Origin: an uncultured delta proteobacterium | GTDB lineage: Bacteria; Desulfobacterota; Binatia; UBA9968 | Assembly (NCBI GenBank): GCA_963771465.1 | Contig: CAVYTU010000014.1 | Span: forward strand, 1,056,001-1,120,000 | Length of the DNA stretch: 64,000 bases | Direction: 5' to 3' | Part shown: piece by piece, positions 1-64,000 of the stretch | How the letters are laid out: every line of letters starts with the position of its first letter | How positions within the stretch are numbered: position 1 is the first letter of the stretch | The notes under the pieces: generated by a model | The model's input: the letters and a program-made list of their open reading frames with translations, nothing else | Database searches by the model: none | Told to the model about the DNA's origin: nothing | Program-made: the position numbers and the translations under genes

Positions 1-169
1 CGACGACAGTTACGAACTCGCCAGGGCGTACATCCAATTTAATGTCGGTGAGTGCGCTGAGGTTGGGTTGGCTAGGCGTGTGAAAAACCTTGGAAACGCC
101 TTCGACCTGAATGACAAATTCAAGATCGTTCTGCGCCGGTTTCAAAATAGCCTGTGCGCCCTCGGTCAT
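1..169 (-). CDS. NitT/TauT-family ABC transporter ATP-binding protein, N-terminal part (runs off the window edge)
   Basis: Manual translation: MTEGAQAILKPAQNDLEFVIQVEGVSKVFHTPSQPNLSALTDIKLDVRPGEFVTVV(G), the typical lead-in to Walker A. Confidence 0.8.
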   Translation of the reverse strand, partial: MTEGAQAILKPAQNDLEFVIQVEGVSKVFHTPSQPNLSALTDIKLDVRPGEFVTVV

Positions 170-316
170 CGAATGATCGCTCACGTTGGAGCGGACATTT
201 ATCCACGTGAAGGCAGTACTGTCAACCAACGATGCTTTCATTTCGCGGCGCAATCTTGCTTTAGCGGTGATCCTTCAGCTAACGTGCGAATAGTTCAATT
301 CACCAGGGAGGCAAGC

Positions 317-952
317 GTGAAAATCATCAGTGAGTCGATTATCAATAGCAATACGGGCATGACGTTCGTCGTCAAGAAAGGGCAAATCATTCGTGTGGTC
401 GGTCACTCGACCGCCGACTACACTGTGTTCAATCTGCGCAACGTCAAAGAGCGTTTCGATCAGGCGCGCACCAAAGTCGATCAGGGAAAAATTTACGTCT
501 CGACGGGCGATGTGCTGATTTCCAAATACAACAACGTCATGCAGACAATCGTCAAAGACACCTACAAAGGCACCCATGATATGGAGAAAGGCATGTGCAG
601 CACGTCCTTCTACAAAAAATGGGGCGATGAGATTTTCAAGATATACGGCGGCGTGTGGAAAAGATTGGGTAGAAAAAAAGTCGTCGCGCCCAAACACGGT
701 TGCTGGGAAAATCTCGCCAACGCGCTAAAACCCTACGGAGTACCGAAAGAAGACGTGCCGAGCCCGCTTAATGTGTTTCAGACCATGGTGATCAACGCCA
801 AGACCGGCAGCATGCGTTACTCGATGACCCGGCCGCGGCCGGAAGGCGACATGGTCGACTTCCGCTCGGAGATGGACTGCTTGGTCGCCATCAGCGCCTG
901 CCCGGAAGGCGGGCGAGGAAGAGATTTGCGCGTGGTGATCTACAAAAACTAA
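317..952 (+). CDS. DUF1989 / urea carboxylase-associated family protein
   Basis: GTG at 317 after a GGGAGG RBS. Motifs GTHDM-x-GMCS, HGCWENL, PSPLNVFQ, EMDCLVAISACP. Confidence 0.8.
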   Translation: MKIISESIINSNTGMTFVVKKGQIIRVVGHSTADYTVFNLRNVKERFDQARTKVDQGKIYVSTGDVLISKYNNVMQTIVKDTYKGTHDMEKGMCSTSFYKKWGDEIFKIYGGVWKRLGRKKVVAPKHGCWENLANALKPYGVPKEDVPSPLNVFQTMVINAKTGSMRYSMTRPRPEGDMVDFRSEMDCLVAISACPEGGRGRDLRVVIYKN

Positions 953-1249
953 AAGCGTCAATAGGTGTTGCGGAAAACGAACCGGGCGCGGTTTGTAGCT
1001 GATAACTTTTGGCTCGATTATTTTTGATTGAGCGCGACAGTGTTTGAAACCGGGCAGTTGTGTATTGGGCCACCATGAATTGCACAGAGCGGGATTTTGT
1101 TTCAACAGGAATTGGACCGGCGAACTGAGTTCAAGACCCCAATGAAGTCGTTCGGCGTTGTACCAGATCAGCCAAGGAATCAATCGCCGATTAATTGATG
1201 CGCGGCGAGCTGGCGTTGAAATATCACTGACTCAGAAGGAGTCTACCCC

Positions 1250-1690
1250 ATGATGGAGCTCATCATAGTCTATTTGCTTTTTCGTCGGCGACGTCTTAGT
1301 CGTTTCGATTCGTCTGGCGCTGTTCGTCGTGGGCCCGCGCGGCAAGAGCTGTCAACGGCAAAACACTTAGGAGGGCGCTCCAAGGTCGCATTTTACTCCG
1401 CGTTGACGCTCAGCTGCTTCCTCGGAAGTGTTTATCTGTTCTATGGTCACGTCACGCCGTGCGGGATTCTGAAGCAGAAGTTTAAAACCGACGTCGCGCA
1501 TTTAACGTCCACCGTTGCCAATCCGTTCAGCGCCGTCGGTGTTGGGAGCAGCCTTGCGTTGGGGAACAATATGATCGACGGGATGTTTAACTCGTTGACT
1601 TTGTTTCAGTGCGTGAGTGGTCTGGCCAACTACGATGAGATCATCCAGGAAGCGTTGACTCCGAAGAAAGGCGAGCTGCTAGCCAAGTAA
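1250..1690 (+). CDS. Hypothetical membrane protein
   Basis: AAGGAG RBS upstream, one clear hydrophobic segment, no recognised family. Confidence 0.5.
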   Translation: MMELIIVYLLFRRRRLSRFDSSGAVRRGPARQELSTAKHLGGRSKVAFYSALTLSCFLGSVYLFYGHVTPCGILKQKFKTDVAHLTSTVANPFSAVGVGSSLALGNNMIDGMFNSLTLFQCVSGLANYDEIIQEALTPKKGELLAK

Positions 1691-1770
1691 TGAAACGCCT
1701 TTAGGGTTTGGCGATTCGATCCACCCCTAACGGGCTATCACCATCCGTTTCACATGGTTTTGAATCGGCG

Positions 1771-1800
1771 AGAACGATTGGAGCGGCTGGAACGATTGAG
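1771..1800. repeat. 9-nt periodic repeat arm (GAACGATTG GAGCGGCTG GAACGATTG)
   Basis: Reverse complement resembles the CGTTCAAAC array at 56796-56840; lies just after the stop of the minus-strand binding-protein gene. Confidence 0.5.
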
Positions 1801-1808
1801 ATGAGTTT

Positions 1809-2831
1809 TTATTTATACAGCTTGTCGATGTAGCCGCTCGATTCGAGCTCTTTCAGAAAACTCACGTCGGTAAAATCGCTCGGCTTGGCTTGGCCGGCTT
1901 TGGGATTTTTCGCTTTTAGTTGGTCGAGAAAGAGCTGGATGCCGGGTTCGGTCGGATAGGGTACACGTCTGGTCAGCTTGACGACGATTTCATTGTAAGC
2001 TTCTTCGACGGACTTTTCGTCTTTGATCGCCAGATATTTTTGCAGAATCTTCTGCGCGCCCTTGGCATTGGTCAGATTGTAATGGCTGCCCTCGACGTAA
2101 GCTCTCAAGAAGCGGCGCACGGTGTCGGGCCTTTTTTTGATGTAGTCGCGCGTGACGGCGACGCCGTTTTGCTGCCATTCGACGTCAAGCTTGGTGAAAT
2201 CGAGGAGGGCGCGAAAGCCGAGCTCTTTGGCCTTGAGCGTTTCCGGTGCTTGCAACAAGGTCGCTTGCAGCGCGTTCCCCTGCATGGCGGCCAAGCGCGC
2301 AGGAATATTGCCGGCTTGCACGTAGGTGATTTCAGTCTCTTTGACGCCGAGCTTGTCAAAAACGGTGCTGGCCGCGGCGTGATCGGCGCTGCCGATGCGG
2401 CTCACGCCGAATTTCTTGCCTCTCAGGTCTTCCACTCGTTTGATTTCGTCGGTGACGAAAAGTACGTAGGGAAAGCGATTGGCTCCGCCCGCAACCAGCA
2501 CGGTGCCGGACCCTTGCAGGTTGCTGGTGACCACTGCGGAAGCTCCGGCGTGGACGATGGGTGTTTCTCCCGAGACCAGGGCAGCGATCGCCAGCGGCGC
2601 GCCGACGAGCAGCACCAAGTCGACATCGAGTCCGTGCTTGGCGAACAGACCCAAATCTTTGGCGGTCCAGACGGTCGCCTGGGTCGGCGCGATCACCGTA
2701 TACGCGACGCGCAGTTTCTCCATCGGGGTTTGCGCGGCGGCGAAAGAATGCGTCAGCGATAACCCGAGTATTCCTAACAACGAGATCAAAGGTCGAAAAA
2801 ACCGAATCTCCATCGTCATTCTCCGTGACAT
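1809..2831 (-). CDS. ABC transporter substrate-binding protein, NMT1/THI5 (SsuA/TauA-like) family
   Basis: Signal peptide; GLFAKHGLDVDL, DLRGKKFGVSRIGS, PDTVRRFLRAYVEG, FLKELESSGYIDKLY. Confidence 0.9.
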   Translation of the reverse strand: MSRRMTMEIRFFRPLISLLGILGLSLTHSFAAAQTPMEKLRVAYTVIAPTQATVWTAKDLGLFAKHGLDVDLVLLVGAPLAIAALVSGETPIVHAGASAVVTSNLQGSGTVLVAGGANRFPYVLFVTDEIKRVEDLRGKKFGVSRIGSADHAAASTVFDKLGVKETEITYVQAGNIPARLAAMQGNALQATLLQAPETLKAKELGFRALLDFTKLDVEWQQNGVAVTRDYIKKRPDTVRRFLRAYVEGSHYNLTNAKGAQKILQKYLAIKDEKSVEEAYNEIVVKLTRRVPYPTEPGIQLFLDQLKAKNPKAGQAKPSDFTDVSFLKELESSGYIDKLYK

Positions 2832-2860
2832 ACTCCGGCGCGTGATTGCGGCTTTGCGCT

Positions 2861-4297
2861 TTACTGTTTTCCCGTGATCGCCTTGTCGTCTTGGCCCGGT
2901 TCGTAAGGTCGAGTATCACGGGAGAGGTCGATTCGATTTAACACGGCGTCGGGCGCCTGGGCTTCCTTGGGGAAATCGTAGGGTGGCAATGGTTTCGTCG
3001 CATCGAAAATTAGTTTCGTCTCCATCGGGCCGCGCTCCAAGCGGTTGTAGCCATACGCTGTCGGATTTAAATGCGAGCCGATGATGTTCGGAATAATCAC
3101 CAAGTCGCGGTCGGCTTGAAAGCGCATCGCCAACGCCCAGAGCACCTGGGTTTCGTTGAACACGTCGACATCATCGTCGACGACGATGACATGCTTGATA
3201 TTAGGATCGGTCACTAAAGCGCCGAGCGCCGCCTGCTTGGGCTCGCCCTCGGCGCGCTTCTTGAGTGAAATGTAGCAGTGTGAGCGCGCGGCGCCGGAGA
3301 TCGGCATGTTGACGCCGGTGGTGCTCGGCACGACTTCTTGGATGCGCTTCAGCAAGCTGCCCAATCTCGGCGCCGCGCCGATGATGTTGTGTTCGAAGTG
3401 GGCGCTGTGGATGCTCTGATAGATTGGATTCTTGCGCATGGTGATGGCGGTCACTTCGATGTAGGGTTGCTCGCCTTCCTTATAGTAGTAGTGCGGCCAC
3501 TCGCCGAACGGTCCTTCGTAGTGACGCTTTTTCGGCGGCACGACCCCTTCGATGATAATCTCGCAGCGTGCCGGCACCATTAAATTGACCGTCTCCGCTT
3601 TGACGACTTCGAGGGGCTCGCCGAGAAAGGCGCCGGCGATCTCCAACTCCGAGCCGACACCGGCTTGTTTGCTGACCGCGGCCATATTCAACGCGGGATG
3701 ATGGCCGATGCAGAGCGCGACTTCCATCGCTTCGTTGTGATCTTCGTATTCCGCGCGCACGTAATTGCCATGATTGGCCGGGTTGATCATCAAGCCGAGT
3801 TGTCTCTTGCCCTGTTTCTGATTGCGATAGATGCCGACGTTGACCGCGCCGGTGCCGCGCTCTTTGCAAATCAGCGCGGCGGCGTTGACATAGGCGCCGG
3901 CGTCGCCTTCGTTGTGCGTGAGCACGGGCAGGAGATCGAGGTCGGCTTGCTCGCCTTTCAAAATCAATTCTTTACACGGCGCGTCCTTGGCGGCGATTTC
4001 TTTCACCGGCAATGGATAATGCTCACGGTGCGCTAAGTCCTTGACCATCTGCGGCACCGAAGGCGAACCTAGCGACAGCGCGAGGCGTTCGTAGGTGGCG
4101 CCGAGATTGATTACGAGCGGAATCTTCGAGCCTTTGATACTCTTGAAAAACACCAAGGGAAATTTATTTTCCCGTTCGAACTTCTCGACGATGGCGCTGG
4201 CTTCGTAGACCGGATCGACTTCCTTGTCGACCACGACCACGTCCTTGGGACGCTTCTCCAACAATTCATCCAAATAAGTGCGCAGATCTTTCGCCAT
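2861..4297 (-). CDS. UbiD-family (prFMN-dependent) decarboxylase
   Basis: DLRTYLDEL, NVGIYR, EIIIEG, EGPFGEW, KHVIVVDDDVD, VLWALAMRFQADRD, KLIFDATKP. Confidence 0.93.
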   Translation of the reverse strand: MAKDLRTYLDELLEKRPKDVVVVDKEVDPVYEASAIVEKFERENKFPLVFFKSIKGSKIPLVINLGATYERLALSLGSPSVPQMVKDLAHREHYPLPVKEIAAKDAPCKELILKGEQADLDLLPVLTHNEGDAGAYVNAAALICKERGTGAVNVGIYRNQKQGKRQLGLMINPANHGNYVRAEYEDHNEAMEVALCIGHHPALNMAAVSKQAGVGSELEIAGAFLGEPLEVVKAETVNLMVPARCEIIIEGVVPPKKRHYEGPFGEWPHYYYKEGEQPYIEVTAITMRKNPIYQSIHSAHFEHNIIGAAPRLGSLLKRIQEVVPSTTGVNMPISGAARSHCYISLKKRAEGEPKQAALGALVTDPNIKHVIVVDDDVDVFNETQVLWALAMRFQADRDLVIIPNIIGSHLNPTAYGYNRLERGPMETKLIFDATKPLPPYDFPKEAQAPDAVLNRIDLSRDTRPYEPGQDDKAITGKQ

Positions 4298-4519
4298 GGG
4301 AAAAACCTCAGCCTGCTAGAGTAAAAAGGTTAAACACTTACCATTCTCAGATACGCGCGATGTCTATGCTATGCTCGCAAACTCCCGCGCAAGTCAAGCT
4401 GGTTTGCTATGTCAGAAAATGGCTGAAGTAGCTGCCATATCCTTGGCCGTCCTGCCCGGGAACCCGGGTATGACAACTCAGGTTGAATTGACGACGCGAT
4501 GGTTGATAGAAAAGAAAGC

Positions 4520-4597
4520 AGATACTTCGCAACGCTCAGAATGACATAGGTAGGGTGCTCGCCATTAGGCCATCCTCTTGAACGCAGTGAAGCATCT
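4520..4597. repeat. REP-like imperfect inverted repeat between the divergent ubiD genes
   Basis: AGATACTTCGCAACGCTCAGAATGACA (4520-4546) is approximately complementary to CATCCTCTTGAACGCAGTGAAGCATCT (4571-4597). Confidence 0.5.
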
Positions 4598-4635
4598 TGT
4601 CCGAAAATCGGCTCACTCACAGTTAGGACAAATTC

Positions 4636-5982
4636 ATGTTTGACGATCTACGAGGTTTTCTCGCCCATTTGGAAGACTTGGGCCAATTGAAAACGGTCAA
4701 GGACGCAGTGAGCGTCAAGTACGAAATCGCCGCGGGCATGCGCAAGACTTCCGATATCGGCGGGCCGGCGCTGCTGTTCGAGAATGTGAAAGATTATTCC
4801 GGCTGGCGCGTGCTCGGTGGATTGTTCGCAACGCGAAAACTAGTCGCACTCGGCCTCGGCGTGCCCCAAGACGAGATGCTCGAGCGCTATCTGACCTTGG
4901 AAGATAAGCGCATCCCGCCCGAGATCGTCACCACCGGGCCGTGCAAAGAAATCAAATGGACCGGCGATCAGATCGATCTGACCAAACTACCGATCGTCAC
5001 CCATGCGAGCAAGGATTGCGGTCCCTACGTTACGATTGGCGTGCAGGTCGGCAAGGATCCCGACACCGGGATTCGCAATCTCTCGGTGCACCGCATGCTC
5101 GTGCTGGGCAAGGATAAGCTTTCGCTGTGGGCGCCGGCGGATCATCATCTCGGCCGGATGATCTTGAAGGCTGAAGAACAAAATAAAGGTTTGGAAGTCG
5201 CCACCGCCGTCGGCGTCGACCCGGCCATCGTCGTCGGCTCGCAAGCGCGGGTGCCTTACGGCATCGACGAATTTCACGTCGCCGGTGGATTGCGCGGCGC
5301 GGCGGTGAAGCTGGTCAAATGCGAATCCATCGATGTCGAAGTGCCGGCGCTGGCCGAAGTGATTATCGAAGGCGTGACGATACCCGGCGAGCGCGTCGCC
5401 GACGGACCCTACGGTGAATATCCCGGCTGCTACAGCGAAGCCAAACAAGCGCCGGTGCTGAAAGTCACCGCGATCACGATGCGGAAAAATCCTATCTGGC
5501 AGACGGCACTGACCGGCATGCCCGTCACGGAGAACCACACGTTGATCGAATACGGCAACGCCGCGGTGGTGTATCGCGAAGTAAAAAAGATCGTGCCGGA
5601 AGTACGCGGAGTCAATATGACGCCGGGCGGAACCTTTCGCCATCACGTGATCGTTTCGATCAAGAAGCGCGCCGAGAACGAAGGCCGCAACGTGATCCTC
5701 GCATTGCTCTCGATGGGTATCGGCCTCAAGCAAGTGATCGTCGTCGACGACGACATCGATCCGTTCGATCCGATGCAGGTCGACTGGGCGATGGCGACGC
5801 GCTTTCAGGCGGATAAAGACGCGATCATCATCCCGCGCATCGCCTGCTCGACCCTCGATCCATCTTGTCCGGAGGCGCGCGTGACCGCGGGACTGGGGAT
5901 CGACGCAACGGCGCCGATGAAAGAGCACTGGCGTTTCGAAAAAGTAGAAATCCCCGGCGTCGAAAAGGTGAAATATATTTAG
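4636..5982 (+). CDS. UbiD-family (prFMN-dependent) decarboxylase
   Basis: DLRGFLAHLE, GPALLFENV, RNLSVHR, DGPYGEY, VIVVDDDIDPFD, WAMATRFQADKD, GLGIDAT. Confidence 0.93.
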   Translation: MFDDLRGFLAHLEDLGQLKTVKDAVSVKYEIAAGMRKTSDIGGPALLFENVKDYSGWRVLGGLFATRKLVALGLGVPQDEMLERYLTLEDKRIPPEIVTTGPCKEIKWTGDQIDLTKLPIVTHASKDCGPYVTIGVQVGKDPDTGIRNLSVHRMLVLGKDKLSLWAPADHHLGRMILKAEEQNKGLEVATAVGVDPAIVVGSQARVPYGIDEFHVAGGLRGAAVKLVKCESIDVEVPALAEVIIEGVTIPGERVADGPYGEYPGCYSEAKQAPVLKVTAITMRKNPIWQTALTGMPVTENHTLIEYGNAAVVYREVKKIVPEVRGVNMTPGGTFRHHVIVSIKKRAENEGRNVILALLSMGIGLKQVIVVDDDIDPFDPMQVDWAMATRFQADKDAIIIPRIACSTLDPSCPEARVTAGLGIDATAPMKEHWRFEKVEIPGVEKVKYI

Positions 5983-5990
5983 AAAGTGGG

Positions 5991-6193
5991 AAAAATTCGA
6001 AATCCGAAATCGAAACAAATTCAAATGCCGAAACAGAACGCACGAAATCCGAAGCACGAAGCTCGAAACAATTTCAAATGACCAAAAACACAATGTTCCA
6101 AACAACGGTGATTCGGATTCGAGGTTTTGGATTTTCCGGTTTTGGGATTTGGCCGGGTTTGTTTCGGATTTCGATATTCGGATTTCGGATTTT
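5991..6193. repeat. Long imperfect inverted repeat built from ~7-nt units (CGAAATC... / ...GATTTCG)
   Basis: A-rich left arm, partly duplicated (CGAAATCCGAAGCACGAAGCTCGAAACAATTTCAAATG); T-rich right arm (TTTGTTTCGGATTTCGATATTCGGATTTCGGATTTT). Confidence 0.85.
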
Positions 6194-6205
6194 CTTTAAC
6201 GATAC

Positions 6206-7081
6206 ATGAAGAACTTCGATTACCTGGAGCCATGTACCGTCGCCGAAGCGTGCGCGCTGCTGAAACAACATGGCGGCGAGGCGAAAGTGTTTGCCGGCGG
6301 GTCGCATTTGACGATTCTCATGAAACAGGGGCTCTTGGAGCCCAAGTCTTTGATCAACATCAAAAAGATTCCTGAACTCAAAGGGATTTTCTACGACGCG
6401 ACCGAGGGTTTGACCATCGGCGCCTTGGTGACGCACCGCGAGCTCGAAACTTCCGTGCTGGTGCGAGAGAAATTCCCCGTGCTGTGCGAAGCGGAAAGAG
6501 AAGTCGCCAATATCCGCGTGCGCAACATGGGCACCGTCGGCGGCAATCTCGCTTCCGGTGAACCGCTTACTGACTTGGCGCAAATTTTTATTGCCCTCGA
6601 CGGCACGGCAAAAATCGCCGGGCCGAGCGGACAGCGGGCGATTCTAATCGAGGAATTGTTTCTCGACTTTTACACCACCAGCTTGGCCGAAGACGAGATT
6701 CTCACGCAGGTGGTGTTGCCGCCGCTGCCGCCGCGCTTGGGCATCGACTACATTCGCTTCTCCAGCAGCTCCGTTGTTGACAAGCCGTCGGCCGGCGTGG
6801 CGGTGCGGCTGACATTAGATAGCGGAGCTGAGACGATTCAAACCGCGCGCATCGTGCTCGGCTGCGTCGGTGCGACGCCAGTCAGAGCGCGCAAAGCCGA
6901 AGCGTTGTTAATAGGAAAAAAAATAACTGCCGAGTTGGCCCAAGAAGTCGGCAGCGTCGCGTCGCAAGAATGCAGCCCGACTAACGACCTGCGCGGCTCA
7001 GAGCAATATAAGCGCGCGATTGTTAAGACGCTGGTGAAGCGCGCGGCGGTGAAAGCATATGAAAACGCACCGGGGCTTTAA
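6206..7081 (+). CDS. Xanthine dehydrogenase / CoxM-like FAD-binding subunit
   Basis: FDYLEPCTVAEA, AGGSHL, RVRNMGTVGGNL, DLRGSEQYKR. Confidence 0.92.
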   Translation: MKNFDYLEPCTVAEACALLKQHGGEAKVFAGGSHLTILMKQGLLEPKSLINIKKIPELKGIFYDATEGLTIGALVTHRELETSVLVREKFPVLCEAEREVANIRVRNMGTVGGNLASGEPLTDLAQIFIALDGTAKIAGPSGQRAILIEELFLDFYTTSLAEDEILTQVVLPPLPPRLGIDYIRFSSSSVVDKPSAGVAVRLTLDSGAETIQTARIVLGCVGATPVRARKAEALLIGKKITAELAQEVGSVASQECSPTNDLRGSEQYKRAIVKTLVKRAAVKAYENAPGL

Positions 7082-7123
7082 ATGACAGTTGTCGGTCGGC
7101 AAGAATCTATTTGCAGAAAGAAT

Positions 7124-8113
7124 ATGAGAATGCCCACGATTAGAAAGACAATGGTCTGTCTACTATTTGTGGTGAGTTTGCTTACCGTTGCTCACGTTGA
7201 GGCGCAGCCGCAGGCAAGACTATTAAAGATTGGCTGGCTCGCAGTCCGTCCCGCCTCCGCGGCTTTCTCGATCGAGTCGTTCCAGCGAGAGTTCGGTAGA
7301 CTCGGCTATGTTAACGGAAAGAATATAATCTTCGAGTATCGATACGCCGAGGGTAAGCTCGACCGGCTCCCTGCACTGGCTGATGAGTTGGTCCGTCGCA
7401 AAGTTGACGTGCTGATCGCGCCCAATACGCCTGCTGCCCTAGCCGCCAAGAACGCTACCAAGACTATCCCCATCGTTTTTATAGACGTTACTGATCCTAT
7501 TGCAGCTGGGCTGATTGATAGCTTGGCGCGGCCCGGGGGAAACATTACCGGGTTTACCACTATTGGTTCGGTGTTGGTCGGCAAACGGCTCGAGTTGCTC
7601 AAGGAAACCGTTCCCAGGCTTTCCCGCGTTGCGGTGCTGTGGAATCCACAGGATGCAAGCTCTGTGCAGATTTGGAAAGAAAGCCAACTGCAGGCAAGAG
7701 AACTGGGGCTGCAACTTCATTCCATGGAGGTAGGGAGCGATGATAAATTAGAGGGAGCGTTCAAACAGGCGATTAAGGTGCGCAGCGAAGCTCTCGCCTC
7801 GATGGGGGGCCAGCTGGGCACTAGTGGAAACGATGCAGCAAAATTGGCGAATAAATATCGCCTGCCGGCGATTTACTCTCGACAACCTGTTGTCGAGAGT
7901 GGCGGCCTAATGTCCTACGGCCCCGACCGGGACGAAGGTTTCAGGCGAGCCGCCGTTTTTGTCGATAAGATCCTGAAGGGAACCAAGCCCGCCGACATTC
8001 CGGTTGAGCAGCCGATGACTTTTGAGCTAGCGATCAATTTGAAAACCGCCAAGGCGTTGGGCCTGACGATTCCGCCGATCGTGCTGATGCGGGCGACGAA
8101 GGTGGTCAAATAA
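7124..8113 (+). CDS. ABC transporter substrate-binding protein (ABC_sub_bind, PF04392-like)
   Basis: LGYVNGKNIIFEYRYAEG, SLARPGGNITG, KRLELLKE, GGLMSYGP, DKILKGTKPADIPVEQP, INLKTAKALGLTIP. Start uncertain (7082/7124/7130). Confidence 0.9.
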   Translation: MRMPTIRKTMVCLLFVVSLLTVAHVEAQPQARLLKIGWLAVRPASAAFSIESFQREFGRLGYVNGKNIIFEYRYAEGKLDRLPALADELVRRKVDVLIAPNTPAALAAKNATKTIPIVFIDVTDPIAAGLIDSLARPGGNITGFTTIGSVLVGKRLELLKETVPRLSRVAVLWNPQDASSVQIWKESQLQARELGLQLHSMEVGSDDKLEGAFKQAIKVRSEALASMGGQLGTSGNDAAKLANKYRLPAIYSRQPVVESGGLMSYGPDRDEGFRRAAVFVDKILKGTKPADIPVEQPMTFELAINLKTAKALGLTIPPIVLMRATKVVK

Positions 8114-8156
8114 GGCAAAAGTAAAAATTAAAAAGAAAAAACTGAAAATTGAAAAG
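8112..8156 (+). repeat. A-rich 7-nt periodic arm
   Basis: AAGGCAA AAGTAAA AATTAAA AAGAAAA AACTGAA AATTGAA directly at the stop codon. Confidence 0.55.
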
Positions 8157-8179
8157 GGCGCATCTTTTGTTTCTCGATC

Positions 8180-8644
8180 ATGAAAAAAACTATTTCACTC
8201 AAGGTTAACGGCGGCGAGCGCAGCTTGGAAGTCGAAGCGCGGACGACTTTGCTCGATATGGTGCGCGAGCAATTCGGTCTCACGGGCGCGAAGCTTGGTT
8301 GCGATATTCAAGTTTGTGGCGCTTGCACTTTGCTGGTGGACGGCAACCCGGTGAGCGCTTGTTCGATGTTGGCCGTCGACGTGGACGGCGCGGCGGTTGA
8401 AACCATCGAGGGGTTGAGCAAGAAAGACGCGCTTCATCCGTTGCAGGAAGCCTTCATGGAGTTCGGTGCGTTGCAGTGCGGCTACTGCACTTCCGGCTTC
8501 ATTCTTACCGCCAAGGCGCTGCTGGCTGAGTGTCCGCGGCCGTCGGAGGAACAGATTCGCGATTACCTGGCGGGCAATTTTTGCCGCTGTGGTTGTTATC
8601 AGGAGATCGTGCAAGCGATTAAGAACGTCGTGGGGAAGTCGTGA
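8180..8644 (+). CDS. CoxS-like (2Fe-2S)-binding subunit
   Basis: GC-x4-CGACT, LQCGYCTSG, GNFCRCGCY. Confidence 0.95.
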   Translation: MKKTISLKVNGGERSLEVEARTTLLDMVREQFGLTGAKLGCDIQVCGACTLLVDGNPVSACSMLAVDVDGAAVETIEGLSKKDALHPLQEAFMEFGALQCGYCTSGFILTAKALLAECPRPSEEQIRDYLAGNFCRCGCYQEIVQAIKNVVGKS

Positions 8645-8703
8645 TCGTGGCTCGTGCTCGTGATCGGACGAACACGAAGCAGGAAGCGCGGACACGAGCG
8701 CGA
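8639..8703. repeat. 6-nt periodic inverted repeat (TCGTGA/TCGTGC ... CACGAG)
   Basis: TCGTGATCGTGGCTCGTGCTCGTGATCG followed by CACGAAGCAGGAAGCGCGGACACGAGCGCGA. Confidence 0.6.
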
Positions 8704-8743
8704 TTGATGTGCGAAGGGCGCAACTGGAATACGGAAAAAGAAA

Positions 8744-11065
8744 ATGGAACTGGCAGATATCGGCAAAACTTTTCGCCGGCTGGATTACGAGACTAAAGTC
8801 ACCGGACGGGCGCAGTATTTGGCCGACATGAGTGTGCCGGGGATGTTGCATGGGAAAATTCTTCGCAGTCCGTATCCCCATGCGCGAATCGCGCGCATCG
8901 ATGCGACCAAGGCAGAGAAATTTCCCGGCGTGATGGCGGTGCTAACGCGGGACGATATTTTGCACGATGAAGGCATCGAGCCATATTACGGGCCGGTGTT
9001 TAAAGATCAGACCATCGTCGCGACGGAAAAAGTGCGCCATGTCGGCGATCCGGTGGCTGCCGTCGCGGCATTGACGGTCGACGCTGCTGAAGCGGCGCTG
9101 AAGCTGATCGAAGTCGACTATGAAGAGTTGCCGGCGGTTTTGCATATCGACGACGCGATAAAACCGGGTGCGATGTTGGTGCACGATTCGGTTAAGTTGC
9201 CGACTTCCGGTTTCGCCGATCTCGCCGAGTTAAAGCCCATCGAAGGGACGAATCTCTGCACGCATTTCCGGCTCAACCGCGGCGACATCGACAAAGGTTT
9301 CGCCGAAGCGGATCATGTTTTTGAAGATACGTTCACTCTGCCGGCGACGCAGCATAGTTTTCTAGAGACCCACGCGTGCATCGCGTCGGTGGAGCCGGGC
9401 GGGCGGATTACGGTTTGGGCAACGACGCAAAATCCCTTCGTCGTGCGCACGCAGCTGGCGAATATTTTCAAAGTTCCGGTAGCCAAGGTGCGCGTCGTCG
9501 TGCCCTATCTCGGCGGCGGCTACGGCGGCAAGGTTTATCCGAAGGTCGAACCGATCACCGTCGCGCTGTCGCAAAAGGCCGGCCGGCCGGTGCGGATTAT
9601 TCTGACGCGCGAAGAAGTCTTCTACACGATCACCAAACATGCCGCGGTGATCCGCATGAAGACCGGCGTTAAAAAAGACGGAACGCTGATCGCGCGTGAG
9701 TGCGAGATCCATCTTGACACCGGCGCTTACGCCGAGATCGGCCCACGGGTGGCGAAGAAGTCCGGCTATACTGCCGCCGGGCCGTACAAAATTCCCAACT
9801 TGAAAATCGATTCCTATTCGGTCTACACCAACAAGCCGCCGGCCGGGGCGTTTCGCGGCTTCGGCGTGTCGCAGTCGGCGTGGGCGGTGGAATCGCAAAT
9901 GGACATCATTGCCGCTACGCTGAAGATGGATGCCGTCGCTCTGCGCAAACAGAACGGCTACAACGAAGGCGACAAGTTCGTCACCGAAGAGACGCTGCGC
10001 GCGGTGGGATTGAAAGAGTGCATCGACGAGGTGGCCAAGTCGATCGGATGGGATTCCAATCGGTTCAAGAATTCAAAAGCTCAAGTTTCAATCGGATCGA
10101 GTCTGCGGCGCGGTAAAGGGTTGGCTTGCATGATCAAGGCGACGATCACGCCGTCGATTTCCTGCGCGGTGGTGAAGCTTAACGAAGATGCGAGTCTATC
10201 CCTATATACCGGCACTGTTGAGATGGGGCAGGGTTCGGAGACGGTTTTGGCTCAGATCGCCGGCAAGGAGTTGGGCATTGCGCTGCAAACCATTCAAGTT
10301 CTTGGCGTCGACACCGATGTGGTGCCCTACGATTTGACCACTTCATCGAGCCGGTCGACCTTTCACATGGGTAAAGCGGTGCAGCTTGCCGCTCAAGACA
10401 TCATGCGCCAGCTCAAGCAGATCGTTATCGATGAATACGGTGTGCCGGAAGATAAGATTAATTTCGCCGACGGCAAGATTCGCCTGCCGGAAGCACAGCT
10501 CGATTACGCCGAAGTCATGTTCAAACGCTTCGGCATGCAGGGTGGAACGCTCGTCGGTGAAGGGCAAGTGAAGACTTCGACCAAAGATGAATTTGGCGAG
10601 AAGAGCACCTCGGCGTTTTGGTTTCTCGCCGCCGGCGCTGCCGAAGTCGAAGTCGACGTGGACACCGGTAAATTCAAACTGATCAAATACGCCAGCGCCG
10701 TGGATGTCGGCAAGGCGCTCAATCCGCTCGGCTGCCGCCAACAGCTTAACGGCGCGGCGATCACCGGTATGGGCCAGGCCATGTTCGAAGAGATCGCCTA
10801 CGATAACGGCCAACTAATTAACCCCAATTTCGTCGACTACGTGTTGCCGTCGCTCGGCGACATGCCGGCGACGATCGATGCGATCACCGTCGAAGTGCCG
10901 GATCGCAACGGTCCGTTCGGTGCCAAAGGCATCGGCGAGAGCGCTCTGATTCCAGTCGCGCCGGCGATCGCCAACGCGATCTATGACGCAGTCGGCGTGC
11001 GCATCAAAGATCTGCCAATCAAGGCGGAGAAGATCTTTCTTGCGTTGAACGAAACCAAGGTTTAG
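8744..11065 (+). CDS. Xanthine dehydrogenase family molybdopterin-binding large subunit
   Basis: KVTGRAQYLAD, LRSPYPHA, GGGYGGK, AFRGFG, EMGQG, GPFGAKGIGE. Confidence 0.95.
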   Translation: MELADIGKTFRRLDYETKVTGRAQYLADMSVPGMLHGKILRSPYPHARIARIDATKAEKFPGVMAVLTRDDILHDEGIEPYYGPVFKDQTIVATEKVRHVGDPVAAVAALTVDAAEAALKLIEVDYEELPAVLHIDDAIKPGAMLVHDSVKLPTSGFADLAELKPIEGTNLCTHFRLNRGDIDKGFAEADHVFEDTFTLPATQHSFLETHACIASVEPGGRITVWATTQNPFVVRTQLANIFKVPVAKVRVVVPYLGGGYGGKVYPKVEPITVALSQKAGRPVRIILTREEVFYTITKHAAVIRMKTGVKKDGTLIARECEIHLDTGAYAEIGPRVAKKSGYTAAGPYKIPNLKIDSYSVYTNKPPAGAFRGFGVSQSAWAVESQMDIIAATLKMDAVALRKQNGYNEGDKFVTEETLRAVGLKECIDEVAKSIGWDSNRFKNSKAQVSIGSSLRRGKGLACMIKATITPSISCAVVKLNEDASLSLYTGTVEMGQGSETVLAQIAGKELGIALQTIQVLGVDTDVVPYDLTTSSSRSTFHMGKAVQLAAQDIMRQLKQIVIDEYGVPEDKINFADGKIRLPEAQLDYAEVMFKRFGMQGGTLVGEGQVKTSTKDEFGEKSTSAFWFLAAGAAEVEVDVDTGKFKLIKYASAVDVGKALNPLGCRQQLNGAAITGMGQAMFEEIAYDNGQLINPNFVDYVLPSLGDMPATIDAITVEVPDRNGPFGAKGIGESALIPVAPAIANAIYDAVGVRIKDLPIKAEKIFLALNETKV

Positions 11066-11081
11066 TCTCAAGTTTGTGAGA

Positions 11082-11525
11082 ATGATTGTGAATTCCAAGG
11101 CTCGCATGCTTAGCGTGATCGCTTTTGTAATGCTTCTTTCAGCCTGTATGACGGAAGCCCTGGAACGGCAGGCCGAGCAGATTCGTCAACAGAACGAAGA
11201 GATTATGCGGCAGCGCCAGGAACTCGAAGCGCTGGCTGCTGGGAAACAGGTGCAGAATCGCCAGCAGCAGGACTGCAGCCGCGCCTTCCGCGAATATTTC
11301 GACAAAGCTCAGTTGTCGACCAACCGCGATGAAGTGATCTCGCTCTATCGCAAGGGATTGGAACTATGCCCGGACGACGACGTGGCTCACTACGAATTTG
11401 GCCGCGCTCTGGCCGACGCTGGACGGCGCGACGAAGCTGAAAAAGAGTTCGAAGCGGCGCTCAGGATCAATCCCGGTTTCGGAGAGGCGCGCCGCCAACT
11501 CGATGTCCTACGAGCCAATCGCTAG
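11082..11525 (+). CDS. TPR-containing lipoprotein
   Basis: Lipobox LSAC, coiled-coil segment, TPR (AHYEFGRAL...EAALRINP). Confidence 0.75.
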   Translation: MIVNSKARMLSVIAFVMLLSACMTEALERQAEQIRQQNEEIMRQRQELEALAAGKQVQNRQQQDCSRAFREYFDKAQLSTNRDEVISLYRKGLELCPDDDVAHYEFGRALADAGRRDEAEKEFEAALRINPGFGEARRQLDVLRANR

Positions 11526-11588
11526 CGCTTTCACACTGTCGCACTTTACTCAGCACTCCGGTACACTTCGTGTACCACGGGTTGGATC

Positions 11589-12359
11589 ATGAGAACGCTC
11601 GCTGCGATCACGTTTGTGCTGGTAATGGCATGCTCCGGGCACGCCCTCGATGAGAAAAAACTTGTCGATCTGACTTACGAATTCAGCGCCGAAACTCATC
11701 ATTGGCCGACCGCGAAACCATTTCACTTTGAAAAAGTTGCCGAAGGCAGGACGCCCGGCGGCTTTTGGTATTCCTCCTACAATTACGGCGGCTCGGAGCA
11801 TGTCGGCACGCACATGGACGCGCCGTTTCATTTCGCCGAGGGAAAATGGACCGCCGAGCAGATTCCACTTTCACGCCTGATTGGACCTGGAGTGGTCATC
11901 GACGTTAGCCGGCAAGCGGGGAAAGACGCCGACTATACGTTGCAGCTTGGCGACTTGCGCGCTTGGGAAAAGGCCCACGGTCGGATTCCTACCGGCGCGA
12001 TCCTGCTGATCCGTTCGGGTTGGGGTAAATTCTGGGGCGACCGTAAACGTTACTTCGGCACCGACGCTCCGGGCGACACCGACAATCTCCATTTTCCTGG
12101 ACTGGCCAAAGAGGCAGCTGACTTTCTGGTCAAACAGCGGCGCATCAAAGCCGTCGGCATTGATACACCGAGCATCGATCACGGGCCGTCGCGGGATTTT
12201 ATCACCCATCAAATACTCGGCGCTGCGAACCTGGTGATTTTCGAGAATGTCGCCGGCTTGGAGCGGGTGCCGGCCAAGGGTGCGACGGTTTACGCGATTC
12301 CGATGAAAATCAAAGGCGGTAGCGGCGCGCCGCTACGCATCTTTGCCGTCCTACCCTAA
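11589..12359 (+). CDS. Cyclase family protein (kynurenine formamidase-like) with signal peptide
   Basis: EHVGTHMDAPFHF metal motif, GIDTPSID, IFENV, GGSGAPLRIFA. Confidence 0.9.
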   Translation: MRTLAAITFVLVMACSGHALDEKKLVDLTYEFSAETHHWPTAKPFHFEKVAEGRTPGGFWYSSYNYGGSEHVGTHMDAPFHFAEGKWTAEQIPLSRLIGPGVVIDVSRQAGKDADYTLQLGDLRAWEKAHGRIPTGAILLIRSGWGKFWGDRKRYFGTDAPGDTDNLHFPGLAKEAADFLVKQRRIKAVGIDTPSIDHGPSRDFITHQILGAANLVIFENVAGLERVPAKGATVYAIPMKIKGGSGAPLRIFAVLP

Positions 12360-12481
12360 GGCTTCGTCCTAACGTTTTGGCGTACAACGTACTGACTGTT
12401 AAGCTGTGGACATTGATTCGATTTTGCAATAATAGGACAAAGCCGATAAACTTTGCGGCGCTTGTAAAAGGGGGAAACTGT

Positions 12482-13888
12482 ATGGCCCGGGGTACGAGGA
12501 ATTTCACAGCCAGGATGTGCGCCATTTCATTGGCAGCGGGTTGCTTGTTTATGGTTTCGGCCCAAGCGGCGGAGATTCAAATGCAGGTTCAAGCGGCGCC
12601 GGCCACTCCCGGTTCGCCATCGCCGACGGGAAAACTTCTCACCATCGAAGATGCGGTGCGTATAGGCTTGGAAAACCATCCGCGGATTAAATCGGCCGGT
12701 GAGAGAATCCTTTCCCAGCAAGCTGTGCTCGGTCAACAAATGTCGGCTTATTACCCAACGGTCAACCTCAGCAATCAATTACGCACTAGTGTTAGCAGCT
12801 CCGACGGCGGCAATGATCATTCCGCGGATTTGGCATCGAGCATAGCTAACTTCAGCATGATTCTTTATAACTTCGGCAAGCGGGAAGGCAACGTACAGGC
12901 AGCGCGGGAGACCCTCGGCGCGACCCAGCAGGATTATGCCACGACGACTCAGGATACCGTTCTTGCGATTAAACAGGCTTACTATGTTTACTTGGGGAGT
13001 CAGGCGCTCGTCAAAGTGCGCCAGGAGACGGTGCGCAATCGCGAACTCCTGGTGAACCAAGCAAAAGGATTTTTCGAAGTTGGCACGCGCGCCAAAATTG
13101 ACGTAGCGCGCGCTGAGGCCAACCTTTTCTCCGCGCAAGCCGATCTGATCGCTGCCGAAAACGGCGTGAAGATTGCCTGGGTAACTCTGCGCAACGCGAT
13201 GGGTTCGCCGCGGTTGCCGGAGCAGCCGGTTGCCGCAGATTCCCCCGAAGTCGAGTTCTCAACGAACTTGGCGGGCGCAAGGAGCATCGCTTTCGACGCG
13301 CGCAGCGAATTGAAAAGCTTCGAGTCGCAAAGAAAAGCCTCGGATCAATTGATCGCTGTGGCGCGCCGCGGGCACTTGCCTGATCTTAATTTCGATGCCA
13401 ACTATGGACGGCGGCATGTGAGCGACGAAAGAACGAACAGCCGCGGTCTAAGTCTCTTTCCGCTTCAGGAGACCTGGATGGTCCAGCTCAGTTTCAATAT
13501 TCCGATCTTCGACGGCTTTCGCACCACGCAAAGAGTCGAAGAAACTTTGCACAACTATTATAACGTCCGGGCCCAGGAAGAGGACCGTCGCCAGCTGATT
13601 GCGCTCGAGGTCGAGCAAAGTTATCTTAGGGTGGTGGAAACCCAGGAACGGATCAAAGCTAACGAGTCCGCGGCCAAGGCCTCCAAGGAAAACCTCGATT
13701 TGGCCCAGGGCCGCTATCAAGTCGGGGTTGGTTCGATCATCGAAGTGACTGACGCCGAGACTCTTTACACCGACGCGCAAACAACCTATATACGGACCGT
13801 TTATGAATACAAAATAGCCGATGCCCAACTCGCCCGGGCGATGGGAGATAGCCGAGTCGGCGTCCTAAAGCCGGGATCGATCAAGTAG
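12482..13888 (+). CDS. TolC-family outer membrane efflux protein
   Basis: Signal peptide, LTIEDAVRIGLENHP, two OEP repeats, RYQVGVGSIIEV. Confidence 0.9.
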   Translation: MARGTRNFTARMCAISLAAGCLFMVSAQAAEIQMQVQAAPATPGSPSPTGKLLTIEDAVRIGLENHPRIKSAGERILSQQAVLGQQMSAYYPTVNLSNQLRTSVSSSDGGNDHSADLASSIANFSMILYNFGKREGNVQAARETLGATQQDYATTTQDTVLAIKQAYYVYLGSQALVKVRQETVRNRELLVNQAKGFFEVGTRAKIDVARAEANLFSAQADLIAAENGVKIAWVTLRNAMGSPRLPEQPVAADSPEVEFSTNLAGARSIAFDARSELKSFESQRKASDQLIAVARRGHLPDLNFDANYGRRHVSDERTNSRGLSLFPLQETWMVQLSFNIPIFDGFRTTQRVEETLHNYYNVRAQEEDRRQLIALEVEQSYLRVVETQERIKANESAAKASKENLDLAQGRYQVGVGSIIEVTDAETLYTDAQTTYIRTVYEYKIADAQLARAMGDSRVGVLKPGSIK

Positions 13889-13921
13889 GCCAGAGCCGAG
13901 AAAGGGGTTAAGTTAGACCCT

Positions 13922-15269
13922 ATGAAGCGTTCTCTTTGGATAGTTGCATTTCTTGTCGTCGTCGGCGGATTCGCCGGCTTTCAGCAGTATCAATCCTGGT
14001 CACTCAATAAACCCCAAGGCGATTCCGCCGCGAAATTACCGGAAGGGGTTGAAAGTGGGTCCGGCGGCGAACGCGGCGCTGGTGCTGGCCGTGGTCAAGG
14101 CCGCGCTGGTGGCGCGCAAGGGCAAGACCAAGGCCGCGGCGCCGGACGAGCGCGCGGCGGTGAAGCGGTGCCCGTTCTGGTGGCAACGGCCATCCAAAAG
14201 GCCGTGCCGTTACAAATTCGGGCCGTTGGTAACGTCGGAGCCTTACACCACTGTTTCCGTGAAAAGCCAAGTCACCGGTGCGCTCCAGCAGGCCCATTTC
14301 AAAGAAGGCCAGGATGTAAAGAAAGGCCAACTACTTTTTACCGTCGACCCACGTCCCTTCGAAGCGGCACTCAAGCAGGCCGAAGCCAACATGGCGCGCG
14401 ACAATGCCCAACTCAAAAACCTACGGGAACAGGTTCGGCGCTACGCTGAGCTGGTCGAGAAAAACTACGTCTCGCGCGAACAATACGATCAAATTAGAAC
14501 TAACGCCGATGCCGCGGAATCGGTAGTAGATGCGGACAAAGCCGCCGTTGACAACGCGAAAGTTCAGCTAAGTTATTGTTACATCTATGCTCCAGTGGGC
14601 GGCCGGGTTGGCAGCCTGTTGATCAACGAAGGAAACTTGATTCGGCTCAATGACGGCGCGCCGTTGGTAGTCATCAATCAAATCAATCCGATCAATGTCA
14701 CGTTCGCCGTGCCCGAACAGAATCTGGCAGATCTAAAAAGGCATATGGCTGGCGGCAAATTGAAGGCGGATGCGCGATTCCAATCGGATGAAGGGCGGCC
14801 AGAACAAGGCGTCTTAGCCTTTGTCGATAACGCTGTTGATCGATCGACGGGCACCATTAAATTGAAAGCCGAGTTCATCAACCAGGAAAGACGTCTTTGG
14901 CCTGGTCAATTCGTTAACGTCGCGCTGACGTTGGCGACCCAGGCGGATGCCGTGGTGATTCCCTCGGAAGCGGTCCAAGTTGGTCAGGAAGGCCAGTATG
15001 TTTTCGTGGTCAAAGCCGATAAGCGCGTTGAAGTTAGACCGGTGACGCTTGGCAGCACGAATGAAGGCATAGCGATCATCGCCAAAGGCCTCGCCGTCGG
15101 CGAACAGGTTGTGCGTGAAGGCCAGTTTTTGCTTGGCCCGGAATCGCGGGTGGACATCAAGGACGCGAGCGGCGTGACCGAGAAAACCGCGGAAACGGGC
15201 AAGAAGGGTCGTGCTGAGAACCGCAAGAGAGATCGTACCAAGGCAGAAGAAAAAAGAGGTGAGTCATGA
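13922..15269 (+). pseudogene. MdtA-like RND periplasmic adaptor, split by a 1-nt insertion near 14237 (or a sequencing error)
   Basis: First frame reads ...IRAVGNV, second frame continues EPYTTVSVKSQVTG. DNA GTC-G-GAG-CCT has one extra G. Confidence 0.85.
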
Positions 15270-18200
15270 ACATCTCCGGGCTGTTTATACGCCGTCCGGT
15301 AACCACCACGCTGATAATGATCGGGATTCTGATCTTCGGTGCCTTGGGGTACAAGTCGCTGCCGGTAAGCGACCTTCCCACGGTGGATTTTCCAACCATT
15401 ACCGTCAACGCAAACCTGGCTGGGGCGAGCGCCGAAACGATGGCGTCGTCAGTGGCGACGCCGCTTGAGAAAAACTTCTCGACCATTGCCGGCCTCGATT
15501 CCATGAGTTCGACAAGCAGTTTAGGGCGGACGCAAATTACTCTGCAGTTTAGTTTGAGCCGAAACGTCGATGCCGCGGCTCAAGACGTTCAGGCGATGAT
15601 CGCCCGATCGGCTCGCGACCTGCCGCCAAGCATGACAACTCCGCCATCCTATCGGAAGGTCAATCCGGCGAACAATTCCATCCTGCTATTGGCGTTGACG
15701 TCGCCAACACTTCCGTTGTCGACCATCGATGAATTTGCCCAGACCATCTTAGCGCAGCGGATCTCGATGGTGAGCGGCGTCGCCCAGGTCGATGTCAACG
15801 GCTCGCAAAAATTCGCGGTACGGATCCAGCTCGATCCCAATCAGTTGGCGGCCCGGCAGGTCGGCATCGACGATGTGGTCGCCGCAGTGCTACGCGGCAA
15901 TGTGGACCTGCCCGTGGGGACATTGAATGCCCCCACCCGTGCTTACACTTTAGTTTCAGAATCGCAGCTGACGAACGCGGAAGCCTATCGCCCGATGGTC
16001 GTCACCTATCGCAACGGCGCGGCGGTGCGTATTCAAGACATCGGCACGGCGATCGATAGTGTAGAAAACACCAGAGTCGCGGCGTGGTTCAAGGATAAAA
16101 GGGCCGTCATCCTCGGAATCCAGCGGCAACCGGGCGCCAACGTCGTCGAAGTCGTCGATGCCGTCAAGGATATTCTCCCGGGTTTGCGTGCGCAAATTCC
16201 CCAGTCGATCAAGTTGGAGGTCTTTTTTGACCGCACCCAGTCGATTCGGGAATCGGTGCATGACGTGCAATTGACCATGATCGGAACGGTCGTGTTGGTC
16301 ATCCTGGTGATCTTTCTGTTCTTGCGTAACGTGTCCGCCACGATCATTCCCAGCTTGGCTCTTCCTATGTCGATCATTGGCACGTTTGCTGTGATGACTC
16401 TGCTCGATTATAGCCTGGACAACCTGTCGCTGATGGCACTGACGTTGGCAGTGGGTTTCGTCGTGGACGACGCCATCGTCGTGCTCGAAAACATCGTCCG
16501 CCATATGGAGCTGGGAGAGAAACCCTACGATGCCGCGGTCAAAGGCGCTCAGGAAATCGGTTTTACAATCGTCACGATGACGATCTCTCTGGTAAGCGTT
16601 TTTATCCCGGTGCTGTTCATGAGCGGCATGCTTGGACGAATTTTGCGGGAATTTTCCGTCACTATCTGCGTGGCGATTCTGGTTTCGGGGTTTATCTCGT
16701 TAAGTCTCACGCCCATGCTTGCCAGCCGCTACCTGCGTCCGCCCCACGACCAGAAGCACGGCCGGTTTTATCATTTCCTTGGCCGTTGTTTAGACGCGAT
16801 GAACAAAGGCTATGGAGGCTCGCTTGCCTGGGTGATGCGCCACCACGTCACGACCATGGTGACCTCATTCCTGGTATTAGTCGCGACTATCTTTATGTTT
16901 GGCTTAGTGCCCAAAGGCTTTATTCCGAGCGAGGATACCGGCCAGGTCATAATCAACTCCGAAGGCTCGCAAGGGGTTGCCTTTGAGCAAATGGTGCAGT
17001 ACCAGCAGCAGCTGGCCGCCATCGTCGCAAATAATCCCAACGTCGAGGCTTACTTCTCGAGCGTCGGAGTTGGTGGTGCAGGCTTGACCGGCAACACTGG
17101 CCGCATCTTCATGAAACTCAAGCCGCGCTCAGAGCGACCAGTGGTCTGCTCCGAGGGCTCTTGGATCAAATCCTGTCAGCCTCTCAACGCAGATCAGCTG
17201 ATTCGAGAATTACGTCCTAAGCTGGCAAGTGTCCCGGGTATTCGCGTTTCCTTGCAGAACCCGCCGGTGATCCGTGTCGGCGGACGACTCAGCCGCAGTC
17301 TTTACCAGTTTACCTTGCAAAGTCCGGACGCAGCGGAACTTTACCGTAACGCCGCATTATTCGAAGAGAGAATCAAAGCGCTGCCAGATTTTCGTGACGT
17401 CGGCAGCGATTTGCAGTTGAAAAATCCTCAATTGCAGGTCGTGATTGACCGCGACAAGATGGCCACCATGGGAATCACGGCTCAAGGCATATCGCCGCGG
17501 CAGGTCGAAGAGGCTTTCTGGAACTCTTATGCGACGCGGCAAATTTCGACGATCAATACACCCAACAATCAATACCAGGTGATTTTGGAGCTGGATCCCA
17601 AGTTTCAAAACGACCCGTCGGCGCTATCGATGCTCTATATACGCTCCACAAGTGGTCAAGCTGCGACGGCCCAGCCGATGGTGCCGTTGGGGAGTCTAGC
17701 GACTCTCAAGTATACTGCCGGACCGCTAACGGTTAATCACTCGGGCCAGCTTCCTTCGGTAACGTTATCTTTCAATTTGCGCGAGGGAGTGTCGTTAGGA
17801 GCTGGGGTGGAGACGATAAACAAGTTGGCACGCGATACCTTGCCAGGCACCATCAGCACGAATTTCCAAGGCACAGCTCAGGAATTTCAATCGTCCCTCA
17901 AGAGTTTATGGGTTCTCTTGGCCCTCGCGGTGGTCGTTGTGTATCTGGTCCTCGGTATTCTGTATGAGAGCTTTATCCATCCGCTGACCATTCTTTCCGG
18001 CCTTCCGTCCGCTGGTCTAGGGGCGCTCATCGCTCTTTACATCTTTGGCATGGACCTGAGCATTTATTCCTTCGTCGGTTTGATCATGCTGATCGGTATC
18101 GTCAAGAAAAACGCCATCATGATGATCGACTTTGCCCTCGATCGGCAACGAAATGAAGGCAAGACCCCGGCGGAGGCGATTTACGAAGGCGCTCTGGTAC

Positions 18201-18481
18201 GCTTTCGGCCGATTATGATGACGACGATGGCGGCGATCATGGGCGCAGTGCCGATCGCCATCGGTTGGGGCGCCGGCGCCGAAGCGCGCCAGCCATTAGG
18301 CGTCGCGGTTGTCGGCGGACTGATCATTTCGCAACTCTTGACGCTGTATATCACCCCGGTGGTTTATCTCTATCTTGAGAAGAGCCAGGGATTGTTAGTT
18401 GGACTATCGACAAGAATGCACGGTAAGACGACGGCAGAACCGGCGCCTTTGGGCATCGAAAATCCCTCGCCACACAACTGA
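15266..18481 (+). CDS. RND efflux permease, MdtB/MdtC-like
   Basis: FIRRPVTTTL, VATPLEK, GFVVDDAIVVLENI, GIVKKNAIMMIDFA, RFRPIMMTT. Confidence 0.95.
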   Translation: MNISGLFIRRPVTTTLIMIGILIFGALGYKSLPVSDLPTVDFPTITVNANLAGASAETMASSVATPLEKNFSTIAGLDSMSSTSSLGRTQITLQFSLSRNVDAAAQDVQAMIARSARDLPPSMTTPPSYRKVNPANNSILLLALTSPTLPLSTIDEFAQTILAQRISMVSGVAQVDVNGSQKFAVRIQLDPNQLAARQVGIDDVVAAVLRGNVDLPVGTLNAPTRAYTLVSESQLTNAEAYRPMVVTYRNGAAVRIQDIGTAIDSVENTRVAAWFKDKRAVILGIQRQPGANVVEVVDAVKDILPGLRAQIPQSIKLEVFFDRTQSIRESVHDVQLTMIGTVVLVILVIFLFLRNVSATIIPSLALPMSIIGTFAVMTLLDYSLDNLSLMALTLAVGFVVDDAIVVLENIVRHMELGEKPYDAAVKGAQEIGFTIVTMTISLVSVFIPVLFMSGMLGRILREFSVTICVAILVSGFISLSLTPMLASRYLRPPHDQKHGRFYHFLGRCLDAMNKGYGGSLAWVMRHHVTTMVTSFLVLVATIFMFGLVPKGFIPSEDTGQVIINSEGSQGVAFEQMVQYQQQLAAIVANNPNVEAYFSSVGVGGAGLTGNTGRIFMKLKPRSERPVVCSEGSWIKSCQPLNADQLIRELRPKLASVPGIRVSLQNPPVIRVGGRLSRSLYQFTLQSPDAAELYRNAALFEERIKALPDFRDVGSDLQLKNPQLQVVIDRDKMATMGITAQGISPRQVEEAFWNSYATRQISTINTPNNQYQVILELDPKFQNDPSALSMLYIRSTSGQAATAQPMVPLGSLATLKYTAGPLTVNHSGQLPSVTLSFNLREGVSLGAGVETINKLARDTLPGTISTNFQGTAQEFQSSLKSLWVLLALAVVVVYLVLGILYESFIHPLTILSGLPSAGLGALIALYIFGMDLSIYSFVGLIMLIGIVKKNAIMMIDFALDRQRNEGKTPAEAIYEGALVRFRPIMMTTMAAIMGAVPIAIGWGAGAEARQPLGVAVVGGLIISQLLTLYITPVVYLYLEKSQGLLVGLSTRMHGKTTAEPAPLGIENPSPHN

Positions 18482-18519
18482 CCTAAAGCTCTGCGCTCGC
18501 GTGGCGCATGAATAACCCG

Positions 18520-18559
18520 AATTCGGGCTGCCGCTTCACGTGGTAGCCCGAATTTTTTT
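18520..18559 (+). terminator. Rho-independent terminator
   Basis: AATTCGGGCTGCC...GGTAGCCCGAATT followed by a T run, just after the RND gene. Confidence 0.85.
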
Positions 18560-18716
18560 GTCTGCGGCTAAGTTGGGTTAGAAGAGTAAAGTCGCACATC
18601 GAAATGAGATTCGGCTTCGGCGTATTAACCGCAAAGATCATAAGCTAAGCAAAGAGGAATCGAACTGCTAAGGGCAATCGCAGTGTTGCCGGTTCGTTTT
18701 GAGGCTTCGGCGCATA

Positions 18717-19850
18717 ATGCACACACGTTGGGAGGTCGTTGCTGTTCTAGCGTTGACTGTTTCTCTTGTCTGGCTCGGAGCCGGCGGGCGTTGGCCGGAC
18801 TGGTTGGGTGGTGAGCAAGAAATTCCAGTGAAAGTCGTGCGCGTAGACAAGCGCGCAACGCCGGTTACTCTACATGTCAGTGGCACCTTAGTGCCGACTG
18901 GCGAGACGGCGGTTGTCTCCCGGTTAGCCGGCCGTGTGACCCAGGTGCGATTCCAAGTCGGGGAGCGCGTCATCGCGGGTGCCGTGGTTGCGACCGTCGA
19001 CGCGAATGACATCGCGCCGCGTCGAGTCGAGATCGAAAACTCCCTAGCCGCGGCGCGAAACGAATTGCAAGATAAAGGGCAAAAACTTGACGCTGCGGAA
19101 AAACTCGCGACTCGCACGCGCGAGCTATTCAAACAAGACCTGATTGCGCGGATCGAACTGGAACAAGTCGAAGCCGCCTTGCAAACCGCTCGGGCTCAAT
19201 ACGATTTGGCGCAGGCTCAGCTTTCCCAACAAGAGTCGATGCTGGCGCAGGCGCGGAAAATTCAAAGTGTGACGCAAATCACCGCGCCGGTCGCCGGCGT
19301 AATTAGCCGGCGCTGGGTCGAGCCTGGCGCGACCATCGCTCCGTCGAGCACGATTCTTTCGATTGCCAACACCGACGCGCTCAAGTTTAGCGGTCGAATG
19401 ACCGGCGAACTCCCCGTCGGCGTACGCGAAGGGCTGAGCGCTTCAATAACCAGCGCGGCGGTTGCGGCTGCAAAACTCGACGGCAAGCTAACCCGGGTGG
19501 AACGTCGCACCGAGAATGGCGCGGCGATTTCTGAGTTTGAGATTCAAATCACAAACAGCACGGCGAGTTTTCGCTCGGGAATGGCGGCCGATGCCGTGAT
19601 TGCGCTGAACCGCGAGGAAACAACTTTGCTCGTACCGCGCACCGCGGTATTCGCGAGTGGCGGCAAGGATTATTTATTTAAACTCGATGCCGGTCGTGCC
19701 ATTAGGCAAGAAATCAAACTGGGCGCGGCACAGCATGACGAGATCGCGGTCCATCAAGGGGTGAATGTAAGCGATTTAGTGATCGCCGATGACGTCAGTC
19801 GATTGAAACCGGGAAGCCGAGTTCGCGTCGCCGCTGCGGTAGATCGATAA
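18717..19850 (+). CDS. Second RND periplasmic adaptor subunit
   Basis: N-terminal TM, lipoyl half-motifs (SRLAGRV...GERV; ITAPVAGVISRR), coiled-coil hairpin, LKPGSRV. Confidence 0.88.
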   Translation: MHTRWEVVAVLALTVSLVWLGAGGRWPDWLGGEQEIPVKVVRVDKRATPVTLHVSGTLVPTGETAVVSRLAGRVTQVRFQVGERVIAGAVVATVDANDIAPRRVEIENSLAAARNELQDKGQKLDAAEKLATRTRELFKQDLIARIELEQVEAALQTARAQYDLAQAQLSQQESMLAQARKIQSVTQITAPVAGVISRRWVEPGATIAPSSTILSIANTDALKFSGRMTGELPVGVREGLSASITSAAVAAAKLDGKLTRVERRTENGAAISEFEIQITNSTASFRSGMAADAVIALNREETTLLVPRTAVFASGGKDYLFKLDAGRAIRQEIKLGAAQHDEIAVHQGVNVSDLVIADDVSRLKPGSRVRVAAAVDR

Positions 19851-19897
19851 AGGCTATTTTATCGGCGGCCGCCGCGTTCGGGTGACGGTATTTACCT

Positions 19898-21730
19898 TTA
19901 CCAGCGAAATGGGTTGAGCACTTTGCCGACGTTCTCCATGTCCTGACGCATCTGATCGAATACGCCTTTGGGCGCTTCGTCTTGGCTCGTCGCAGACTTC
20001 TTCGTCTCGGCGAGACTTGCGGCGGAAGTTGTTGTTGAGGGCTGCACCGGCCCTTTGACCAATGAACGAGCCGGTGGCGCGCTCGCACTATCGGTGCTTT
20101 CTGGTTTCGCTTCCGGCTTTTTGGTTTCTTGCGCTGGCGTCGCGGCAGGCTGAATTTCCGTTGGGTTGAGGAATAGCGGCCCTTTTTCGAGCACCAGTTT
20201 GGGTTCCAGCTCGACGTTTCTAGACTGGGGCTTCTGCGCGGCAGCAGCTTTGATTTCTTCCGCTGACGGCGGCTTGGTAAAACCTCCCGGTTCCATTCCC
20301 TGAGCTTTGAGTTTTTGATCGATGCTGCTGAGGATACTGGAGGATGGTACTTCTTGATGCGAACCCTGCTCGGCTCTCGCAATCGCGGCTTGCGTCGCTG
20401 CGGCGTTCCTAAATGCCTCCGCCGATTCGGGTGTCGGTGGCAGCTCGGTGGAGTTTTTGCCGCTGCGTTGCAAATTGGCGTCGATCGAACTTAACAGCGC
20501 CACCGGGTCTTGAGTCGGCGCCGGGCCGGGTCCCGGCTTGGGCAGGTCGACCTCTGGTGTTTGCAGCGCCGCTTGGCGCGCCTGCGCATCGATGCCTTTT
20601 TCTTTCAGCGACTCGTCGACTTGGGCGACCACGCCGATGGCATTCTTGTCGCTCTCTTTTTTCTTTTCCTCATTTCTTCGAGCTAACATGTCGAGGCCGC
20701 TGGTCGGTTTCTTTTCTTCCTTCTTCGCGGTTTCCTGCTTCTTGTCGTCGTCAGAAGAAGAGAAAGGATTGATCTTGTCAGCGAAGCGGCGCAGAAATCC
20801 TTTTTCATCTCCCGGCTCTTCGTGCACCACGTCTTTTTTCGCCACGAGATTCAAATCTCTGAGCTTGGCCAGCGCCGGATCTTCTTTCGCCTCCGGCGCG
20901 GCAAGAGCACCCGGCCGGCGGTCGCGCATGAGTAACAACGCGAGCGGATCGCGCTTCTCTTTCTCGACGACTGCGAGCTGGGTTCTCGCTTCAGCGGCGA
21001 ATTTGCTCTGTGGATAATGTTGAATCAGCGCCTCGTAGGCGAGTGCGGCGCGCACACCGTTCTTTTCCAGGCGGTAACTCTCTCCCAGATAGAAAAGACT
21101 TTTCACCGAGGTCGGTGTGTCCTTGTATTTTCGGATGATTTCCTCAAACCGGTCCCGCGCGGCGACATATTTCTCTTGCTTGAAGTAGAATTCCGCGACG
21201 TTGAATTCATGCTCGGCGAGATACTCGACGGCTTTGGCAAGTTTCACTTGCGCTTCGGCGGCCTGCGGCGACTTTGGGTACTTGGTGACGACCGTCTCAA
21301 AATAGCCCTTGGCGATCTCGGTGGTTTTTTGGTCGCGATCGGTGGATGTGAATTGATCGAAGTGCGCTTGACCTAAACGCAGCGTGACCAGTGGCATATT
21401 CTCGTTGGTCGGATGCATCGATTGAAATTCTTTGAAGGCGTTGATCGATTCGGGATACTGCTGGTTTAAATAAAAAGCATCGGCCATTTTGAGCTCGGCT
21501 TGGGTGACCAACGGGCTGAACGGATTGTCGGTTCTGAGTTTTGAGAAGTTATCGATGGCGCGGACGTATTTCTTTTCGTTAAACGCGCGCGTGCCTTCTT
21601 CGAACAGCCCTTCCGCGGTTAGGTCGGCCTTGGGCGCAGAACTAAACCAGGGAATAGACGGTGCCGATGAAGAGCAACCGGCCGCGATGATGGCGGCCAG
21701 ACCGAGCGCCGTATGAAAAAAATGTTTCAT
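19898..21730 (-). CDS. bamD: Outer membrane protein assembly factor BamD with a long C-terminal extension
   Basis: Lipobox IAAGC; PFSP...AELKMADAFY, HPTNE, DRDQ, LAEHEFNVAEFYFK; then more than 300 aa rich in P/A/K/E/Q. Confidence 0.85.
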   Translation of the reverse strand: MKHFFHTALGLAAIIAAGCSSSAPSIPWFSSAPKADLTAEGLFEEGTRAFNEKKYVRAIDNFSKLRTDNPFSPLVTQAELKMADAFYLNQQYPESINAFKEFQSMHPTNENMPLVTLRLGQAHFDQFTSTDRDQKTTEIAKGYFETVVTKYPKSPQAAEAQVKLAKAVEYLAEHEFNVAEFYFKQEKYVAARDRFEEIIRKYKDTPTSVKSLFYLGESYRLEKNGVRAALAYEALIQHYPQSKFAAEARTQLAVVEKEKRDPLALLLMRDRRPGALAAPEAKEDPALAKLRDLNLVAKKDVVHEEPGDEKGFLRRFADKINPFSSSDDDKKQETAKKEEKKPTSGLDMLARRNEEKKKESDKNAIGVVAQVDESLKEKGIDAQARQAALQTPEVDLPKPGPGPAPTQDPVALLSSIDANLQRSGKNSTELPPTPESAEAFRNAAATQAAIARAEQGSHQEVPSSSILSSIDQKLKAQGMEPGGFTKPPSAEEIKAAAAQKPQSRNVELEPKLVLEKGPLFLNPTEIQPAATPAQETKKPEAKPESTDSASAPPARSLVKGPVQPSTTTSAASLAETKKSATSQDEAPKGVFDQMRQDMENVGKVLNPFRW

Positions 21731-21892
21731 AGCGTTCACCTCTGATTCAATAACTATCTAGGCATTTTACACAGCCATATTGCCGAGTCAATGAATATAC
21801 CGACGTTTTTACCTGGGGTGAGGCTCGCTTACGGGCGCTTTTTTCCCGATTAGCTGAAATTGTCCCTGAAGACTGATTCGCACTACGGCGAC

Positions 21893-22375
21893 CTATTGCG
21901 CCGGTAAAACGCGGAGTTTTACCGCAGTCTGGTTCGAGCGCATGACAAACGGCCACACCGGTGGGAAAGCGAGATAGGCGGTGGTTTCCAAGAACGAATA
22001 AACGGGATCGCCTGGCGGGCCTTTGTCGTCGTGGATAGTTACCGTGTATTCGCCTGGCTGCAGATTGGGAATCTGGAATTGCAGCACTTTGTCTTCGATC
22101 CATACTAGATCCTCGCCGCGAACATCTTGCCGGGCGGGATCCTTCGCCAAAAGTTTTAGCTTCGACCAATCCATCATCTCATTACTGATCTCGACTCGTG
22201 GCCAGCCGACCAGATATTCCATCGACAAACTCACAACGGTGCCGGGCCGGCCTTCCGTGGGAACCATCTGCACGACGCGGGGTGCGCAACCGGGAAAATA
22301 ACCGATAAGTAACAACAGCAGGGCGAGCCGGTTGAGCTGGTTACAAGTAAAGTATCGGGGCAGTGTATGGATCAT
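21893..22375 (-). CDS. Hypothetical lipoprotein (possible Ig/IPT-like fold)
   Basis: Lipobox-like FPGC; beta-rich PTEGRPGTVVSL and FQIPNLQPGEYTVTI. Confidence 0.55.
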   Translation of the reverse strand: MIHTLPRYFTCNQLNRLALLLLLIGYFPGCAPRVVQMVPTEGRPGTVVSLSMEYLVGWPRVEISNEMMDWSKLKLLAKDPARQDVRGEDLVWIEDKVLQFQIPNLQPGEYTVTIHDDKGPPGDPVYSFLETTAYLAFPPVWPFVMRSNQTAVKLRVLPAQ

Positions 22376-22624
22376 TCCGTTTGATCCATGGATCGCACAA
22401 AAATCATTAACATCCAAGATCTACTGGTGGTCGTCGGATGTTCCATCTTTTAAACGTGCGTCACATGTCGGTTTAGTCACGGCGCGAAAGCGCCAGGGCG
22501 CGATTGCCTTCGCGGCATCAAGTTGCTAAAAGTTTGGGCGTAGTTGCATCCCGAACAAAGCACGATCAATGTCACACCAAAGCCAGCCGCTTGCATGTTC
22601 TGTCTGAATGTAAGGAATCGTCCG

Positions 22625-23239
22625 ATGAATCATCGGTTGGCCGGCGCCGCACTCCTTTTCATTGTTTCGCTTACGTCAGCCTGCAATCATTGGGTGCCGC
22701 GCTTTGGCACGGGGGGACGGTACGAAGAGGGGCGGGATCAGTTTCTGCGTGGGCGAGCGGGAGATTTGGACACGGCGATTGTTGCCTTTGAGGCCGTAGT
22801 CAGCGTCGATCCAACTTACAAGAATAGCCTTACTTACTTGGGGCGGGCCTATTACGGTAAGGGACGTTTTCAGGACGCCTACGCGATCTTGCAGCGCGCC
22901 CTCGCGATTAACCAGGATGATGAGATCGCCTGGATCGCATTGGGTCTGACTCAAATGCGGCTCGGCCAGTTGGAGAAAGGCGTTGAAACGCTCAAAGGCG
23001 GGATAACATTGGCCAGTAGAGTCATGGTCAAAGGCTATATGAACTATATCTACTGGGACACCCGCGGATTGATCCGGGCGTCGATCCGTCGTTCGGCGTT
23101 CCTACTCGCCAAGGGCACCGAGGAACGCGATAATATTGTAAGGAACACGGACCAGCTTTTGGCTCTGGTCGACGATGAAGACAATTTTCAGCGCAACACC
23201 CACATACAGAACACGCGACCGCTTTATGGCGGTAGCTGA
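22625..23239 (+). CDS. TPR lipoprotein
   Basis: Lipobox TSAC; TPRs (YLGRAYY, AWIALGLTQMRLG). Confidence 0.8.
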   Translation: MNHRLAGAALLFIVSLTSACNHWVPRFGTGGRYEEGRDQFLRGRAGDLDTAIVAFEAVVSVDPTYKNSLTYLGRAYYGKGRFQDAYAILQRALAINQDDEIAWIALGLTQMRLGQLEKGVETLKGGITLASRVMVKGYMNYIYWDTRGLIRASIRRSAFLLAKGTEERDNIVRNTDQLLALVDDEDNFQRNTHIQNTRPLYGGS

Positions 23240-23280
23240 CAAGTCAATTTAATTCCTCAATAGTACTCAACGGGCAATTT

Positions 23281-23326
23281 CGTTGCTCTTGATCGTGACC
23301 GGACCCACACGAGCAACGAACACGCG
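23281..23326. repeat. Small inverted repeat of the TCGTG/CACGAG type
   Basis: CGTTGCTC...TCGTG...CACGAGCAACG between two convergent genes; may act as a bidirectional terminator. Confidence 0.5.
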
Positions 23327-23328
23327 CC

Positions 23329-23967
23329 TTAAAATGGATTGTCTCTGCCGGAGCTCTCGCGGTTGCGATCGCGGGACTCGTCGTAGCGGGCGCGGTCGAT
23401 TTCTTCCTCGATTTGTTTACCGACCCATTCGCCAGCGGCGATGAGTTTGTCCCAGTCGAAATCACGCCGGGAAATCATCGCCAGATCAGATTGAATCGCC
23501 CGGCGCAGCTCATGCGCGGGATCCCAGTACTGGCCGAAGGAAAAACGGTGTGTCTGGGCGATATATTCAATCGAATCGTGGATGCCCTTCATGCCGCTTT
23601 CAATTTCAGTTAATCCGCGTTGGCGGTCGCCGCTGCGGGCCAGGGTCAAGCCGAGGTACAAGCGCGCGGTGTCGTCATCTTTCTTGACGTTCAGGGCCTT
23701 TTCCAGAGACTCGCGCGCTTGCGGGAGTCTTCCGGTGGCATATTCGCTGCGGCCGACGTAGCCCCAGATGCCATGTTGGAGCGCCGTACCATAGACGTAA
23801 CTCGGATCCTGCTGGGCGGCGCTTTGAAAATAGCCCAAGGCTCTTTCAGGATTGCCGGCAAGCAATGCTTGTCGCCCCGTCTGAACTTCGCTGCCGATCC
23901 GAGCGCTGGCGCAAGCCGAAAAGCCGATAAGAAATGAGCAGAGAATTAGATTAGTTTTGAACTTCAC
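23329..23967 (-). CDS. TPR lipoprotein, paralogue of 22625-23239
   Basis: Lipobox FSAC; YVGRSEY, ARLYLGLTLARSG, YWDP. Confidence 0.8.
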   Translation of the reverse strand: MKFKTNLILCSFLIGFSACASARIGSEVQTGRQALLAGNPERALGYFQSAAQQDPSYVYGTALQHGIWGYVGRSEYATGRLPQARESLEKALNVKKDDDTARLYLGLTLARSGDRQRGLTEIESGMKGIHDSIEYIAQTHRFSFGQYWDPAHELRRAIQSDLAMISRRDFDWDKLIAAGEWVGKQIEEEIDRARYDESRDRNRESSGRDNPF

Positions 23968-24051
23968 AAATCCCTCCTATTTCCGTTGCTGAGGATAGTT
24001 CTCTATATGGGGAATTTCAACCGAGCGTGCGTCAGTGAATTCAACGCTGAG

Positions 24052-24846
24052 TTAGCTGTCAAATCCAAGAATCGTAAGCCAGATTCGGACAGCAATGAGA
24101 GCGACCAGCACGGCATAGACGCGCCGAAGCAGCTCGCTAGATAGACGTCGATGAACGCGCTCTCCCGCTAGTGCGCCGAGCATGGCACCAGCGACTACGG
24201 TCCCTGCGGTAGCAAGTGGAATCTGTCCGGTGAGCAGCTTGCCGAGAAATCCGCTTGCGGTGTTCATCATCGCGATGAATAGACTGCTGCCAATAGCGAT
24301 TCGTGTCGGTACCGATAGAAGATAAATCAACACGGGCACAAAGATAAAATTACCGGCGCCGAGAAAGCCGATCACCAAGCCGGTTACGAGTGAATAGAGT
24401 GCCAGGGGTAATTGCCGCACACGAAGATTCTCAATCGTCCTTGTTTGGCTCGCTCGAGCTCGCGCCGGCAACAACATGATGAGTACGGTGATGACGGTGA
24501 CGACGCCGAAGAGCACTAGCAGGAAGCGTTCAGAAACCCATTTCGATGCGATGCTACCCGCGAATGCACTGGCAGCCGAAACGGTGCCAGCCGTTAGGGT
24601 GAGACGGCCCTGCACTTGGCCGCTACGCAGATGCGCCATACCGCCGGTGAGTGTCGAGAAAAAAACCTGGCTAGCCACGATGGCGGCGACGGTTTTAACG
24701 TCCATGGGTAGCAGGCCAAGCAGTGGCGGAACGTAAAACAGCAAGGGAAACATCAACACGCCGCCACCGAATCCCAACAACCCGGCGAAAAAACCGCCGA
24801 CAAAACCGAGGCCGATTAAAGTGGCGACGAGCGTCACGCTCATCAA
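24052..24846 (-). CDS. Sulfite exporter TauE/SafE family membrane protein
   Basis: GFFAGLLGFGGG, AIGSSL, multiple TM helices. Confidence 0.9.
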   Translation of the reverse strand: MMSVTLVATLIGLGFVGGFFAGLLGFGGGVLMFPLLFYVPPLLGLLPMDVKTVAAIVASQVFFSTLTGGMAHLRSGQVQGRLTLTAGTVSAASAFAGSIASKWVSERFLLVLFGVVTVITVLIMLLPARARASQTRTIENLRVRQLPLALYSLVTGLVIGFLGAGNFIFVPVLIYLLSVPTRIAIGSSLFIAMMNTASGFLGKLLTGQIPLATAGTVVAGAMLGALAGERVHRRLSSELLRRVYAVLVALIAVRIWLTILGFDS

Positions 24847-25784
24847 AGAGTCCGAGTACTGGAGCGCAAAATGGCATCGGCTAGGGTGGCGAGAAAGTAG
24901 CCGATACTGACGTAAGCGTTGTAGTCAAAGAAGGCGCGATTGATGCGCGACAAATCATTGGCGGAAACGATACGATGTTCCCAGAAAAGCACGATGGCGA
25001 CGGCGGTGAAGCCCAGCCAGTAAATAATCCCCATGTGCGCGGTAAAGCCGACGAGGGCGAGAAAAACCACCGTGACGACGTGAAAGAAGTTCGAAAGGCG
25101 CAATGCGCCGGCGACGCCGAAGCGGACAGGAATCGAATAGAGCCCGTGTATCTCATCGAACTCACGGTCTTGCAGCGAGTAGATCACATCAAATCCCGCC
25201 AGCCAAAAGAGCACGGCGAGGCCGAGCAAGAGCGGCGTTACTAACTCGTTGAGGGTCACCGCCGGGCCTGCGACCGCGAGCCATGCGCCGATCGGCGCGA
25301 TGGCAAGCGCCAGACCGAGAAACAGATGCGCCGCCCAGGTGAAACGCTTGGTGAACGAATAAAAAAAGACGATCCCGAGAGCGACGGGCGAGAGCAGAAA
25401 ACAGATCCAGCTCAGTTGAAAAGCCGCGTAAACGAAGAGCAGCGAAGCTAGAGCGGTTAACGCCATCGCCTCCCAAACTTTGACCTTCCCTTGCGGCAGT
25501 TCCCAACCTTGAGTGCGCGGGTTGACCGCATCGAACCTTCTGTCCACTAGCCGGTTAAACGCCATCGCCGCGCTGCGCGCGCTGACCATGGCCACCAATA
25601 TCCATAAGAGGCTGCGCAAAGTCACAGGATGACGCGGCCAGGCCAGCGCCAGCGACGCCATCGCGAAGGGCATGGCAAAAATCGTGTGCGAGAAGCGGAC
25701 CAGGCTGGCGTAGTTGGCGATTTTAGATATTAATCCGCCGCGCTTTTTTGGGATTTTGGTTTCGGCGCGCGAGTCAGCTTTCAT
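24843..25784 (-). CDS. mqnP: UbiA-family prenyltransferase, MqnP-like
   Basis: FSHTIFAMPFA, ARSAAMAFNRLVDRRFDAVNPRT, YSFTKRFT, GFDVIYSLQD; ATGA overlap with the upstream gene. Confidence 0.85.
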   Translation of the reverse strand: MKADSRAETKIPKKRGGLISKIANYASLVRFSHTIFAMPFAMASLALAWPRHPVTLRSLLWILVAMVSARSAAMAFNRLVDRRFDAVNPRTQGWELPQGKVKVWEAMALTALASLLFVYAAFQLSWICFLLSPVALGIVFFYSFTKRFTWAAHLFLGLALAIAPIGAWLAVAGPAVTLNELVTPLLLGLAVLFWLAGFDVIYSLQDREFDEIHGLYSIPVRFGVAGALRLSNFFHVVTVVFLALVGFTAHMGIIYWLGFTAVAIVLFWEHRIVSANDLSRINRAFFDYNAYVSIGYFLATLADAILRSSTRTL

Positions 25785-27223
25785 ACCCCAAGTTTTTCCC
25801 AGATGGAGTCGATATATTTCTTGGTTTTCTCGTCCATGACGATGGTGCCGGGCCATTCGCGGTCGAACCCTTCGCTGCGCCATTTTCTAGTCGCGTCGAT
25901 ACCGAACTTGGAGCCGTAGCCGAGCATCGGCGCGGCGTGATCGAGGACGTCCACCGGGCCTTCGACGAACACCGTGTCGCGCTTGGGATCGATGTTATTG
26001 CCGACGACCCAGGTAATTTCGGAGAGGTCGTGCACATTCACATCGTGATCGACGATGATCAGCGTCTTGGTGAACATCATTTGGCCGAGGCCCCAGAGCG
26101 CGTGCATGACTTTGCGCGCGTGGGCCGGGTATTCCTTTTTGATCGAGACCAGCGCGAGATTATGAAACACTCCGTGCACCGGCAAATTCATGTCGACGAT
26201 CTCAGGTAACGTCACCCGCAGCAGCGGCAGAAACAGCCTTTCGGTGGTCTTGCCAAGATAAGCATCTTCCATCGGCGGGCGGCCGACGATGGTCGTTGGG
26301 TAGATTGGATTTTTCTTGTGCGTAATGCAGGTCACATGAAAAGCCGGATAGTCATCGGCGAGAGAATAAAAGCCGGTGTGATCGCCGAAGGGTCCTTCAC
26401 GCCGTAGCGGTTCGGCAGGATCGACATAACCTTCGATGACGATGTCCGAATTCGCCGGTACTTCGATGTCGACGGTGACGCCCTTGACCAGTTCGACGCC
26501 TTTCTTGCGCAGAAATCCAGTGAACAGAATCTCGTCGATCTGGGGCGGCAGTGGCGCCGTGGCGGCATAGATCATCGCCGGATCGCCGCCCAAGCAGACG
26601 GCTAATTCCATGCGGCCGGATTGTTCCTTTTGCTGCTGAAAGTGGCGCGCGCCGACTTTGTGCAAATGCCAATGCATGCCCGTGGTGCGCTGATCGAACA
26701 CTTGCATGCGATAAAGTCCGACGTTGCGCGTGCCCGACTTGGGATCCTTGGAAAAAACCATCGGCAACGTAATGAAAGGGCCGGCATCCCCCGGCCAACA
26801 GGTGAGCACCGGCAGAATATTCAAATCCGGCTCGCGCTCGATGACTTCCTGGCACACGCCCGCGCCAACCATTTTCGGCGGAATCGCCGCGAGCTTGGCC
26901 AATTGGCCAAGCAGCGCAAGCTTATCTTTTAAGCTCTTGGGCGGTTTTGTGCGGATCAGTTTGTCGATTTCGCTGGCGATAGTTTCAACGTCATCGACGC
27001 CGAGCGCCAGCGCCATGCGCTTCATCGAGCCGAAAGCGTTGATCAAGAGCGGCATCGGTTTGCCGGTAACGTTTTCAAACAAGAGCGCCGGACCGTTCGC
27101 TTTCATCACCCGGTCGGCGATCTCGGCGATTTCAAGCTCTGCTTTGACTGGATAGGGGATCCGTTTAAGCTCGCCGGCGCGCTCCAAAACTTGCACGAAC
27201 TCTGCTAGGTTGTTGTAGGCCAT
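25781..27223 (-). CDS. mqnL: Menaquinone biosynthesis decarboxylase (UbiD family, MqnL-like)
   Basis: RNVGLYRMQ, GMHWH, EGPFGDHTGFYS, VGRPPMED, GPVDVLDHA; coupled to mqnP. Confidence 0.88.
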   Translation of the reverse strand: MAYNNLAEFVQVLERAGELKRIPYPVKAELEIAEIADRVMKANGPALLFENVTGKPMPLLINAFGSMKRMALALGVDDVETIASEIDKLIRTKPPKSLKDKLALLGQLAKLAAIPPKMVGAGVCQEVIEREPDLNILPVLTCWPGDAGPFITLPMVFSKDPKSGTRNVGLYRMQVFDQRTTGMHWHLHKVGARHFQQQKEQSGRMELAVCLGGDPAMIYAATAPLPPQIDEILFTGFLRKKGVELVKGVTVDIEVPANSDIVIEGYVDPAEPLRREGPFGDHTGFYSLADDYPAFHVTCITHKKNPIYPTTIVGRPPMEDAYLGKTTERLFLPLLRVTLPEIVDMNLPVHGVFHNLALVSIKKEYPAHARKVMHALWGLGQMMFTKTLIIVDHDVNVHDLSEITWVVGNNIDPKRDTVFVEGPVDVLDHAAPMLGYGSKFGIDATRKWRSEGFDREWPGTIVMDEKTKKYIDSIWEKLGV

Positions 27224-27245
27224 GACAATTTGTTCTCGACCGTAA

Positions 27246-27380
27246 ATGAAAAGTAATAAGCGCGCAACCAGCAGAAATCACGCACGCCGAGTAAAGCTAC
27301 GTCGACGCAAAATTAGCCCAGCTGGCCTGCGCCGCTGTTGGTTGCGCTGGTGACCGTAGTAGCATTTCTTCCTACCGCGA
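27246..27380 (+). pseudogene. Decayed N-terminal copy of the TMTC-like gene
   Basis: MKSNKRATSR (from 27246) and, in another frame, SWPAPLLVALVTVVAFLPT (27320-27376), versus MKNSQRATVR...AWLVPLVVAGVTCAAFLPA of the next gene. Confidence 0.6.
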
Positions 27381-27454
27381 AGCGGTGCGATCATGAAAGC
27401 CGCGGATAAATCGCCCGGCAGCGAGTTGCGCGATTCGAAGTAAAGACTGTTGCA

Positions 27455-29473
27455 ATGAAAAATTCCCAGCGCGCAACTGTCCGGCAATCTCGCAGCCCAG
27501 ACCCAGCCGCCGATGTTGAAACCCAAGTTAAGTGGATTGCGTGGTTAGTCCCGCTGGTGGTCGCCGGCGTCACTTGTGCCGCGTTTCTCCCGGCCCTTTG
27601 GAATGATTTTGTCAATTGGGACGATGACCGCAATCTCATCGATAATCCGTTCTATCGAGGTTTAGGCTGGACGCAACTTAGCTGGATGTTCAGCACATTT
27701 CACGAGGGCCACTACCAGCCTTTGAGTTGGCTGACTTTCGCAATTGATTATCTAATTTGGGGCATGAACCCGGTCGGCTACCATTTGACCAACTTGGTAT
27801 TGCACGGCGCCAATGCGGTTTTCTTTTATTTCCTCGCCCGGCGCCTGTTATACGCCGCGGTGCCGCAAGCGCGTGTCGTGGACAGCTGGCGGCTCCGCGT
27901 CAGTGCGGGGCTTGCGGCGCTGCTATTTGCCGTTCATCCGTTGCGCGTCGAGTCGGTGGCTTGGGCGACTGAGCGTCGTGACATGCTCTCTGCGCTGTTT
28001 TTTTTTGGCGCGATCTACTTTTACTTGCGAGCGTACGCGGCTGATCGTGATCAAGCGCGGCGCCGCTGGATGACCGGCGCAATAGTCGTATACGCGCTGT
28101 CTTTACTTTCCAAAGCCACAGCGATGACTCTGCCGATCGTTCTGCTGTTGTTGGATGTCTATCCGCTCAAGCGATTGCGCTTGGAATGGCCTCTAAGATT
28201 CACTGCCGCATTGCGTGAGGTGCTTTTAGAGAAGCTGCCGTTTTTTGTTCTCGCTGTGCTGTTCGCGGTCATCGCATTGATGGCCCAACAAAACACCGGT
28301 GCCCTGCGGCCAGTTGAGAATTATTTTTTCTCTTACCGGGTTGGCCAAGCGTTTTACGGGCTTTGCTTTTATCTCTGGAAAACGCTCGTGCCTGTTTCTC
28401 TCTCGCCGCTTTATGAACTGCCCTATGATTTCGAAGCATGGACGCCGGTGTTTCTCGCCTGTGCTATGACGGTGGTCGTTATCAGTGGGTCGCTCTTTTT
28501 GCTGCGCCAGCGCTGGCCCGCGGCTCTTGCTTGTTGGGTGTACTATCTCGTCGTGGTGGCGCCGGTGTTGGGCGTGGTGCAAAGCGGTCCGCAGTTGGTC
28601 GCGGACCGCTACAGCTATCTTTCCTGTCTGAGTTGGGCGTTGTTGGCGGGCGACGCTATTTACCAGTTGTCAAATTCTAGGCCAGAACTTAGCGCTCGCT
28701 CGGTCGGCTTCGCTGCCGTTGCCAGCTTGGCGAGCGCGTTGCTTGGGATACTCGGTTTTCTGACTTGGCAACAAACCCAAGTCTGGCGCGACTCAAAAAC
28801 GCTTTGGCAGCATGCCATCGCGGCGGGAAACGATTCGGCGTTTGCGAGCTATAACTTGGCGCGGATACTCGAGCTTGAAGGCAAACTGCCACAAAGCGTG
28901 GAATCCTACAGCCGCGCCATAAGTATCAATCCGACCATGGCCGACGCACACCATAATTTGGCGCGGCTATTGGCCCAGCAAGGCAAGACGGATGAAGCGA
29001 TTGCGCACTACCGTGAAGCCTTGAAATTCAAACCTCACGACGCCGAGACGCACAACAACTTGGCGTTCGCGCTGGCATCAAACGGAGAGCTTGAGGCATC
29101 GTTAGCCGAGTTTCGCCGCGCTATCGTGATCGATCCAAAATTCGCAAAGCCTTATTTTAACTTGGGGCGGTTGTTTGTTCGCAGCGGAGAACTCGATAAA
29201 GCGATAGACAATTTTCAACAGGCCGTGAAACTGGCACCGAACCAATCCGAAATACACGCCGGCTTGGCGGACGCTCTCGCGCGCGCGGGTAACGCAGACG
29301 AAGCGATTTTTCATTTGACGGCAGCGGTCAACCTCAGTCCTGGGTTCGCAGACGGGCATGTCGCGCTAGCGCGACTGCTCGCTCAACAAGGCAAGACCGA
29401 AGCAGCGGCCGAACACTACCAGGCCGCGATGAGACTGTTGACGGCTGCCGAAAAAGCCCGGTCGGCGAGATAA
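27455..29473 (+). CDS. TMTC-like GT-C glycosyltransferase (protein O-mannosyltransferase-like) with C-terminal TPR array
   Basis: NWDD, HYQPL, GYHLTNLVLH, HPLRVESVAWATERRD, LLSKA, ADRYSY, VWRDS, then multiple TPRs. Confidence 0.88.
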   Translation: MKNSQRATVRQSRSPDPAADVETQVKWIAWLVPLVVAGVTCAAFLPALWNDFVNWDDDRNLIDNPFYRGLGWTQLSWMFSTFHEGHYQPLSWLTFAIDYLIWGMNPVGYHLTNLVLHGANAVFFYFLARRLLYAAVPQARVVDSWRLRVSAGLAALLFAVHPLRVESVAWATERRDMLSALFFFGAIYFYLRAYAADRDQARRRWMTGAIVVYALSLLSKATAMTLPIVLLLLDVYPLKRLRLEWPLRFTAALREVLLEKLPFFVLAVLFAVIALMAQQNTGALRPVENYFFSYRVGQAFYGLCFYLWKTLVPVSLSPLYELPYDFEAWTPVFLACAMTVVVISGSLFLLRQRWPAALACWVYYLVVVAPVLGVVQSGPQLVADRYSYLSCLSWALLAGDAIYQLSNSRPELSARSVGFAAVASLASALLGILGFLTWQQTQVWRDSKTLWQHAIAAGNDSAFASYNLARILELEGKLPQSVESYSRAISINPTMADAHHNLARLLAQQGKTDEAIAHYREALKFKPHDAETHNNLAFALASNGELEASLAEFRRAIVIDPKFAKPYFNLGRLFVRSGELDKAIDNFQQAVKLAPNQSEIHAGLADALARAGNADEAIFHLTAAVNLSPGFADGHVALARLLAQQGKTEAAAEHYQAAMRLLTAAEKARSAR

Positions 29474-29509
29474 TCTTTGACGATAGCCGTCTGATTACAT
29501 TCCTAAAAA

Positions 29510-32035
29510 ATGGCACGCAAGAGCAAACGCCGGGCGCTGACCGCAAAGATATCCGGCGCCGCAGAGAGTGGAAACTCGGCGCAAATTTCACCGACTCACG
29601 AAAACCCGCGTTGGCTATGCCCCGTGATCCTGGTTATTTTCGTGATCGTATTCAGTTTGGTCACGATCACCAGTCTGGTACGCAAGTCCGCCACCGTCGA
29701 CGAGCCGTTACATCTCCTCGCCGGTTATTCCTATCTCAAATGGGGCGACTATCGCGCCAATCCGGAGCATCCACCGTTGGCGAAACAATGGGCGGCACTG
29801 CCGTTGCTCGCTCTCGACCTCAAGGATACGGGCCGCTCCAACCTGCACTGGGATTTGATTTCTGAATTCAGTCCGCATTCGTTGCACATCGACGCCGTCG
29901 CCGCCGACATGATCTTTGGCCATAACGATGCCGAAAGGCTTTTTTTTCTCGGCCGGCTGATGATCGTTACCGTGGCTGTCGTGTTGGGACTGCTGATCTT
30001 TCGTTGGAGCCGAGAACTGTTCGGTATCGAAGCGGCGATCGCGGCGTTATTTCTCTACGGCTTAGACCCCAACATTTTGGCGCACAGCCAGGTGGTGCAC
30101 ACCGATATCGCCTTCGCCACGATGTTTTTTATCGGTACCTATTTCTATTGGCACGCTTTAGAAAAACTTACCTGGGCGAATCTCGCGCTGACCGCATTGT
30201 TTTTCGGTCTCGCCTCGATCACCAAATATGGCTACCCGGTGATGTTGATCACATGGGGGCTTCTCGGACTGGCAAAAGTGTTTTCCTCGACGCTCCAGGT
30301 CTCGGCTCTCCCGGTTCCAGATACGTCAATCGGCCGCTTAGCAAAATCTAAAAACGTCGCGCTGATTTTGATTTGCTCGTTGGCGAGCGCTTATGTCTTG
30401 ATTTGGTGTGCCTACGGCTTTCGTTTCGACGCGCTGCCCGGAGGAACTAAGCATTTGCCGTTGGCCACGGAATTGCCGGAGAGTCTTCTGCTCCAAACGG
30501 TAGTCAGTTTCATTACCCACCATCGAGTCTTTCCCGAAGCGTGGATCTACGGCCAACTCTACGTCCTAAAAAACTTGCACCGAGAAGCTTATCTCCTCGG
30601 CGCTTATTCCGACAACGGGTTTTGGCTTTACTTCCCAGTGGCGTTTGCGGTCAAGACACCGCTGACGACTCTCATCTTATTCGCTGCCGCCATCGCTCTT
30701 TGCATTACGAAGCGAGAGGAGCGTTTCGCGAGAGTGTTTCTGCTCATCGCCGTTGCGGCCTACTTCTCGTTCGCGATTCTCACCCGCATCAATATCGGTC
30801 TGCGTCACATTCTGCCAATCTATCCGTTCATTTTTGTCTTAGCGGGGGGAGTTGCCGCGGAGTTATGGCGAGGTCGAACTAGACTCAAACGGGGCGCGCT
30901 GATGGTTCTTGGCGTGTGGAGTCTGTTGTCTGGCGCCGGCAGCTATCCCCATTTCCTCGCCTATTTTAACGAACTCGCCGGCGGCTCGAGCAATGGTCAT
31001 AAGTATCTGCTCGATTCCAACCTCGATTGGGGTCAGGATTTGAAGGAATTGAAACGCTGGCTGGATAGCAACGGCGTGAAAAGAATTCAGTTTCTTTATT
31101 TCGGCTTTCATGACGCCGCGGCGCCTCGATATTATGGGATCGACGCGCAATTTCTACCCGGGAGTTGGGTTGGCAACGAGGCGGTGCCCGCCAGCGTCAG
31201 TGCTCCAGCTGACTATCTTGCCATTAGCGCGAATCACCTTTATGGGGGGTTTTTTGTGCGCGGCGAGCGGCGGGAAGATTTCGTCAAAGTGTTTCGCACG
31301 TTGAAGCCGGAAGTGGTGATCGGCTATTCGATTTATGTGTATCGGATTTCTCTAGCCATCGCGGAGCTGCGCCGCCGAGCCGAGAGCAATCCTGCTACGG
31401 CGGAGAATTACGCCGATCTCGGCAGTCTGCTCGACAATCAGGCGCGGCGCGAAGAAGCCGAGCAATTCTATCGTCGAGCCGTCGCGGTTGATGGAAGTTC
31501 GACCAACGGAAATTACCATTTGGGAATTATTCTCACCAAACGTGGTCAACTGTCTGAGGCAATCACACACTTCCATCAAGCCGCGCAGGCGAGCCCGAAA
31601 GACCCCGACATTCGTTATGACCTGGCTGTAGTGCTCGCTTTGAATGGGGAGCTCAATGAGGCGGTTGAGCAATTTTGGGCAACGCTGAAAATCCACCCAA
31701 ACTATACCAAGGCGCACTACAATCTCGGCGTTACGCTCGCCAAATTGGGCGACACCGCTGGCGCTATCGAACAGTTACGGGCTACTTTGAACATCGATAC
31801 CATGTACAGCAAAGCCTATTATCAACTGGGCGTATTGCTCGCCCAGCAAGGCGAGGTTGCTGAAGCGATCAGTCAATTACGCCGGGCACTGCAAATCCAT
31901 GCGGAATACGCCGAAGCGCACGATAGCTTGGGTCGATTGCTAGCGGCTCAAGGACAACGGGAGGAAGCGGTCAAACATCTTGAAACGGCAGTGCGCATTC
32001 TTAGGGCGCGCCAGGCGGCGCCAACGGCGCCGTGA
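29510..32035 (+). CDS. ArnT/PMT-type GT-C glycosyltransferase with C-terminal TPR array
   Basis: ATVDEPLH, NPEHPPLAK, PNILAHS...TD, NIGLRHILP, DSNLDWGQDL, then TPRs. Confidence 0.85.
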   Translation: MARKSKRRALTAKISGAAESGNSAQISPTHENPRWLCPVILVIFVIVFSLVTITSLVRKSATVDEPLHLLAGYSYLKWGDYRANPEHPPLAKQWAALPLLALDLKDTGRSNLHWDLISEFSPHSLHIDAVAADMIFGHNDAERLFFLGRLMIVTVAVVLGLLIFRWSRELFGIEAAIAALFLYGLDPNILAHSQVVHTDIAFATMFFIGTYFYWHALEKLTWANLALTALFFGLASITKYGYPVMLITWGLLGLAKVFSSTLQVSALPVPDTSIGRLAKSKNVALILICSLASAYVLIWCAYGFRFDALPGGTKHLPLATELPESLLLQTVVSFITHHRVFPEAWIYGQLYVLKNLHREAYLLGAYSDNGFWLYFPVAFAVKTPLTTLILFAAAIALCITKREERFARVFLLIAVAAYFSFAILTRINIGLRHILPIYPFIFVLAGGVAAELWRGRTRLKRGALMVLGVWSLLSGAGSYPHFLAYFNELAGGSSNGHKYLLDSNLDWGQDLKELKRWLDSNGVKRIQFLYFGFHDAAAPRYYGIDAQFLPGSWVGNEAVPASVSAPADYLAISANHLYGGFFVRGERREDFVKVFRTLKPEVVIGYSIYVYRISLAIAELRRRAESNPATAENYADLGSLLDNQARREEAEQFYRRAVAVDGSSTNGNYHLGIILTKRGQLSEAITHFHQAAQASPKDPDIRYDLAVVLALNGELNEAVEQFWATLKIHPNYTKAHYNLGVTLAKLGDTAGAIEQLRATLNIDTMYSKAYYQLGVLLAQQGEVAEAISQLRRALQIHAEYAEAHDSLGRLLAAQGQREEAVKHLETAVRILRARQAAPTAP

Positions 32036-32039
32036 ACTT

Positions 32040-32398
32040 CATCTCCTTGCCGAAAAAAGTTTCGCAGAGCCGGCGGCGCTCGGCGGTTTGCTTTCAGTTC
32101 TACTCATGTACTTTGTTGGCGCGCGATTGTTCGGACAGGCTACCGGCATGATCGCCGCTGGGATCTTGGCATTGAACCCTTGGCACCTACAGATAAGTCG
32201 TCTTGGCGTTGAAGTGCTGCCTTGAGGCCGATCGGCTACGCGGCGCTCACCGAATTGCTGCGCAACGACCGGCTCGATCGGGTTGTCTTCCTGGTTCGCC
32301 CCGGCGAGCTCGGTTTGCAACGAAACGCGCGGCCGGTCTATGAAGCGCGTGGGCCCGATGGCAAGGCGACGCTCTGGGCTTTCGACATAAATTTGTAA
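32040..32398 (+). pseudogene. Internally deleted GT-C glycosyltransferase remnant
   Basis: AALGGLLSVLLMYFVGARLFGQATGMIAAGILALNPWHLQISRLGVE, then a plausible C-terminus ...VFLVRPGEL...VYEARGPDGKATLWAFDINL-TAA. Confidence 0.7.
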
Positions 32399-32465
32399 GC
32401 GCTCTTAAAGCTGTGTCCAGGCGTGATAGATTCTGGTTCGCGCAAATCAAGAATTTTAGTTGACA

Positions 32466-34526
32466 ATGAGTAAGCAGGAATCTCGCGCCGCGAGAAAACG
32501 TCGGCAGACCCGGCAAGCGCACGCCGGGGCGGACCGCAAAAGGTCGCGATCTTCGACATCGCTGTTAGGATTCGGGTCGGTTTTCGCCGCGGCGTTTTTT
32601 CTTCGGTTGATTTACCTTTGGCAGATCGAGTCGATCCCGCTCTTTTATCATCTCGCCGGCGACGGCCGGGCGTATGATGAGTGGGCACAGCGCATCGCCG
32701 CGGGCGATGGGTTGGGCCAGGGTATTTTCTATCAGGCGCCCTTGTATCCCTACTTTCTCGGCGTGTTGCAGTTCGTCTTCGGTCACAATCTTTGGCTGAT
32801 TCGATTTCTACAAGTCATTGTCGATTCGCTTTCCTGCGCGCTGGTGTTTCTGGTCGGCGAGAAATTGTTTTCGCGGCCCGCGGGCATCGCCGCCGGACTG
32901 CTTCTCGCTGGCTACGCACCGGCGATTTTCTTCGCTGCGCTGATTGAAAAATCGGTTCTCGATCTGATGCTTCTTAGCTTACTAATGTTTGTGCTGCTTA
33001 ATGGCGTGGACAAGAGTTGGCTGAAATGGCTCGGCGCCGGCGCGCTGCTCGGACTGCTCGGCTTGTCGCGTGAGAATGCGCTGATTTTGGCGCCGGTGGT
33101 GTCGTTGTGGATCTGGTTTCACTATTCGCCCCTGCCATTCGCGCAACGGGCTCGCTGGCTCGCATTGTTTTTCGCCGGACTGATGCTGGTTTTGATCCCG
33201 GTTGGAATGCGGAATTTGTTAGTTGGCGGTGAGTTCAAGCTGACGACTTCCCAGTTCGGTGCCAACTTTTACATCGGCAACAATGCCGCCGCCGACGGAA
33301 CCTATGGCTCGATTCGCAACATGCTCGGCGAGACTCAACTCGAAGGGTCCGACGCGAAACGTTTGGCGGAACGTAAATTGGGCCGCGAACTCACGCCGGG
33401 TGAAGTTTCGAATTATTGGTCCGGGCAAGCGCTCGAGTACATTAAGGCGCAACCGTCACAGTGGCTGCGCCTGGTGGGACTGAAATGGCTCTTGGTGTGG
33501 AATGCGCGCGAGGTCGAAGACTCGGACGATTTTTACATTTATCAAAATTGGTCGTGGTTACTTTCAAGCTTGGCGCTTTTCAGCCACTTCGGCGTGCTCG
33601 CGCCGTTGGCCGCGATCGGTGTGATGTTCACGCTTGGCCAATGGCGTCGACTATGGCTCCTCTACGCAATGATTCTCGCCTTGACGGTGAGCGTAGCGGC
33701 CTTTTATGTGTTCGGCCGTTACCGCTTTCCGCTGGTGCCGTTGCTGGTGCTGTTTGCCGGCGCCGGCGTTATTGAAGCAGCAAAATTTTTCCAACGGCGC
33801 GCGTGGAGCAGCTTGGCGCCGGCATTGCTCCTATTGCTCCTATTGATTGGCGTCGGCGTGGTGGTCAACTGGCCGTTGCGAAAAGTAGCTGGCGCCGGCG
33901 CGGCCGGCTACAACAATCTGGCCAACGCTTTTGCCAAGCAAGGCAAAATCAGCGAAGCGATCAAGACCGCCGAGCGGGCGCTTGAAGTGGAGCCGGATTA
34001 CGCCGTGGCGCAATACAATCTCGGCAATTTATACGCGCAGCAGGGCAAATTCGATTTGGCTAAACGCCACTTCGAGGCAGCGCTTCGGCTTTTGCCCAAC
34101 TACGCCGAGGCGCATGGCAACTATGGCCAGCTGCTCGCCGAGGGCGGCGATATTGACGCCGGCATGAAGCATTTTGAAAAAGCCGTGACGCTTAACCCAA
34201 CACTCAGTCGAGCGCAGCTCAATCTCGGCGTGGCGTTGGCGAAACAAGGAAAGACCGCAGCGGCGATCGAACCCTTGAAAGCCGCGGCTCGATTGAATAC
34301 CGGCTCGCCGCAAGCGAGTTTTTTTCTCGGCAGCGTCTACGCGGTGCAGAATCGCTACGCGGAAGCCGAAGCTTCCTTCAATCGAGCGTTGCAGATCGAC
34401 GGCAATTTCGCCCCGGCGCATCAAAGCTTAGCGCAGTTGTTCGAATTACAGGGCAATAAGGAAGCGGCGTTGCGCCACTACCGGGAAATCGCTCGATTGA
34501 TGAAACAGAGCGGCGCCGCGCGGTGA
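32466..34526 (+). CDS. ArnT/PMT-type GT-C glycosyltransferase with C-terminal TPR array
   Basis: GDGRAYDEWA, FYQAPLYPYFL, LSRENAL, NFYIGNN, RYRFP, then TPRs. Confidence 0.85.
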   Translation: MSKQESRAARKRRQTRQAHAGADRKRSRSSTSLLGFGSVFAAAFFLRLIYLWQIESIPLFYHLAGDGRAYDEWAQRIAAGDGLGQGIFYQAPLYPYFLGVLQFVFGHNLWLIRFLQVIVDSLSCALVFLVGEKLFSRPAGIAAGLLLAGYAPAIFFAALIEKSVLDLMLLSLLMFVLLNGVDKSWLKWLGAGALLGLLGLSRENALILAPVVSLWIWFHYSPLPFAQRARWLALFFAGLMLVLIPVGMRNLLVGGEFKLTTSQFGANFYIGNNAAADGTYGSIRNMLGETQLEGSDAKRLAERKLGRELTPGEVSNYWSGQALEYIKAQPSQWLRLVGLKWLLVWNAREVEDSDDFYIYQNWSWLLSSLALFSHFGVLAPLAAIGVMFTLGQWRRLWLLYAMILALTVSVAAFYVFGRYRFPLVPLLVLFAGAGVIEAAKFFQRRAWSSLAPALLLLLLLIGVGVVVNWPLRKVAGAGAAGYNNLANAFAKQGKISEAIKTAERALEVEPDYAVAQYNLGNLYAQQGKFDLAKRHFEAALRLLPNYAEAHGNYGQLLAEGGDIDAGMKHFEKAVTLNPTLSRAQLNLGVALAKQGKTAAAIEPLKAAARLNTGSPQASFFLGSVYAVQNRYAEAEASFNRALQIDGNFAPAHQSLAQLFELQGNKEAALRHYREIARLMKQSGAAR

Positions 34527-34562
34527 TCCCGTCGGATGCGTCGAATCCGTCTGCTGCGCGAT

Positions 34563-36581
34563 TCACAATTCGGCGCGCAATATCAACGAAGCGGGTGGAT
34601 CAATGATTTTAATAAAAGGAATCGGATCGTCGGCTAGTTTGACCGGTTCGATGGTGGCAGCAGGTTCACTCTTGAGGCCGGCAATCCAATGATATTTGAG
34701 AACAATGACCTTGCCTTTGAGCTCGCTGAGCTCGATGCGGTTGAGTGATGTTTTGACTTTACCTTCGCCTTCGATGAACCAACTGAGAGTTTGATCGACT
34801 TTCAGCAAATGCACCGGGCCGATGCGCCGGTCGAGGGTGAAGAGACCGGGTATGGCTTGGAACCGTTTGAGTGAGACGGGGTGAAACGCGACCACGGCGC
34901 CGATGTTGTAAAGGCGCAGATAACTTCGCAGCTCTTCGTCGGAGAAAGTAGCGATGTCGCGCTTGAACAGTTTGCCTGAGTGAAACTCGGTGAAATGGTG
35001 CCGGTCGTTGTAGAGATTGATCGGTCCACCGATGAGTTGGCGGCTGATGTGATGCGCGATGAACGACGAAAGATACATGCCGTCATAGACAAAGCCGGTT
35101 TCATCTCCCGACTCTTCGAACAAGACTCGCGCTTCTACTGAGGTTTCGCGTGCGATCCAGTCAGCGACCGCGGCGATTTCGGGAATCGCTCGGGTCCTGA
35201 GCTTGAGTTTGCCTGCCGCTTCCGTTTGGACAAGGTTTACCGCGAAGGCGCAGAGCGCTAGGCTCAGCAGCCACGGCACCCATCGCCAAAATCTTCCGTC
35301 ACGCCCGTTCACCCAGCGGCTGATGGCGTAAGCCGCGCCGATCGCGAGAAACAAATCGTAGGGAACCTTGAAGCGCAGCGGTTGCCAGGCTTTGACACTC
35401 GGTAGGAACGCGCCGAAGTAGGTTAAGATGAACAAAACAGAAATTGCCCAAGCGAGCATGATGCCGAGCGCGCGATGTTCGCTTTGAATGAGCGTGCGGA
35501 TTCCGGCCGCGCCGAGAATCAACAGGGCGATGCGAAAGCCCTTTTCGACAAATGACGGCCGGAAGGTCCAGTAACCTTTGGTGCCGACGTAGTCGATTAC
35601 AAAAGTAAATGGATCGGTGCTGGCGAAGAGCGGTAGCTGCTCGACGATCGATTGTGAAACATCGTCGTTACGGTGGGCGATTGCGGTGAAGAGCCACGGT
35701 GAGTTTACCAGCAGCGATGCCGCAGCCGCGCCGAAGAGTGCCAAGAGCCGATTGCGTTGGAGCGATTTGGGCTGGGCAACCAGCAAGGCGATCATCGGCG
35801 GGGCCAGGATCAATATCGACTGCACATGCAGCGGCAAGATGACCACCGCGAAGAAGAGCCAGCCGATATGAGCTGGTGAGATTGCTCTGTCTTCACTAGC
35901 GATCCGATAAAATAGTGACACGCCCCAGATGCTCAGGTAGGAAGCGACGGGGAAGCCGATCATGCCGTAGAAAAACATCTCGCGCGGCAATGAGTTCCAC
36001 CAGTAAATGATGCCCAATAAAGCGGCCGAGAGTGCGATTAGATTTTTCGAGTCGACAGCGTAGAAAAAATTCCTGGCGGCGAAAAACATCAGCCATGGCA
36101 CAGCGGCCATCGATAAAAACACGCTTAGCTTAAACCATTGGAGAGCGGTGAGCGTTAAGGCGGACAAGACGAGCGCAGTGAATTCAAAGAACTTGATGCT
36201 CAGATCTTGAATCGTGTTCGACGGGTAGCCGGCCATGAACAACGGATTGTAACCAGAGAGTATTCGATCCCGCGTCCAGAATGCTTCCAGCGATTTCAAG
36301 TGGTGAAAGTGCAGCCCCCAGTCCTGATCGATGAGCGGATGGGTATCGAACAAGCCGCCGATGGATTGAAAGAGCAGCAATAGGCCGAGCAGATGAAGAG
36401 CAAAGACGACGCCCGTGGCAGTGATCGCGCGGCGGGGATGGTTGAACCCAATACGCAGGATCGAATATCGGCCAAGGTTGTCGTTCGCTGCACGATCAGC
36501 AGCGTTGCGGAGATTTCGGCTGCGTCGGCGCGGCGGTCTGCGCACGGCGAACTGAATGGCAACTGAGTCGACGAGGGACAT
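34563..36581 (-). CDS. Multi-pass membrane protein, probable GT-C-fold glycosyltransferase
   Basis: Acidic DQDWGLH and GYNPLFMAGYP in the first external loop, many TM helices, soluble C-terminal domain. Start uncertain. Confidence 0.6.
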   Translation of the reverse strand: MSLVDSVAIQFAVRRPPRRRSRNLRNAADRAANDNLGRYSILRIGFNHPRRAITATGVVFALHLLGLLLLFQSIGGLFDTHPLIDQDWGLHFHHLKSLEAFWTRDRILSGYNPLFMAGYPSNTIQDLSIKFFEFTALVLSALTLTALQWFKLSVFLSMAAVPWLMFFAARNFFYAVDSKNLIALSAALLGIIYWWNSLPREMFFYGMIGFPVASYLSIWGVSLFYRIASEDRAISPAHIGWLFFAVVILPLHVQSILILAPPMIALLVAQPKSLQRNRLLALFGAAAASLLVNSPWLFTAIAHRNDDVSQSIVEQLPLFASTDPFTFVIDYVGTKGYWTFRPSFVEKGFRIALLILGAAGIRTLIQSEHRALGIMLAWAISVLFILTYFGAFLPSVKAWQPLRFKVPYDLFLAIGAAYAISRWVNGRDGRFWRWVPWLLSLALCAFAVNLVQTEAAGKLKLRTRAIPEIAAVADWIARETSVEARVLFEESGDETGFVYDGMYLSSFIAHHISRQLIGGPINLYNDRHHFTEFHSGKLFKRDIATFSDEELRSYLRLYNIGAVVAFHPVSLKRFQAIPGLFTLDRRIGPVHLLKVDQTLSWFIEGEGKVKTSLNRIELSELKGKVIVLKYHWIAGLKSEPAATIEPVKLADDPIPFIKIIDPPASLILRAEL

Positions 36582-36689
36582 GAGAACTATTTTTTCGCCA
36601 AGCCGGTGAAAAGGGTCGGAAAGTGGAAACCCCGAGAAGCCTATAGTAAGAACGTAAGGGATAGATAACAGCAACGAGATTTCTTGCCA

Positions 36690-37445
36690 ATGAGCCAAAC
36701 AGATATTTATCTCTCGGTGATCGTGCCGGCATACAACGAAGCGGCGCGCGTCGGCAAAACCTTAGAGCGATTGCAGCAATATCTCACCCACGCGCGATTC
36801 AGCTACGAGATCTTAGTCGTCATTGACGGTTCCACGGACGCAACCGCGCAAGTCGTGCGGCAACGGGCCGAGGGATTTTCCGGGCTTGGATTGATCGAGC
36901 GCGGCGCCAATCGCGGCAAAGGATTTACCGTGAGAGAAGGGATGCTTGCCGCCGTCGGTCAGGTTCGGTTGTTCTGCGACGCCGATAACTCGACCGACAT
37001 CGGCCACTTCGACAAGATGAAGCCGCTGCTCGACCAAGGCTACGATGTCGTCATCGCGTCGCGCAACGACTCGGACGTGGCCGGCGCGGAGCAGGCGGTC
37101 GCGCAGGCCTGGTATAAGCGCGCCGTCGGCAGATTAGGCAATCGGATTGTGCAGCGGCTGGCGGTGCCCGGTATTTGGGATACCCAGTGCGGCTTTAAGG
37201 CATTTCGCGCCGTCGCCGCCGAGCGAATTTTTTCACAGACGACGATAGAGCGCTGGGGTTTTGACATCGAAGCGCTGGCTTTGGCGCAGGCGCTAAACTA
37301 TCGGATCGGTATTATTCCCGCCCATTGGATCAATGATGACCGAAGCCACGTGCGGTCGCTGGATTATTTAAAAGTGCTCACCGACACCTGGGCGGTGCGG
37401 CGAAATCTGCGCGCCGGCAAGTACCAGCTGTCAAATTTCACGTGA
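36690..37445 (+). CDS. GT2 polyprenyl-phosphate glycosyltransferase (dolichyl-phosphate beta-glucosyltransferase/Alg5-like)
   Basis: LSVIVPAYNE, DGSTD, NRGKG...VREGML, FCDAD, DTQCGFKAF, WGFDIE. Confidence 0.9.
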   Translation: MSQTDIYLSVIVPAYNEAARVGKTLERLQQYLTHARFSYEILVVIDGSTDATAQVVRQRAEGFSGLGLIERGANRGKGFTVREGMLAAVGQVRLFCDADNSTDIGHFDKMKPLLDQGYDVVIASRNDSDVAGAEQAVAQAWYKRAVGRLGNRIVQRLAVPGIWDTQCGFKAFRAVAAERIFSQTTIERWGFDIEALALAQALNYRIGIIPAHWINDDRSHVRSLDYLKVLTDTWAVRRNLRAGKYQLSNFT

Positions 37446-37453
37446 TTCGCTTT

Positions 37454-38173
37454 TCAATGCTCGAGCAGAGTGCCCATCCAACTCACGGCTAAGCCGAGCG
37501 TTAAACAAAGCAAGGTCATGGGATTGCGCTGCTCGAGGCGGTGCACTTGCGGCAGAATATCGGCGGTGGCGATAGCTAAGAACGTACCGGCCGAAACGCC
37601 GATGGCAACCGCGACGTTCGCCGGCGACAACGAGCGAAAGAATAAATAAGCGATCAAAGCGCCGATTGGAGTCGTCAGCGAGAACAATAAATTAAGCCAG
37701 CTGATTTTGCGCCGATCCCAACCGGCGGAAAGCAAGATTGAAGAAATCGACATGCTATCGGGCATCTTGTGAATGATCACCGCGAGCAGGACGACGGGGC
37801 CGAGCTGTGGCAAGAGCAAGCCAGCGCCGAGGGCAATTCCATCGAGTAGACTATGGAGCGAGATCCCGAGAAATGCGGGAATCCCCATCTGATGGATGTC
37901 GCAGGCATGCTCTTCGCAAGCGTGGACAAAGACGAAGCGCTCCATGACGAAGATGAGCAGAAACCCGGCCAAGATTGGCCAGCCCATCGCTTCGTTCAAT
38001 ACTTTGCCGGTCTCGGGCAGCATGTGAAAAAATACCGCGCCGAGTAACACTCCCGCGCTGAAGCTCAGCAAAAGCGCTAACGCCCGTTGCGACATCTCCC
38101 GGAGTAGCGGCAGAAAGCCGCCGACAAGGGAGATGAACATGACGGTCGGTAAATATATTCCTAACGTGGTCAT
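37454..38173 (-). CDS. ZIP-family metal transporter
   Basis: FSAGVLLG...HMLPE, His/Cys loop HACEEHACDIH, HSLLDG, HKMPD. Confidence 0.92.
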   Translation of the reverse strand: MTTLGIYLPTVMFISLVGGFLPLLREMSQRALALLLSFSAGVLLGAVFFHMLPETGKVLNEAMGWPILAGFLLIFVMERFVFVHACEEHACDIHQMGIPAFLGISLHSLLDGIALGAGLLLPQLGPVVLLAVIIHKMPDSMSISSILLSAGWDRRKISWLNLLFSLTTPIGALIAYLFFRSLSPANVAVAIGVSAGTFLAIATADILPQVHRLEQRNPMTLLCLTLGLAVSWMGTLLEH

Positions 38174-38307
38174 GAGATTTCACCAACGGTGGACGCTAGC
38201 ATACGCCCCTAGGGGTAGCAAATTGTGTGGCCGATGGATGCGATTGTCCGACGTTTAACTGCATGTTAGTTAATTCAATAAGAATTCAAGCGACGGGAGA
38301 TTATCTA

Positions 38308-38847
38308 ATGATCGGAAAACTATCGGCTGGGATTGCCGGTTTGTGCCTATTGGTTGGCTGTTCGATGGCCGCGCCGGGAACGCGGGCGAGCGCCGCACTG
38401 AAAGAAGATGAAGATAAGGATGGCAAGACCATTGGCACGGCAACGTTAAGGGAACAATCGGGTGGCGTGCTGGTGCTCGTGCGCGTGGAGCCCAAAGGAC
38501 TAACGCCGGGTTTACACGCCGTGCATATTCACGCGGTCGGCAAATGCGACGCGCCGGCGTTCACTAGCGCGGCGGGTCACTTCAATCCGTCGGGGAAAAA
38601 ACATGGATCTAAGAGTGCTGAAGGCGCTCACGCCGGCGATATGCCGAATATGCTGGTGACCAAAGACGGTTCAGGCCGCTTTGAAGTTTTGGCCGACGGT
38701 ATCACGCTCCGCGCCGGACCGCTGTCGGTGTTCGACACCGACGGTAGCGCGCTGGTCATTCATGTAGGGGTGGACGATTATTTAACCGACCCTACCGGCA
38801 ATGCCGGCGATCGCGCCGCCTGTGGTTTGATCGTCGCGAGCAATTAG
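38308..38847 (+). CDS. sodC: Cu/Zn superoxide dismutase, lipoprotein
   Basis: Lipobox LVGC, HAVHIH, GHFNP, HAGDMPN, ALVIH, GNAGDRAACG. Confidence 0.92.
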   Translation: MIGKLSAGIAGLCLLVGCSMAAPGTRASAALKEDEDKDGKTIGTATLREQSGGVLVLVRVEPKGLTPGLHAVHIHAVGKCDAPAFTSAAGHFNPSGKKHGSKSAEGAHAGDMPNMLVTKDGSGRFEVLADGITLRAGPLSVFDTDGSALVIHVGVDDYLTDPTGNAGDRAACGLIVASN

Positions 38848-39602
38848 ATTCTCGATTCAAGGTAGTGCAGCCGAGCTCGACCGTGAGCTAGGCTAGCTTC
38901 GGCCTGCCGAATCCGTTCGACGGTTCCAAGATCCTGCCAGAAACCGTCGAAGCAAAATCCATAGAGCGCTTCGCCGGCGAGCAGCATTTGCGGATAGGTC
39001 TTCTGGGTCGTGCTGAATTTTTCACCGGCGCCTTGGGCGGCCATGTAAGCGAAGATCTTCGGCTCGATAATCTGCACGCCGGTGAACATGAGTTTGCGCA
39101 GCGGTCCGGCTGGCTGGGCGGCAATCTTGCTATTGAGGAAGCGATGGATTCTGCCGTCGTCATCGATGTCCATGGAGCCGTATTGATCGGCCATTTCATC
39201 CGGCCGAAGCACCAACGTTACGGCGGCCTTCTTTCGCTCATGGAAGGCAATCAGCTCGGCGAGATTGAGATCGATGAGCGCATCGGTATTAATGACGATG
39301 AAGCCGCCGTCGTGGAGAAACGATTTGGCTTTCAGCAAGCCGCCGCCGGTGTCCAGCAACTCTACTTCTTTGGAATAACTGATTCTGACACCGAGCTGCG
39401 CGCCGTCGCCGAGATGGCTCTCGATCTGGTCACCGAATTGATGCAGGTTGATGACGATGTCGCGAATGTCGTAATGGCGCAGCAATAGGAGCGCATATTC
39501 GATCATCGGCCGGCCGGCCACCGGCACCAGCGCTTTTGGTTTGTCGTCGGTGATTGGCCTCAAGCGCGTCCCTTGGCCCGCGGCCAGAATCATCGCTTTC
39601 AC
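38844..39602 (-). CDS. murU: Nucleotidyltransferase, MurU-like (MurNAc-alpha-1-phosphate uridylyltransferase)
   Basis: KAMILAAGQGTRLRPIT...PKAL, LDTGGGL, WQDLGT; coupled to the amgK-like gene. Confidence 0.75.
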   Translation of the reverse strand: MKAMILAAGQGTRLRPITDDKPKALVPVAGRPMIEYALLLLRHYDIRDIVINLHQFGDQIESHLGDGAQLGVRISYSKEVELLDTGGGLLKAKSFLHDGGFIVINTDALIDLNLAELIAFHERKKAAVTLVLRPDEMADQYGSMDIDDDGRIHRFLNSKIAAQPAGPLRKLMFTGVQIIEPKIFAYMAAQGAGEKFSTTQKTYPQMLLAGEALYGFCFDGFWQDLGTVERIRQAEASLAHGRARLHYLESRI

Positions 39603-40675
39603 AGCATCGCCTCGAAGTGCTCGAGCAGTAAGGGTCGGATTGATTGGGTTTGCGCGGTCTCTGCCAAGTTACGCTGCAAACGCCGCACGGTGGGCGGCAC
39701 GAACTTCATATAGCCCGGCTTCCCTTTGACGATATCGAGATAGTAAAAACGGCCGACAACTTTTAAGTCCCGTTGAATCGCCGAGAGCCGATAGATGTCG
39801 CTAAACTGGTCAAAATCCGCATGCTGTTTTTCCAGCTCGCACTTACGCTCGAAGAAGTAACGCACGAGTCGGGCCTCGATATCAGGCTGAATCACGCTGT
39901 CGGTGATGCGATCGTTCAATAACGAAGCAAGGTCGTATTGCGCCGGCGCCAACAGCGCGTCTTGGAAATCGATGACGCGCACGGTGTTCTCGTGGATCAT
40001 GAGATTCCAGCTATGATAGTCGCGATGGTTCAAATAGACGGGTTGGCGCTCGAGAGTCGCCGCGATTTCGCTGAAAACTTTTCGCAGTGCGTCGGTGCTG
40101 ACCTTGGCGATTTTTCCGCCCGGACGTTTTTCCAATCCCCACTCGATGAAGTGCTCGAACTCCCACATGTAGAGTGAAGCGTCGAAGCGCTGTTGAAAGG
40201 CGATACATCGATCGTCGCGCGCCGCCGTGCCGCGGAATTGCAGGTTGAGTAACTCGTCGAGCGCTTTTCGATACCAGACGATCACTTCGCTTTCAGCTAA
40301 ACCCTGCACTCTGTCCCACAACGCGGTGTCACCCAAGTCTTCGAGAAAGAGCAAGCCATCACTTTCCCACTGGCCGAAGAGTTTGGGCACGTTGACGCCG
40401 ATGGCCTCCAGAAAGCGATGCACATTTAAGAACGGTAGTTCTTGCGGGCCGTCTTTGAAGATCGCCAGCTCTTCGCTGGAAAGCGGCAGGGCGCTGCCCG
40501 CCGGCAGTTCCATGACGATCATCGTGGGCGGCGCGCCGGCGCCGCTCAAACGGGCGCGGTAGTAACGCCGGCTCGAGGCGTCGCCGGCGAGCGGCGCCAG
40601 TGACGTGAGCGATGCGCCGGGGCCAAACGCAGCGAGAACTTTGTCGGCGATGCGCTGAGTGATCGGATCAGTCAA
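39599..40675 (-). CDS. amgK: APH-family sugar kinase, AmgK-like
   Basis: LAGDASSRRYYR, LEDLGD, HRDYHSWNLM, IDFQDA, YDLASLL, QRDLKVVG. Confidence 0.8.
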   Translation of the reverse strand: MTDPITQRIADKVLAAFGPGASLTSLAPLAGDASSRRYYRARLSGAGAPPTMIVMELPAGSALPLSSEELAIFKDGPQELPFLNVHRFLEAIGVNVPKLFGQWESDGLLFLEDLGDTALWDRVQGLAESEVIVWYRKALDELLNLQFRGTAARDDRCIAFQQRFDASLYMWEFEHFIEWGLEKRPGGKIAKVSTDALRKVFSEIAATLERQPVYLNHRDYHSWNLMIHENTVRVIDFQDALLAPAQYDLASLLNDRITDSVIQPDIEARLVRYFFERKCELEKQHADFDQFSDIYRLSAIQRDLKVVGRFYYLDIVKGKPGYMKFVPPTVRRLQRNLAETAQTQSIRPLLLEHFEAML

Positions 40676-40732
40676 TTTTTGCCTACGGTCGAGCTTGGAC
40701 GATTGCGACGGTTGAAGCGAAGATTCGCTGAG

Positions 40733-40771
40733 CGTGAAGTGCCGGCGACCGCCGGTGCGTTAGACTTCTCA
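40733..40771 (-). promoter_or_regulatory. Candidate bacterial SECIS element
   Basis: Minus strand: TGA GAAGT CTAACGCA CCGGC GGTC GCCGG C ACTTC. Upper stem CCGGC/GCCGG with a GGUC loop starting 18 nt after UGA; lower stem GAAGU/ACUUC. Confidence 0.75.
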
Positions 40772-40984
40772 CGTGCCGCCGAAACCGACCGTGATCTTGC
40801 CGGCGTCGACGATGACCGGAATCTTGCGCCGGCCGTTGGTTAACTTGACCATGCGCTCGAGGCCGTCTTCGTCTTTTAGCACGTTGATATATTCGAATGG
40901 GATCTTGCGCCGGGAGAAGTCGGCGCGGGCCGCCGAAGTGTACTGGCAAAGATCCTGTCCGAATATGAGAACTTTTTCGTCCAT
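40760..40984 (-). CDS. Glutaredoxin-like selenoprotein ending GFGGT-U-E-V-stop (UXX-star type), 74 aa
   Basis: Grx/NrdH-like features (CQYT, EYINV, RKIPVIV, GF). TGA at 40771-40769 is followed by GAA GTC TAA and a SECIS-like hairpin. Confidence 0.8.
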
Positions 40985-41121
40985 GAGTCGATTCGCCTCG
41001 CGCCGTTCAAGGTTTGCCGCAGCTAAAAAATAAGCAGCCGGGGGCTAAATTGCAAGTGAGTCTACCCCTATGTTACTTTCGTGAGAATTTATTCAACCGG
41101 TTTACCCGTGGAGAGGAATTT

Positions 41122-42039
41122 GTGACGATCCGCACTGCCATCGCTCAGATCAACCCAAAGCTTGGCGACCTCCAAGCGAACCTTGCGCTGTACGAAGCGA
41201 AAATTCGCCAGGGAATCGAACATCGCGCCGAGCTGCTGCTGTTTCCCGAGTTGAGCCTGACCGGTTACTTTCTGCGCGATACCGTACCCAACGTGGCGCT
41301 GACGCTCGATTCAGTCGAAATGACCGCGCTCAAAAGATTGAGCCGCGAACTGCCCTTCGTCGCCGGGCTGGTCGAGGAAAGCGCCGATCACCGCTTTTTT
41401 AATTCTGCGGTCTATTTCGAGGACGGCGAGATTCGCCACGTGCATCGGAAAGTTTATTTGCCGACCTATGGGATGTTCGACGAGCAGCGCTATTTCGCCA
41501 GAGGTGACCGGGTGCGTGCCTTCGATTCCAAGTTTGGCCGCTTGGTGCTGCTCATCTGCGAGGATCTCTGGCACCCATCGACGATCTATCTGGCGGCGCT
41601 CGATGGCGCGTTGGCGGTGATCTGTCCGTCGTCGAGTCCGCTCCGCGGTGTCGTCGATGACCAGGTCCAAGACGACAACGCGCGCTACTGGGAGATGATC
41701 AACCGGGCTTATGCCGAGACTTATAGTTTGTTCATGCTCTACGCCAACCGCTGTGGCTTTGAAGATGGCGTCGGCTTTTGGGGCGGGTCGGAGATCGTCG
41801 ATCCTTTTGGCCAGCGGCTGGCCAAAGCGAAATATTACGACGAGGATTTTATCGTCAGCGAAGTCGCCTTCCAAGCGGTGCGGCGCAAGCGGACGATGTC
41901 GCCATTATTGCGCGACGAAGATATGGATCTGACGATCAACGAGCTAATGCGCATTCGCGAGCGGCCGGCGGCGACCAAGGGGGTTCAAAAGTTCAAAAGT
42001 TCAAGGGCTCAAGGTTTCCGCAAACCGAAGAAGCGATAA
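41122..42039 (+). CDS. Nitrilase-family C-N hydrolase, probable glutaminase subunit of NAD synthetase
   Basis: [44 protein letters not shown] (E-K-C triad); directly upstream of nadE. Confidence 0.88.
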
Positions 42040-42089
42040 CGATCGCGCATCGAACGAATTGCCGCGAGCGACTCAGCTTGCACTCTCCC

Positions 42090-42911
42090 ATGATCCAAAT
42101 TCCCACCAACACTACTTTGTTGCGCGAGATTCTTACCGCGTTCATTCGTAACGAGGTGCACAAGACCGGCCTTAAGCGCGTGGTCATCGGTTTGTCCGGC
42201 GGCGTCGATTCGGCGCTGAGCGCAATGCTCGCCGCAGAGGCCCTCGGGCCGAAAAACGTCTTGGGTATTTTAATGCCGTACAAAAGCTCCAATCCAGACA
42301 GCCAGGAGCATGCTGAGCTGGTCGCGCAACAAAGCGGCATTGAAACTCTGCTGGTGGAAATCACGCCGCAGATTGACGCCTATTTTGCCAAGTTTGCGGA
42401 CGCGGATGCGCGCCGGCGCGGCAATAAGATGGCGCGCGAGCGAATGACGATTCTCTACGATCACTCGGCGCGCTGGAACGCGTTGGTGTTGGGTACAAGC
42501 AATAAGACCGAGCTGCTGCTGGGCTACGGTACGCTCTACGGCGACATGGCTTCAGCGATCAATCCAATGGGTGATCTCTATAAAACTCAGGTGTGGGCGC
42601 TGGCCGAAGCGGTCGGCGTGCCGCCCGCTATCGTGCAAAAAGACCCGTCCGCCGATCTTTGGGTCGGCCAGACCGATGAAGGCGAGTTGGGGTTTACCTA
42701 TCGTGAAGTCGACAAATTGCTCTTCTTAATGGTCGATCAGCGCTACACCCGGGCGGAGCTGATCGCCGCTGGCTTTCCCGAACGCTTTGTCGACGAAGTC
42801 GCGCTCGGCATTATGAATTCGCAATTCAAACGGCGTCTGCCGGTCATCGCCAAGGTGTCGCAGCGCACGATTGACCGTGATTTTCGCTATTCCAGAGACT
42901 GGGGCAAATGA
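42090..42911 (+). CDS. nadE: NAD+ synthetase (single-domain)
   Basis: [44 protein letters not shown]. Confidence 0.95.
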
Positions 42912-43056
42912 CGGTCGACGATCGAGAATCGATGATTGAGGATGGAAAAATCCAATTCTCATTCTGCGATCTCGGTCGCCGCTACAAAAAATTCTGTCAA
43001 GTAAACCGCGTTAACTCGGTCGCAGTTCTCGATCCTCCATCCTCAATCCTCGACCG
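42912..43056. repeat. 7-nt periodic inverted repeat (GAGGATN / NATCCTC)
   Basis: Left arm CGGTCGACGATCGAGAATCGATGATTGAGGATGG; right arm TTCTCGATCCTCCATCCTCAATCCTCGACCG. Confidence 0.8.
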
Positions 43057-43071
43057 GTCTGGGATTCTCTA

Positions 43072-43914
43072 ATGGCGGGGCGGCTCTACATCGTCCCCAC
43101 TCCCATCGGTAACCTTGAAGATATCACTCTGCGCGCGCTGCGGATTCTCAAAGAAGTCGATTTGATCGCGGCGGAGGACACGCGTCACACGCAGCATCTA
43201 TTAACTCACTTCGGTATCGATAAACCGCTGACCAGTTATCACGACCATAACGAACGAGAAAAAGCGCTGGCGCTGGTGCAGCAGATCAAGAACGGCGCAA
43301 GCGTCGCGCTGGTTTCCGATGCCGGCACGCCGGCGATCGCCGATCCGGGATTTCGCCTGGTGAGTGCGGCGATTCGCGCTGGCATTCAAATCGTGCCGCT
43401 GCCGGGCGCGTCGGCGCTGGCGACTGCCCTAAGCGCCAGCGGTTTGCCCACCGATCGGTTTTTGTTCGAAGGTTTTTTGCCGGCGAAGAAGCAAGAGCGA
43501 AAGAGCAAGCTGCAAGAGCTGCGTGATTGCACCGCGACTTTGGTTTTTTACGAGGCGCCGCATCGGTTGAATGACACGCTGGGTGACATGCAGCAGATTC
43601 TCGGCGAGCGTGCCATCGTCATCGCGCGCGAAGTGAGCAAAGTTCACGAGGAGTTTCTGCGCGGTACAGTGAGCGAGGTGATTCACCAGCTCACCGGTCG
43701 GGAAGTAAAAGGCGAGATGACTATCGTCGTGCACGGCTCGACGGGTGAAGCGCGAGTCACTGAAGAGCAGTTACGATCCGATATCCAGCGATTGATCGGT
43801 GAGGGAGTCGGCGTCAAGGAAATATCCGAATTGTTCGGAGAACGCTATGGTTTATCCAAACGCGAGGTTTACCGTTTGACGCTCGCGATCAAGAGTCAAA
43901 AGGGCGCGAAATGA
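43072..43914 (+). CDS. rsmI: 16S rRNA (cytidine1402-2'-O)-methyltransferase
   Basis: LYIVPTPIGNLEDIT, AEDTR, LVSDAGTPAIADPG, FYEAPHR, AREVSKVHEE. Confidence 0.96.
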   Translation: MAGRLYIVPTPIGNLEDITLRALRILKEVDLIAAEDTRHTQHLLTHFGIDKPLTSYHDHNEREKALALVQQIKNGASVALVSDAGTPAIADPGFRLVSAAIRAGIQIVPLPGASALATALSASGLPTDRFLFEGFLPAKKQERKSKLQELRDCTATLVFYEAPHRLNDTLGDMQQILGERAIVIAREVSKVHEEFLRGTVSEVIHQLTGREVKGEMTIVVHGSTGEARVTEEQLRSDIQRLIGEGVGVKEISELFGERYGLSKREVYRLTLAIKSQKGAK

Positions 43915-44090
43915 CGGGCGCGCTTTACCCTAATTCCGTAGCCCGCGCGCATGGGGCGCAATCCATGGATTCATCGCGCGCTATGCGGCGGCTTGCCGAC
44001 ACCTTTGAAACATAACCGTTGGGTGCCTCCGCGACTCCAGGCTCACAGCGCGTTCGATCGAGGTTCTACCTGCAACTGCGAAATTCGCGC

Positions 44091-44381
44091 TTAGCGGCGA
44101 ATGCTAAAGCCGTAAAAATTATTTTCCGGTTTTTCCCAACCAACTTCGACACTGGCGACGCGGGCGCCGGTGGGGCCTTGGCGGCACCAGGCGATTAGCT
44201 CATCAAGTTTTTGCCGCGCGCCCTCGGCGACCGCTTCCACCGAGCCATCGGGACAGTTCATCACCCATCCCGTTAGCCCCAATTTCTGCGCCTCCTGGAG
44301 CGTCGATGCACGATAGTAAACTCCCTGGACGCGCCCGTGGATTTTCAGATGCACGCGAGTCATTTCACCGGCGACAACCAT
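44091..44381 (-). CDS. acyP: Acylphosphatase
   Basis: GRVQGVYYR, GWVMNCPDGSVE, GPTGARV. Confidence 0.93.
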   Translation of the reverse strand: MVVAGEMTRVHLKIHGRVQGVYYRASTLQEAQKLGLTGWVMNCPDGSVEAVAEGARQKLDELIAWCRQGPTGARVASVEVGWEKPENNFYGFSIRR

Positions 44382-44461
44382 GATCGTCTACGGATTGCTC
44401 TAGCCCAGAGCCAACCGCGCTACAAGTCCTGATACCGCGAGAGACCACAGCGCAAATAGAT

Positions 44462-44491
44462 TTGACAAGCGACCGGCGACTTTTGTAGGCT
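44462..44491 (+). promoter_or_regulatory. Putative sigma70 promoter for the RRM gene
   Basis: TTGACA, 18 nt spacer, TAGGCT; leaves a leader of about 130 nt. Confidence 0.5.
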
Positions 44492-44628
44492 GGCGCCGTT
44501 TTGCAAGGGTCCGGTTACCGAAGAGCGCGCCAACAGGTTCCCGTGCGTGAGACTGGTTTGAGGCCTTGCCCTTTGGCTACGTCGATCCCCGAGATTGAGC
44601 ATTCGTCGATTCAACAAGGAGGGTCAGT

Positions 44629-44946
44629 ATGGGAGCAAAGTTATATGTTGGAAATCTTCCCTACAACGTCACGGAAGATCGACTGCAGCAACATTTTGCA
44701 CAACATGGCTCGGTGCTGAGCGCGCGCATCATCACCGACAAATTCAGCGGCCGTTCCAAGGGTTTCGGCTTTGTCGAGATGAGTTCGGATCAAGACGCCG
44801 AGAAGGCGATCAACGCGCTCAACGGCACCGACTTCGAAGGCCGCAACATCGTGGTCAGCGAAGCGCGCCCGCAAGCGCCGCGCGAACCGCGTTCCGGTGG
44901 TGGCGGGTTCGGCGGCGACCGGCCACCGCGGCGCGACCGCTATTAA
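44629..44946 (+). CDS. RRM-domain RNA-binding protein with Gly/Arg tail
   Basis: KLYVGNL (RNP2), SKGFGFVEM (RNP1), AAGGAGG RBS. Confidence 0.95.
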   Translation: MGAKLYVGNLPYNVTEDRLQQHFAQHGSVLSARIITDKFSGRSKGFGFVEMSSDQDAEKAINALNGTDFEGRNIVVSEARPQAPREPRSGGGGFGGDRPPRRDRY

Positions 44947-45150
44947 CCAGCGCGCCAACGGTAAGCACCCGCACGCCAAGCTCCTGAGTTTTCTTGAGCT
45001 TGCTGCCGCGGTCGCTGCCGGCAACCTCGTAGGTGGTGTTGCCACCGTACAAAGGTCGCGCCGGTGAGCGCGCGCAACAACTTGGCGACCACTTCACGAT
45101 TTTCACCCTGGGCAAGAAGTGCGCGCGCACGATTTTAGCTGCGCCGTTGG
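44947..45150 (-). pseudogene. ligA: Decayed, internally deleted 3' end of a second ligA (HhH + BRCT)
   Basis: ENREVVAKLLRALTGATFV (45104-45048) and NTTYEVAGSDRGSKLKKTQELGVRVLT (45040-44960) in different frames. Confidence 0.75.
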
Positions 45151-45203
45151 GATCGAAACTAACGGTCGAGGTCACATATATTAGATGGCAATCGTGGATT
45201 CTC

Positions 45204-47393
<2,190 letters not shown>

Positions 47394-47531
47394 TCATCGA
47401 TCCCTGAATCGCCGGGATGACAAGGCAAGCTGAGTAATGCCGCGCCATAAAAATTAGCATAGTTGCGCGATCGAATGAAGATCGACGATCGCTACATTGA
47501 CCGTCTCAGACCAGCGTGTTAAACCATCGAA

Positions 47532-49277
47532 ATGGGTACTCGCATTTTTCGGACGGCCGTTTTACTGGGCTTTTTGTCCGGCTGCACCACGACGGTACCT
47601 GAAGTCCAGATGCCGCCGGACGGCATTTCGTGGACGCCAGAGGGGCCATTCCGTAACCAACCGAAAGCCGACATTCCTGCCGAGGCTTTAGCCTACAATC
47701 ACTTTCTCAGGGGCCACGCGTCGCTCGGCGAGGGCGACTTTGAGACGGCGCTCAAAGAATACGAAGCGGCAACCCAGGCAAAACCCGATGAAGCGTTCTT
47801 GCGTTTCCGATTGGCAACGATGTATTTGCGCAAGGGCGATCTTAAGAAAGCGCTCGTCGAAGCCGAAGCGGCGGCCAAGTTCGATCCGAAAAGCGTCGAT
47901 CATCATTTGTTGCTGGCGGGACTCTATTCCTCTGTGGGCGACAGTCAAAGGGGCCTGGCTGAGTACAATGAAGTTCTCAAGCTCGATGCCACGAATCAAG
48001 AAGCGCTGCTCTATCTTGGCGCCCTGTACTTACAGTTGGACGACTACGCGCAGTCGACGCAGCGATTAGATGAGCTGCTCAAGCTCGATCCCAACTCAGC
48101 CCTCGGTCACTATTATCTCGGCCGCGTGCGCGCCAAGAGCAAACTCTATTTGGCCGCCGAACAGAGTTATCGCAAGGCGTTAGAGATCAATCCTAAATCC
48201 GAAGCGGTCTTGATGGATCTGGCTTTGGTTTATGAGCTTGACGGCAAGACCGAAGACGCGATTCAGACCTACCAGCGTTTGCTGCAAGTCAACGCGCAGA
48301 ATGTTTGGGCGCGGCGCCGCTTGGGCGAGCTTTATGTCGGACAGAACAAACTCGATGACGCGCTACGCCAGTTCGAAACCCTTGAAGGCGCGGAAACCGA
48401 TCCACGCGAAACTCGGATCAAGATCGGTCTGATTTCCTTTGAGAAGGGCGACTTCGAACGAGCTGCCACGGAATTCAACCTGGTTCTTGCCGGCGACCCC
48501 GAGAACGATCGGGCGCGCTATTATCTCGGCGCCACCTACGTCGAGCTCAAGTCCGATGACAAGGCGCTGGAGGCGTTCGAGCGTGTGCCGGAGAAAAGCG
48601 AGCTTTACGTCGACGCCCGCGTCCAGGCGGCTTACCTCTACGATCGCAAGGAACAGACTCGAAAAGCGATCGAGGTTTTGCAGCCGGCGCTTAAGACGCG
48701 CAACGACCGCAAAGAGCTGCACGCGTTCCTGAGCTCACTTTACCGCAAGTCCAAGGATTATCCGCGGGCGATTCAAGCGATGGAGCGGGTGGTCGTGCTC
48801 GATCCCAAGAGCGACGAGGCGCATTTTCAGTTGGGCGCGCTTTACGATGAGAACAAGAACAAAGACAAATCCATCGCGGCGATGAAGCGGGCCATCGAGA
48901 TCAATCCCAAGAACGCCCCGGCGCTCAACTACCTGGGTTACACTTGGGCCGAAATGGGCGTCCAATTGGACGAAGCCGAGGATTTGATTCAACGGGCGCT
49001 GAAGATTACGCCCAATGACGGCTTTTATATTGATAGCCTGGGCTGGGTCTATTATCAGCGCGGCGATTTCGCGCGCGCCGTGGAGCACTTGGAGAAAGCC
49101 GTCGAACTCACGGTGGACGATCCGACGATCATCGAACATCTGGCCGACGCCTATGAAAAGATCGGTAGACAGGAACGCGCCGTGACGCGCTACCGGGATG
49201 CACTCAAACACACCAAAGAAGCGGAACAAACCAAGCGCATCCGCGAGAAAATCCAGCGACTGGAGAGAAAGATTTGA
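47532..49277 (+). CDS. Long TPR-array lipoprotein
   Basis: Lipobox LSGC; many TPRs; ALNYLGYTWAE and IDSLGWVYYQ. Confidence 0.9.
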   Translation: MGTRIFRTAVLLGFLSGCTTTVPEVQMPPDGISWTPEGPFRNQPKADIPAEALAYNHFLRGHASLGEGDFETALKEYEAATQAKPDEAFLRFRLATMYLRKGDLKKALVEAEAAAKFDPKSVDHHLLLAGLYSSVGDSQRGLAEYNEVLKLDATNQEALLYLGALYLQLDDYAQSTQRLDELLKLDPNSALGHYYLGRVRAKSKLYLAAEQSYRKALEINPKSEAVLMDLALVYELDGKTEDAIQTYQRLLQVNAQNVWARRRLGELYVGQNKLDDALRQFETLEGAETDPRETRIKIGLISFEKGDFERAATEFNLVLAGDPENDRARYYLGATYVELKSDDKALEAFERVPEKSELYVDARVQAAYLYDRKEQTRKAIEVLQPALKTRNDRKELHAFLSSLYRKSKDYPRAIQAMERVVVLDPKSDEAHFQLGALYDENKNKDKSIAAMKRAIEINPKNAPALNYLGYTWAEMGVQLDEAEDLIQRALKITPNDGFYIDSLGWVYYQRGDFARAVEHLEKAVELTVDDPTIIEHLADAYEKIGRQERAVTRYRDALKHTKEAEQTKRIREKIQRLERKI

Positions 49278-50092
49278 TCTCGCTCCGTCGCTGCGCAACC
49301 GCTCCATTCGGGCCCATCGTTTTTTATCTGCTGGTCACGTTCAGTTTCTACTTGACGGGATGCGCGACGGTTGCCAAGACGCTGGCGCCCCAACCGCCAA
49401 CGCCGCAGTGGGAATCGGCCAAGTTGATCGAGGCGCTCAGCCAGCGGCGCAAGCAGTTTCGCTCGCTGCGCGCATTGGCGCACGTCAATTATTCGGGGCC
49501 GGAAGGCAAGCATGGGTTCGACGAAGCGGTTTTGGTGCAGCGCCCCGATCGCCTGCGTTTGGAGACGCTGTCGATGTTGGGAGCGATTCTCATCGTCACC
49601 GCCAACGGTAAAGAGATTATCGGCTATCACCCGCGCGAAGGCGTGATGGTGCGCGGTCAGAGCACGAAAGTGAACTTGCTGCGCTACACGCAAATTCCCC
49701 TGGAGCTGGACGAAATCACCTCGCTCCTTGCAGGGTTGCCGCCGGTGGACGCTTCTGGCCCCTGGCGCCAGGAGGGAAACTCGTTGATGTTCTCGCCCAA
49801 CGGCAATCTGAAAGACTCAGTCGCGTTCGAGTCGTCGCAGCCGTTGCCGACCCAGTGGCAGCGTTTCAACGGCAGCGGCGCGGTGGAATTGACCGCCCAG
49901 TTTTCCGACTACATCACGACAGCGGCGGGTTTATTTCCGTCCAAGATCAATATCGAAGCGCCGCTGCAAAAGAAAAAGTTGGAAATCCGTTTTCAAGGAC
50001 CGGAATTGAACGCGACGATTCCCGCCGACTCTTTTTCACAACCAAAGCCGCCCCACGTGAAGGAGATTCCCATCGAGATGATCGGGAGTTGA
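49274..50092 (+). CDS. LolB/LolA-like lipoprotein (DUF4292-like)
   Basis: Lipobox LTGC, RPDRLRLE, FSDY...FPSKI, IPADSF; follows the TPR lipoprotein as lolB-like genes often do. Confidence 0.65.
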   Translation: MISLRRCATAPFGPIVFYLLVTFSFYLTGCATVAKTLAPQPPTPQWESAKLIEALSQRRKQFRSLRALAHVNYSGPEGKHGFDEAVLVQRPDRLRLETLSMLGAILIVTANGKEIIGYHPREGVMVRGQSTKVNLLRYTQIPLELDEITSLLAGLPPVDASGPWRQEGNSLMFSPNGNLKDSVAFESSQPLPTQWQRFNGSGAVELTAQFSDYITTAAGLFPSKINIEAPLQKKKLEIRFQGPELNATIPADSFSQPKPPHVKEIPIEMIGS

Positions 50093-50098
50093 GCAAAG

Positions 50099-51868
50099 AT
50101 GCGACCCAGCTGGCGACTGATCGTTGCCCTGCTATTTATTATTGGCTGTGGTGACAAAAGCGAAGTCAAAGTCGCCGATGTCAAACCGGAAACGAGCACC
50201 GAAGACGCCGGCAAGCCTGTGACCGGGGATTGGCTAATTTATCACGAGCTCAGTGATCCCGAGCAACTTAACCCACTCACCAGCAGTGACGCGGTCTCCA
50301 GCGACATCAGCGCATTCATGTTTGAGGCTTTGCTTACCCGTGACCCGCGCACATTGGAAATCAAACCGCTTATCGCTGAGGCGCGGCCGGAAATTGCGCA
50401 GGATAAACTCACCTATACATTCAAGATTCGCAAAGATGCGCGCTTTCAAGATGGCCGTCCAGTAAGCGGCGAAGATGTCCTGTTCAGCGTTAAGGCCGTC
50501 AAGTGTCCGTTTGTCAACGCGCCGTTTCTCCGTGTCTATTACAATTCTTTGATTGATGCCGAGCTCATTGATCCTTATACCATCCGCTTTGTAACCAAAG
50601 AGCCTTACTTTCAGAACGAAAGCGTTTTGGGTGGCGTTCCGCTGCTACCGCGGCATTACTATGATCCGGATAACCTATTGCAGCGCGTATCGGTGAAGGC
50701 GCTCGCCCAAGATCCCGCTAAACTTCCGCCGGAAGTAAAGCAGTTCGGCGAGCAGTTCAATAAGAATTACAATCGCAATCCGCTGGGGTCAGGTCCGTAC
50801 AAATTCAACGGCTGGAAAACCGGTAGCGATATCGAGTTAATTCGTAATCCCAATTATTGGGGCAACGGCAAGGAGAGAATTGATCAACCCCACTTGGATC
50901 GTCTCAAATTTCGCTTCGTGAACAACATGGACGCGGCGCTGAATCGGCTCAAAAGCGGCAGTCTTGACTACATGGAAGCGTTACAGCCGGTGCAGGCGGT
51001 CCGAGGCACAGCTAGCGAAAGGTTTAACCGCGAATTCAAAAAATACGAATACTATGCTCCGACATACACCTATATCGGGTGGAACAACGAGCATCCGATT
51101 TTTCGCGATAAGCGCGTGCGCCAGGCGATGACTTATTTAACCGACCGCAAGCTGATCGTCAAAAGCGTACTGTTTGGCTTGGGAGAAGTCGTCGACAGCC
51201 ATATTTATCTTTTCCGGCCTGAGTACGACAAAAGCCTAGTTAGTTATCCGTTCGATCGACAAAAGGCGCTGGCCTTGCTCGGTGAGGCAGGTTGGAAAGA
51301 TACGGACGGCGATGGTGTGCTCGATAAAGTGGTTGACGGTAAGCGAATTCCGCTGCGATTCGAAATCAAGGTGAACTCGGGCAACGCGCTTCGTAAAAGT
51401 GTGGCGCTGGTATTGCTGGATGAGCTAAAAAAGCACGGCATCGCCGCCAGTGTTCGCGAACTCGACTGGACGATCTTTCTCAACGACGTTAAGAATCATC
51501 ATTTTGACGCGGTGGTTCTAGGCTGGCAGATGTCGACGATCGAACCCGATGCCTACCAGGTGTGGCACTCGACACAAGCGGCCAACAAGGGTTCCAACGC
51601 GATCAGTTATAAAAACTCACGGGTCGACGAAATCCTCGAAAAGTACCGGCGTGAATTTGACGCGCAAAAACGCATTGAAATGTACAAGGAGTTCCAGCAG
51701 ATCCTGCACGAGGAGCAGCCTTACACGTTTCTGTTTGTCTCGAAACGGATTTCTGTGGTGCATCGTCGTTTTCAAGGCGTCGAGGTTTTTCCCGACGGTC
51801 TTCGGCCCATCGATTGGTGGGTTCCCACGAGAAATCAAAAATTTGCAACCACGATAGCTGCCCAATAA
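50099..51868 (+). CDS. Peptide ABC transporter substrate-binding lipoprotein (family 5)
   Basis: IIGC, DPEQLNP, FQDGRPV, GSGPYKF, FRDKRVRQAM, EEQPYTFL. Confidence 0.93.
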   Translation: MRPSWRLIVALLFIIGCGDKSEVKVADVKPETSTEDAGKPVTGDWLIYHELSDPEQLNPLTSSDAVSSDISAFMFEALLTRDPRTLEIKPLIAEARPEIAQDKLTYTFKIRKDARFQDGRPVSGEDVLFSVKAVKCPFVNAPFLRVYYNSLIDAELIDPYTIRFVTKEPYFQNESVLGGVPLLPRHYYDPDNLLQRVSVKALAQDPAKLPPEVKQFGEQFNKNYNRNPLGSGPYKFNGWKTGSDIELIRNPNYWGNGKERIDQPHLDRLKFRFVNNMDAALNRLKSGSLDYMEALQPVQAVRGTASERFNREFKKYEYYAPTYTYIGWNNEHPIFRDKRVRQAMTYLTDRKLIVKSVLFGLGEVVDSHIYLFRPEYDKSLVSYPFDRQKALALLGEAGWKDTDGDGVLDKVVDGKRIPLRFEIKVNSGNALRKSVALVLLDELKKHGIAASVRELDWTIFLNDVKNHHFDAVVLGWQMSTIEPDAYQVWHSTQAANKGSNAISYKNSRVDEILEKYRREFDAQKRIEMYKEFQQILHEEQPYTFLFVSKRISVVHRRFQGVEVFPDGLRPIDWWVPTRNQKFATTIAAQ

Positions 51869-51877
51869 CTATTCCTC

Positions 51878-52909
51878 ATGACCAGTTATCTTTTTCAACG
51901 TTTGCTATTTATGATTCCGACTTTCATTGGCATTACGATGATCGTATTTCTCATTGTCCGTTTGGCGCCCGGCGATCCGGCCGAACTGCGCGCCGCAGGC
52001 GGGCTCGGCGCCGCTGCGGGCGGCGGTATCTCGGTGGAAAAACGCGGCGCGGTGGACGAAGCGATGGCCCAGTGGCGGGCGCAGTACGGCCTCGATAAGC
52101 CGCTCTATGTTCAATATGCGGTATGGTTGAAGAATATTTTTACATTGAGTTTCGGCGATTCGTTCAAGGACAGCCAACCGGTGTGGGGCAAGATCGCCGA
52201 GCGAGTGCCGGTAACACTCAAGCTTAACTTCTGGTCGATCCTGGTGGTGTATTTGGTGGCAATCCCTTTGGGTATTTATTCGGCCACGCACCAAAATTCG
52301 ATTACCGATCAGGCGACAACTTTGCTTGCCTTCGTGTTGTTTGCCGTGCCGTTGGTTTGGGCCGCGACCATGGCGCTGGTGTTTATCTGCGGCGGCGATT
52401 TCTACTATTTCTTTCCCCCGGGCGGGCTGGAGTCGCTTGATGCTTCGGCGGATTGGCCGTGGTGGAAAAGATTTCAGGACCACGCCTGGCACTTGTTTTT
52501 ACCCGTGGTGCTGCTGTCCTACGACGGTTTTGCCGGATTATCGCGCTACATGCGTTCGAGCATGCTCGAAGTCTTGCGCCAAGATTATGTCCAAGTGGCC
52601 AGAGCGAAGGGGCTGGACGAGGGCGTCGTCGTTTTTAAGCATGTGCTACGGAACTCGCTGATACCGCAAATAACTTTACTCGCGTCTATTCTGCCCGGAC
52701 TGATCGGCGGCAGCGTGATTATCGAAACGGTATTTTCTATTCCCGGCCTCGGGCAACTCGGATTCGAGTCAGTCTTATCCCGCGATTATCCCGTGGTGCT
52801 TGCCCTTCTTGCGGTGACCTCGGTCCTAACGCTGATCGGCATTTTGATCTCAGATTTACTTCTGGCTGTCGTGGATCCGAGAATAGCTTTTGGCCGCAGA
52901 GCGCAATAA
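51878..52909 (+). CDS. Peptide ABC transporter permease (DppB/OppB-like)
   Basis: LAPGDP, YGLDKPLYVQY, QDYVQVARAKGL, IETVFSIPGLG, VDPRI. Confidence 0.94.
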   Translation: MTSYLFQRLLFMIPTFIGITMIVFLIVRLAPGDPAELRAAGGLGAAAGGGISVEKRGAVDEAMAQWRAQYGLDKPLYVQYAVWLKNIFTLSFGDSFKDSQPVWGKIAERVPVTLKLNFWSILVVYLVAIPLGIYSATHQNSITDQATTLLAFVLFAVPLVWAATMALVFICGGDFYYFFPPGGLESLDASADWPWWKRFQDHAWHLFLPVVLLSYDGFAGLSRYMRSSMLEVLRQDYVQVARAKGLDEGVVVFKHVLRNSLIPQITLLASILPGLIGGSVIIETVFSIPGLGQLGFESVLSRDYPVVLALLAVTSVLTLIGILISDLLLAVVDPRIAFGRRAQ

Positions 52910-52925
52910 CCCCATTTCAGTGAAC

Positions 52926-53975
52926 ATGGCATCGACGAATCCAACAACGCAGGACACGGTAACGCAATCTGAGGCCGGTGGACTATGGTCCGATGTCTGG
53001 CACCGTTTTAAACGCAATCCGATCGCGCTTACGGGCTTTTACGTTGTTTGTTTTTTTATTTTTATGGCGCTGTTCGCCGACTTCATCGCCAACGACAAGC
53101 CCTATTATACCGAGTATAAAGGCAAGTCGTATTTCCCTATTTTTCGCAGCTACTTGGTCCGCATGAAGCTTGGTCGATGGCCGGCCGAACTGCTAAACGT
53201 TGAGTTTAGAAAACTTGAGGACGCCAAATCAATTTTTCCGCCGATTCCCTATCGCCCGGGCAATATCAACTTGCTCGAGCCGCTCGAGCCGCCTTCAGAG
53301 CGCCACTGGTTCGGCACCGATAAGCTGGGCCGCGACGTGATGGCGGGGATGATTCATGGATCGCGCGTCTCATTATCGATCGGTTTTGTCGCGGTCGGGA
53401 TCGCGGTCGTGATCGGTGTCGTGCTCGGCGCCATTGCCGGCTACTTCGGTTCATGGACAGATTTGGTCATCTCGCGTTTCTTCGAAGTGATGCTTTCTAT
53501 CCCGACGTTTTTTCTGTTGATCACCATCGCGGCGCTTTTGCCGCCGAGCATTTTTTTGACGATGTTGATCATCGGCGCGACCAGCTGGGTCGGCATCGCA
53601 CGCTTTACGCGCAACGAGTTTTTGCGGATTCGCAGTCTAGATTACGTGACCTCAGCGATCGCGCTTGGCGTGTCAGATCGTAAAGTTATGTTCCGACATA
53701 TTCTACCCAACGCCCTAGCACCGGTGATCGTCTCCGTGGTGCTCGGCATCGCCGGCGCGATCCTGGTCGAGTCCAGTCTAAGTTTCCTCGGCATCGGCGT
53801 GCCGGCTGAACTGGTCACCTGGGGTTCGATCTTACACGAAGCCAGCAGCACAACTTTCGCCTGGTGGCTTGCGGTCTTTCCCGGTTTCGCCATCTTTATT
53901 ACGGTGCTCGCCTATTACCTCGTCGGCGAAGGCTTGCGCGAAGTGCTCGACCCGCGCCTGCGCGGCTTGCGTTAG
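52926..53975 (+). CDS. Peptide ABC transporter permease (DppC/OppC-like)
   Basis: HWFGTDKLGRD, RHILPNA, ESSLSFLGIG, GEGLREVLDPR. Confidence 0.94.
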   Translation: MASTNPTTQDTVTQSEAGGLWSDVWHRFKRNPIALTGFYVVCFFIFMALFADFIANDKPYYTEYKGKSYFPIFRSYLVRMKLGRWPAELLNVEFRKLEDAKSIFPPIPYRPGNINLLEPLEPPSERHWFGTDKLGRDVMAGMIHGSRVSLSIGFVAVGIAVVIGVVLGAIAGYFGSWTDLVISRFFEVMLSIPTFFLLITIAALLPPSIFLTMLIIGATSWVGIARFTRNEFLRIRSLDYVTSAIALGVSDRKVMFRHILPNALAPVIVSVVLGIAGAILVESSLSFLGIGVPAELVTWGSILHEASSTTFAWWLAVFPGFAIFITVLAYYLVGEGLREVLDPRLRGLR

Positions 53976-54108
53976 TTCGATGCTTTCTGTTAAGTCGGTC
54001 GAAGCCCATTGCCATTCCTTATTTTGGAACCGAATGTTGCTACTAACAGAACGTATGGCGAGCATCGGCGCGCGAACCGACCATGAGGTCGAAAGAAAAT
54101 AAATATTT

Positions 54109-55236
54109 ATGGCGGAGAAAAGTCTCGACGAAATTAAAACCGATATCTTGCAGCGTTCCGGACGGATCAATCCATTCGAGCGGGTGAAGCAAGCCGACGT
54201 CGAGCTGGTGGTGAAAAACTTGGCCAGCCTCGATTCAGAACTATGGGGCCGCGAGTGGGGTAAGTTTGGCGTCAAGTATGAGGCGGTGGCCCAGGAGCAG
54301 GAAAAGCAAGGCAAGTCGAAAGAGGCCGGCGAGACTTATTACTTGGCCTACGAATATTACCGAATCGGCCGTTATCCGGTGCCGAGCAGTCCGGAAAAAA
54401 TGAAATGTTATCAAGGCGCGCTCAGGACTTTCACCAAAGCCGGCGCGACTATGGAACCGCCGCTGAAGCGCATCGAGATTCCTTTTGAAGGCAAGAAAGT
54501 CGTCGGCTACCTGCAAGTGCCCAAAGGTGTCGATCGCCCGCCGGTGGTGATGCATTGGGGCGGCGTCGATGGTTGGAAAGAAGACCGGCGGACTAACAAC
54601 GACGTGCTGCTAAAGCTAGGCATCGCTTGTTTCACCATCGACATGCCCGGCGCCGGGGAAAATCCTTGTTTGGGTCAAGAGCCGAAAGCGGAAAGAACAT
54701 TTTCGGCGGCGATGGATTACTTGGAAACCCGCAGCGACATCGACGGCAAGCGCATTGCCTGCATGGGCGGCAGCTTCGGCGGCTATTGGGCGGCGAAGCT
54801 CGCCCACACCGAGCCGAAGCGCTTGCGCGGCGCGGTCAATCATGGGGCCGGCGTGCATAGGACTTTTCAGGAAGAATGGTTGCGCCCGGCGCTGACTTTG
54901 ACGGCATCGCAATATCTGATGGGGCCGGCGAGTTTGCTCGACGCGCGCTCATATATTTTCGGCGTCAAGAGTTTGGAAGAAGTGCTCAAGACCGCGCCGA
55001 CGCTTTCGCTGGTGACGCAAGGTTTGATCGATCAGCCCTGCGCGCCATTGCTCTGCATCAACGGTAAGGACGACGATCAGCATCCGATCAGCGACTTCTA
55101 TTTGCTAGCCGAGCACGGTAGCCCAAAAGACTTGCGCATTATTCCTGAGGCTGGCCATATGGGCCGCAAGAAGGGCGAGTCGAACGACGAAGTCGTCGGC
55201 ATCGTGACGACCTGGCTTCAAGAGAAACTGGCATAA
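54109..55236 (+). CDS. Alpha/beta hydrolase (FrsA / 2,6-dihydroxypseudooxynicotine hydrolase-like)
   Basis: GGVDGWKE, IDMPGAGE, GGSFGGY nucleophile elbow, NGKDD, GHMG. Confidence 0.82.
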   Translation: MAEKSLDEIKTDILQRSGRINPFERVKQADVELVVKNLASLDSELWGREWGKFGVKYEAVAQEQEKQGKSKEAGETYYLAYEYYRIGRYPVPSSPEKMKCYQGALRTFTKAGATMEPPLKRIEIPFEGKKVVGYLQVPKGVDRPPVVMHWGGVDGWKEDRRTNNDVLLKLGIACFTIDMPGAGENPCLGQEPKAERTFSAAMDYLETRSDIDGKRIACMGGSFGGYWAAKLAHTEPKRLRGAVNHGAGVHRTFQEEWLRPALTLTASQYLMGPASLLDARSYIFGVKSLEEVLKTAPTLSLVTQGLIDQPCAPLLCINGKDDDQHPISDFYLLAEHGSPKDLRIIPEAGHMGRKKGESNDEVVGIVTTWLQEKLA

Positions 55237-55253
55237 TTTAGGCAGGAGAATAC

Positions 55254-55802
55254 ATGGCACGCATCGCAACGATCACTAAAAAAGAAGAGTTGGCAGCGGA
55301 CGGGCAGAAAGTATTTGACGCCATTGCGCAGAGTCGTGGCGTGGTCGGCGGGCCGTGGTTGGCGTTGCTGCACAGCCCGGAGATGGCGCAGCGCACCATG
55401 CATCTTGGCTCCTACGTGCGTTTTGAGTCGACGCTGGAGCACAAGGTTCTTGAGTTCACGGCGCTGGTCGCCGCGCGGGAGCTTGAATGCAAGCATGAGT
55501 GGGCTGCCCATGTAAATCACGCCCAAAAGGCTGGCGTTCCGCTAGAGACGATTCGCATGGTGCACCAGAAGAAGGGCGCGGAAAATTTTTCTTCCGAAGA
55601 TGCGCAAATCGTCAGCTTCGTGCGCGAGATGATTCAGACGCACCGGGTGAGTGAACCGACCTTTCAGGCGATCTTCAATCGCTTCGGTGAAAAGGGCATG
55701 GTCGAGCTCACCGCAACGATCGGCTATTACGCCATGCTCGCCTGCACGCTCAATACTTTCGACGTCTATACCGCCTCGCCGCCGGATGATCTGAAGATCT
55801 AA
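55254..55802 (+). CDS. Carboxymuconolactone decarboxylase / AhpD-like family protein
   Basis: GPWLALLHSPE, HEWAAH, VELTATIGYY. Confidence 0.85.
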   Translation: MARIATITKKEELAADGQKVFDAIAQSRGVVGGPWLALLHSPEMAQRTMHLGSYVRFESTLEHKVLEFTALVAARELECKHEWAAHVNHAQKAGVPLETIRMVHQKKGAENFSSEDAQIVSFVREMIQTHRVSEPTFQAIFNRFGEKGMVELTATIGYYAMLACTLNTFDVYTASPPDDLKI

Positions 55803-55808
55803 TCTGAC

Positions 55809-55919
55809 ATGACGGCGTTTGCGCACTGATCGCGCACGGCAAATTTCAAGTTCCCAATGTTCCTCGAAGATCAAGTGTGGCCCAAACGCTGTGGCCATAT
55901 GAAGGGAAAACAAGTCATT
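55809..55919 (+). pseudogene. Remnant of an isocitrate lyase/PEP mutase family (PrpB-like) gene
   Basis: 55857-55919 reads MFLEDQVWPKRCGHMKGKQVI, containing the family's active-site signature. Confidence 0.8.
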
Positions 55920-55949
55920 CATTTCATACTGACAATTGCGGTTTGGCCG

Positions 55950-55979
55950 TTGACAGCGTGCGCGAGGGACGGATAGTCT
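55950..55979 (+). promoter_or_regulatory. Putative sigma70 promoter for the SDR gene
   Basis: TTGACA, 18 nt spacer, TAGTCT. Confidence 0.45.
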
Positions 55980-56016
55980 CGGGCGAAAATCGAGATCGCA
56001 GGAAGGGATTCAGGCG

Positions 56017-56787
56017 ATGAAACTGAAAGATCAAGTGGCGCTGATTACCGGGGCGGGGAGAAATATCGGCAAGGCGATGGCTAAGCTGTTCGCTTCCGAA
56101 GGGGCGAAGATTATCGTTGCCGAAATGCATGAAGGGCGCGGTCAAGCGGTGGTCGACGAGATCAACCAGTCGGGTGGTCAAGCAGCGTTGGTGTTGGGCG
56201 ATGTTTCCAAGTCGGCGGACGTGCAGCGCATGGTAAAGGACGGAGTAGGCAAGTTCGGCGGCATCGATATTCTCGTCAACAACGCGGCGCTGACCGACCA
56301 CGCCAATATTTTTGACAGCACGGAAGAAGAATTCGACAAGGTCATCGCCGTGAGTTTGAAGGGACCGTATCTGGTGACGAAATATGTTGCCATGCAGATG
56401 AAGACCCAAGGGCGCGGCGGCAAAGTTTTGAATTTCGGTTCGACATCGGGATTGGTCGGTCGTTTCGACGGCATCGCCTACGCGGCGGCGAAAGCGGGCG
56501 TCATCAACATGACCCGCGCCATGGCGGTGCAGCTGGCCGAGTACGGCATTCGCGTCAACTGTGTCGTACCCAACCGTTCCGGTTCGCCGGTGGGTTACGA
56601 TGATGACGTGGCTGGCAGCCGCACTTTTCAGAACCTCGCCGGCCGTCTCGGTACGGCTGACGATCAGGCAAAAGCGGCATTATTTCTGGTCAGCGACGAT
56701 TCCAGCTTCATCATCGGTCATCCGCTGATCGTCGACGGCGGCGTGATGGCGACGGCGAATTTTCCGCGCGAGCAGTTTCAGAAATAA
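56017..56787 (+). CDS. Short-chain dehydrogenase/reductase
   Basis: TGAGRNIG, LVNNA, YAAAK, IVDGG. Confidence 0.93.
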   Translation: MKLKDQVALITGAGRNIGKAMAKLFASEGAKIIVAEMHEGRGQAVVDEINQSGGQAALVLGDVSKSADVQRMVKDGVGKFGGIDILVNNAALTDHANIFDSTEEEFDKVIAVSLKGPYLVTKYVAMQMKTQGRGGKVLNFGSTSGLVGRFDGIAYAAAKAGVINMTRAMAVQLAEYGIRVNCVVPNRSGSPVGYDDDVAGSRTFQNLAGRLGTADDQAKAALFLVSDDSSFIIGHPLIVDGGVMATANFPREQFQK

Positions 56788-56795
56788 GACCGAAG

Positions 56796-56840
56796 CCGTT
56801 CAAACCGTTCAAATGGTTCAAACAGTTCAAGCCGTTTAAG
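56796..56840 (+). repeat. 9-nt tandem array (NGTTCAAAN x5)
   Basis: CGTTCAAAC CGTTCAAAT GGTTCAAAC AGTTCAAGC CGTTTAAG. Confidence 0.75.
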
Positions 56841-56880
56841 GAGGATCGGTGCGTGGTTGGTTCGATTCTCCGGACACGAG

Positions 56881-58131
56881 TCAGCGATACAGCGGCAGCG
56901 CCGCGATGCGCCGTTCAATCTCCGCCATCATCAACTTGTATTCCGGTCCATCGAAGCCGCCAAAGACGCGTTTGAATTCCGCCTCTTGCATGTATTCCGG
57001 CAGGTCGGTGGTGTCTGGCATGAGGTCGTTTTCGCTTAACCCGGCGGCAAGTTTTTGTCGCAATCTTCGCGCCGACGCGCTCCTTGCCGCATACTCGCCG
57101 AAGCGCGTGCCGGCGCGGTCGGCGGCGATGTCGTTAAATGAAAAGCCGCTGCCGCCGCGCGAGTCGGCAATCTCTTTGTAGACGCCGACGGCGTCCGCTA
57201 ACGGACTGCCGGCGTTGGCCGCGAGCGCCGCGGATACGATGAAATGCTTGGCGAAATCGTCACGCTTACTGAGCAGGACGTCATGCTTGGCTGGGCGCGG
57301 CCAATTCTTCGCAACAGGCAGGACTTTGTCCAAGCTCTCGCCGGTGATGTAGATCGATAATATCAAGATCGCCGCACGGTTTTCCGCTGGCGGATTTTTA
57401 TCGGACCGCTCGGCGGCGAACTTCAACAGTGGCGCTAGCAACTCGATCATGGAGACATTCTTGGATTTTAGCGTACGGGTAACTTCCGCCAATCGCCCTT
57501 GGTAAGCTTTTAGACGATCTTGTTCCTCGGGCGGAATCAGCGCAGCACGCAATTGGTCTGGCAGATCCGCCTGCCACTCATAGGTCAGCGCGATGCGTCG
57601 TTGGTCGACGCGTATTTGCGTGACCACTTGAGCGAATGCATTGAGATCGACAGAGCCGAATGCCAAATCGAAACCGCGCCAGAACAGCCACTGCGCAATC
57701 TGGGGTGGAAGCGACAATCGGCCGATGCGCAGGTATTGCCAGCTTAGACCGGAGCCGTCTTCCACCAATACCGCGTTGAGATTGATGAATAGGCCCATCG
57801 GTATCATCGGCAGTGACCGGCTGGCGCTGAGCTCGACGGCGCGATTCTTCAGCGCCACCCGCGCGCTGGCGCCGGCGTATTGCTGCGCCATATAATTGGC
57901 GGCGAGATCCAGATCGCCTTGGCTGATAACAACCGTGCGCCGCGCGCCGGATTTCAGTTTGCGCGGATCGTTTTGATCGAGAATACGCTTGGCCCGTTCG
58001 ATGCTGCCCGGCGTGACTTCGGCGGCGCGACTGACCGTCGGCTGAGTCTCGATGATGAGAAAGGCGGCGCCGATAAGCGCCAATGGCAAGGCAAGGATCA
58101 GCAGCAGGAGCAGCTTGAATAAGAATCGCAT
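56881..58131 (-). CDS. Hypothetical membrane-anchored protein
   Basis: N-terminal TM; C-terminal DFAKHFIVSAA...KEIADS...GFSFNDIAADRAG motif block. Confidence 0.75.
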   Translation of the reverse strand: MRFLFKLLLLLILALPLALIGAAFLIIETQPTVSRAAEVTPGSIERAKRILDQNDPRKLKSGARRTVVISQGDLDLAANYMAQQYAGASARVALKNRAVELSASRSLPMIPMGLFINLNAVLVEDGSGLSWQYLRIGRLSLPPQIAQWLFWRGFDLAFGSVDLNAFAQVVTQIRVDQRRIALTYEWQADLPDQLRAALIPPEEQDRLKAYQGRLAEVTRTLKSKNVSMIELLAPLLKFAAERSDKNPPAENRAAILILSIYITGESLDKVLPVAKNWPRPAKHDVLLSKRDDFAKHFIVSAALAANAGSPLADAVGVYKEIADSRGGSGFSFNDIAADRAGTRFGEYAARSASARRLRQKLAAGLSENDLMPDTTDLPEYMQEAEFKRVFGGFDGPEYKLMMAEIERRIAALPLYR

Positions 58132-58243
58132 CGCGTGACCTTAGACGAAATTACGCGATGCTGCGACCAAATGCGAATCTTACGTAGGCCTGGCGCGAAT
58201 GAATCTAACTCAGCTCCTGCCTCAACCAACTGACGATAGTCGG

Positions 58244-58357
58244 GAAGGTCTGCGGCGTTTGGCCCATGTGGCCGCCGGGGAAGACCTGATCATGTTGGCA
58301 CTCTTGGGATTTAATGCTATGGGAGATGCAATTCGCGATATTTTGGACCTGCGCATG
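58244..58357 (+). pseudogene. Remnant 3' end of a DppC-like permease
   Basis: IMLALLGFNAMGDAIRDILDLRM resembles the xxFNLLGDGLRDALDPR C-terminus; lies immediately before dppD. Confidence 0.7.
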
Positions 58358-58416
58358 TTGAATCGAGTGCGCGGAGGCCGTACAACGTGAGGGGACGCAA
58401 CCGCGAAGTCGCAGCC

Positions 58417-59406
58417 ATGGCTGATCTAATCCAGGTTAAAAATCTCCAGACTTCTTTTTTCACGCCGGAAGGCGAAGTGCGCGCCATCGATGGCATCAGC
58501 TTCGAGATCGGCGAGGGCAAAACCCTCGGACTGGTGGGCGAATCGGGCTGCGGCAAGAGCGTGACGTCACTCTCGATCATGCGGCTGATCCAATCGCCGC
58601 CGGGAAAAATCGTCGGCGGCGAGATTTTCTACCGTGGCAAGGATCTTCTCAGGCTCAACAATGAAGCGATGCGAAAAATCCGCGGCAACGAGATCTCGAT
58701 GATCTTCCAGGAGCCCATGACTTCGCTCAATCCGGTGTTCACCGTCGGCAATCAGATCGGCGAAGCGATCAAACTGCATCAGGGATTGGGCAAACAGGAG
58801 ACCCGCGCCAAGACGATTGAAATGTTGCGCTTGGTCAAGATCGCCGATCCAGAGTCGCGCGTCGATTCCTATCCGCACCAATTGAGCGGTGGCATGCGCC
58901 AGCGCGTCATGATCGCCATGGCGCTGTCGTGCAATCCATCGCTGCTGATCGCCGACGAGCCGACCACGGCGCTGGACGTGACGATCCAGGCGCAGATTCT
59001 CGAGCTGATGAAAGAGCTGCAGCGAAAGATCGGCGGCATGGCGCTGCTCTTGATCACCCACGATCTCGGCGTGGTCGCCGAACAAGCTGACGATGTCGCC
59101 ATCATGTATGCCGGCAAGATCGTCGAGCGGGCCAACACCAAGGCGATATTCACCAAACCGTTTCACCCTTATACCGTCGGTCTGCTCAATTCGCTGCCGA
59201 GCGTCGGTGCCGCGAAGAAACATCGCTTGGACGCGATCCCGGGCGTCGTGCCAAGTCCGCTCCATTTACCGAGCGGCTGCCGCTTTCGCGACCGCTGTCC
59301 GAGAGCGGCGGAGCTGTGTGCTCAGAGCGAACCGGAGCTGGTCGAGCGAGAGGCAGGCCATACGGTGGCTTGTCATTTTCCGCATGACGAAGTGCGCGCT
59401 AGTTAA
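58417..59406 (+). CDS. Peptide ABC transporter ATP-binding protein (DppD/OppD-like)
   Basis: [30 protein letters not shown]-x2-RC...VACH. Confidence 0.95.
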
Positions 59407-59484
59407 TGGAAAATTGAGAATGGATAATTGAAAATGGAAGAACTGAATTTCAAATTATCCATTATCCATTATCCATTTTGAATT
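59405..59484. repeat. 7-nt periodic inverted repeat (AATGGAT / ATCCATT)
   Basis: AATGGAA AATTGAG AATGGAT AATTGAA AATGGAA ... AATTATCC ATTATCC ATTATCC ATTTTGAATT. Confidence 0.85.
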
Positions 59485-59494
59485 GAGCCAATTC

Positions 59495-60472
59495 ATGAGC
59501 TTGTTAGAAATTCGCAACCTGAAAAAATATTTCCCCGTCGGCGAGGGATTTTTTTCGCGCGGCAAGGGCGCGGTCAAAGCGGTTGACGGAGTTAACCTGA
59601 CGATCGAGGAAGGCGAGACGGTCGGTTTAGTCGGCGAATCGGGATGCGGCAAGTCGACTTTGGGCCGGACGATTCTCCGGTTGATCGAGCCGACCAGCGG
59701 CGAAGTCAATTTTCTTGGCAAGAATTTGCTGACGATGCCCCAGCGCGAGCTGCGCGATATGCGGCGCCAGATGCAGATCATTTTCCAGGACCCCTACGCT
59801 TCGCTCAACCCGCGCATGCGGGTCGGCGATATCGTCGGTGAAGGACTGGAAATTCATAAGCTCGCCAAAGGCAAAGCCAAGCGCGATCGGGTGATGGAGC
59901 TGCTCCATCAAGTCGGTCTGCGCGAAGATCACTTCGACCGCTACCCGCACGAATTTAGCGGCGGCCAGCGCCAGCGCATCGGCATCGCCCGCGCTTTAGC
60001 CGTGAGTCCAAAGTTCATCGTTTGCGACGAGCCGGTGTCGTCCCTCGATGTTTCGATTCAAGCGCAGATCATCAATCTCTTGCAGGAGCTGCAAGAGAAG
60101 ATGCATCTGACCTACCTATTCATTTCCCACGATCTCCGGGTCGTCGAGCATATCAGCCATCGAGTGGCGATCATGTATCTTGGCAAGGTGGTCGAAATCG
60201 CCAAGAGCGACACGATTTACCGGGACGCCAAACATCCCTATACCCGCGCGCTGCTCTCCGCCGTGCCGATCCCCGATATGTCGCGCAAGAAAGAGCGGGT
60301 CATCCTCGAAGGCGACGTGCCGAGTCCGGTGAACCCGCCGTCGGGTTGTACGTTCCACCCGCGCTGCTCCTACCGTGAAGCGCTGTGCAGCCAGAGCGAG
60401 CCCAGTTTAGATTTTGCCGCGGACGGCCATGGTGTCGCTTGCCATGTCTTCGGGCCGATTAAACGGGCGTGA
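59495..60472 (+). CDS. Peptide ABC transporter ATP-binding protein (DppF/OppF-like)
   Basis: [44 protein letters not shown]. Confidence 0.95.
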
Positions 60473-60539
60473 TGTCCACGCGACCTTCGCAATGCCAAAT
60501 CTGCCATTGCAAATTTCAAATTGAGAGTCTCGCCGGGAG

Positions 60540-60567
60540 TTGATTTAGGCGGTGCCGATGGTACAAT
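60540..60567 (+). promoter_or_regulatory. Putative greA promoter
   Basis: TTGATT, 16 nt spacer, TACAAT preceded by TGG (extended -10). Confidence 0.55.
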
Positions 60568-60610
60568 CACACTAGAATTTAACAGCTTGGCGAGACCAAC
60601 ATTTAATTAA

Positions 60611-60646
60611 GGCCTCTCGGGAGCGATTCCGAGGGGTTTTTATTTT
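60611..60646 (+). terminator. Intrinsic terminator in the greA leader
   Basis: GGCCTCTCGGGA-GCGA-TTCCGAGGGGTT followed by TTTATTTT, just upstream of the GGAG RBS. Confidence 0.8.
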
Positions 60647-60663
60647 GTTGTGGAGTTGAATTT

Positions 60664-61146
60664 ATGGCTGACGACAGCGTGCCAATGACGAACAAGGGTT
60701 ACCAGTTCTTGATGGAAGAGCTGAAACGATTGAAAAGCGTGGAGCGTCCTCGCAACGTACGCGAAATCGAAGAGGCCCGCGAACACGGTGATCTTTCGGA
60801 AAACGCCGAATTCCATGCCGCCAAAGATCGCCAGTCCTTGCTAGATTTGCAGATCCGGGAGATCGAAGACAAAATCGCGCGGGCCCAGATCATAGACATT
60901 TCCAAGCTTTCCGGCGAGAAGATTGTATTCGGTGCCACGGTGGCGCTCGCCGATGGTGACACGGGCGATAAGGTGGTATATCAAATCGTCGGCGATCACG
61001 AGGCGGAACCGAAGAACGGTAAGATTTCCATTAGCTCTCCCATCGCTCGGGCATTGATCGGCAAGAACGAGGGAGAAGAAGTTCAGGTCCGCACCCCCAC
61101 GGGCGTTCGTACTTTCGACATCCTTAGCGTCGACTATATCGAATAA
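60664..61146 (+). CDS. greA: Transcription elongation factor GreA
   Basis: EAREHGDLSENAEFHAAK, ISISSPIARALIGK. Confidence 0.97.
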   Translation: MADDSVPMTNKGYQFLMEELKRLKSVERPRNVREIEEAREHGDLSENAEFHAAKDRQSLLDLQIREIEDKIARAQIIDISKLSGEKIVFGATVALADGDTGDKVVYQIVGDHEAEPKNGKISISSPIARALIGKNEGEEVQVRTPTGVRTFDILSVDYIE

Positions 61147-61187
61147 GTCGCCGGTGCCAGTGGGGCGGGCCGTTCTGGAAAGGCAGC

Positions 61188-63209
61188 ATGACCTTTTCAG
61201 CCATCGCGGTTGCACCCGCTCATTTCGCATCGGCGCATTTCGCCGCGCCCTACCCAGTTCACAATCGCTGCCGATTGCCATCGCGCCATACCGTGCGGTG
61301 GATTGCCGTGGCGCTGCTGATCGTTTTTTTCAGCGGTTATTGGGCGGTGCCAGCCCAAGGCGAAATTCAAATCGAACCGCGGGTCGGTTTCCACGGCGTG
61401 TTCCAGCTTGGCCGGCCGTTTCCACTCGAGATCGAGTTAAACAATAGCGGTCGGCCGGCCGAAGGCGTCTTAGAAGTGCAGGTTTGGAAGGGCGGCGCCA
61501 CCAAAGGCGGCGCGCCGTTCGCGGTCAACTACCGGCGCCAAGTATTTCTCGCGGCCCAGGCGCGCAAGACCATTCAACTCACCGTCGATCCCGATTTTAT
61601 CAGCCGGCCGCTGAGGCTTACTTTCTCCAGTCCCGCGGGCGCGGCCAAGCGCGAACTCGATCTGCGTCGTTATTTTTCACCGACCCCGCTGCTGCTGTTT
61701 CTGAGCGAGAGCAATTTATTACCGCCGATGGCGAGTGCGACGGGGCAGCATCGGCTGATCGCGCTGTCGCCCGGCGAGCTCGCTGCGGACCCGCGCGCAC
61801 TGCTCGGCGTGTCCCACGTTATTCTCTACGATCAGTCGCTACGCGATTTGTCGCGCGCTCAACTCGCCGCCCTCGATACCTGGCTCAGTTCCGGCGGCCG
61901 CATGGTGATCATCGGCAGTCTCAATTTTGCGCTCTATCAAGACGCGGCGCTCAGCCGTTTTTTGCCGGTGCGGGTTAGCGGCACCCGGCGGATCACTTTC
62001 AAACCGAGCGCGGTCAAAGACGAGCCGCCGGCATCGCTCGGCGGCGTGTGGGCGCTGCAGTCGACGCTGGTCAACGGCAAGGTGCTGGCCGAAAGCGACG
62101 GCGTGCCGGTGTTGGTCGAAGCCAGCCGCGGCCGGGGACGAATTATTTATTTCGCTTTGGATATCGGCCGTCCGCCGTTAGCGCAGTGGAGCGGGCTGCC
62201 GAGATATTTGCAGACGCTGCTGGCGCCGGCTAGCGCTGACGATCAGCCGCTGCGCAGCGAGTGGAACGACGCGGTGTTTGCCCAGCTGATCGCGAGTCCG
62301 ACGTTTATCTCGACCTACGTGCCTTCCGGCTCGATGTTTGTCGCGATGATTCTCTATTTGGCCGGTCTCGGCGGTATTCTCTGGCTCTGGCAGCGCAAGA
62401 CATTCTCCGGGCGGGCAACCCTTGGCGCTTTGTTTGGGCTGGTGAGCGTCGGCACTGTTGCCGGCTATTTTCTCTTCAATCGCGGCGGCAATATTCCCGA
62501 CGGTGTGCTGATGACTTCTACCTTGCTTGAGAGCAGCGGCGACGGTTACGTCGAGGCACAGGCGAATCTCGCGCTATTCTCCACCCAGCCGCGGCCCTAC
62601 GATCTCGAAATGAATCGGGGATGGATGGAATTGACGCCGGTCTCCAACCGGGCTAGGGATCAGCAGGCGGCGGCGGTTGTACAACAAGACAGCAACGGTG
62701 TGAGCCGCTACCATCTGCCGCTGCGCGAATGGGACTATCGGCTGTTTCGCATGCGGCTCATCGACCGTTTTCAATTGCGCGCTGAGTTCGAAGCGCAAGG
62801 CGATCAACTGATCATGAAAATCGATAACCAGAGCGGCAAAGATTTGACCCACTGTTGGCTGTTGGTGCCGGGCCGACAATTCGATCTCGGCCGGATCGCC
62901 CATGGCGCCACTTGGCGCAAAACCTTTTCGTTGACGCCCCTCAAGAGCGCCGCCGAAGCGAGCACGGCGCGCAGCGAAGGGGTGAGCTTCCGCGAAGTGC
63001 GGTTTCCGGATAAGACCCGGGATATTTTGTTTCACTCGTCGTTTTTTCCGCGCGACGGCGACGCCCGCTGGGCGAGCGGGGCGGCGGTGTTTTTCGGTTG
63101 GGTCAACGATTTTGAACCGAAGGTGCGCCTGGACGATGCGCGCATCCAGCGCCAGGACTACGCGCTCTACCGCGCGATCATTCCGTTAGCCCAAGGGGAG
63201 GACGAATGA
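61188..63209 (+). CDS. Exported/membrane protein with a class I glutamine amidotransferase-like domain
   Basis: Signal/TM segment, AQLAALDTWLSSGGRMVIIG, GRGRIIYFALD, two internal TMs. Start uncertain. Confidence 0.65.
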   Translation: MTFSAIAVAPAHFASAHFAAPYPVHNRCRLPSRHTVRWIAVALLIVFFSGYWAVPAQGEIQIEPRVGFHGVFQLGRPFPLEIELNNSGRPAEGVLEVQVWKGGATKGGAPFAVNYRRQVFLAAQARKTIQLTVDPDFISRPLRLTFSSPAGAAKRELDLRRYFSPTPLLLFLSESNLLPPMASATGQHRLIALSPGELAADPRALLGVSHVILYDQSLRDLSRAQLAALDTWLSSGGRMVIIGSLNFALYQDAALSRFLPVRVSGTRRITFKPSAVKDEPPASLGGVWALQSTLVNGKVLAESDGVPVLVEASRGRGRIIYFALDIGRPPLAQWSGLPRYLQTLLAPASADDQPLRSEWNDAVFAQLIASPTFISTYVPSGSMFVAMILYLAGLGGILWLWQRKTFSGRATLGALFGLVSVGTVAGYFLFNRGGNIPDGVLMTSTLLESSGDGYVEAQANLALFSTQPRPYDLEMNRGWMELTPVSNRARDQQAAAVVQQDSNGVSRYHLPLREWDYRLFRMRLIDRFQLRAEFEAQGDQLIMKIDNQSGKDLTHCWLLVPGRQFDLGRIAHGATWRKTFSLTPLKSAAEASTARSEGVSFREVRFPDKTRDILFHSSFFPRDGDARWASGAAVFFGWVNDFEPKVRLDDARIQRQDYALYRAIIPLAQGEDE

Positions 63210-63949
63210 AGGACAATCCGGTCTGGCGCGAAAGCATCGAGGTTTTCTTTGTCGAGGGGCACGGCTATCAGGTTTATTTTTATCTGTTGATCATTCTCAC
63301 GCCGGTAGAATTTTTCTCGTTATATATTCCTTCCCTCGACGCCCAAATGTGGAGCGGTTCGGCGAGTCTGTTCAGAGTCACGGCGGTGAGCGCGCTGCTG
63401 TTGATCGTCTATTTTTCCTTGCGAGTGGCCAATCAGGAGTTTGCGCCGTGGCGGTTTCGGCCGATCAAACATTGGCTCGGCCAACAAGGTCAGCCCGCCG
63501 CCGCGGTGCGCCGCGGGCAACTATTTTTTCTTTTGGCCCATATCGGCCTCTCATTGCTGGTCTCGGCGCCGCTCTTGGTCTGGGCCGGCGCCGTGGCGCG
63601 CACACCGCTCACGAGCATCGCCGTGACCTTTCTGTTGCTCTCCTTTTACGCGCTGAGCTACGGTGTCTGGGGGCTCGCCTCGCTGGCGCTTTGGGAGCGT
63701 CGCGTGGAGAACCGGCAAGTTTTTATCCGTTGCTTTTTTACCTGCTTGGTGATTTTGTCGGCGTTGTTTTATCTGCCACTCAACCCGATCGCGTTTCTAC
63801 TGGCGTATCTCAGCCGGCAAGAGTTGGCACCGCTAACGATTTTCGGTTGGCAATGGCCGGCGCCCTATCTCCATTTCACTTTTCATCTCATGCTCGGCGC
63901 CTCAGGCTACGCCTTGCAACGTTGGGCGTTGCAAAGGGAGGCGTCATGA
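63206..63949 (+). CDS. Multi-pass membrane protein (ABC-2 permease-like)
   Basis: NPVWRE N-terminus, about 6 TM helices, ATGA coupling on both sides. Confidence 0.6.
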   Translation: MKDNPVWRESIEVFFVEGHGYQVYFYLLIILTPVEFFSLYIPSLDAQMWSGSASLFRVTAVSALLLIVYFSLRVANQEFAPWRFRPIKHWLGQQGQPAAAVRRGQLFFLLAHIGLSLLVSAPLLVWAGAVARTPLTSIAVTFLLLSFYALSYGVWGLASLALWERRVENRQVFIRCFFTCLVILSALFYLPLNPIAFLLAYLSRQELAPLTIFGWQWPAPYLHFTFHLMLGASGYALQRWALQREAS

Positions 63950-64000
63950 ACCCGCTGGCCGTCGCGCTCCAGGAGAAATTTGCCGCGTTACTTAGTTGGG
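63946..64000 (+). CDS. Start of the next gene (partial)
   Basis: GGAGG RBS and an ATG overlapping the previous stop; MNPLAVALQEKFAALLSW. Confidence 0.55.
   Translation, partial: MNPLAVALQEKFAALLSW

Follow-up and report, generated by a model that had tools for sequence, protein, structure and literature searches.

The minus-strand gene at positions 40984 to 40760 of the window (the whole stretch of 64,000 nucleotides that was analysed) very probably encodes a 74-residue selenoprotein of UXX-star selenoprotein family 1. Judging from the homologous loci, the in-frame UGA at codon 72 (40771-40769, minus strand), three residues before the real end of the protein, is almost certainly read as selenocysteine. 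The gene's existence is not news: the family already has a curated model and an entry in a 2026 review (PMC13188914), and the window holds an ordinary member of it in the Cys13 form. The result matters chiefly for annotation: standard gene callers end the product at the UGA and call it 'glutaredoxin 3', and the residue likeliest to carry the chemistry is lost.

The reading frame is plain from the sequence and its translation. On the minus strand, the ATG at 40984-40982 starts a frame of 71 codons with the C-terminus GFGGT. This frame is closed by the TGA, which is followed by GAA GTC (40768-40763) and TAA (40762-40760), so that the U-X-X-stop layout (TGA GAA GTC TAA, 40771-40760) is present, as described in the sequence-only reading of this DNA. 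The complete gene (40984..40760) comprises 74 codons and the TAA, and its predicted product has Cys13 in the N-terminal motif CQYT, and Sec72, Glu73 and Val74 at the other end; the assignment is supported by NCBIfam and Pfam scores and by an AlphaFold model. Because the first position is occupied by Cys (CQYT), the window copy is a one-Sec variant (Cys13, Sec72), which differs from the two Sec residues given for UXX-star family 1 in the table of the review.

Family membership and conserved codons

The 74-residue read-through product scores 104.1 bits with the NCBIfam model NF041114, 'UXX-star selenoprotein family 1' (cut-off 72), with residues 5-74 aligned to profile positions 1-70, Sec column included, and the protein can therefore be assigned to a known family. 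The cut-off is also exceeded for NF041212, 'Uxx-star family glutaredoxin-like (seleno)protein' (89.5 bits versus 66), and for the Pfam Glutaredoxin model PF00462 (35.6 bits versus 22.9). The two NCBIfam matches agree with the earlier proposal of a UXX-star-type product of 74 residues with CQYT and a near-terminal Sec. The scores with the models of UXX-star families 2 and 3 and of the HUGP/GUXX-star fusion, NF041211, NF047338 and NF045501 (60.0, 54.3 and 55.2 bits), are below the respective cut-offs of 100, 97 and 325, and the protein is therefore no member of those sub-families. Three more familiar identities were considered and rejected, namely Grx3/GrxC (TIGR02181, 28.9 bits versus a cut-off of 90, the motif being CQYT and not CxxC/CPYC), NrdH (26.3 bits versus 85.75) and YruB (37.6 bits versus 88.55).

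With the other members of UXX-star family 1, the protein shares its length, the G-F-G-G-[ST]-U-x-x-stop end, the x-x-T motif and the position of the SECIS. The glutaredoxin-like fold and the Sec three residues from the end are common also to UXX-star families 2 and 3 and to the HUGP/GUXX-star fusion. Classical glutaredoxins and NrdH/YruB-type proteins are similar in the fold and in the position of the N-terminal nucleophile; compared with them, the window protein has CxxT instead of CxxC, is devoid of the C-terminal helix and has an extra, Sec-bearing tail. In the review (PMC13188914), the relevant entry reads 'Distant Grx-like protein 1', with the motif UxxT and 2 Sec; UXX-star family 1 is placed there among the predicted selenoproteins and credited to Zhang & Gladyshev 2008, while its source for UXX-star family 2 and for the fusion forms is Haft & Tolstoy 2025. 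Zhang & Gladyshev 2008 do not use the words 'Distant Grx-like' in their main text, and the family entry may be located in the supplementary tables of that paper.

A match above the cut-off is found in 36 of 41 related genomes. The first set of homologues consists of 30 loci from related genomes, and a scan of named genomes gave 25 more, six of them identical to loci of the first set, resulting in 49 distinct loci (one of these, L037, comes from a genome flagged as unpublished, and no statement rests on it). Codon 72 is TGA in all 49 loci and TAA or TAG in none. It is followed in every locus by two sense codons and, at codon 75, a stop (TAG in 30, TAA in 10 and TGA in 9). The sequence-only reading had proposed to align homologues for a conserved XX-stop, which is thus invariable here, and had named homologues with TAA or TAG in place of the TGA as evidence against it; there are none in this set.

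Codon 13 shows a different behaviour. It is TGA in 23 and Cys in 26 of the 49 loci, a ratio biased towards Cys because the named-genome scan back-translates, and so finds, Cys codons only, leaving UxxT forms outside its reach. Among the 30 related-genome loci, there are 23 with Sec and seven with Cys, the window being one of the seven. Forms with one Sec and forms with two thus coexist among close relatives. The invariant columns of the alignment include C/U13, T16, P56, G67, F68, G70 and U72.

An exchange between TGA and Cys at position 72, which had also been suggested as a check, is found at a greater evolutionary distance. Cys at this position occurs in none of the 49 close loci (none of the 25 confirmed loci of the named-genome scan among them) and in none of the 120 database relatives listed. 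A true Cys is aligned to Sec72 in seven distant database proteins, four of them ending in C-x-x, which were found when 1.84 billion representatives were searched with a profile. The NF041212 cut-off is exceeded by four of the seven, and that of NF041114 by another one, P0137.

Of the 120 database relatives listed, 115 end exactly one residue before the UGA, and gene callers therefore truncate the protein. Among these listed relatives, one source mostly uses the name 'glutaredoxin 3', and two NCBI records say UXX-star. In some public gene calls of family members (P0094, P0108, P0111, P0128, P0132 and others), both UGA codons are read as Trp, as under a TGA=Trp code, which gives the spurious motifs 'W-P-Y-T' and 'G-G-T-W' and, in some cases, long read-through tails.

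The hairpin after the stop codon

The putative SECIS is a small stem-loop at 40755..40742 (minus strand), in which CCGGC (40755-40751) pairs with GCCGG (40746-40742) and the five base pairs close a GGUC loop (40750-40747). The distance from the UGA to the loop is exactly 18 nt. The whole of this upper stem-loop is located 3' of the true stop TAA; it falls in the 3' untranslated region because the UGA is merely three codons from the end of the gene. The locus is a clear case of a bacterial SECIS that follows the real end of the coding sequence. In the minimum free energy (MFE) fold, the hairpin is extended by a lower stem formed by GAAGU (40768-40764) and ACUUC (40740-40736), spanning 40768..40736 in total. 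Both stems and the 18-nt spacing had been described in the sequence-only reading and are present in the sequence.

The spacing had been compared there with the SECIS of E. coli fdhF, and the E. coli K-12 sequence indeed reads UGA, 18 nt, GGUC. The two elements differ in their placement, the fdhF SECIS being translated, in the middle of the gene, and the window SECIS following the true stop. They differ also in the stem, which in the window has five uninterrupted base pairs and no extra U, in contrast to the fdhF 5' arm, which shows one. The fdhF element has a bulged U, of which the window hairpin is devoid.

Taken as a single sequence, the hairpin is not exceptional. Its folding energy is unremarkable (MFE z-score of -0.17 versus shuffles, for the window sequence alone), and a loose rule (loop starting with GG 15-19 nt after a TGA, loop of 3-5 nt, stem of at least 5 bp) is satisfied at 16 of the 1990 TGA trinucleotides on both strands of the 64-kb window. 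Only at 40771, among the 16 sites, is the TGA preceded by a long open frame (91 codons) and followed by a stop two codons further on. As for the other 15, at 11 of them the open frames are at most 53 codons on both sides, at two the upstream frames are short (51 and 6 codons) and the downstream ones longer (167 and 277 codons), and at the remaining two a short upstream frame is followed by a stop within 0-2 codons. A search of Rfam with E values up to 10 returns no SECIS family at the hairpin, and one chance sRNA match of 19.2 bits.

The hairpin carries weight because it is conserved and covarying in the homologues. In the first set, the stem is 4 bp or longer in all 30 loci (5 bp or longer in 29), and the loop begins with GG at a distance of 15-19 nt from the UGA, the distance being 18 nt in 17 loci. 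The pairs, counted with the invariant GG of the loop as anchor, are C-G (28) and A-U (2) at stem position 1, G-C (16), G-U (6) and A-U (8) at position 2, G-C (22) and C-G (8) at position 3, and C-G (21), G-C (8) and one mismatch at position 5. Compensatory changes on both sides of the stem are therefore seen at positions 1, 2, 3 and 5 across the 30 loci, in a count that leans slightly towards structure, as the loop length that maximises pairing is selected. When the 30 SECIS regions are aligned with MAFFT, RNAalifold predicts zero pairs because the gaps fall out of register. A strict hairpin rule is passed by 45 of the 49 distinct loci; of the four that fail it, one forms a hairpin of 8 bp closed by another loop, one forms a hairpin of 5 bp in which the loop is non-GG, one has a weak hairpin, and one has, as judged by eye, the same stem with an AGUC loop. 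The lower stem behaves otherwise, with a mean longest pairing of the post-UGA codons to the 3' flank of 4.67 in 48 loci, versus 4.44 with shuffled 3' flanks. Of the hairpin proposed earlier, the upper stem is thus conserved, and the lower stem GAAGU/ACUUC is incidental.

These data bear on the simplest alternative, according to which the UGA is a plain stop, the product is a monothiol glutaredoxin-like protein of 71 residues, and the hairpin is an unrelated element of transcript stability or attenuation in front of the AmgK-like gene that follows. The public gene calls, 115 of the 120 listed, agree with such a product, and the ordinary folding energy is compatible with it. A plain stop does not account, however, for a codon that all 49 loci keep as TGA and never exchange for TAA or TAG, always with exactly two sense codons before the next stop, or for the Cys aligned with it in distant relatives; nor does it explain why 23 loci have another in-frame TGA where the active-site Cys is otherwise located. 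The stem is not followed by a T run, and the distance of the hairpin from the UGA is kept even in loci in which the AmgK-like gene is missing. Termination at codon 72 can accordingly be regarded as very unlikely.

Decoding of the UGA by SelB through a hairpin placed after the stop is, on the comparative evidence, strongly supported. In such a scheme, the ribosome would reach the UGA at codon 72 of the mRNA, SelB with Sec-tRNA(Sec) would bind the small hairpin with its GGUC loop 18 nt downstream, selenocysteine would be inserted, and Glu and Val would be added before translation ends at the UAA.

A second, small hairpin is observed in the coding region of the 23 Sec13 relatives, in the stretch that corresponds to 40948-40912 (minus strand) of the window. 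It has a GU-containing loop and is located ~18-20 nt downstream of the codon-13 TGA. In the window copy, which has Cys13, this stretch has diverged. The Cys13 relative L033 retains the sequence of the hairpin stretch of its Sec13 neighbours (compared among L028-L057), which suggests a recent Sec-to-Cys switch at codon 13 in that locus.

Selenocysteine machinery of the genome

The genome (6.9 Mb in 19 contigs, 99.4% complete) contains the genes for selenocysteine synthesis and insertion that the sequence-only reading had proposed to look for. The matches to selA (614 bits), selB (358.6 bits) and selD (376 bits) are all above the cut-offs, and the three genes are direct neighbours on the contig that also contains the window; a tRNA-Sec with a TCA anticodon (UCA in the tRNA) scores 76.7 bits, likewise above its cut-off. 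The selD gene (L011, contig 14: 200711-201637) matches its model with one in-frame TGA, and selenophosphate synthetase is itself a predicted selenoprotein here. Among the 41 relatives, selB is above the cut-off in 36, and in all 21 of the high-quality genomes.

In the assembly, selB is frameshifted. Profile positions 2-28 are matched in one frame and positions 28-580 in the next, with one extra base after codon ~27, just past the P-loop segment (contig 14, ~198,800; L001 1490-1503). This split match is the basis for another reading, in which a gene inherited as a selenoprotein gene is found in an organism with broken Sec decoding, and only the 71-residue form would be made. Contigs from other data sets argue against it. 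Three other DNA data sets, from three studies, have near-identical contigs without one base at L001 position 1498 (they differ by at most one other letter where they overlap the selB stretch), and one RNA data set has a contig without one base at position 1500, which differs from the selB stretch in seven letters. Either deletion restores the selB frame. Single-base indels are common assembly errors, selD keeps its in-frame TGA, further glutaredoxin-like frames with a TGA in a UxxC motif exist in the genome, and the UXX-star SECIS is intact. With these points taken together, we read the extra base as an assembly error or a private mutation and not as the loss of the trait; a loss of Sec decoding in this genome appears very unlikely. 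We infer that the UGA is decoded as selenocysteine in the source cell.

Two other frames with an internal TGA were observed in the same genome. The first (L024 1489-1719, contig 7) is a glutaredoxin/NrdH-like frame of 77 codons, in which the TGA is the first residue of U-G-P-C; it is a candidate UxxC selenoprotein, the best NCBIfam match of which is YruB (69.9 bits, below the cut-off). The second (L025 1477-2199, contig 14) has 241 codons, with a glutaredoxin-like N-terminal domain that contains a TGA in U-S-S-C and is fused to a longer C-terminal region, and it is a candidate fused selenoprotein.

Fold, proposed working and gene neighbourhood

The AlphaFold model (AF2, built on 29 sequences) has a mean pLDDT of 81.3 and consists of strands 5-9, 30-34, 57-60 and 63-66 and helices 14-25 and 39-48, in the order strand-helix-strand-helix-strand-strand, without a final helix. 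The predicted structure is a minimal glutaredoxin fold without the last helix. The best PDB matches in Foldseek are glutaredoxins, together with NrdH-like or small thioredoxin-like proteins (3ic4, 1h75 and 3zit; TM 0.6-0.75), and the profile match in the PDB is Clostridium cGrx1 (E of 2.6e-5). By analogy with these proteins, Pro56 would occupy the cis-Pro position of the fold. The C-terminal tail is the least confident part of the model, with residues 71-74 averaging a pLDDT of 61.

The usual CxxC of the fold is replaced by CxxT in the window protein and by UxxT in most relatives. Sec72, carried by the flexible tail that follows the invariant G-F-G-G turn, may supply the missing resolving residue, in which case the active form would cycle via an intramolecular Cys13-Sec72 selenenylsulfide, or via a diselenide in the two-Sec relatives. 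A couple of residue 13 and Sec72 is proposed because the second Cys of CxxC is an invariant Thr, because both residues are invariant as Cys or Sec, and because the turn before the tail would match the Gly-Gly segment that lies next to the active site in glutaredoxins. On this indirect evidence, we put such a redox couple at about even odds. A similar arrangement is the Gly-Cys-Sec-Gly tail of animal thioredoxin reductase, in which a redox-active Sec is located on a flexible C-terminal tail, a few residues before its end, and the SECIS is not part of the coding region. As that enzyme has an unrelated fold and an unrelated decoding system, the likeness is an analogy only.

The main rival to the redox couple leaves the Sec protein as it is and takes Cys13 and Sec72 for metal or metalloid ligands, in a carrier or in detoxification. 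Chemically, a thiol and a selenol on a flexible tail suit soft metals, and a metal-ligand idea for the family is cited in the review (PMC13188914). At variance with this role, the flanks contain AmgK-like, MurU-like, NAD synthase and Cu/Zn superoxide dismutase genes and no metal-resistance gene, and the fold and the motif position match those of thiol oxidoreductases. A ligand role thus seems possible but rather unlikely.

The gene is followed, in the same orientation, 84 nt after its TAA and with no terminator-like site in the gap, by an AmgK-like kinase gene (40675..39599, minus strand), the end of which is overlapped by a gene for a MurU-like sugar-1-phosphate nucleotidyltransferase (39602..38844, minus strand). 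The sequence-only reading had placed the selenoprotein gene directly upstream of, and co-oriented with, amgK-murU. The co-orientation holds. The gene names do not, as AmgK and MurU are the best NCBIfam matches of the two neighbours and yet remain below the curated equivalog cut-offs (105.4 bits versus 550 and 168.6 bits versus 250, respectively). The adjacency is also limited in extent: an AmgK-like gene is present downstream in 34 of the 49 loci, sometimes with 1.3-1.8 kb inserted, and is missing from the flanks in 15, which include one whole clade. In this clade the neighbours vary (ABC permease, isochorismatase-like and HlyD-like, by eye). A functional link to AmgK/MurU as a general property was therefore rejected, the gene being absent from 15 of 49 flanks. 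We regard the adjacency as a gene order inherited within one lineage, whose records bear the label Candidatus Binatia or Deltaproteobacteria and are MAGs recovered from samples of the soil type.

A bolder version of the redox proposal makes residue 72 the indispensable catalytic atom and has the gene couple selenium-dependent redox chemistry to the recycling of cell-wall sugars. The first part is suggested because, within family 1, Sec72 is never replaced by Cys, whereas position 13 is freely Sec or Cys, and the second because in this soil lineage the gene is conserved as the first one before the AmgK-like/MurU-like pair. In this combined form we consider it improbable.

Beyond the MurU-like gene there is a gene for a Cu/Zn superoxide dismutase. 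On the other side, the upstream, divergent neighbour is a NAD synthase that appears as two consecutive frames (41014-42911, plus strand), through a genuine split or perhaps through another single-base assembly error, with the glutaminase-like (CN-hydrolase) frame at 41014-42039 and the synthetase from ~42060; the ORF list also contains a long, overlapping frame at 41778-42911 (plus strand).

Follow-up and report, generated by a model that had tools for sequence, protein, structure and literature searches.

A 74-residue glutaredoxin-like protein from an uncultured delta proteobacterium belongs to UXX-star selenoprotein family 1 and is followed by a conserved SECIS-like hairpin

The short minus-strand gene described here, found in a window of 64,000 nucleotides (the whole stretch of DNA that was analysed), truly belongs to UXX-star selenoprotein family 1, which is already catalogued, in the form with cysteine at position 13 and selenocysteine (Sec) at position 72. 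As a family 1 member, it very probably receives Sec at UGA72 in a SelB-dependent manner via a SECIS element lying downstream of the codon. The gene is nothing new in kind, being a member of an already known family that the original prediction had read correctly. Its features are:

40760..40984, minus strand: coding sequence of the 74-residue UXX-star family 1 selenoprotein, with ATG at 40984-40982 and the true stop TAA at 40762-40760
40769..40771, minus strand: UGA codon 72, read as Sec (TGA in 30/30 and 24/24 loci, with Sec machinery in the genome)
40937..40948, minus strand: CQYT, codons 13-16, the N-terminal redox motif [U/C]xxT, here in the Cys form (TGC)
40736..40768, minus strand: SECIS-like hairpin, overlapping codons 73-74 and the stop and mostly 3' untranslated, supported by fold and conservation

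The minus-strand frame from ATG 40984 translates as MDEKVLIFGQDLCQYT...GKITVGFGGT and then meets TGA at 40771-40769, followed by GAA GTC at 40768-40763 and TAA at 40762-40760. The table-11 ORF list gives a 71-residue form at 40769..40984, and the entry for the gene in the public protein collection is a 71-residue 'glutaredoxin'. Plain ORF callers cut the gene to 71 residues and label it 'glutaredoxin 3', leaving out the Sec by which the family is defined. The 71-residue ORF ending GFGGT-TGA, the GAA GTC TAA behind it and the CQYT motif at codons 13-16 had all been described in the original prediction and are present in the sequence and its translation. The selenoprotein had also been called hidden, which holds in that plain ORF callers miss it, but the 71-residue form was already in the protein collection. 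If the TGA were an ordinary stop, the product would be a 71-residue monothiol glutaredoxin-like protein, precisely the one that table-11 callers yield, and the hairpin would be incidental or regulatory in the spacer.

Comparison with curated profiles places the protein in family 1. The 74-residue product matched the NCBIfam model NF041114.2, 'UXX-star selenoprotein family 1', with 104.1 bits against a cut-off of 72, the full model (positions 1-70 of 70) aligning to residues 5-74. The model extends through U-x-x and is matched to its last position, which argues against an ordinary stop and bears out the 74-residue product with a near-terminal Sec that had been proposed. A six-frame search of the genome with NF041114 gave 96.6 bits, with one TGA inside the match. 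The broader model NF041212, 'Uxx-star family glutaredoxin-like (seleno)protein', was also passed (89.5 bits, cut-off 66), and the Pfam match was PF00462 Glutaredoxin with 35.6 bits. The scores for UXX-star families 2 and 3 and the HUGP/GUXX-star fusion form (NF041211, NF047338 and NF045501) were 60, 54.3 and 55.2 bits, below the cut-offs of 100, 97 and 325, and the gene is assigned to family 1 over these three. The product scored far under the NCBIfam cut-offs of YruB (37.6 against 88.55), GRX_bact (28.9 against 90) and NrdH (26.3 against 85.75), and likewise under those of the mycoredoxin and Grx3 models. The marks of a classical glutaredoxin or NrdH, namely a score above the cut-off, a CxxC or CGFS motif and a C-terminal helix, are missing. 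That UXX-star glutaredoxin-like families exist had been stated in the original prediction, correctly (NCBIfam NF041114; PMC13188914).

The behaviour of codon 72 in homologues separates Sec from an ordinary stop. In a draw of 41 related genomes, the window's own included, NF041114 was matched above the cut-off in 36, each match carrying one or two in-frame TGA codons. One of the five genomes without such a match is only 65% complete. The 30 loci that were read comprise the window's gene and 29 relatives; one of them (G005) comes from an unpublished genome, and no count rests on that locus alone. Codon 72 is TGA in 30/30 loci and never TAA or TAG, a count that overstates independent support since the loci are kin. 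Exactly two sense codons lie between TGA72 and the stop in all 30, Val occupies position 74 in 29 and Ile in one, and the protein alignment runs over 74 columns with no gap. The true stop is TAG in 17 loci, TGA in seven and TAA in six. TGA72 is thus fixed, whereas any of the three stop codons may serve as the true stop, a pattern contrary to that of an ordinary terminator, and codons that an ordinary stop would leave untranslated keep both their frame and their identity, with Val or Ile at position 74 throughout.

Wider searches gave the same picture. A scan of 185,579 species genomes with back-translated patterns, including ...GFGG[ST]C, returned 24 confirmed relatives, all with TGA72, two codons and a stop; they were retrieved via the Cys13 motif and partly overlap the 41-genome draw, so the two sets are not independent. 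These relatives are uncultured MAGs labelled 'Candidatus Binatia', 'Deltaproteobacteria', 'Thermodesulfobacteriota', 'Syntrophobacter(aceae)', 'Ca. Eisenbacteria' and 'Ca. Limnocylindrales'. A search of the protein collection gave 134 matches, of which 120 were listed. Among the 120 listed homologues, 111 end exactly after GFGG[S/T/N] or GYGGS, three read TGA as W (the gene caller's Trp), one of them at both sites, and six fall outside the end pattern; at least two of those listed carry the NCBI name 'UXX-star (seleno)protein family 1'. No form with Cys at position 72 appeared among the 120 listed homologues, in the 30 loci or in the pattern scan, these being word- or pattern-limited searches that could miss rare forms. 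Homologues with Cys at the Sec position are the customary backing for a Sec assignment. An even sample of the phylum contained an above-cut-off match in 70 of 301 genomes, and 70 of its 72 match rows have one or two TGAs. The two rows without a TGA inside the match come from atypical paralogues, whose tail is longer or different and each of which has a TGA slightly further on.

Position 13 varies. Codon 13 is TGA in 23 of the 30 loci (U-P/A/H/D-Y/F-T) and TGC or TGT in the other seven, the window's gene among them. The Cys13/Sec72 variant is a common form and not new, as it occurs in these seven loci and in 24 further ones. The original prediction had proposed to look in homologues for interchange of TGA and Cys at the near-terminal codon and for a conserved XX-stop, and had named a TAA or TAG at this codon as grounds for giving it up. 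Interchange was seen at codon 13 but not at codon 72; the two codons and stop are kept in 30/30 and 24/24 loci, and TAA or TAG at codon 72 occurs in none of them.

The window's genome (6.9 Mb, 19 contigs, 99.4% complete) carries a complete Sec trait, which also speaks against an ordinary stop. The genes selA, selB and selD sit next to one another at G000:C14:197319-201637, on the window's contig and about 0.9 Mb away, and the gene for tRNA-Sec, with anticodon TCA (ARAGORN), is on another contig. All four profile scores are above their cut-offs (SelA 614.1, SelB 358.6, SelD 376.3 and tRNA-Sec 76.7 bits). The selD gene carries one in-frame TGA, in the motif G-U-A-A-K. A search for selA, selB, selC and selD had been put forward with the original prediction, which was to fall in the absence of selA, selB and selC; all four were found.

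Folding of the 44 nt from the UGA gave a structure of -11.3 kcal/mol with two stems separated by an asymmetric internal loop. The lower stem GAAGU/ACUUC pairs 40768-40764 with 40740-40736, the upper stem CCGGC/GCCGG pairs 40755-40751 with 40746-40742, and the GGUC loop occupies 40750-40747, 18 nt after the UGA. Both stems, the loop and the spacing are those that had been proposed, and the hairpin overlaps codons 73-74 and the TAA, straddling the true stop as anticipated. The consensus bacterial SECIS has a loop of 3-9 nt, a stem of at least 4 bp, a G within the first two loop positions, a spacing of 16-37 nt and a minimum free energy (MFE) of -7.5 kcal/mol or lower (PMC13188914). The window hairpin lies within every one of these constraints, with its 4-nt GGUC loop, 5-bp upper stem, 18-nt spacing and -11.3 kcal/mol.

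Several properties of the single hairpin would fit an ordinary stop. In this G+C-rich DNA its energy is at the level of dinucleotide shuffles (z = -0.35), 70 of 200 of which fold equally well, and conservation therefore replaced energy as the evidence. Adding 10 upstream bases alters the MFE structure. Under a simple rule (stem of at least 5 bp, loop starting GG, 15-19 nt downstream of a TGA), 16 of the 1990 TGA trinucleotides in the window qualify, this TGA included, or about 0.8%, so that one hairpin taken singly is weak evidence. A SECIS-like hairpin after the TGA at 20511 on the plus strand was rejected as a chance occurrence, since it sits within a gene for a 613-residue protein on the other strand. 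An Rfam scan of 40500-41100, with E values up to 10, found no SECIS family and only a chance sRNA match on the other strand. Short bacterial SECIS elements are diverse, and a miss in Rfam says little.

Conservation, by comparison, sets the hairpin apart. A hairpin with a GG loop occurs in 30/30 loci, with a stem of 4-8 bp that reaches at least 5 bp in 29 and has 4 bp in one. The loop is GGU or GGC (3 nt) in 14 loci, GGUC (4 nt) in another 14 and GGUCC (5 nt) in two, the GG being invariant, and it starts 18 nt after the UGA in 17 loci, 16 nt in nine, 15 nt in two, and 17 and 19 nt in one each. Pairs were counted with our own script by anchoring on the invariant GG, because MAFFT, applied to the 45 nt behind the UGA, put the 3' arm of one clade one column off. 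The five loop-proximal pairs are canonical in 149 of 150 cells, a share that falls to 13-47% on shifting the 3' arm by -2 to +3; the loop length was picked for each sequence so as to give the longest stem, and the percentage of canonical pairs is thereby biased upward somewhat. Both sides have changed at four of the five pair positions (C-G/A-U; G-C/A-U via G-U; G-C/C-G; C-G/G-C). This conservation and covariation lift the hairpin above chance. Three distant members from the phylum sample carry a hairpin at the same place with unrelated stems, CUGGCA-GGC-UGCCAG, CUGGC-AGUUA-GCCAG and CCCGCA-GGUC-UGCGGG. The lower stem GAAGU/ACUUC was found in the window sequence only; its 5' arm is formed by codons 73-74, and the relatives lack a complementary 3' arm. 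Thus, conservation of the hairpin, which the original prediction had asked about, extends to the upper stem and GG loop (30/30, with covariation) but not to the lower stem, which is specific to this lineage. A covarying hairpin, together with the fixed TGA72, the two constrained codons behind it, the match through U-x-x and the Sec genes, makes the ordinary-stop explanation exceedingly improbable.

For Sec insertion at UGA72, we propose a series of decoding steps drawn from the anatomy of the locus and the established bacterial Sec pathway. When the ribosome reaches UGA72, a complex of SelB, GTP and Sec-tRNA(Sec) would be held at the G+C hairpin with its GGUC loop 18 nt downstream. SelB would deliver Sec at UGA72 in competition with RF2, after which the ribosome would melt the hairpin, add Glu73 and Val74 and terminate at the UAA. 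Because termination would follow Val74, the SECIS would overlap two sense codons and the stop only and would otherwise be untranslated. By analogy with the known pathway, we infer that Sec insertion is SelB-dependent and directed by a SECIS most of which lies past the true stop.

An AlphaFold2 model built on the 30-row alignment (mean pLDDT 79.6, pTM 0.68) predicts the topology beta(5-9)-alpha(14-25)-beta(30-34)-alpha(39-48)-beta(57-60)-beta(63-66), with an eight-residue tail at lower confidence (pLDDT about 56) and no C-terminal helix. The best Foldseek matches were glutaredoxins, the 74-residue thioredoxin-like protein BC3987 (TM 0.75) and the Grx domains of thioredoxin-glutathione reductases. 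The closest solved sequence is the 84-residue glutaredoxin 7c10/7c12 (E = 5e-5), whose alignment ends at VGF-G/D, just before the tail. Invariant in the 30-locus alignment are T16, cis-Pro56 and the G67-F68-x-G70 turn. After the GG turn comes the conserved tail [S/T]-U-x-V, where glutaredoxins go on into a helix.

The residues just after the GG turn adjoin the active-site Cys in glutaredoxins, including the monothiol ones. No paper on a resolving Cys behind the GG motif of monothiol glutaredoxins came up in a literature search. The strict retention of Sec72, set against the free exchange of U and C at position 13, marks Sec72 as the indispensable centre. The product is a minimal thioredoxin-fold protein, and its tail Sec probably works with Cys13. 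In the proposed mechanism, a monothiol-type CQYT site would stand at the start of helix 1 and, with the C-terminal helix of glutaredoxins missing, a short flexible tail would carry Sec72 directly after the conserved GFGG turn. Sec72 would be the obligate reactive centre, cycling with Cys13 (Sec13 in most relatives) via an intramolecular selenenylsulfide, or via a diselenide in the relatives with two Sec residues. That Sec72 and residue 13 form such a redox pair, likened to the GCUG tail of animal thioredoxin reductase, is a reading we hold tentatively and put just short of an even chance. A fuller version, in which the protein would be a 74-residue analogue of the thioredoxin-reductase tail, with an obligate Sec72 that bonds residue 13 across the active-site groove and serves a substrate beyond sulfur chemistry, and with its SECIS acting from the 3' UTR, is speculative and, taken as a whole, rather unlikely.

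Alternatively, the protein could be a true selenoprotein of the family in which Sec72, together with Cys13, is a ligand for a soft metal or metalloid, with a role as chaperone or in detoxification. The absolute retention of Sec72, with no Cys form seen, would suit an affinity that depends on selenium, and about 2 kb off, on the opposite strand, there is a gene resembling Cu/Zn superoxide dismutase, which is a weak point in its favour. However, its fold, its cis-Pro and the position of [U/C]xxT at a helix N-terminus are features of thiol-disulfide oxidoreductases, and no metal-transport or metal-resistance gene stands beside the gene in any neighbourhood that was read. The neighbours there are AmgK-/MurU-like genes, CN-hydrolase and NAD synthase, a Dabb+isochorismatase fusion, an FMN dehydrogenase, an ABC permease, GH65 and a metallophosphoesterase. 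A role in soft-metal ligation is mentioned in the prokaryotic selenoprotein review of Zhang et al. 2026 (PMC13188914); for the present protein we consider it possible but doubtful.

The genes around the selenoprotein gene in the window are:

39599..40675, minus strand: AmgK-like APH-family kinase, co-oriented, 84 nt after the stop (NF045759, 105.4 bits against 550; PF01636)
38844..39602, minus strand: MurU-like nucleotidyltransferase, co-oriented and next in order (NF045761, 168.6 bits against 250; PF00483)
41014..42039, plus strand: CN-hydrolase with a glutaminase-type domain, divergent (PF00795), followed by an NAD+ synthase gene

The NAD+ synthase gene, at 42090-42911 of the window, matches NF010587 with 339.8 bits against a cut-off of 255. 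The other two neighbours missed their equivalog models, AmgK with 105.4 bits against 550 and 90.6 against 500, and MurU with 168.6 against 250 and 113.9 against 370. Since these best matches lie below the equivalog cut-offs, the genes are named 'AmgK-like' and 'MurU-like' only. An AmgK-like gene lies downstream in 20 of the 30 loci, which belong to the window's genus and to one genome of another family. In 19 of these 20 a MurU-like gene starts after it, and the remaining locus ends inside the AmgK-like gene. The trio is absent from the sister family (8 loci), where the downstream ORF scanned in L041 and L053 encodes a Dabb+isochorismatase fusion; L042 and L047 have unrelated neighbours. The CN-hydrolase gene is upstream and divergent in 18 of the 30 loci. 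The original prediction had placed the gene beside amgK-murU: it does lie upstream of the two genes and in the same orientation, but the linkage is specific to the lineage and the neighbours fall short of the equivalog cut-offs.

In this lineage, the selenoprotein gene probably shares a transcript with the AmgK-like and MurU-like genes. No terminator-like site was found on the minus strand in the 84-nt spacer between the selenoprotein and AmgK-like genes. Contigs from three soil metatranscriptome libraries, each from a different study, match 40665-40949 with no difference, 40624-40812 with two differences and 40758-40908 with one, and the contig at 40624-40812 extends across the stop and the hairpin and takes in 52 nt of the AmgK-like gene. 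The contigs cover parts of 39500-41100, and the uncovered parts carry no meaning. Since such libraries may contain DNA and an assembled contig is no proof of a single transcript, the contigs give only a weak hint of expression and co-transcription.

The arrangement kept in 20 of the 30 loci, the open spacer and the contig across the junction would all fit a selenoprotein that is the dedicated redox partner of the AmgK-like/MurU-like pair in cell-wall recycling. We consider such a partnership very improbable. The linkage is missing in 10 of the 30 loci, L041 and L053 having the Dabb+isochorismatase fusion in its place, and the divergent CN-hydrolase gene is kept about as often (18/30), as plain synteny among kin would have it. 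The neighbours also score below the AmgK and MurU equivalog cut-offs, and we know of no redox step in the AmgK/MurU pathway. Therefore, we read the linkage with the AmgK-/MurU-like genes, and that with the CN-hydrolase and NAD-synthase genes, as apparent synteny among kin and not as a functional module of the family.

Zhang et al. 2026 (PMC13188914) was the one paper that a full-text literature search for 'UXX-star' turned up, and its Table 1 lists family 1 as 'Distant Grx-like protein 1'. This name is absent from the main text of Zhang & Gladyshev 2008 (PMC2398784). For UXX-star families 2 and fusion forms, the review cites Haft & Tolstoy 2025 (mSystems). The present work adds one properly read Cys13/Sec72 member to the annotation of a catalogued family. 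The family is widespread (70 of 301 phylum genomes) and has only Sec at position 72 among the homologues found. The gene is also a natural exception to the textbook rule placing the bacterial SECIS inside the coding sequence, as the family name already implies.

Compared with known systems, the gene resembles the family described by NF041114 in its full-length match, Grx-like fold, [U/C]xxT motif, Sec three residues from the C-terminus and stop two codons further on. Family 1 as listed in the review has the motif UxxT and two Sec residues (PMC13188914), whereas the window's gene has CQYT and only one Sec. Related Grx-like domains ending U-x-x-stop also occur in UXX-star families 2 and 3 and in the HUGP/GUXX-star fusion, and the window protein lies below their cut-offs. 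With classical glutaredoxins, NrdH and YruB (PF00462; TIGR02181, TIGR02194, TIGR02196) it shares the thioredoxin fold, the active site at helix 1, the cis-Pro before strand 3 and the G-G turn after strand 4. It differs from classical glutaredoxins in having CxxT instead of CxxC or CGFS and in the replacement of the C-terminal helix by the [S/T]-U-x-V tail.

Similar to the fdhF-type SECIS of E. coli, the hairpin has a small apical loop beginning with GG(U), a G+C-rich upper stem and a loop 15-19 nt after the UGA. Unlike that type, the element lies almost wholly outside the reading frame and its upper stem has only 5 bp; the review places bacterial SECIS elements within coding regions (PMC13188914). 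A similar placement is found in an engineered case, the recombinant rat TrxR1 produced in E. coli from pET-TRSTER (Arner laboratory), in which a 17-nt E. coli-type SECIS with a GGUC loop was set behind the stop codon (PMC3834832). The likeness of the GGUC loop to the E. coli SECIS, pointed out in the original prediction, holds at the level of this minimal element, since the two loops are the same. In both cases, Sec is near the C-terminus (..U-G-stop there and ..U-E-V-stop here) and a GGUC hairpin stands behind the stop, insertion in the construct being SelB- and SECIS-dependent (PMC3834832). The construct is an engineered flavoenzyme, whereas the present gene encodes a natural, conserved, 74-residue Grx-fold protein followed by a hairpin with a different stem sequence.

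The Sec codon of this family is not confined to codon 72, since 23 of the 30 relatives' loci (L027-L056) also carry one at the N-terminal redox site, as in DL-U-PYT. Folding of the 48 nt after codon 13 in each of these loci by minimum free energy (MFE), with the folds compared by eye, suggests a hairpin within the coding region, with a G-rich apical loop about 19 nt downstream of codon 13. In the same by-eye comparison of MFE folds, the Cys13 forms, among them the gene of the window, seem to have a weakened version of this stem. The public homologue P0108 has both Sec-site TGAs translated as tryptophan (KDT-W-PYT ... GFGGT-W), and this double Trp is an annotation artefact of a TGA=Trp code applied to a dual-Sec gene.

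The true stop, two codons past the Sec-UGA, is itself UGA (U-x-V-UGA) in seven of the 30 relatives (L032, L048, L050, L051, L053, L055 and L056). The Sec-UGA and the stop UGA of these loci are spaced by 9 nt, and these identical codons must be decoded differently within one gene: the upstream UGA has to specify Sec, and the downstream one has to end translation. Two atypical paralogues, L057 (G156:C37) and L058 (G310:C322), also scored above the NF041114 cut-off in the phylum sample of 301 genomes. In one of them the N-terminal site reads CPFC and extra residues are inserted ahead of ...FGGT-U-SV, without a stop two codons past the U, and the tail of the other reads GYGGS-U followed by more TGAs.

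In-frame TGAs were also found in three further frames of the window's own genome (G000), as follows.

G000:C14:200711-201637 (locus L011), outside the window: selD, one in-frame TGA
G000:C7:23987-24175 (locus L024, about 1495-1722): YruB/NrdH-like glutaredoxin, 75 aa, TGA in the active site
G000:C14:148336-148503 (locus L025, about 1477-2250): open frame of about 258 aa, TGA in its Grx-like domain

The gene selD lies immediately after selA and selB, and its single TGA falls in the motif ...KAAG-U-AAKLGP; therefore, the selenophosphate synthetase SelD is itself a selenoprotein in this genome. The active site of the 75-aa glutaredoxin reads PG-U-GPC, and its top NCBIfam match, TIGR02196, reached 70 bits, below the cut-off of 88.55. 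This gene probably encodes a second Grx-type selenoprotein of the genome. The L025 frame carries PG-U-SSC in its N-terminal Grx-like domain, which is followed by a further domain of about 190 aa; the frame is a candidate fused selenoprotein.

Within the window, further ORFs are as follows.

38227-38847, plus strand: Cu/Zn superoxide dismutase-like ORF (NF047632)
41014-42911, plus strand: CN-hydrolase (glutaminase-type) ORF and separate NAD+ synthase ORF

The superoxide dismutase-like ORF is convergent with the MurU-like gene, and its top match NF047632 scored 121.7 bits, below the cut-off of 250. The NAD+ synthase ORF matches NF010587 with 339.8 bits, above the cut-off of 255; its start is uncertain because the stop-to-stop frames of the pair overlap. 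Together, the CN-hydrolase and NAD+ synthase ORFs resemble a split glutamine-dependent NAD synthetase.
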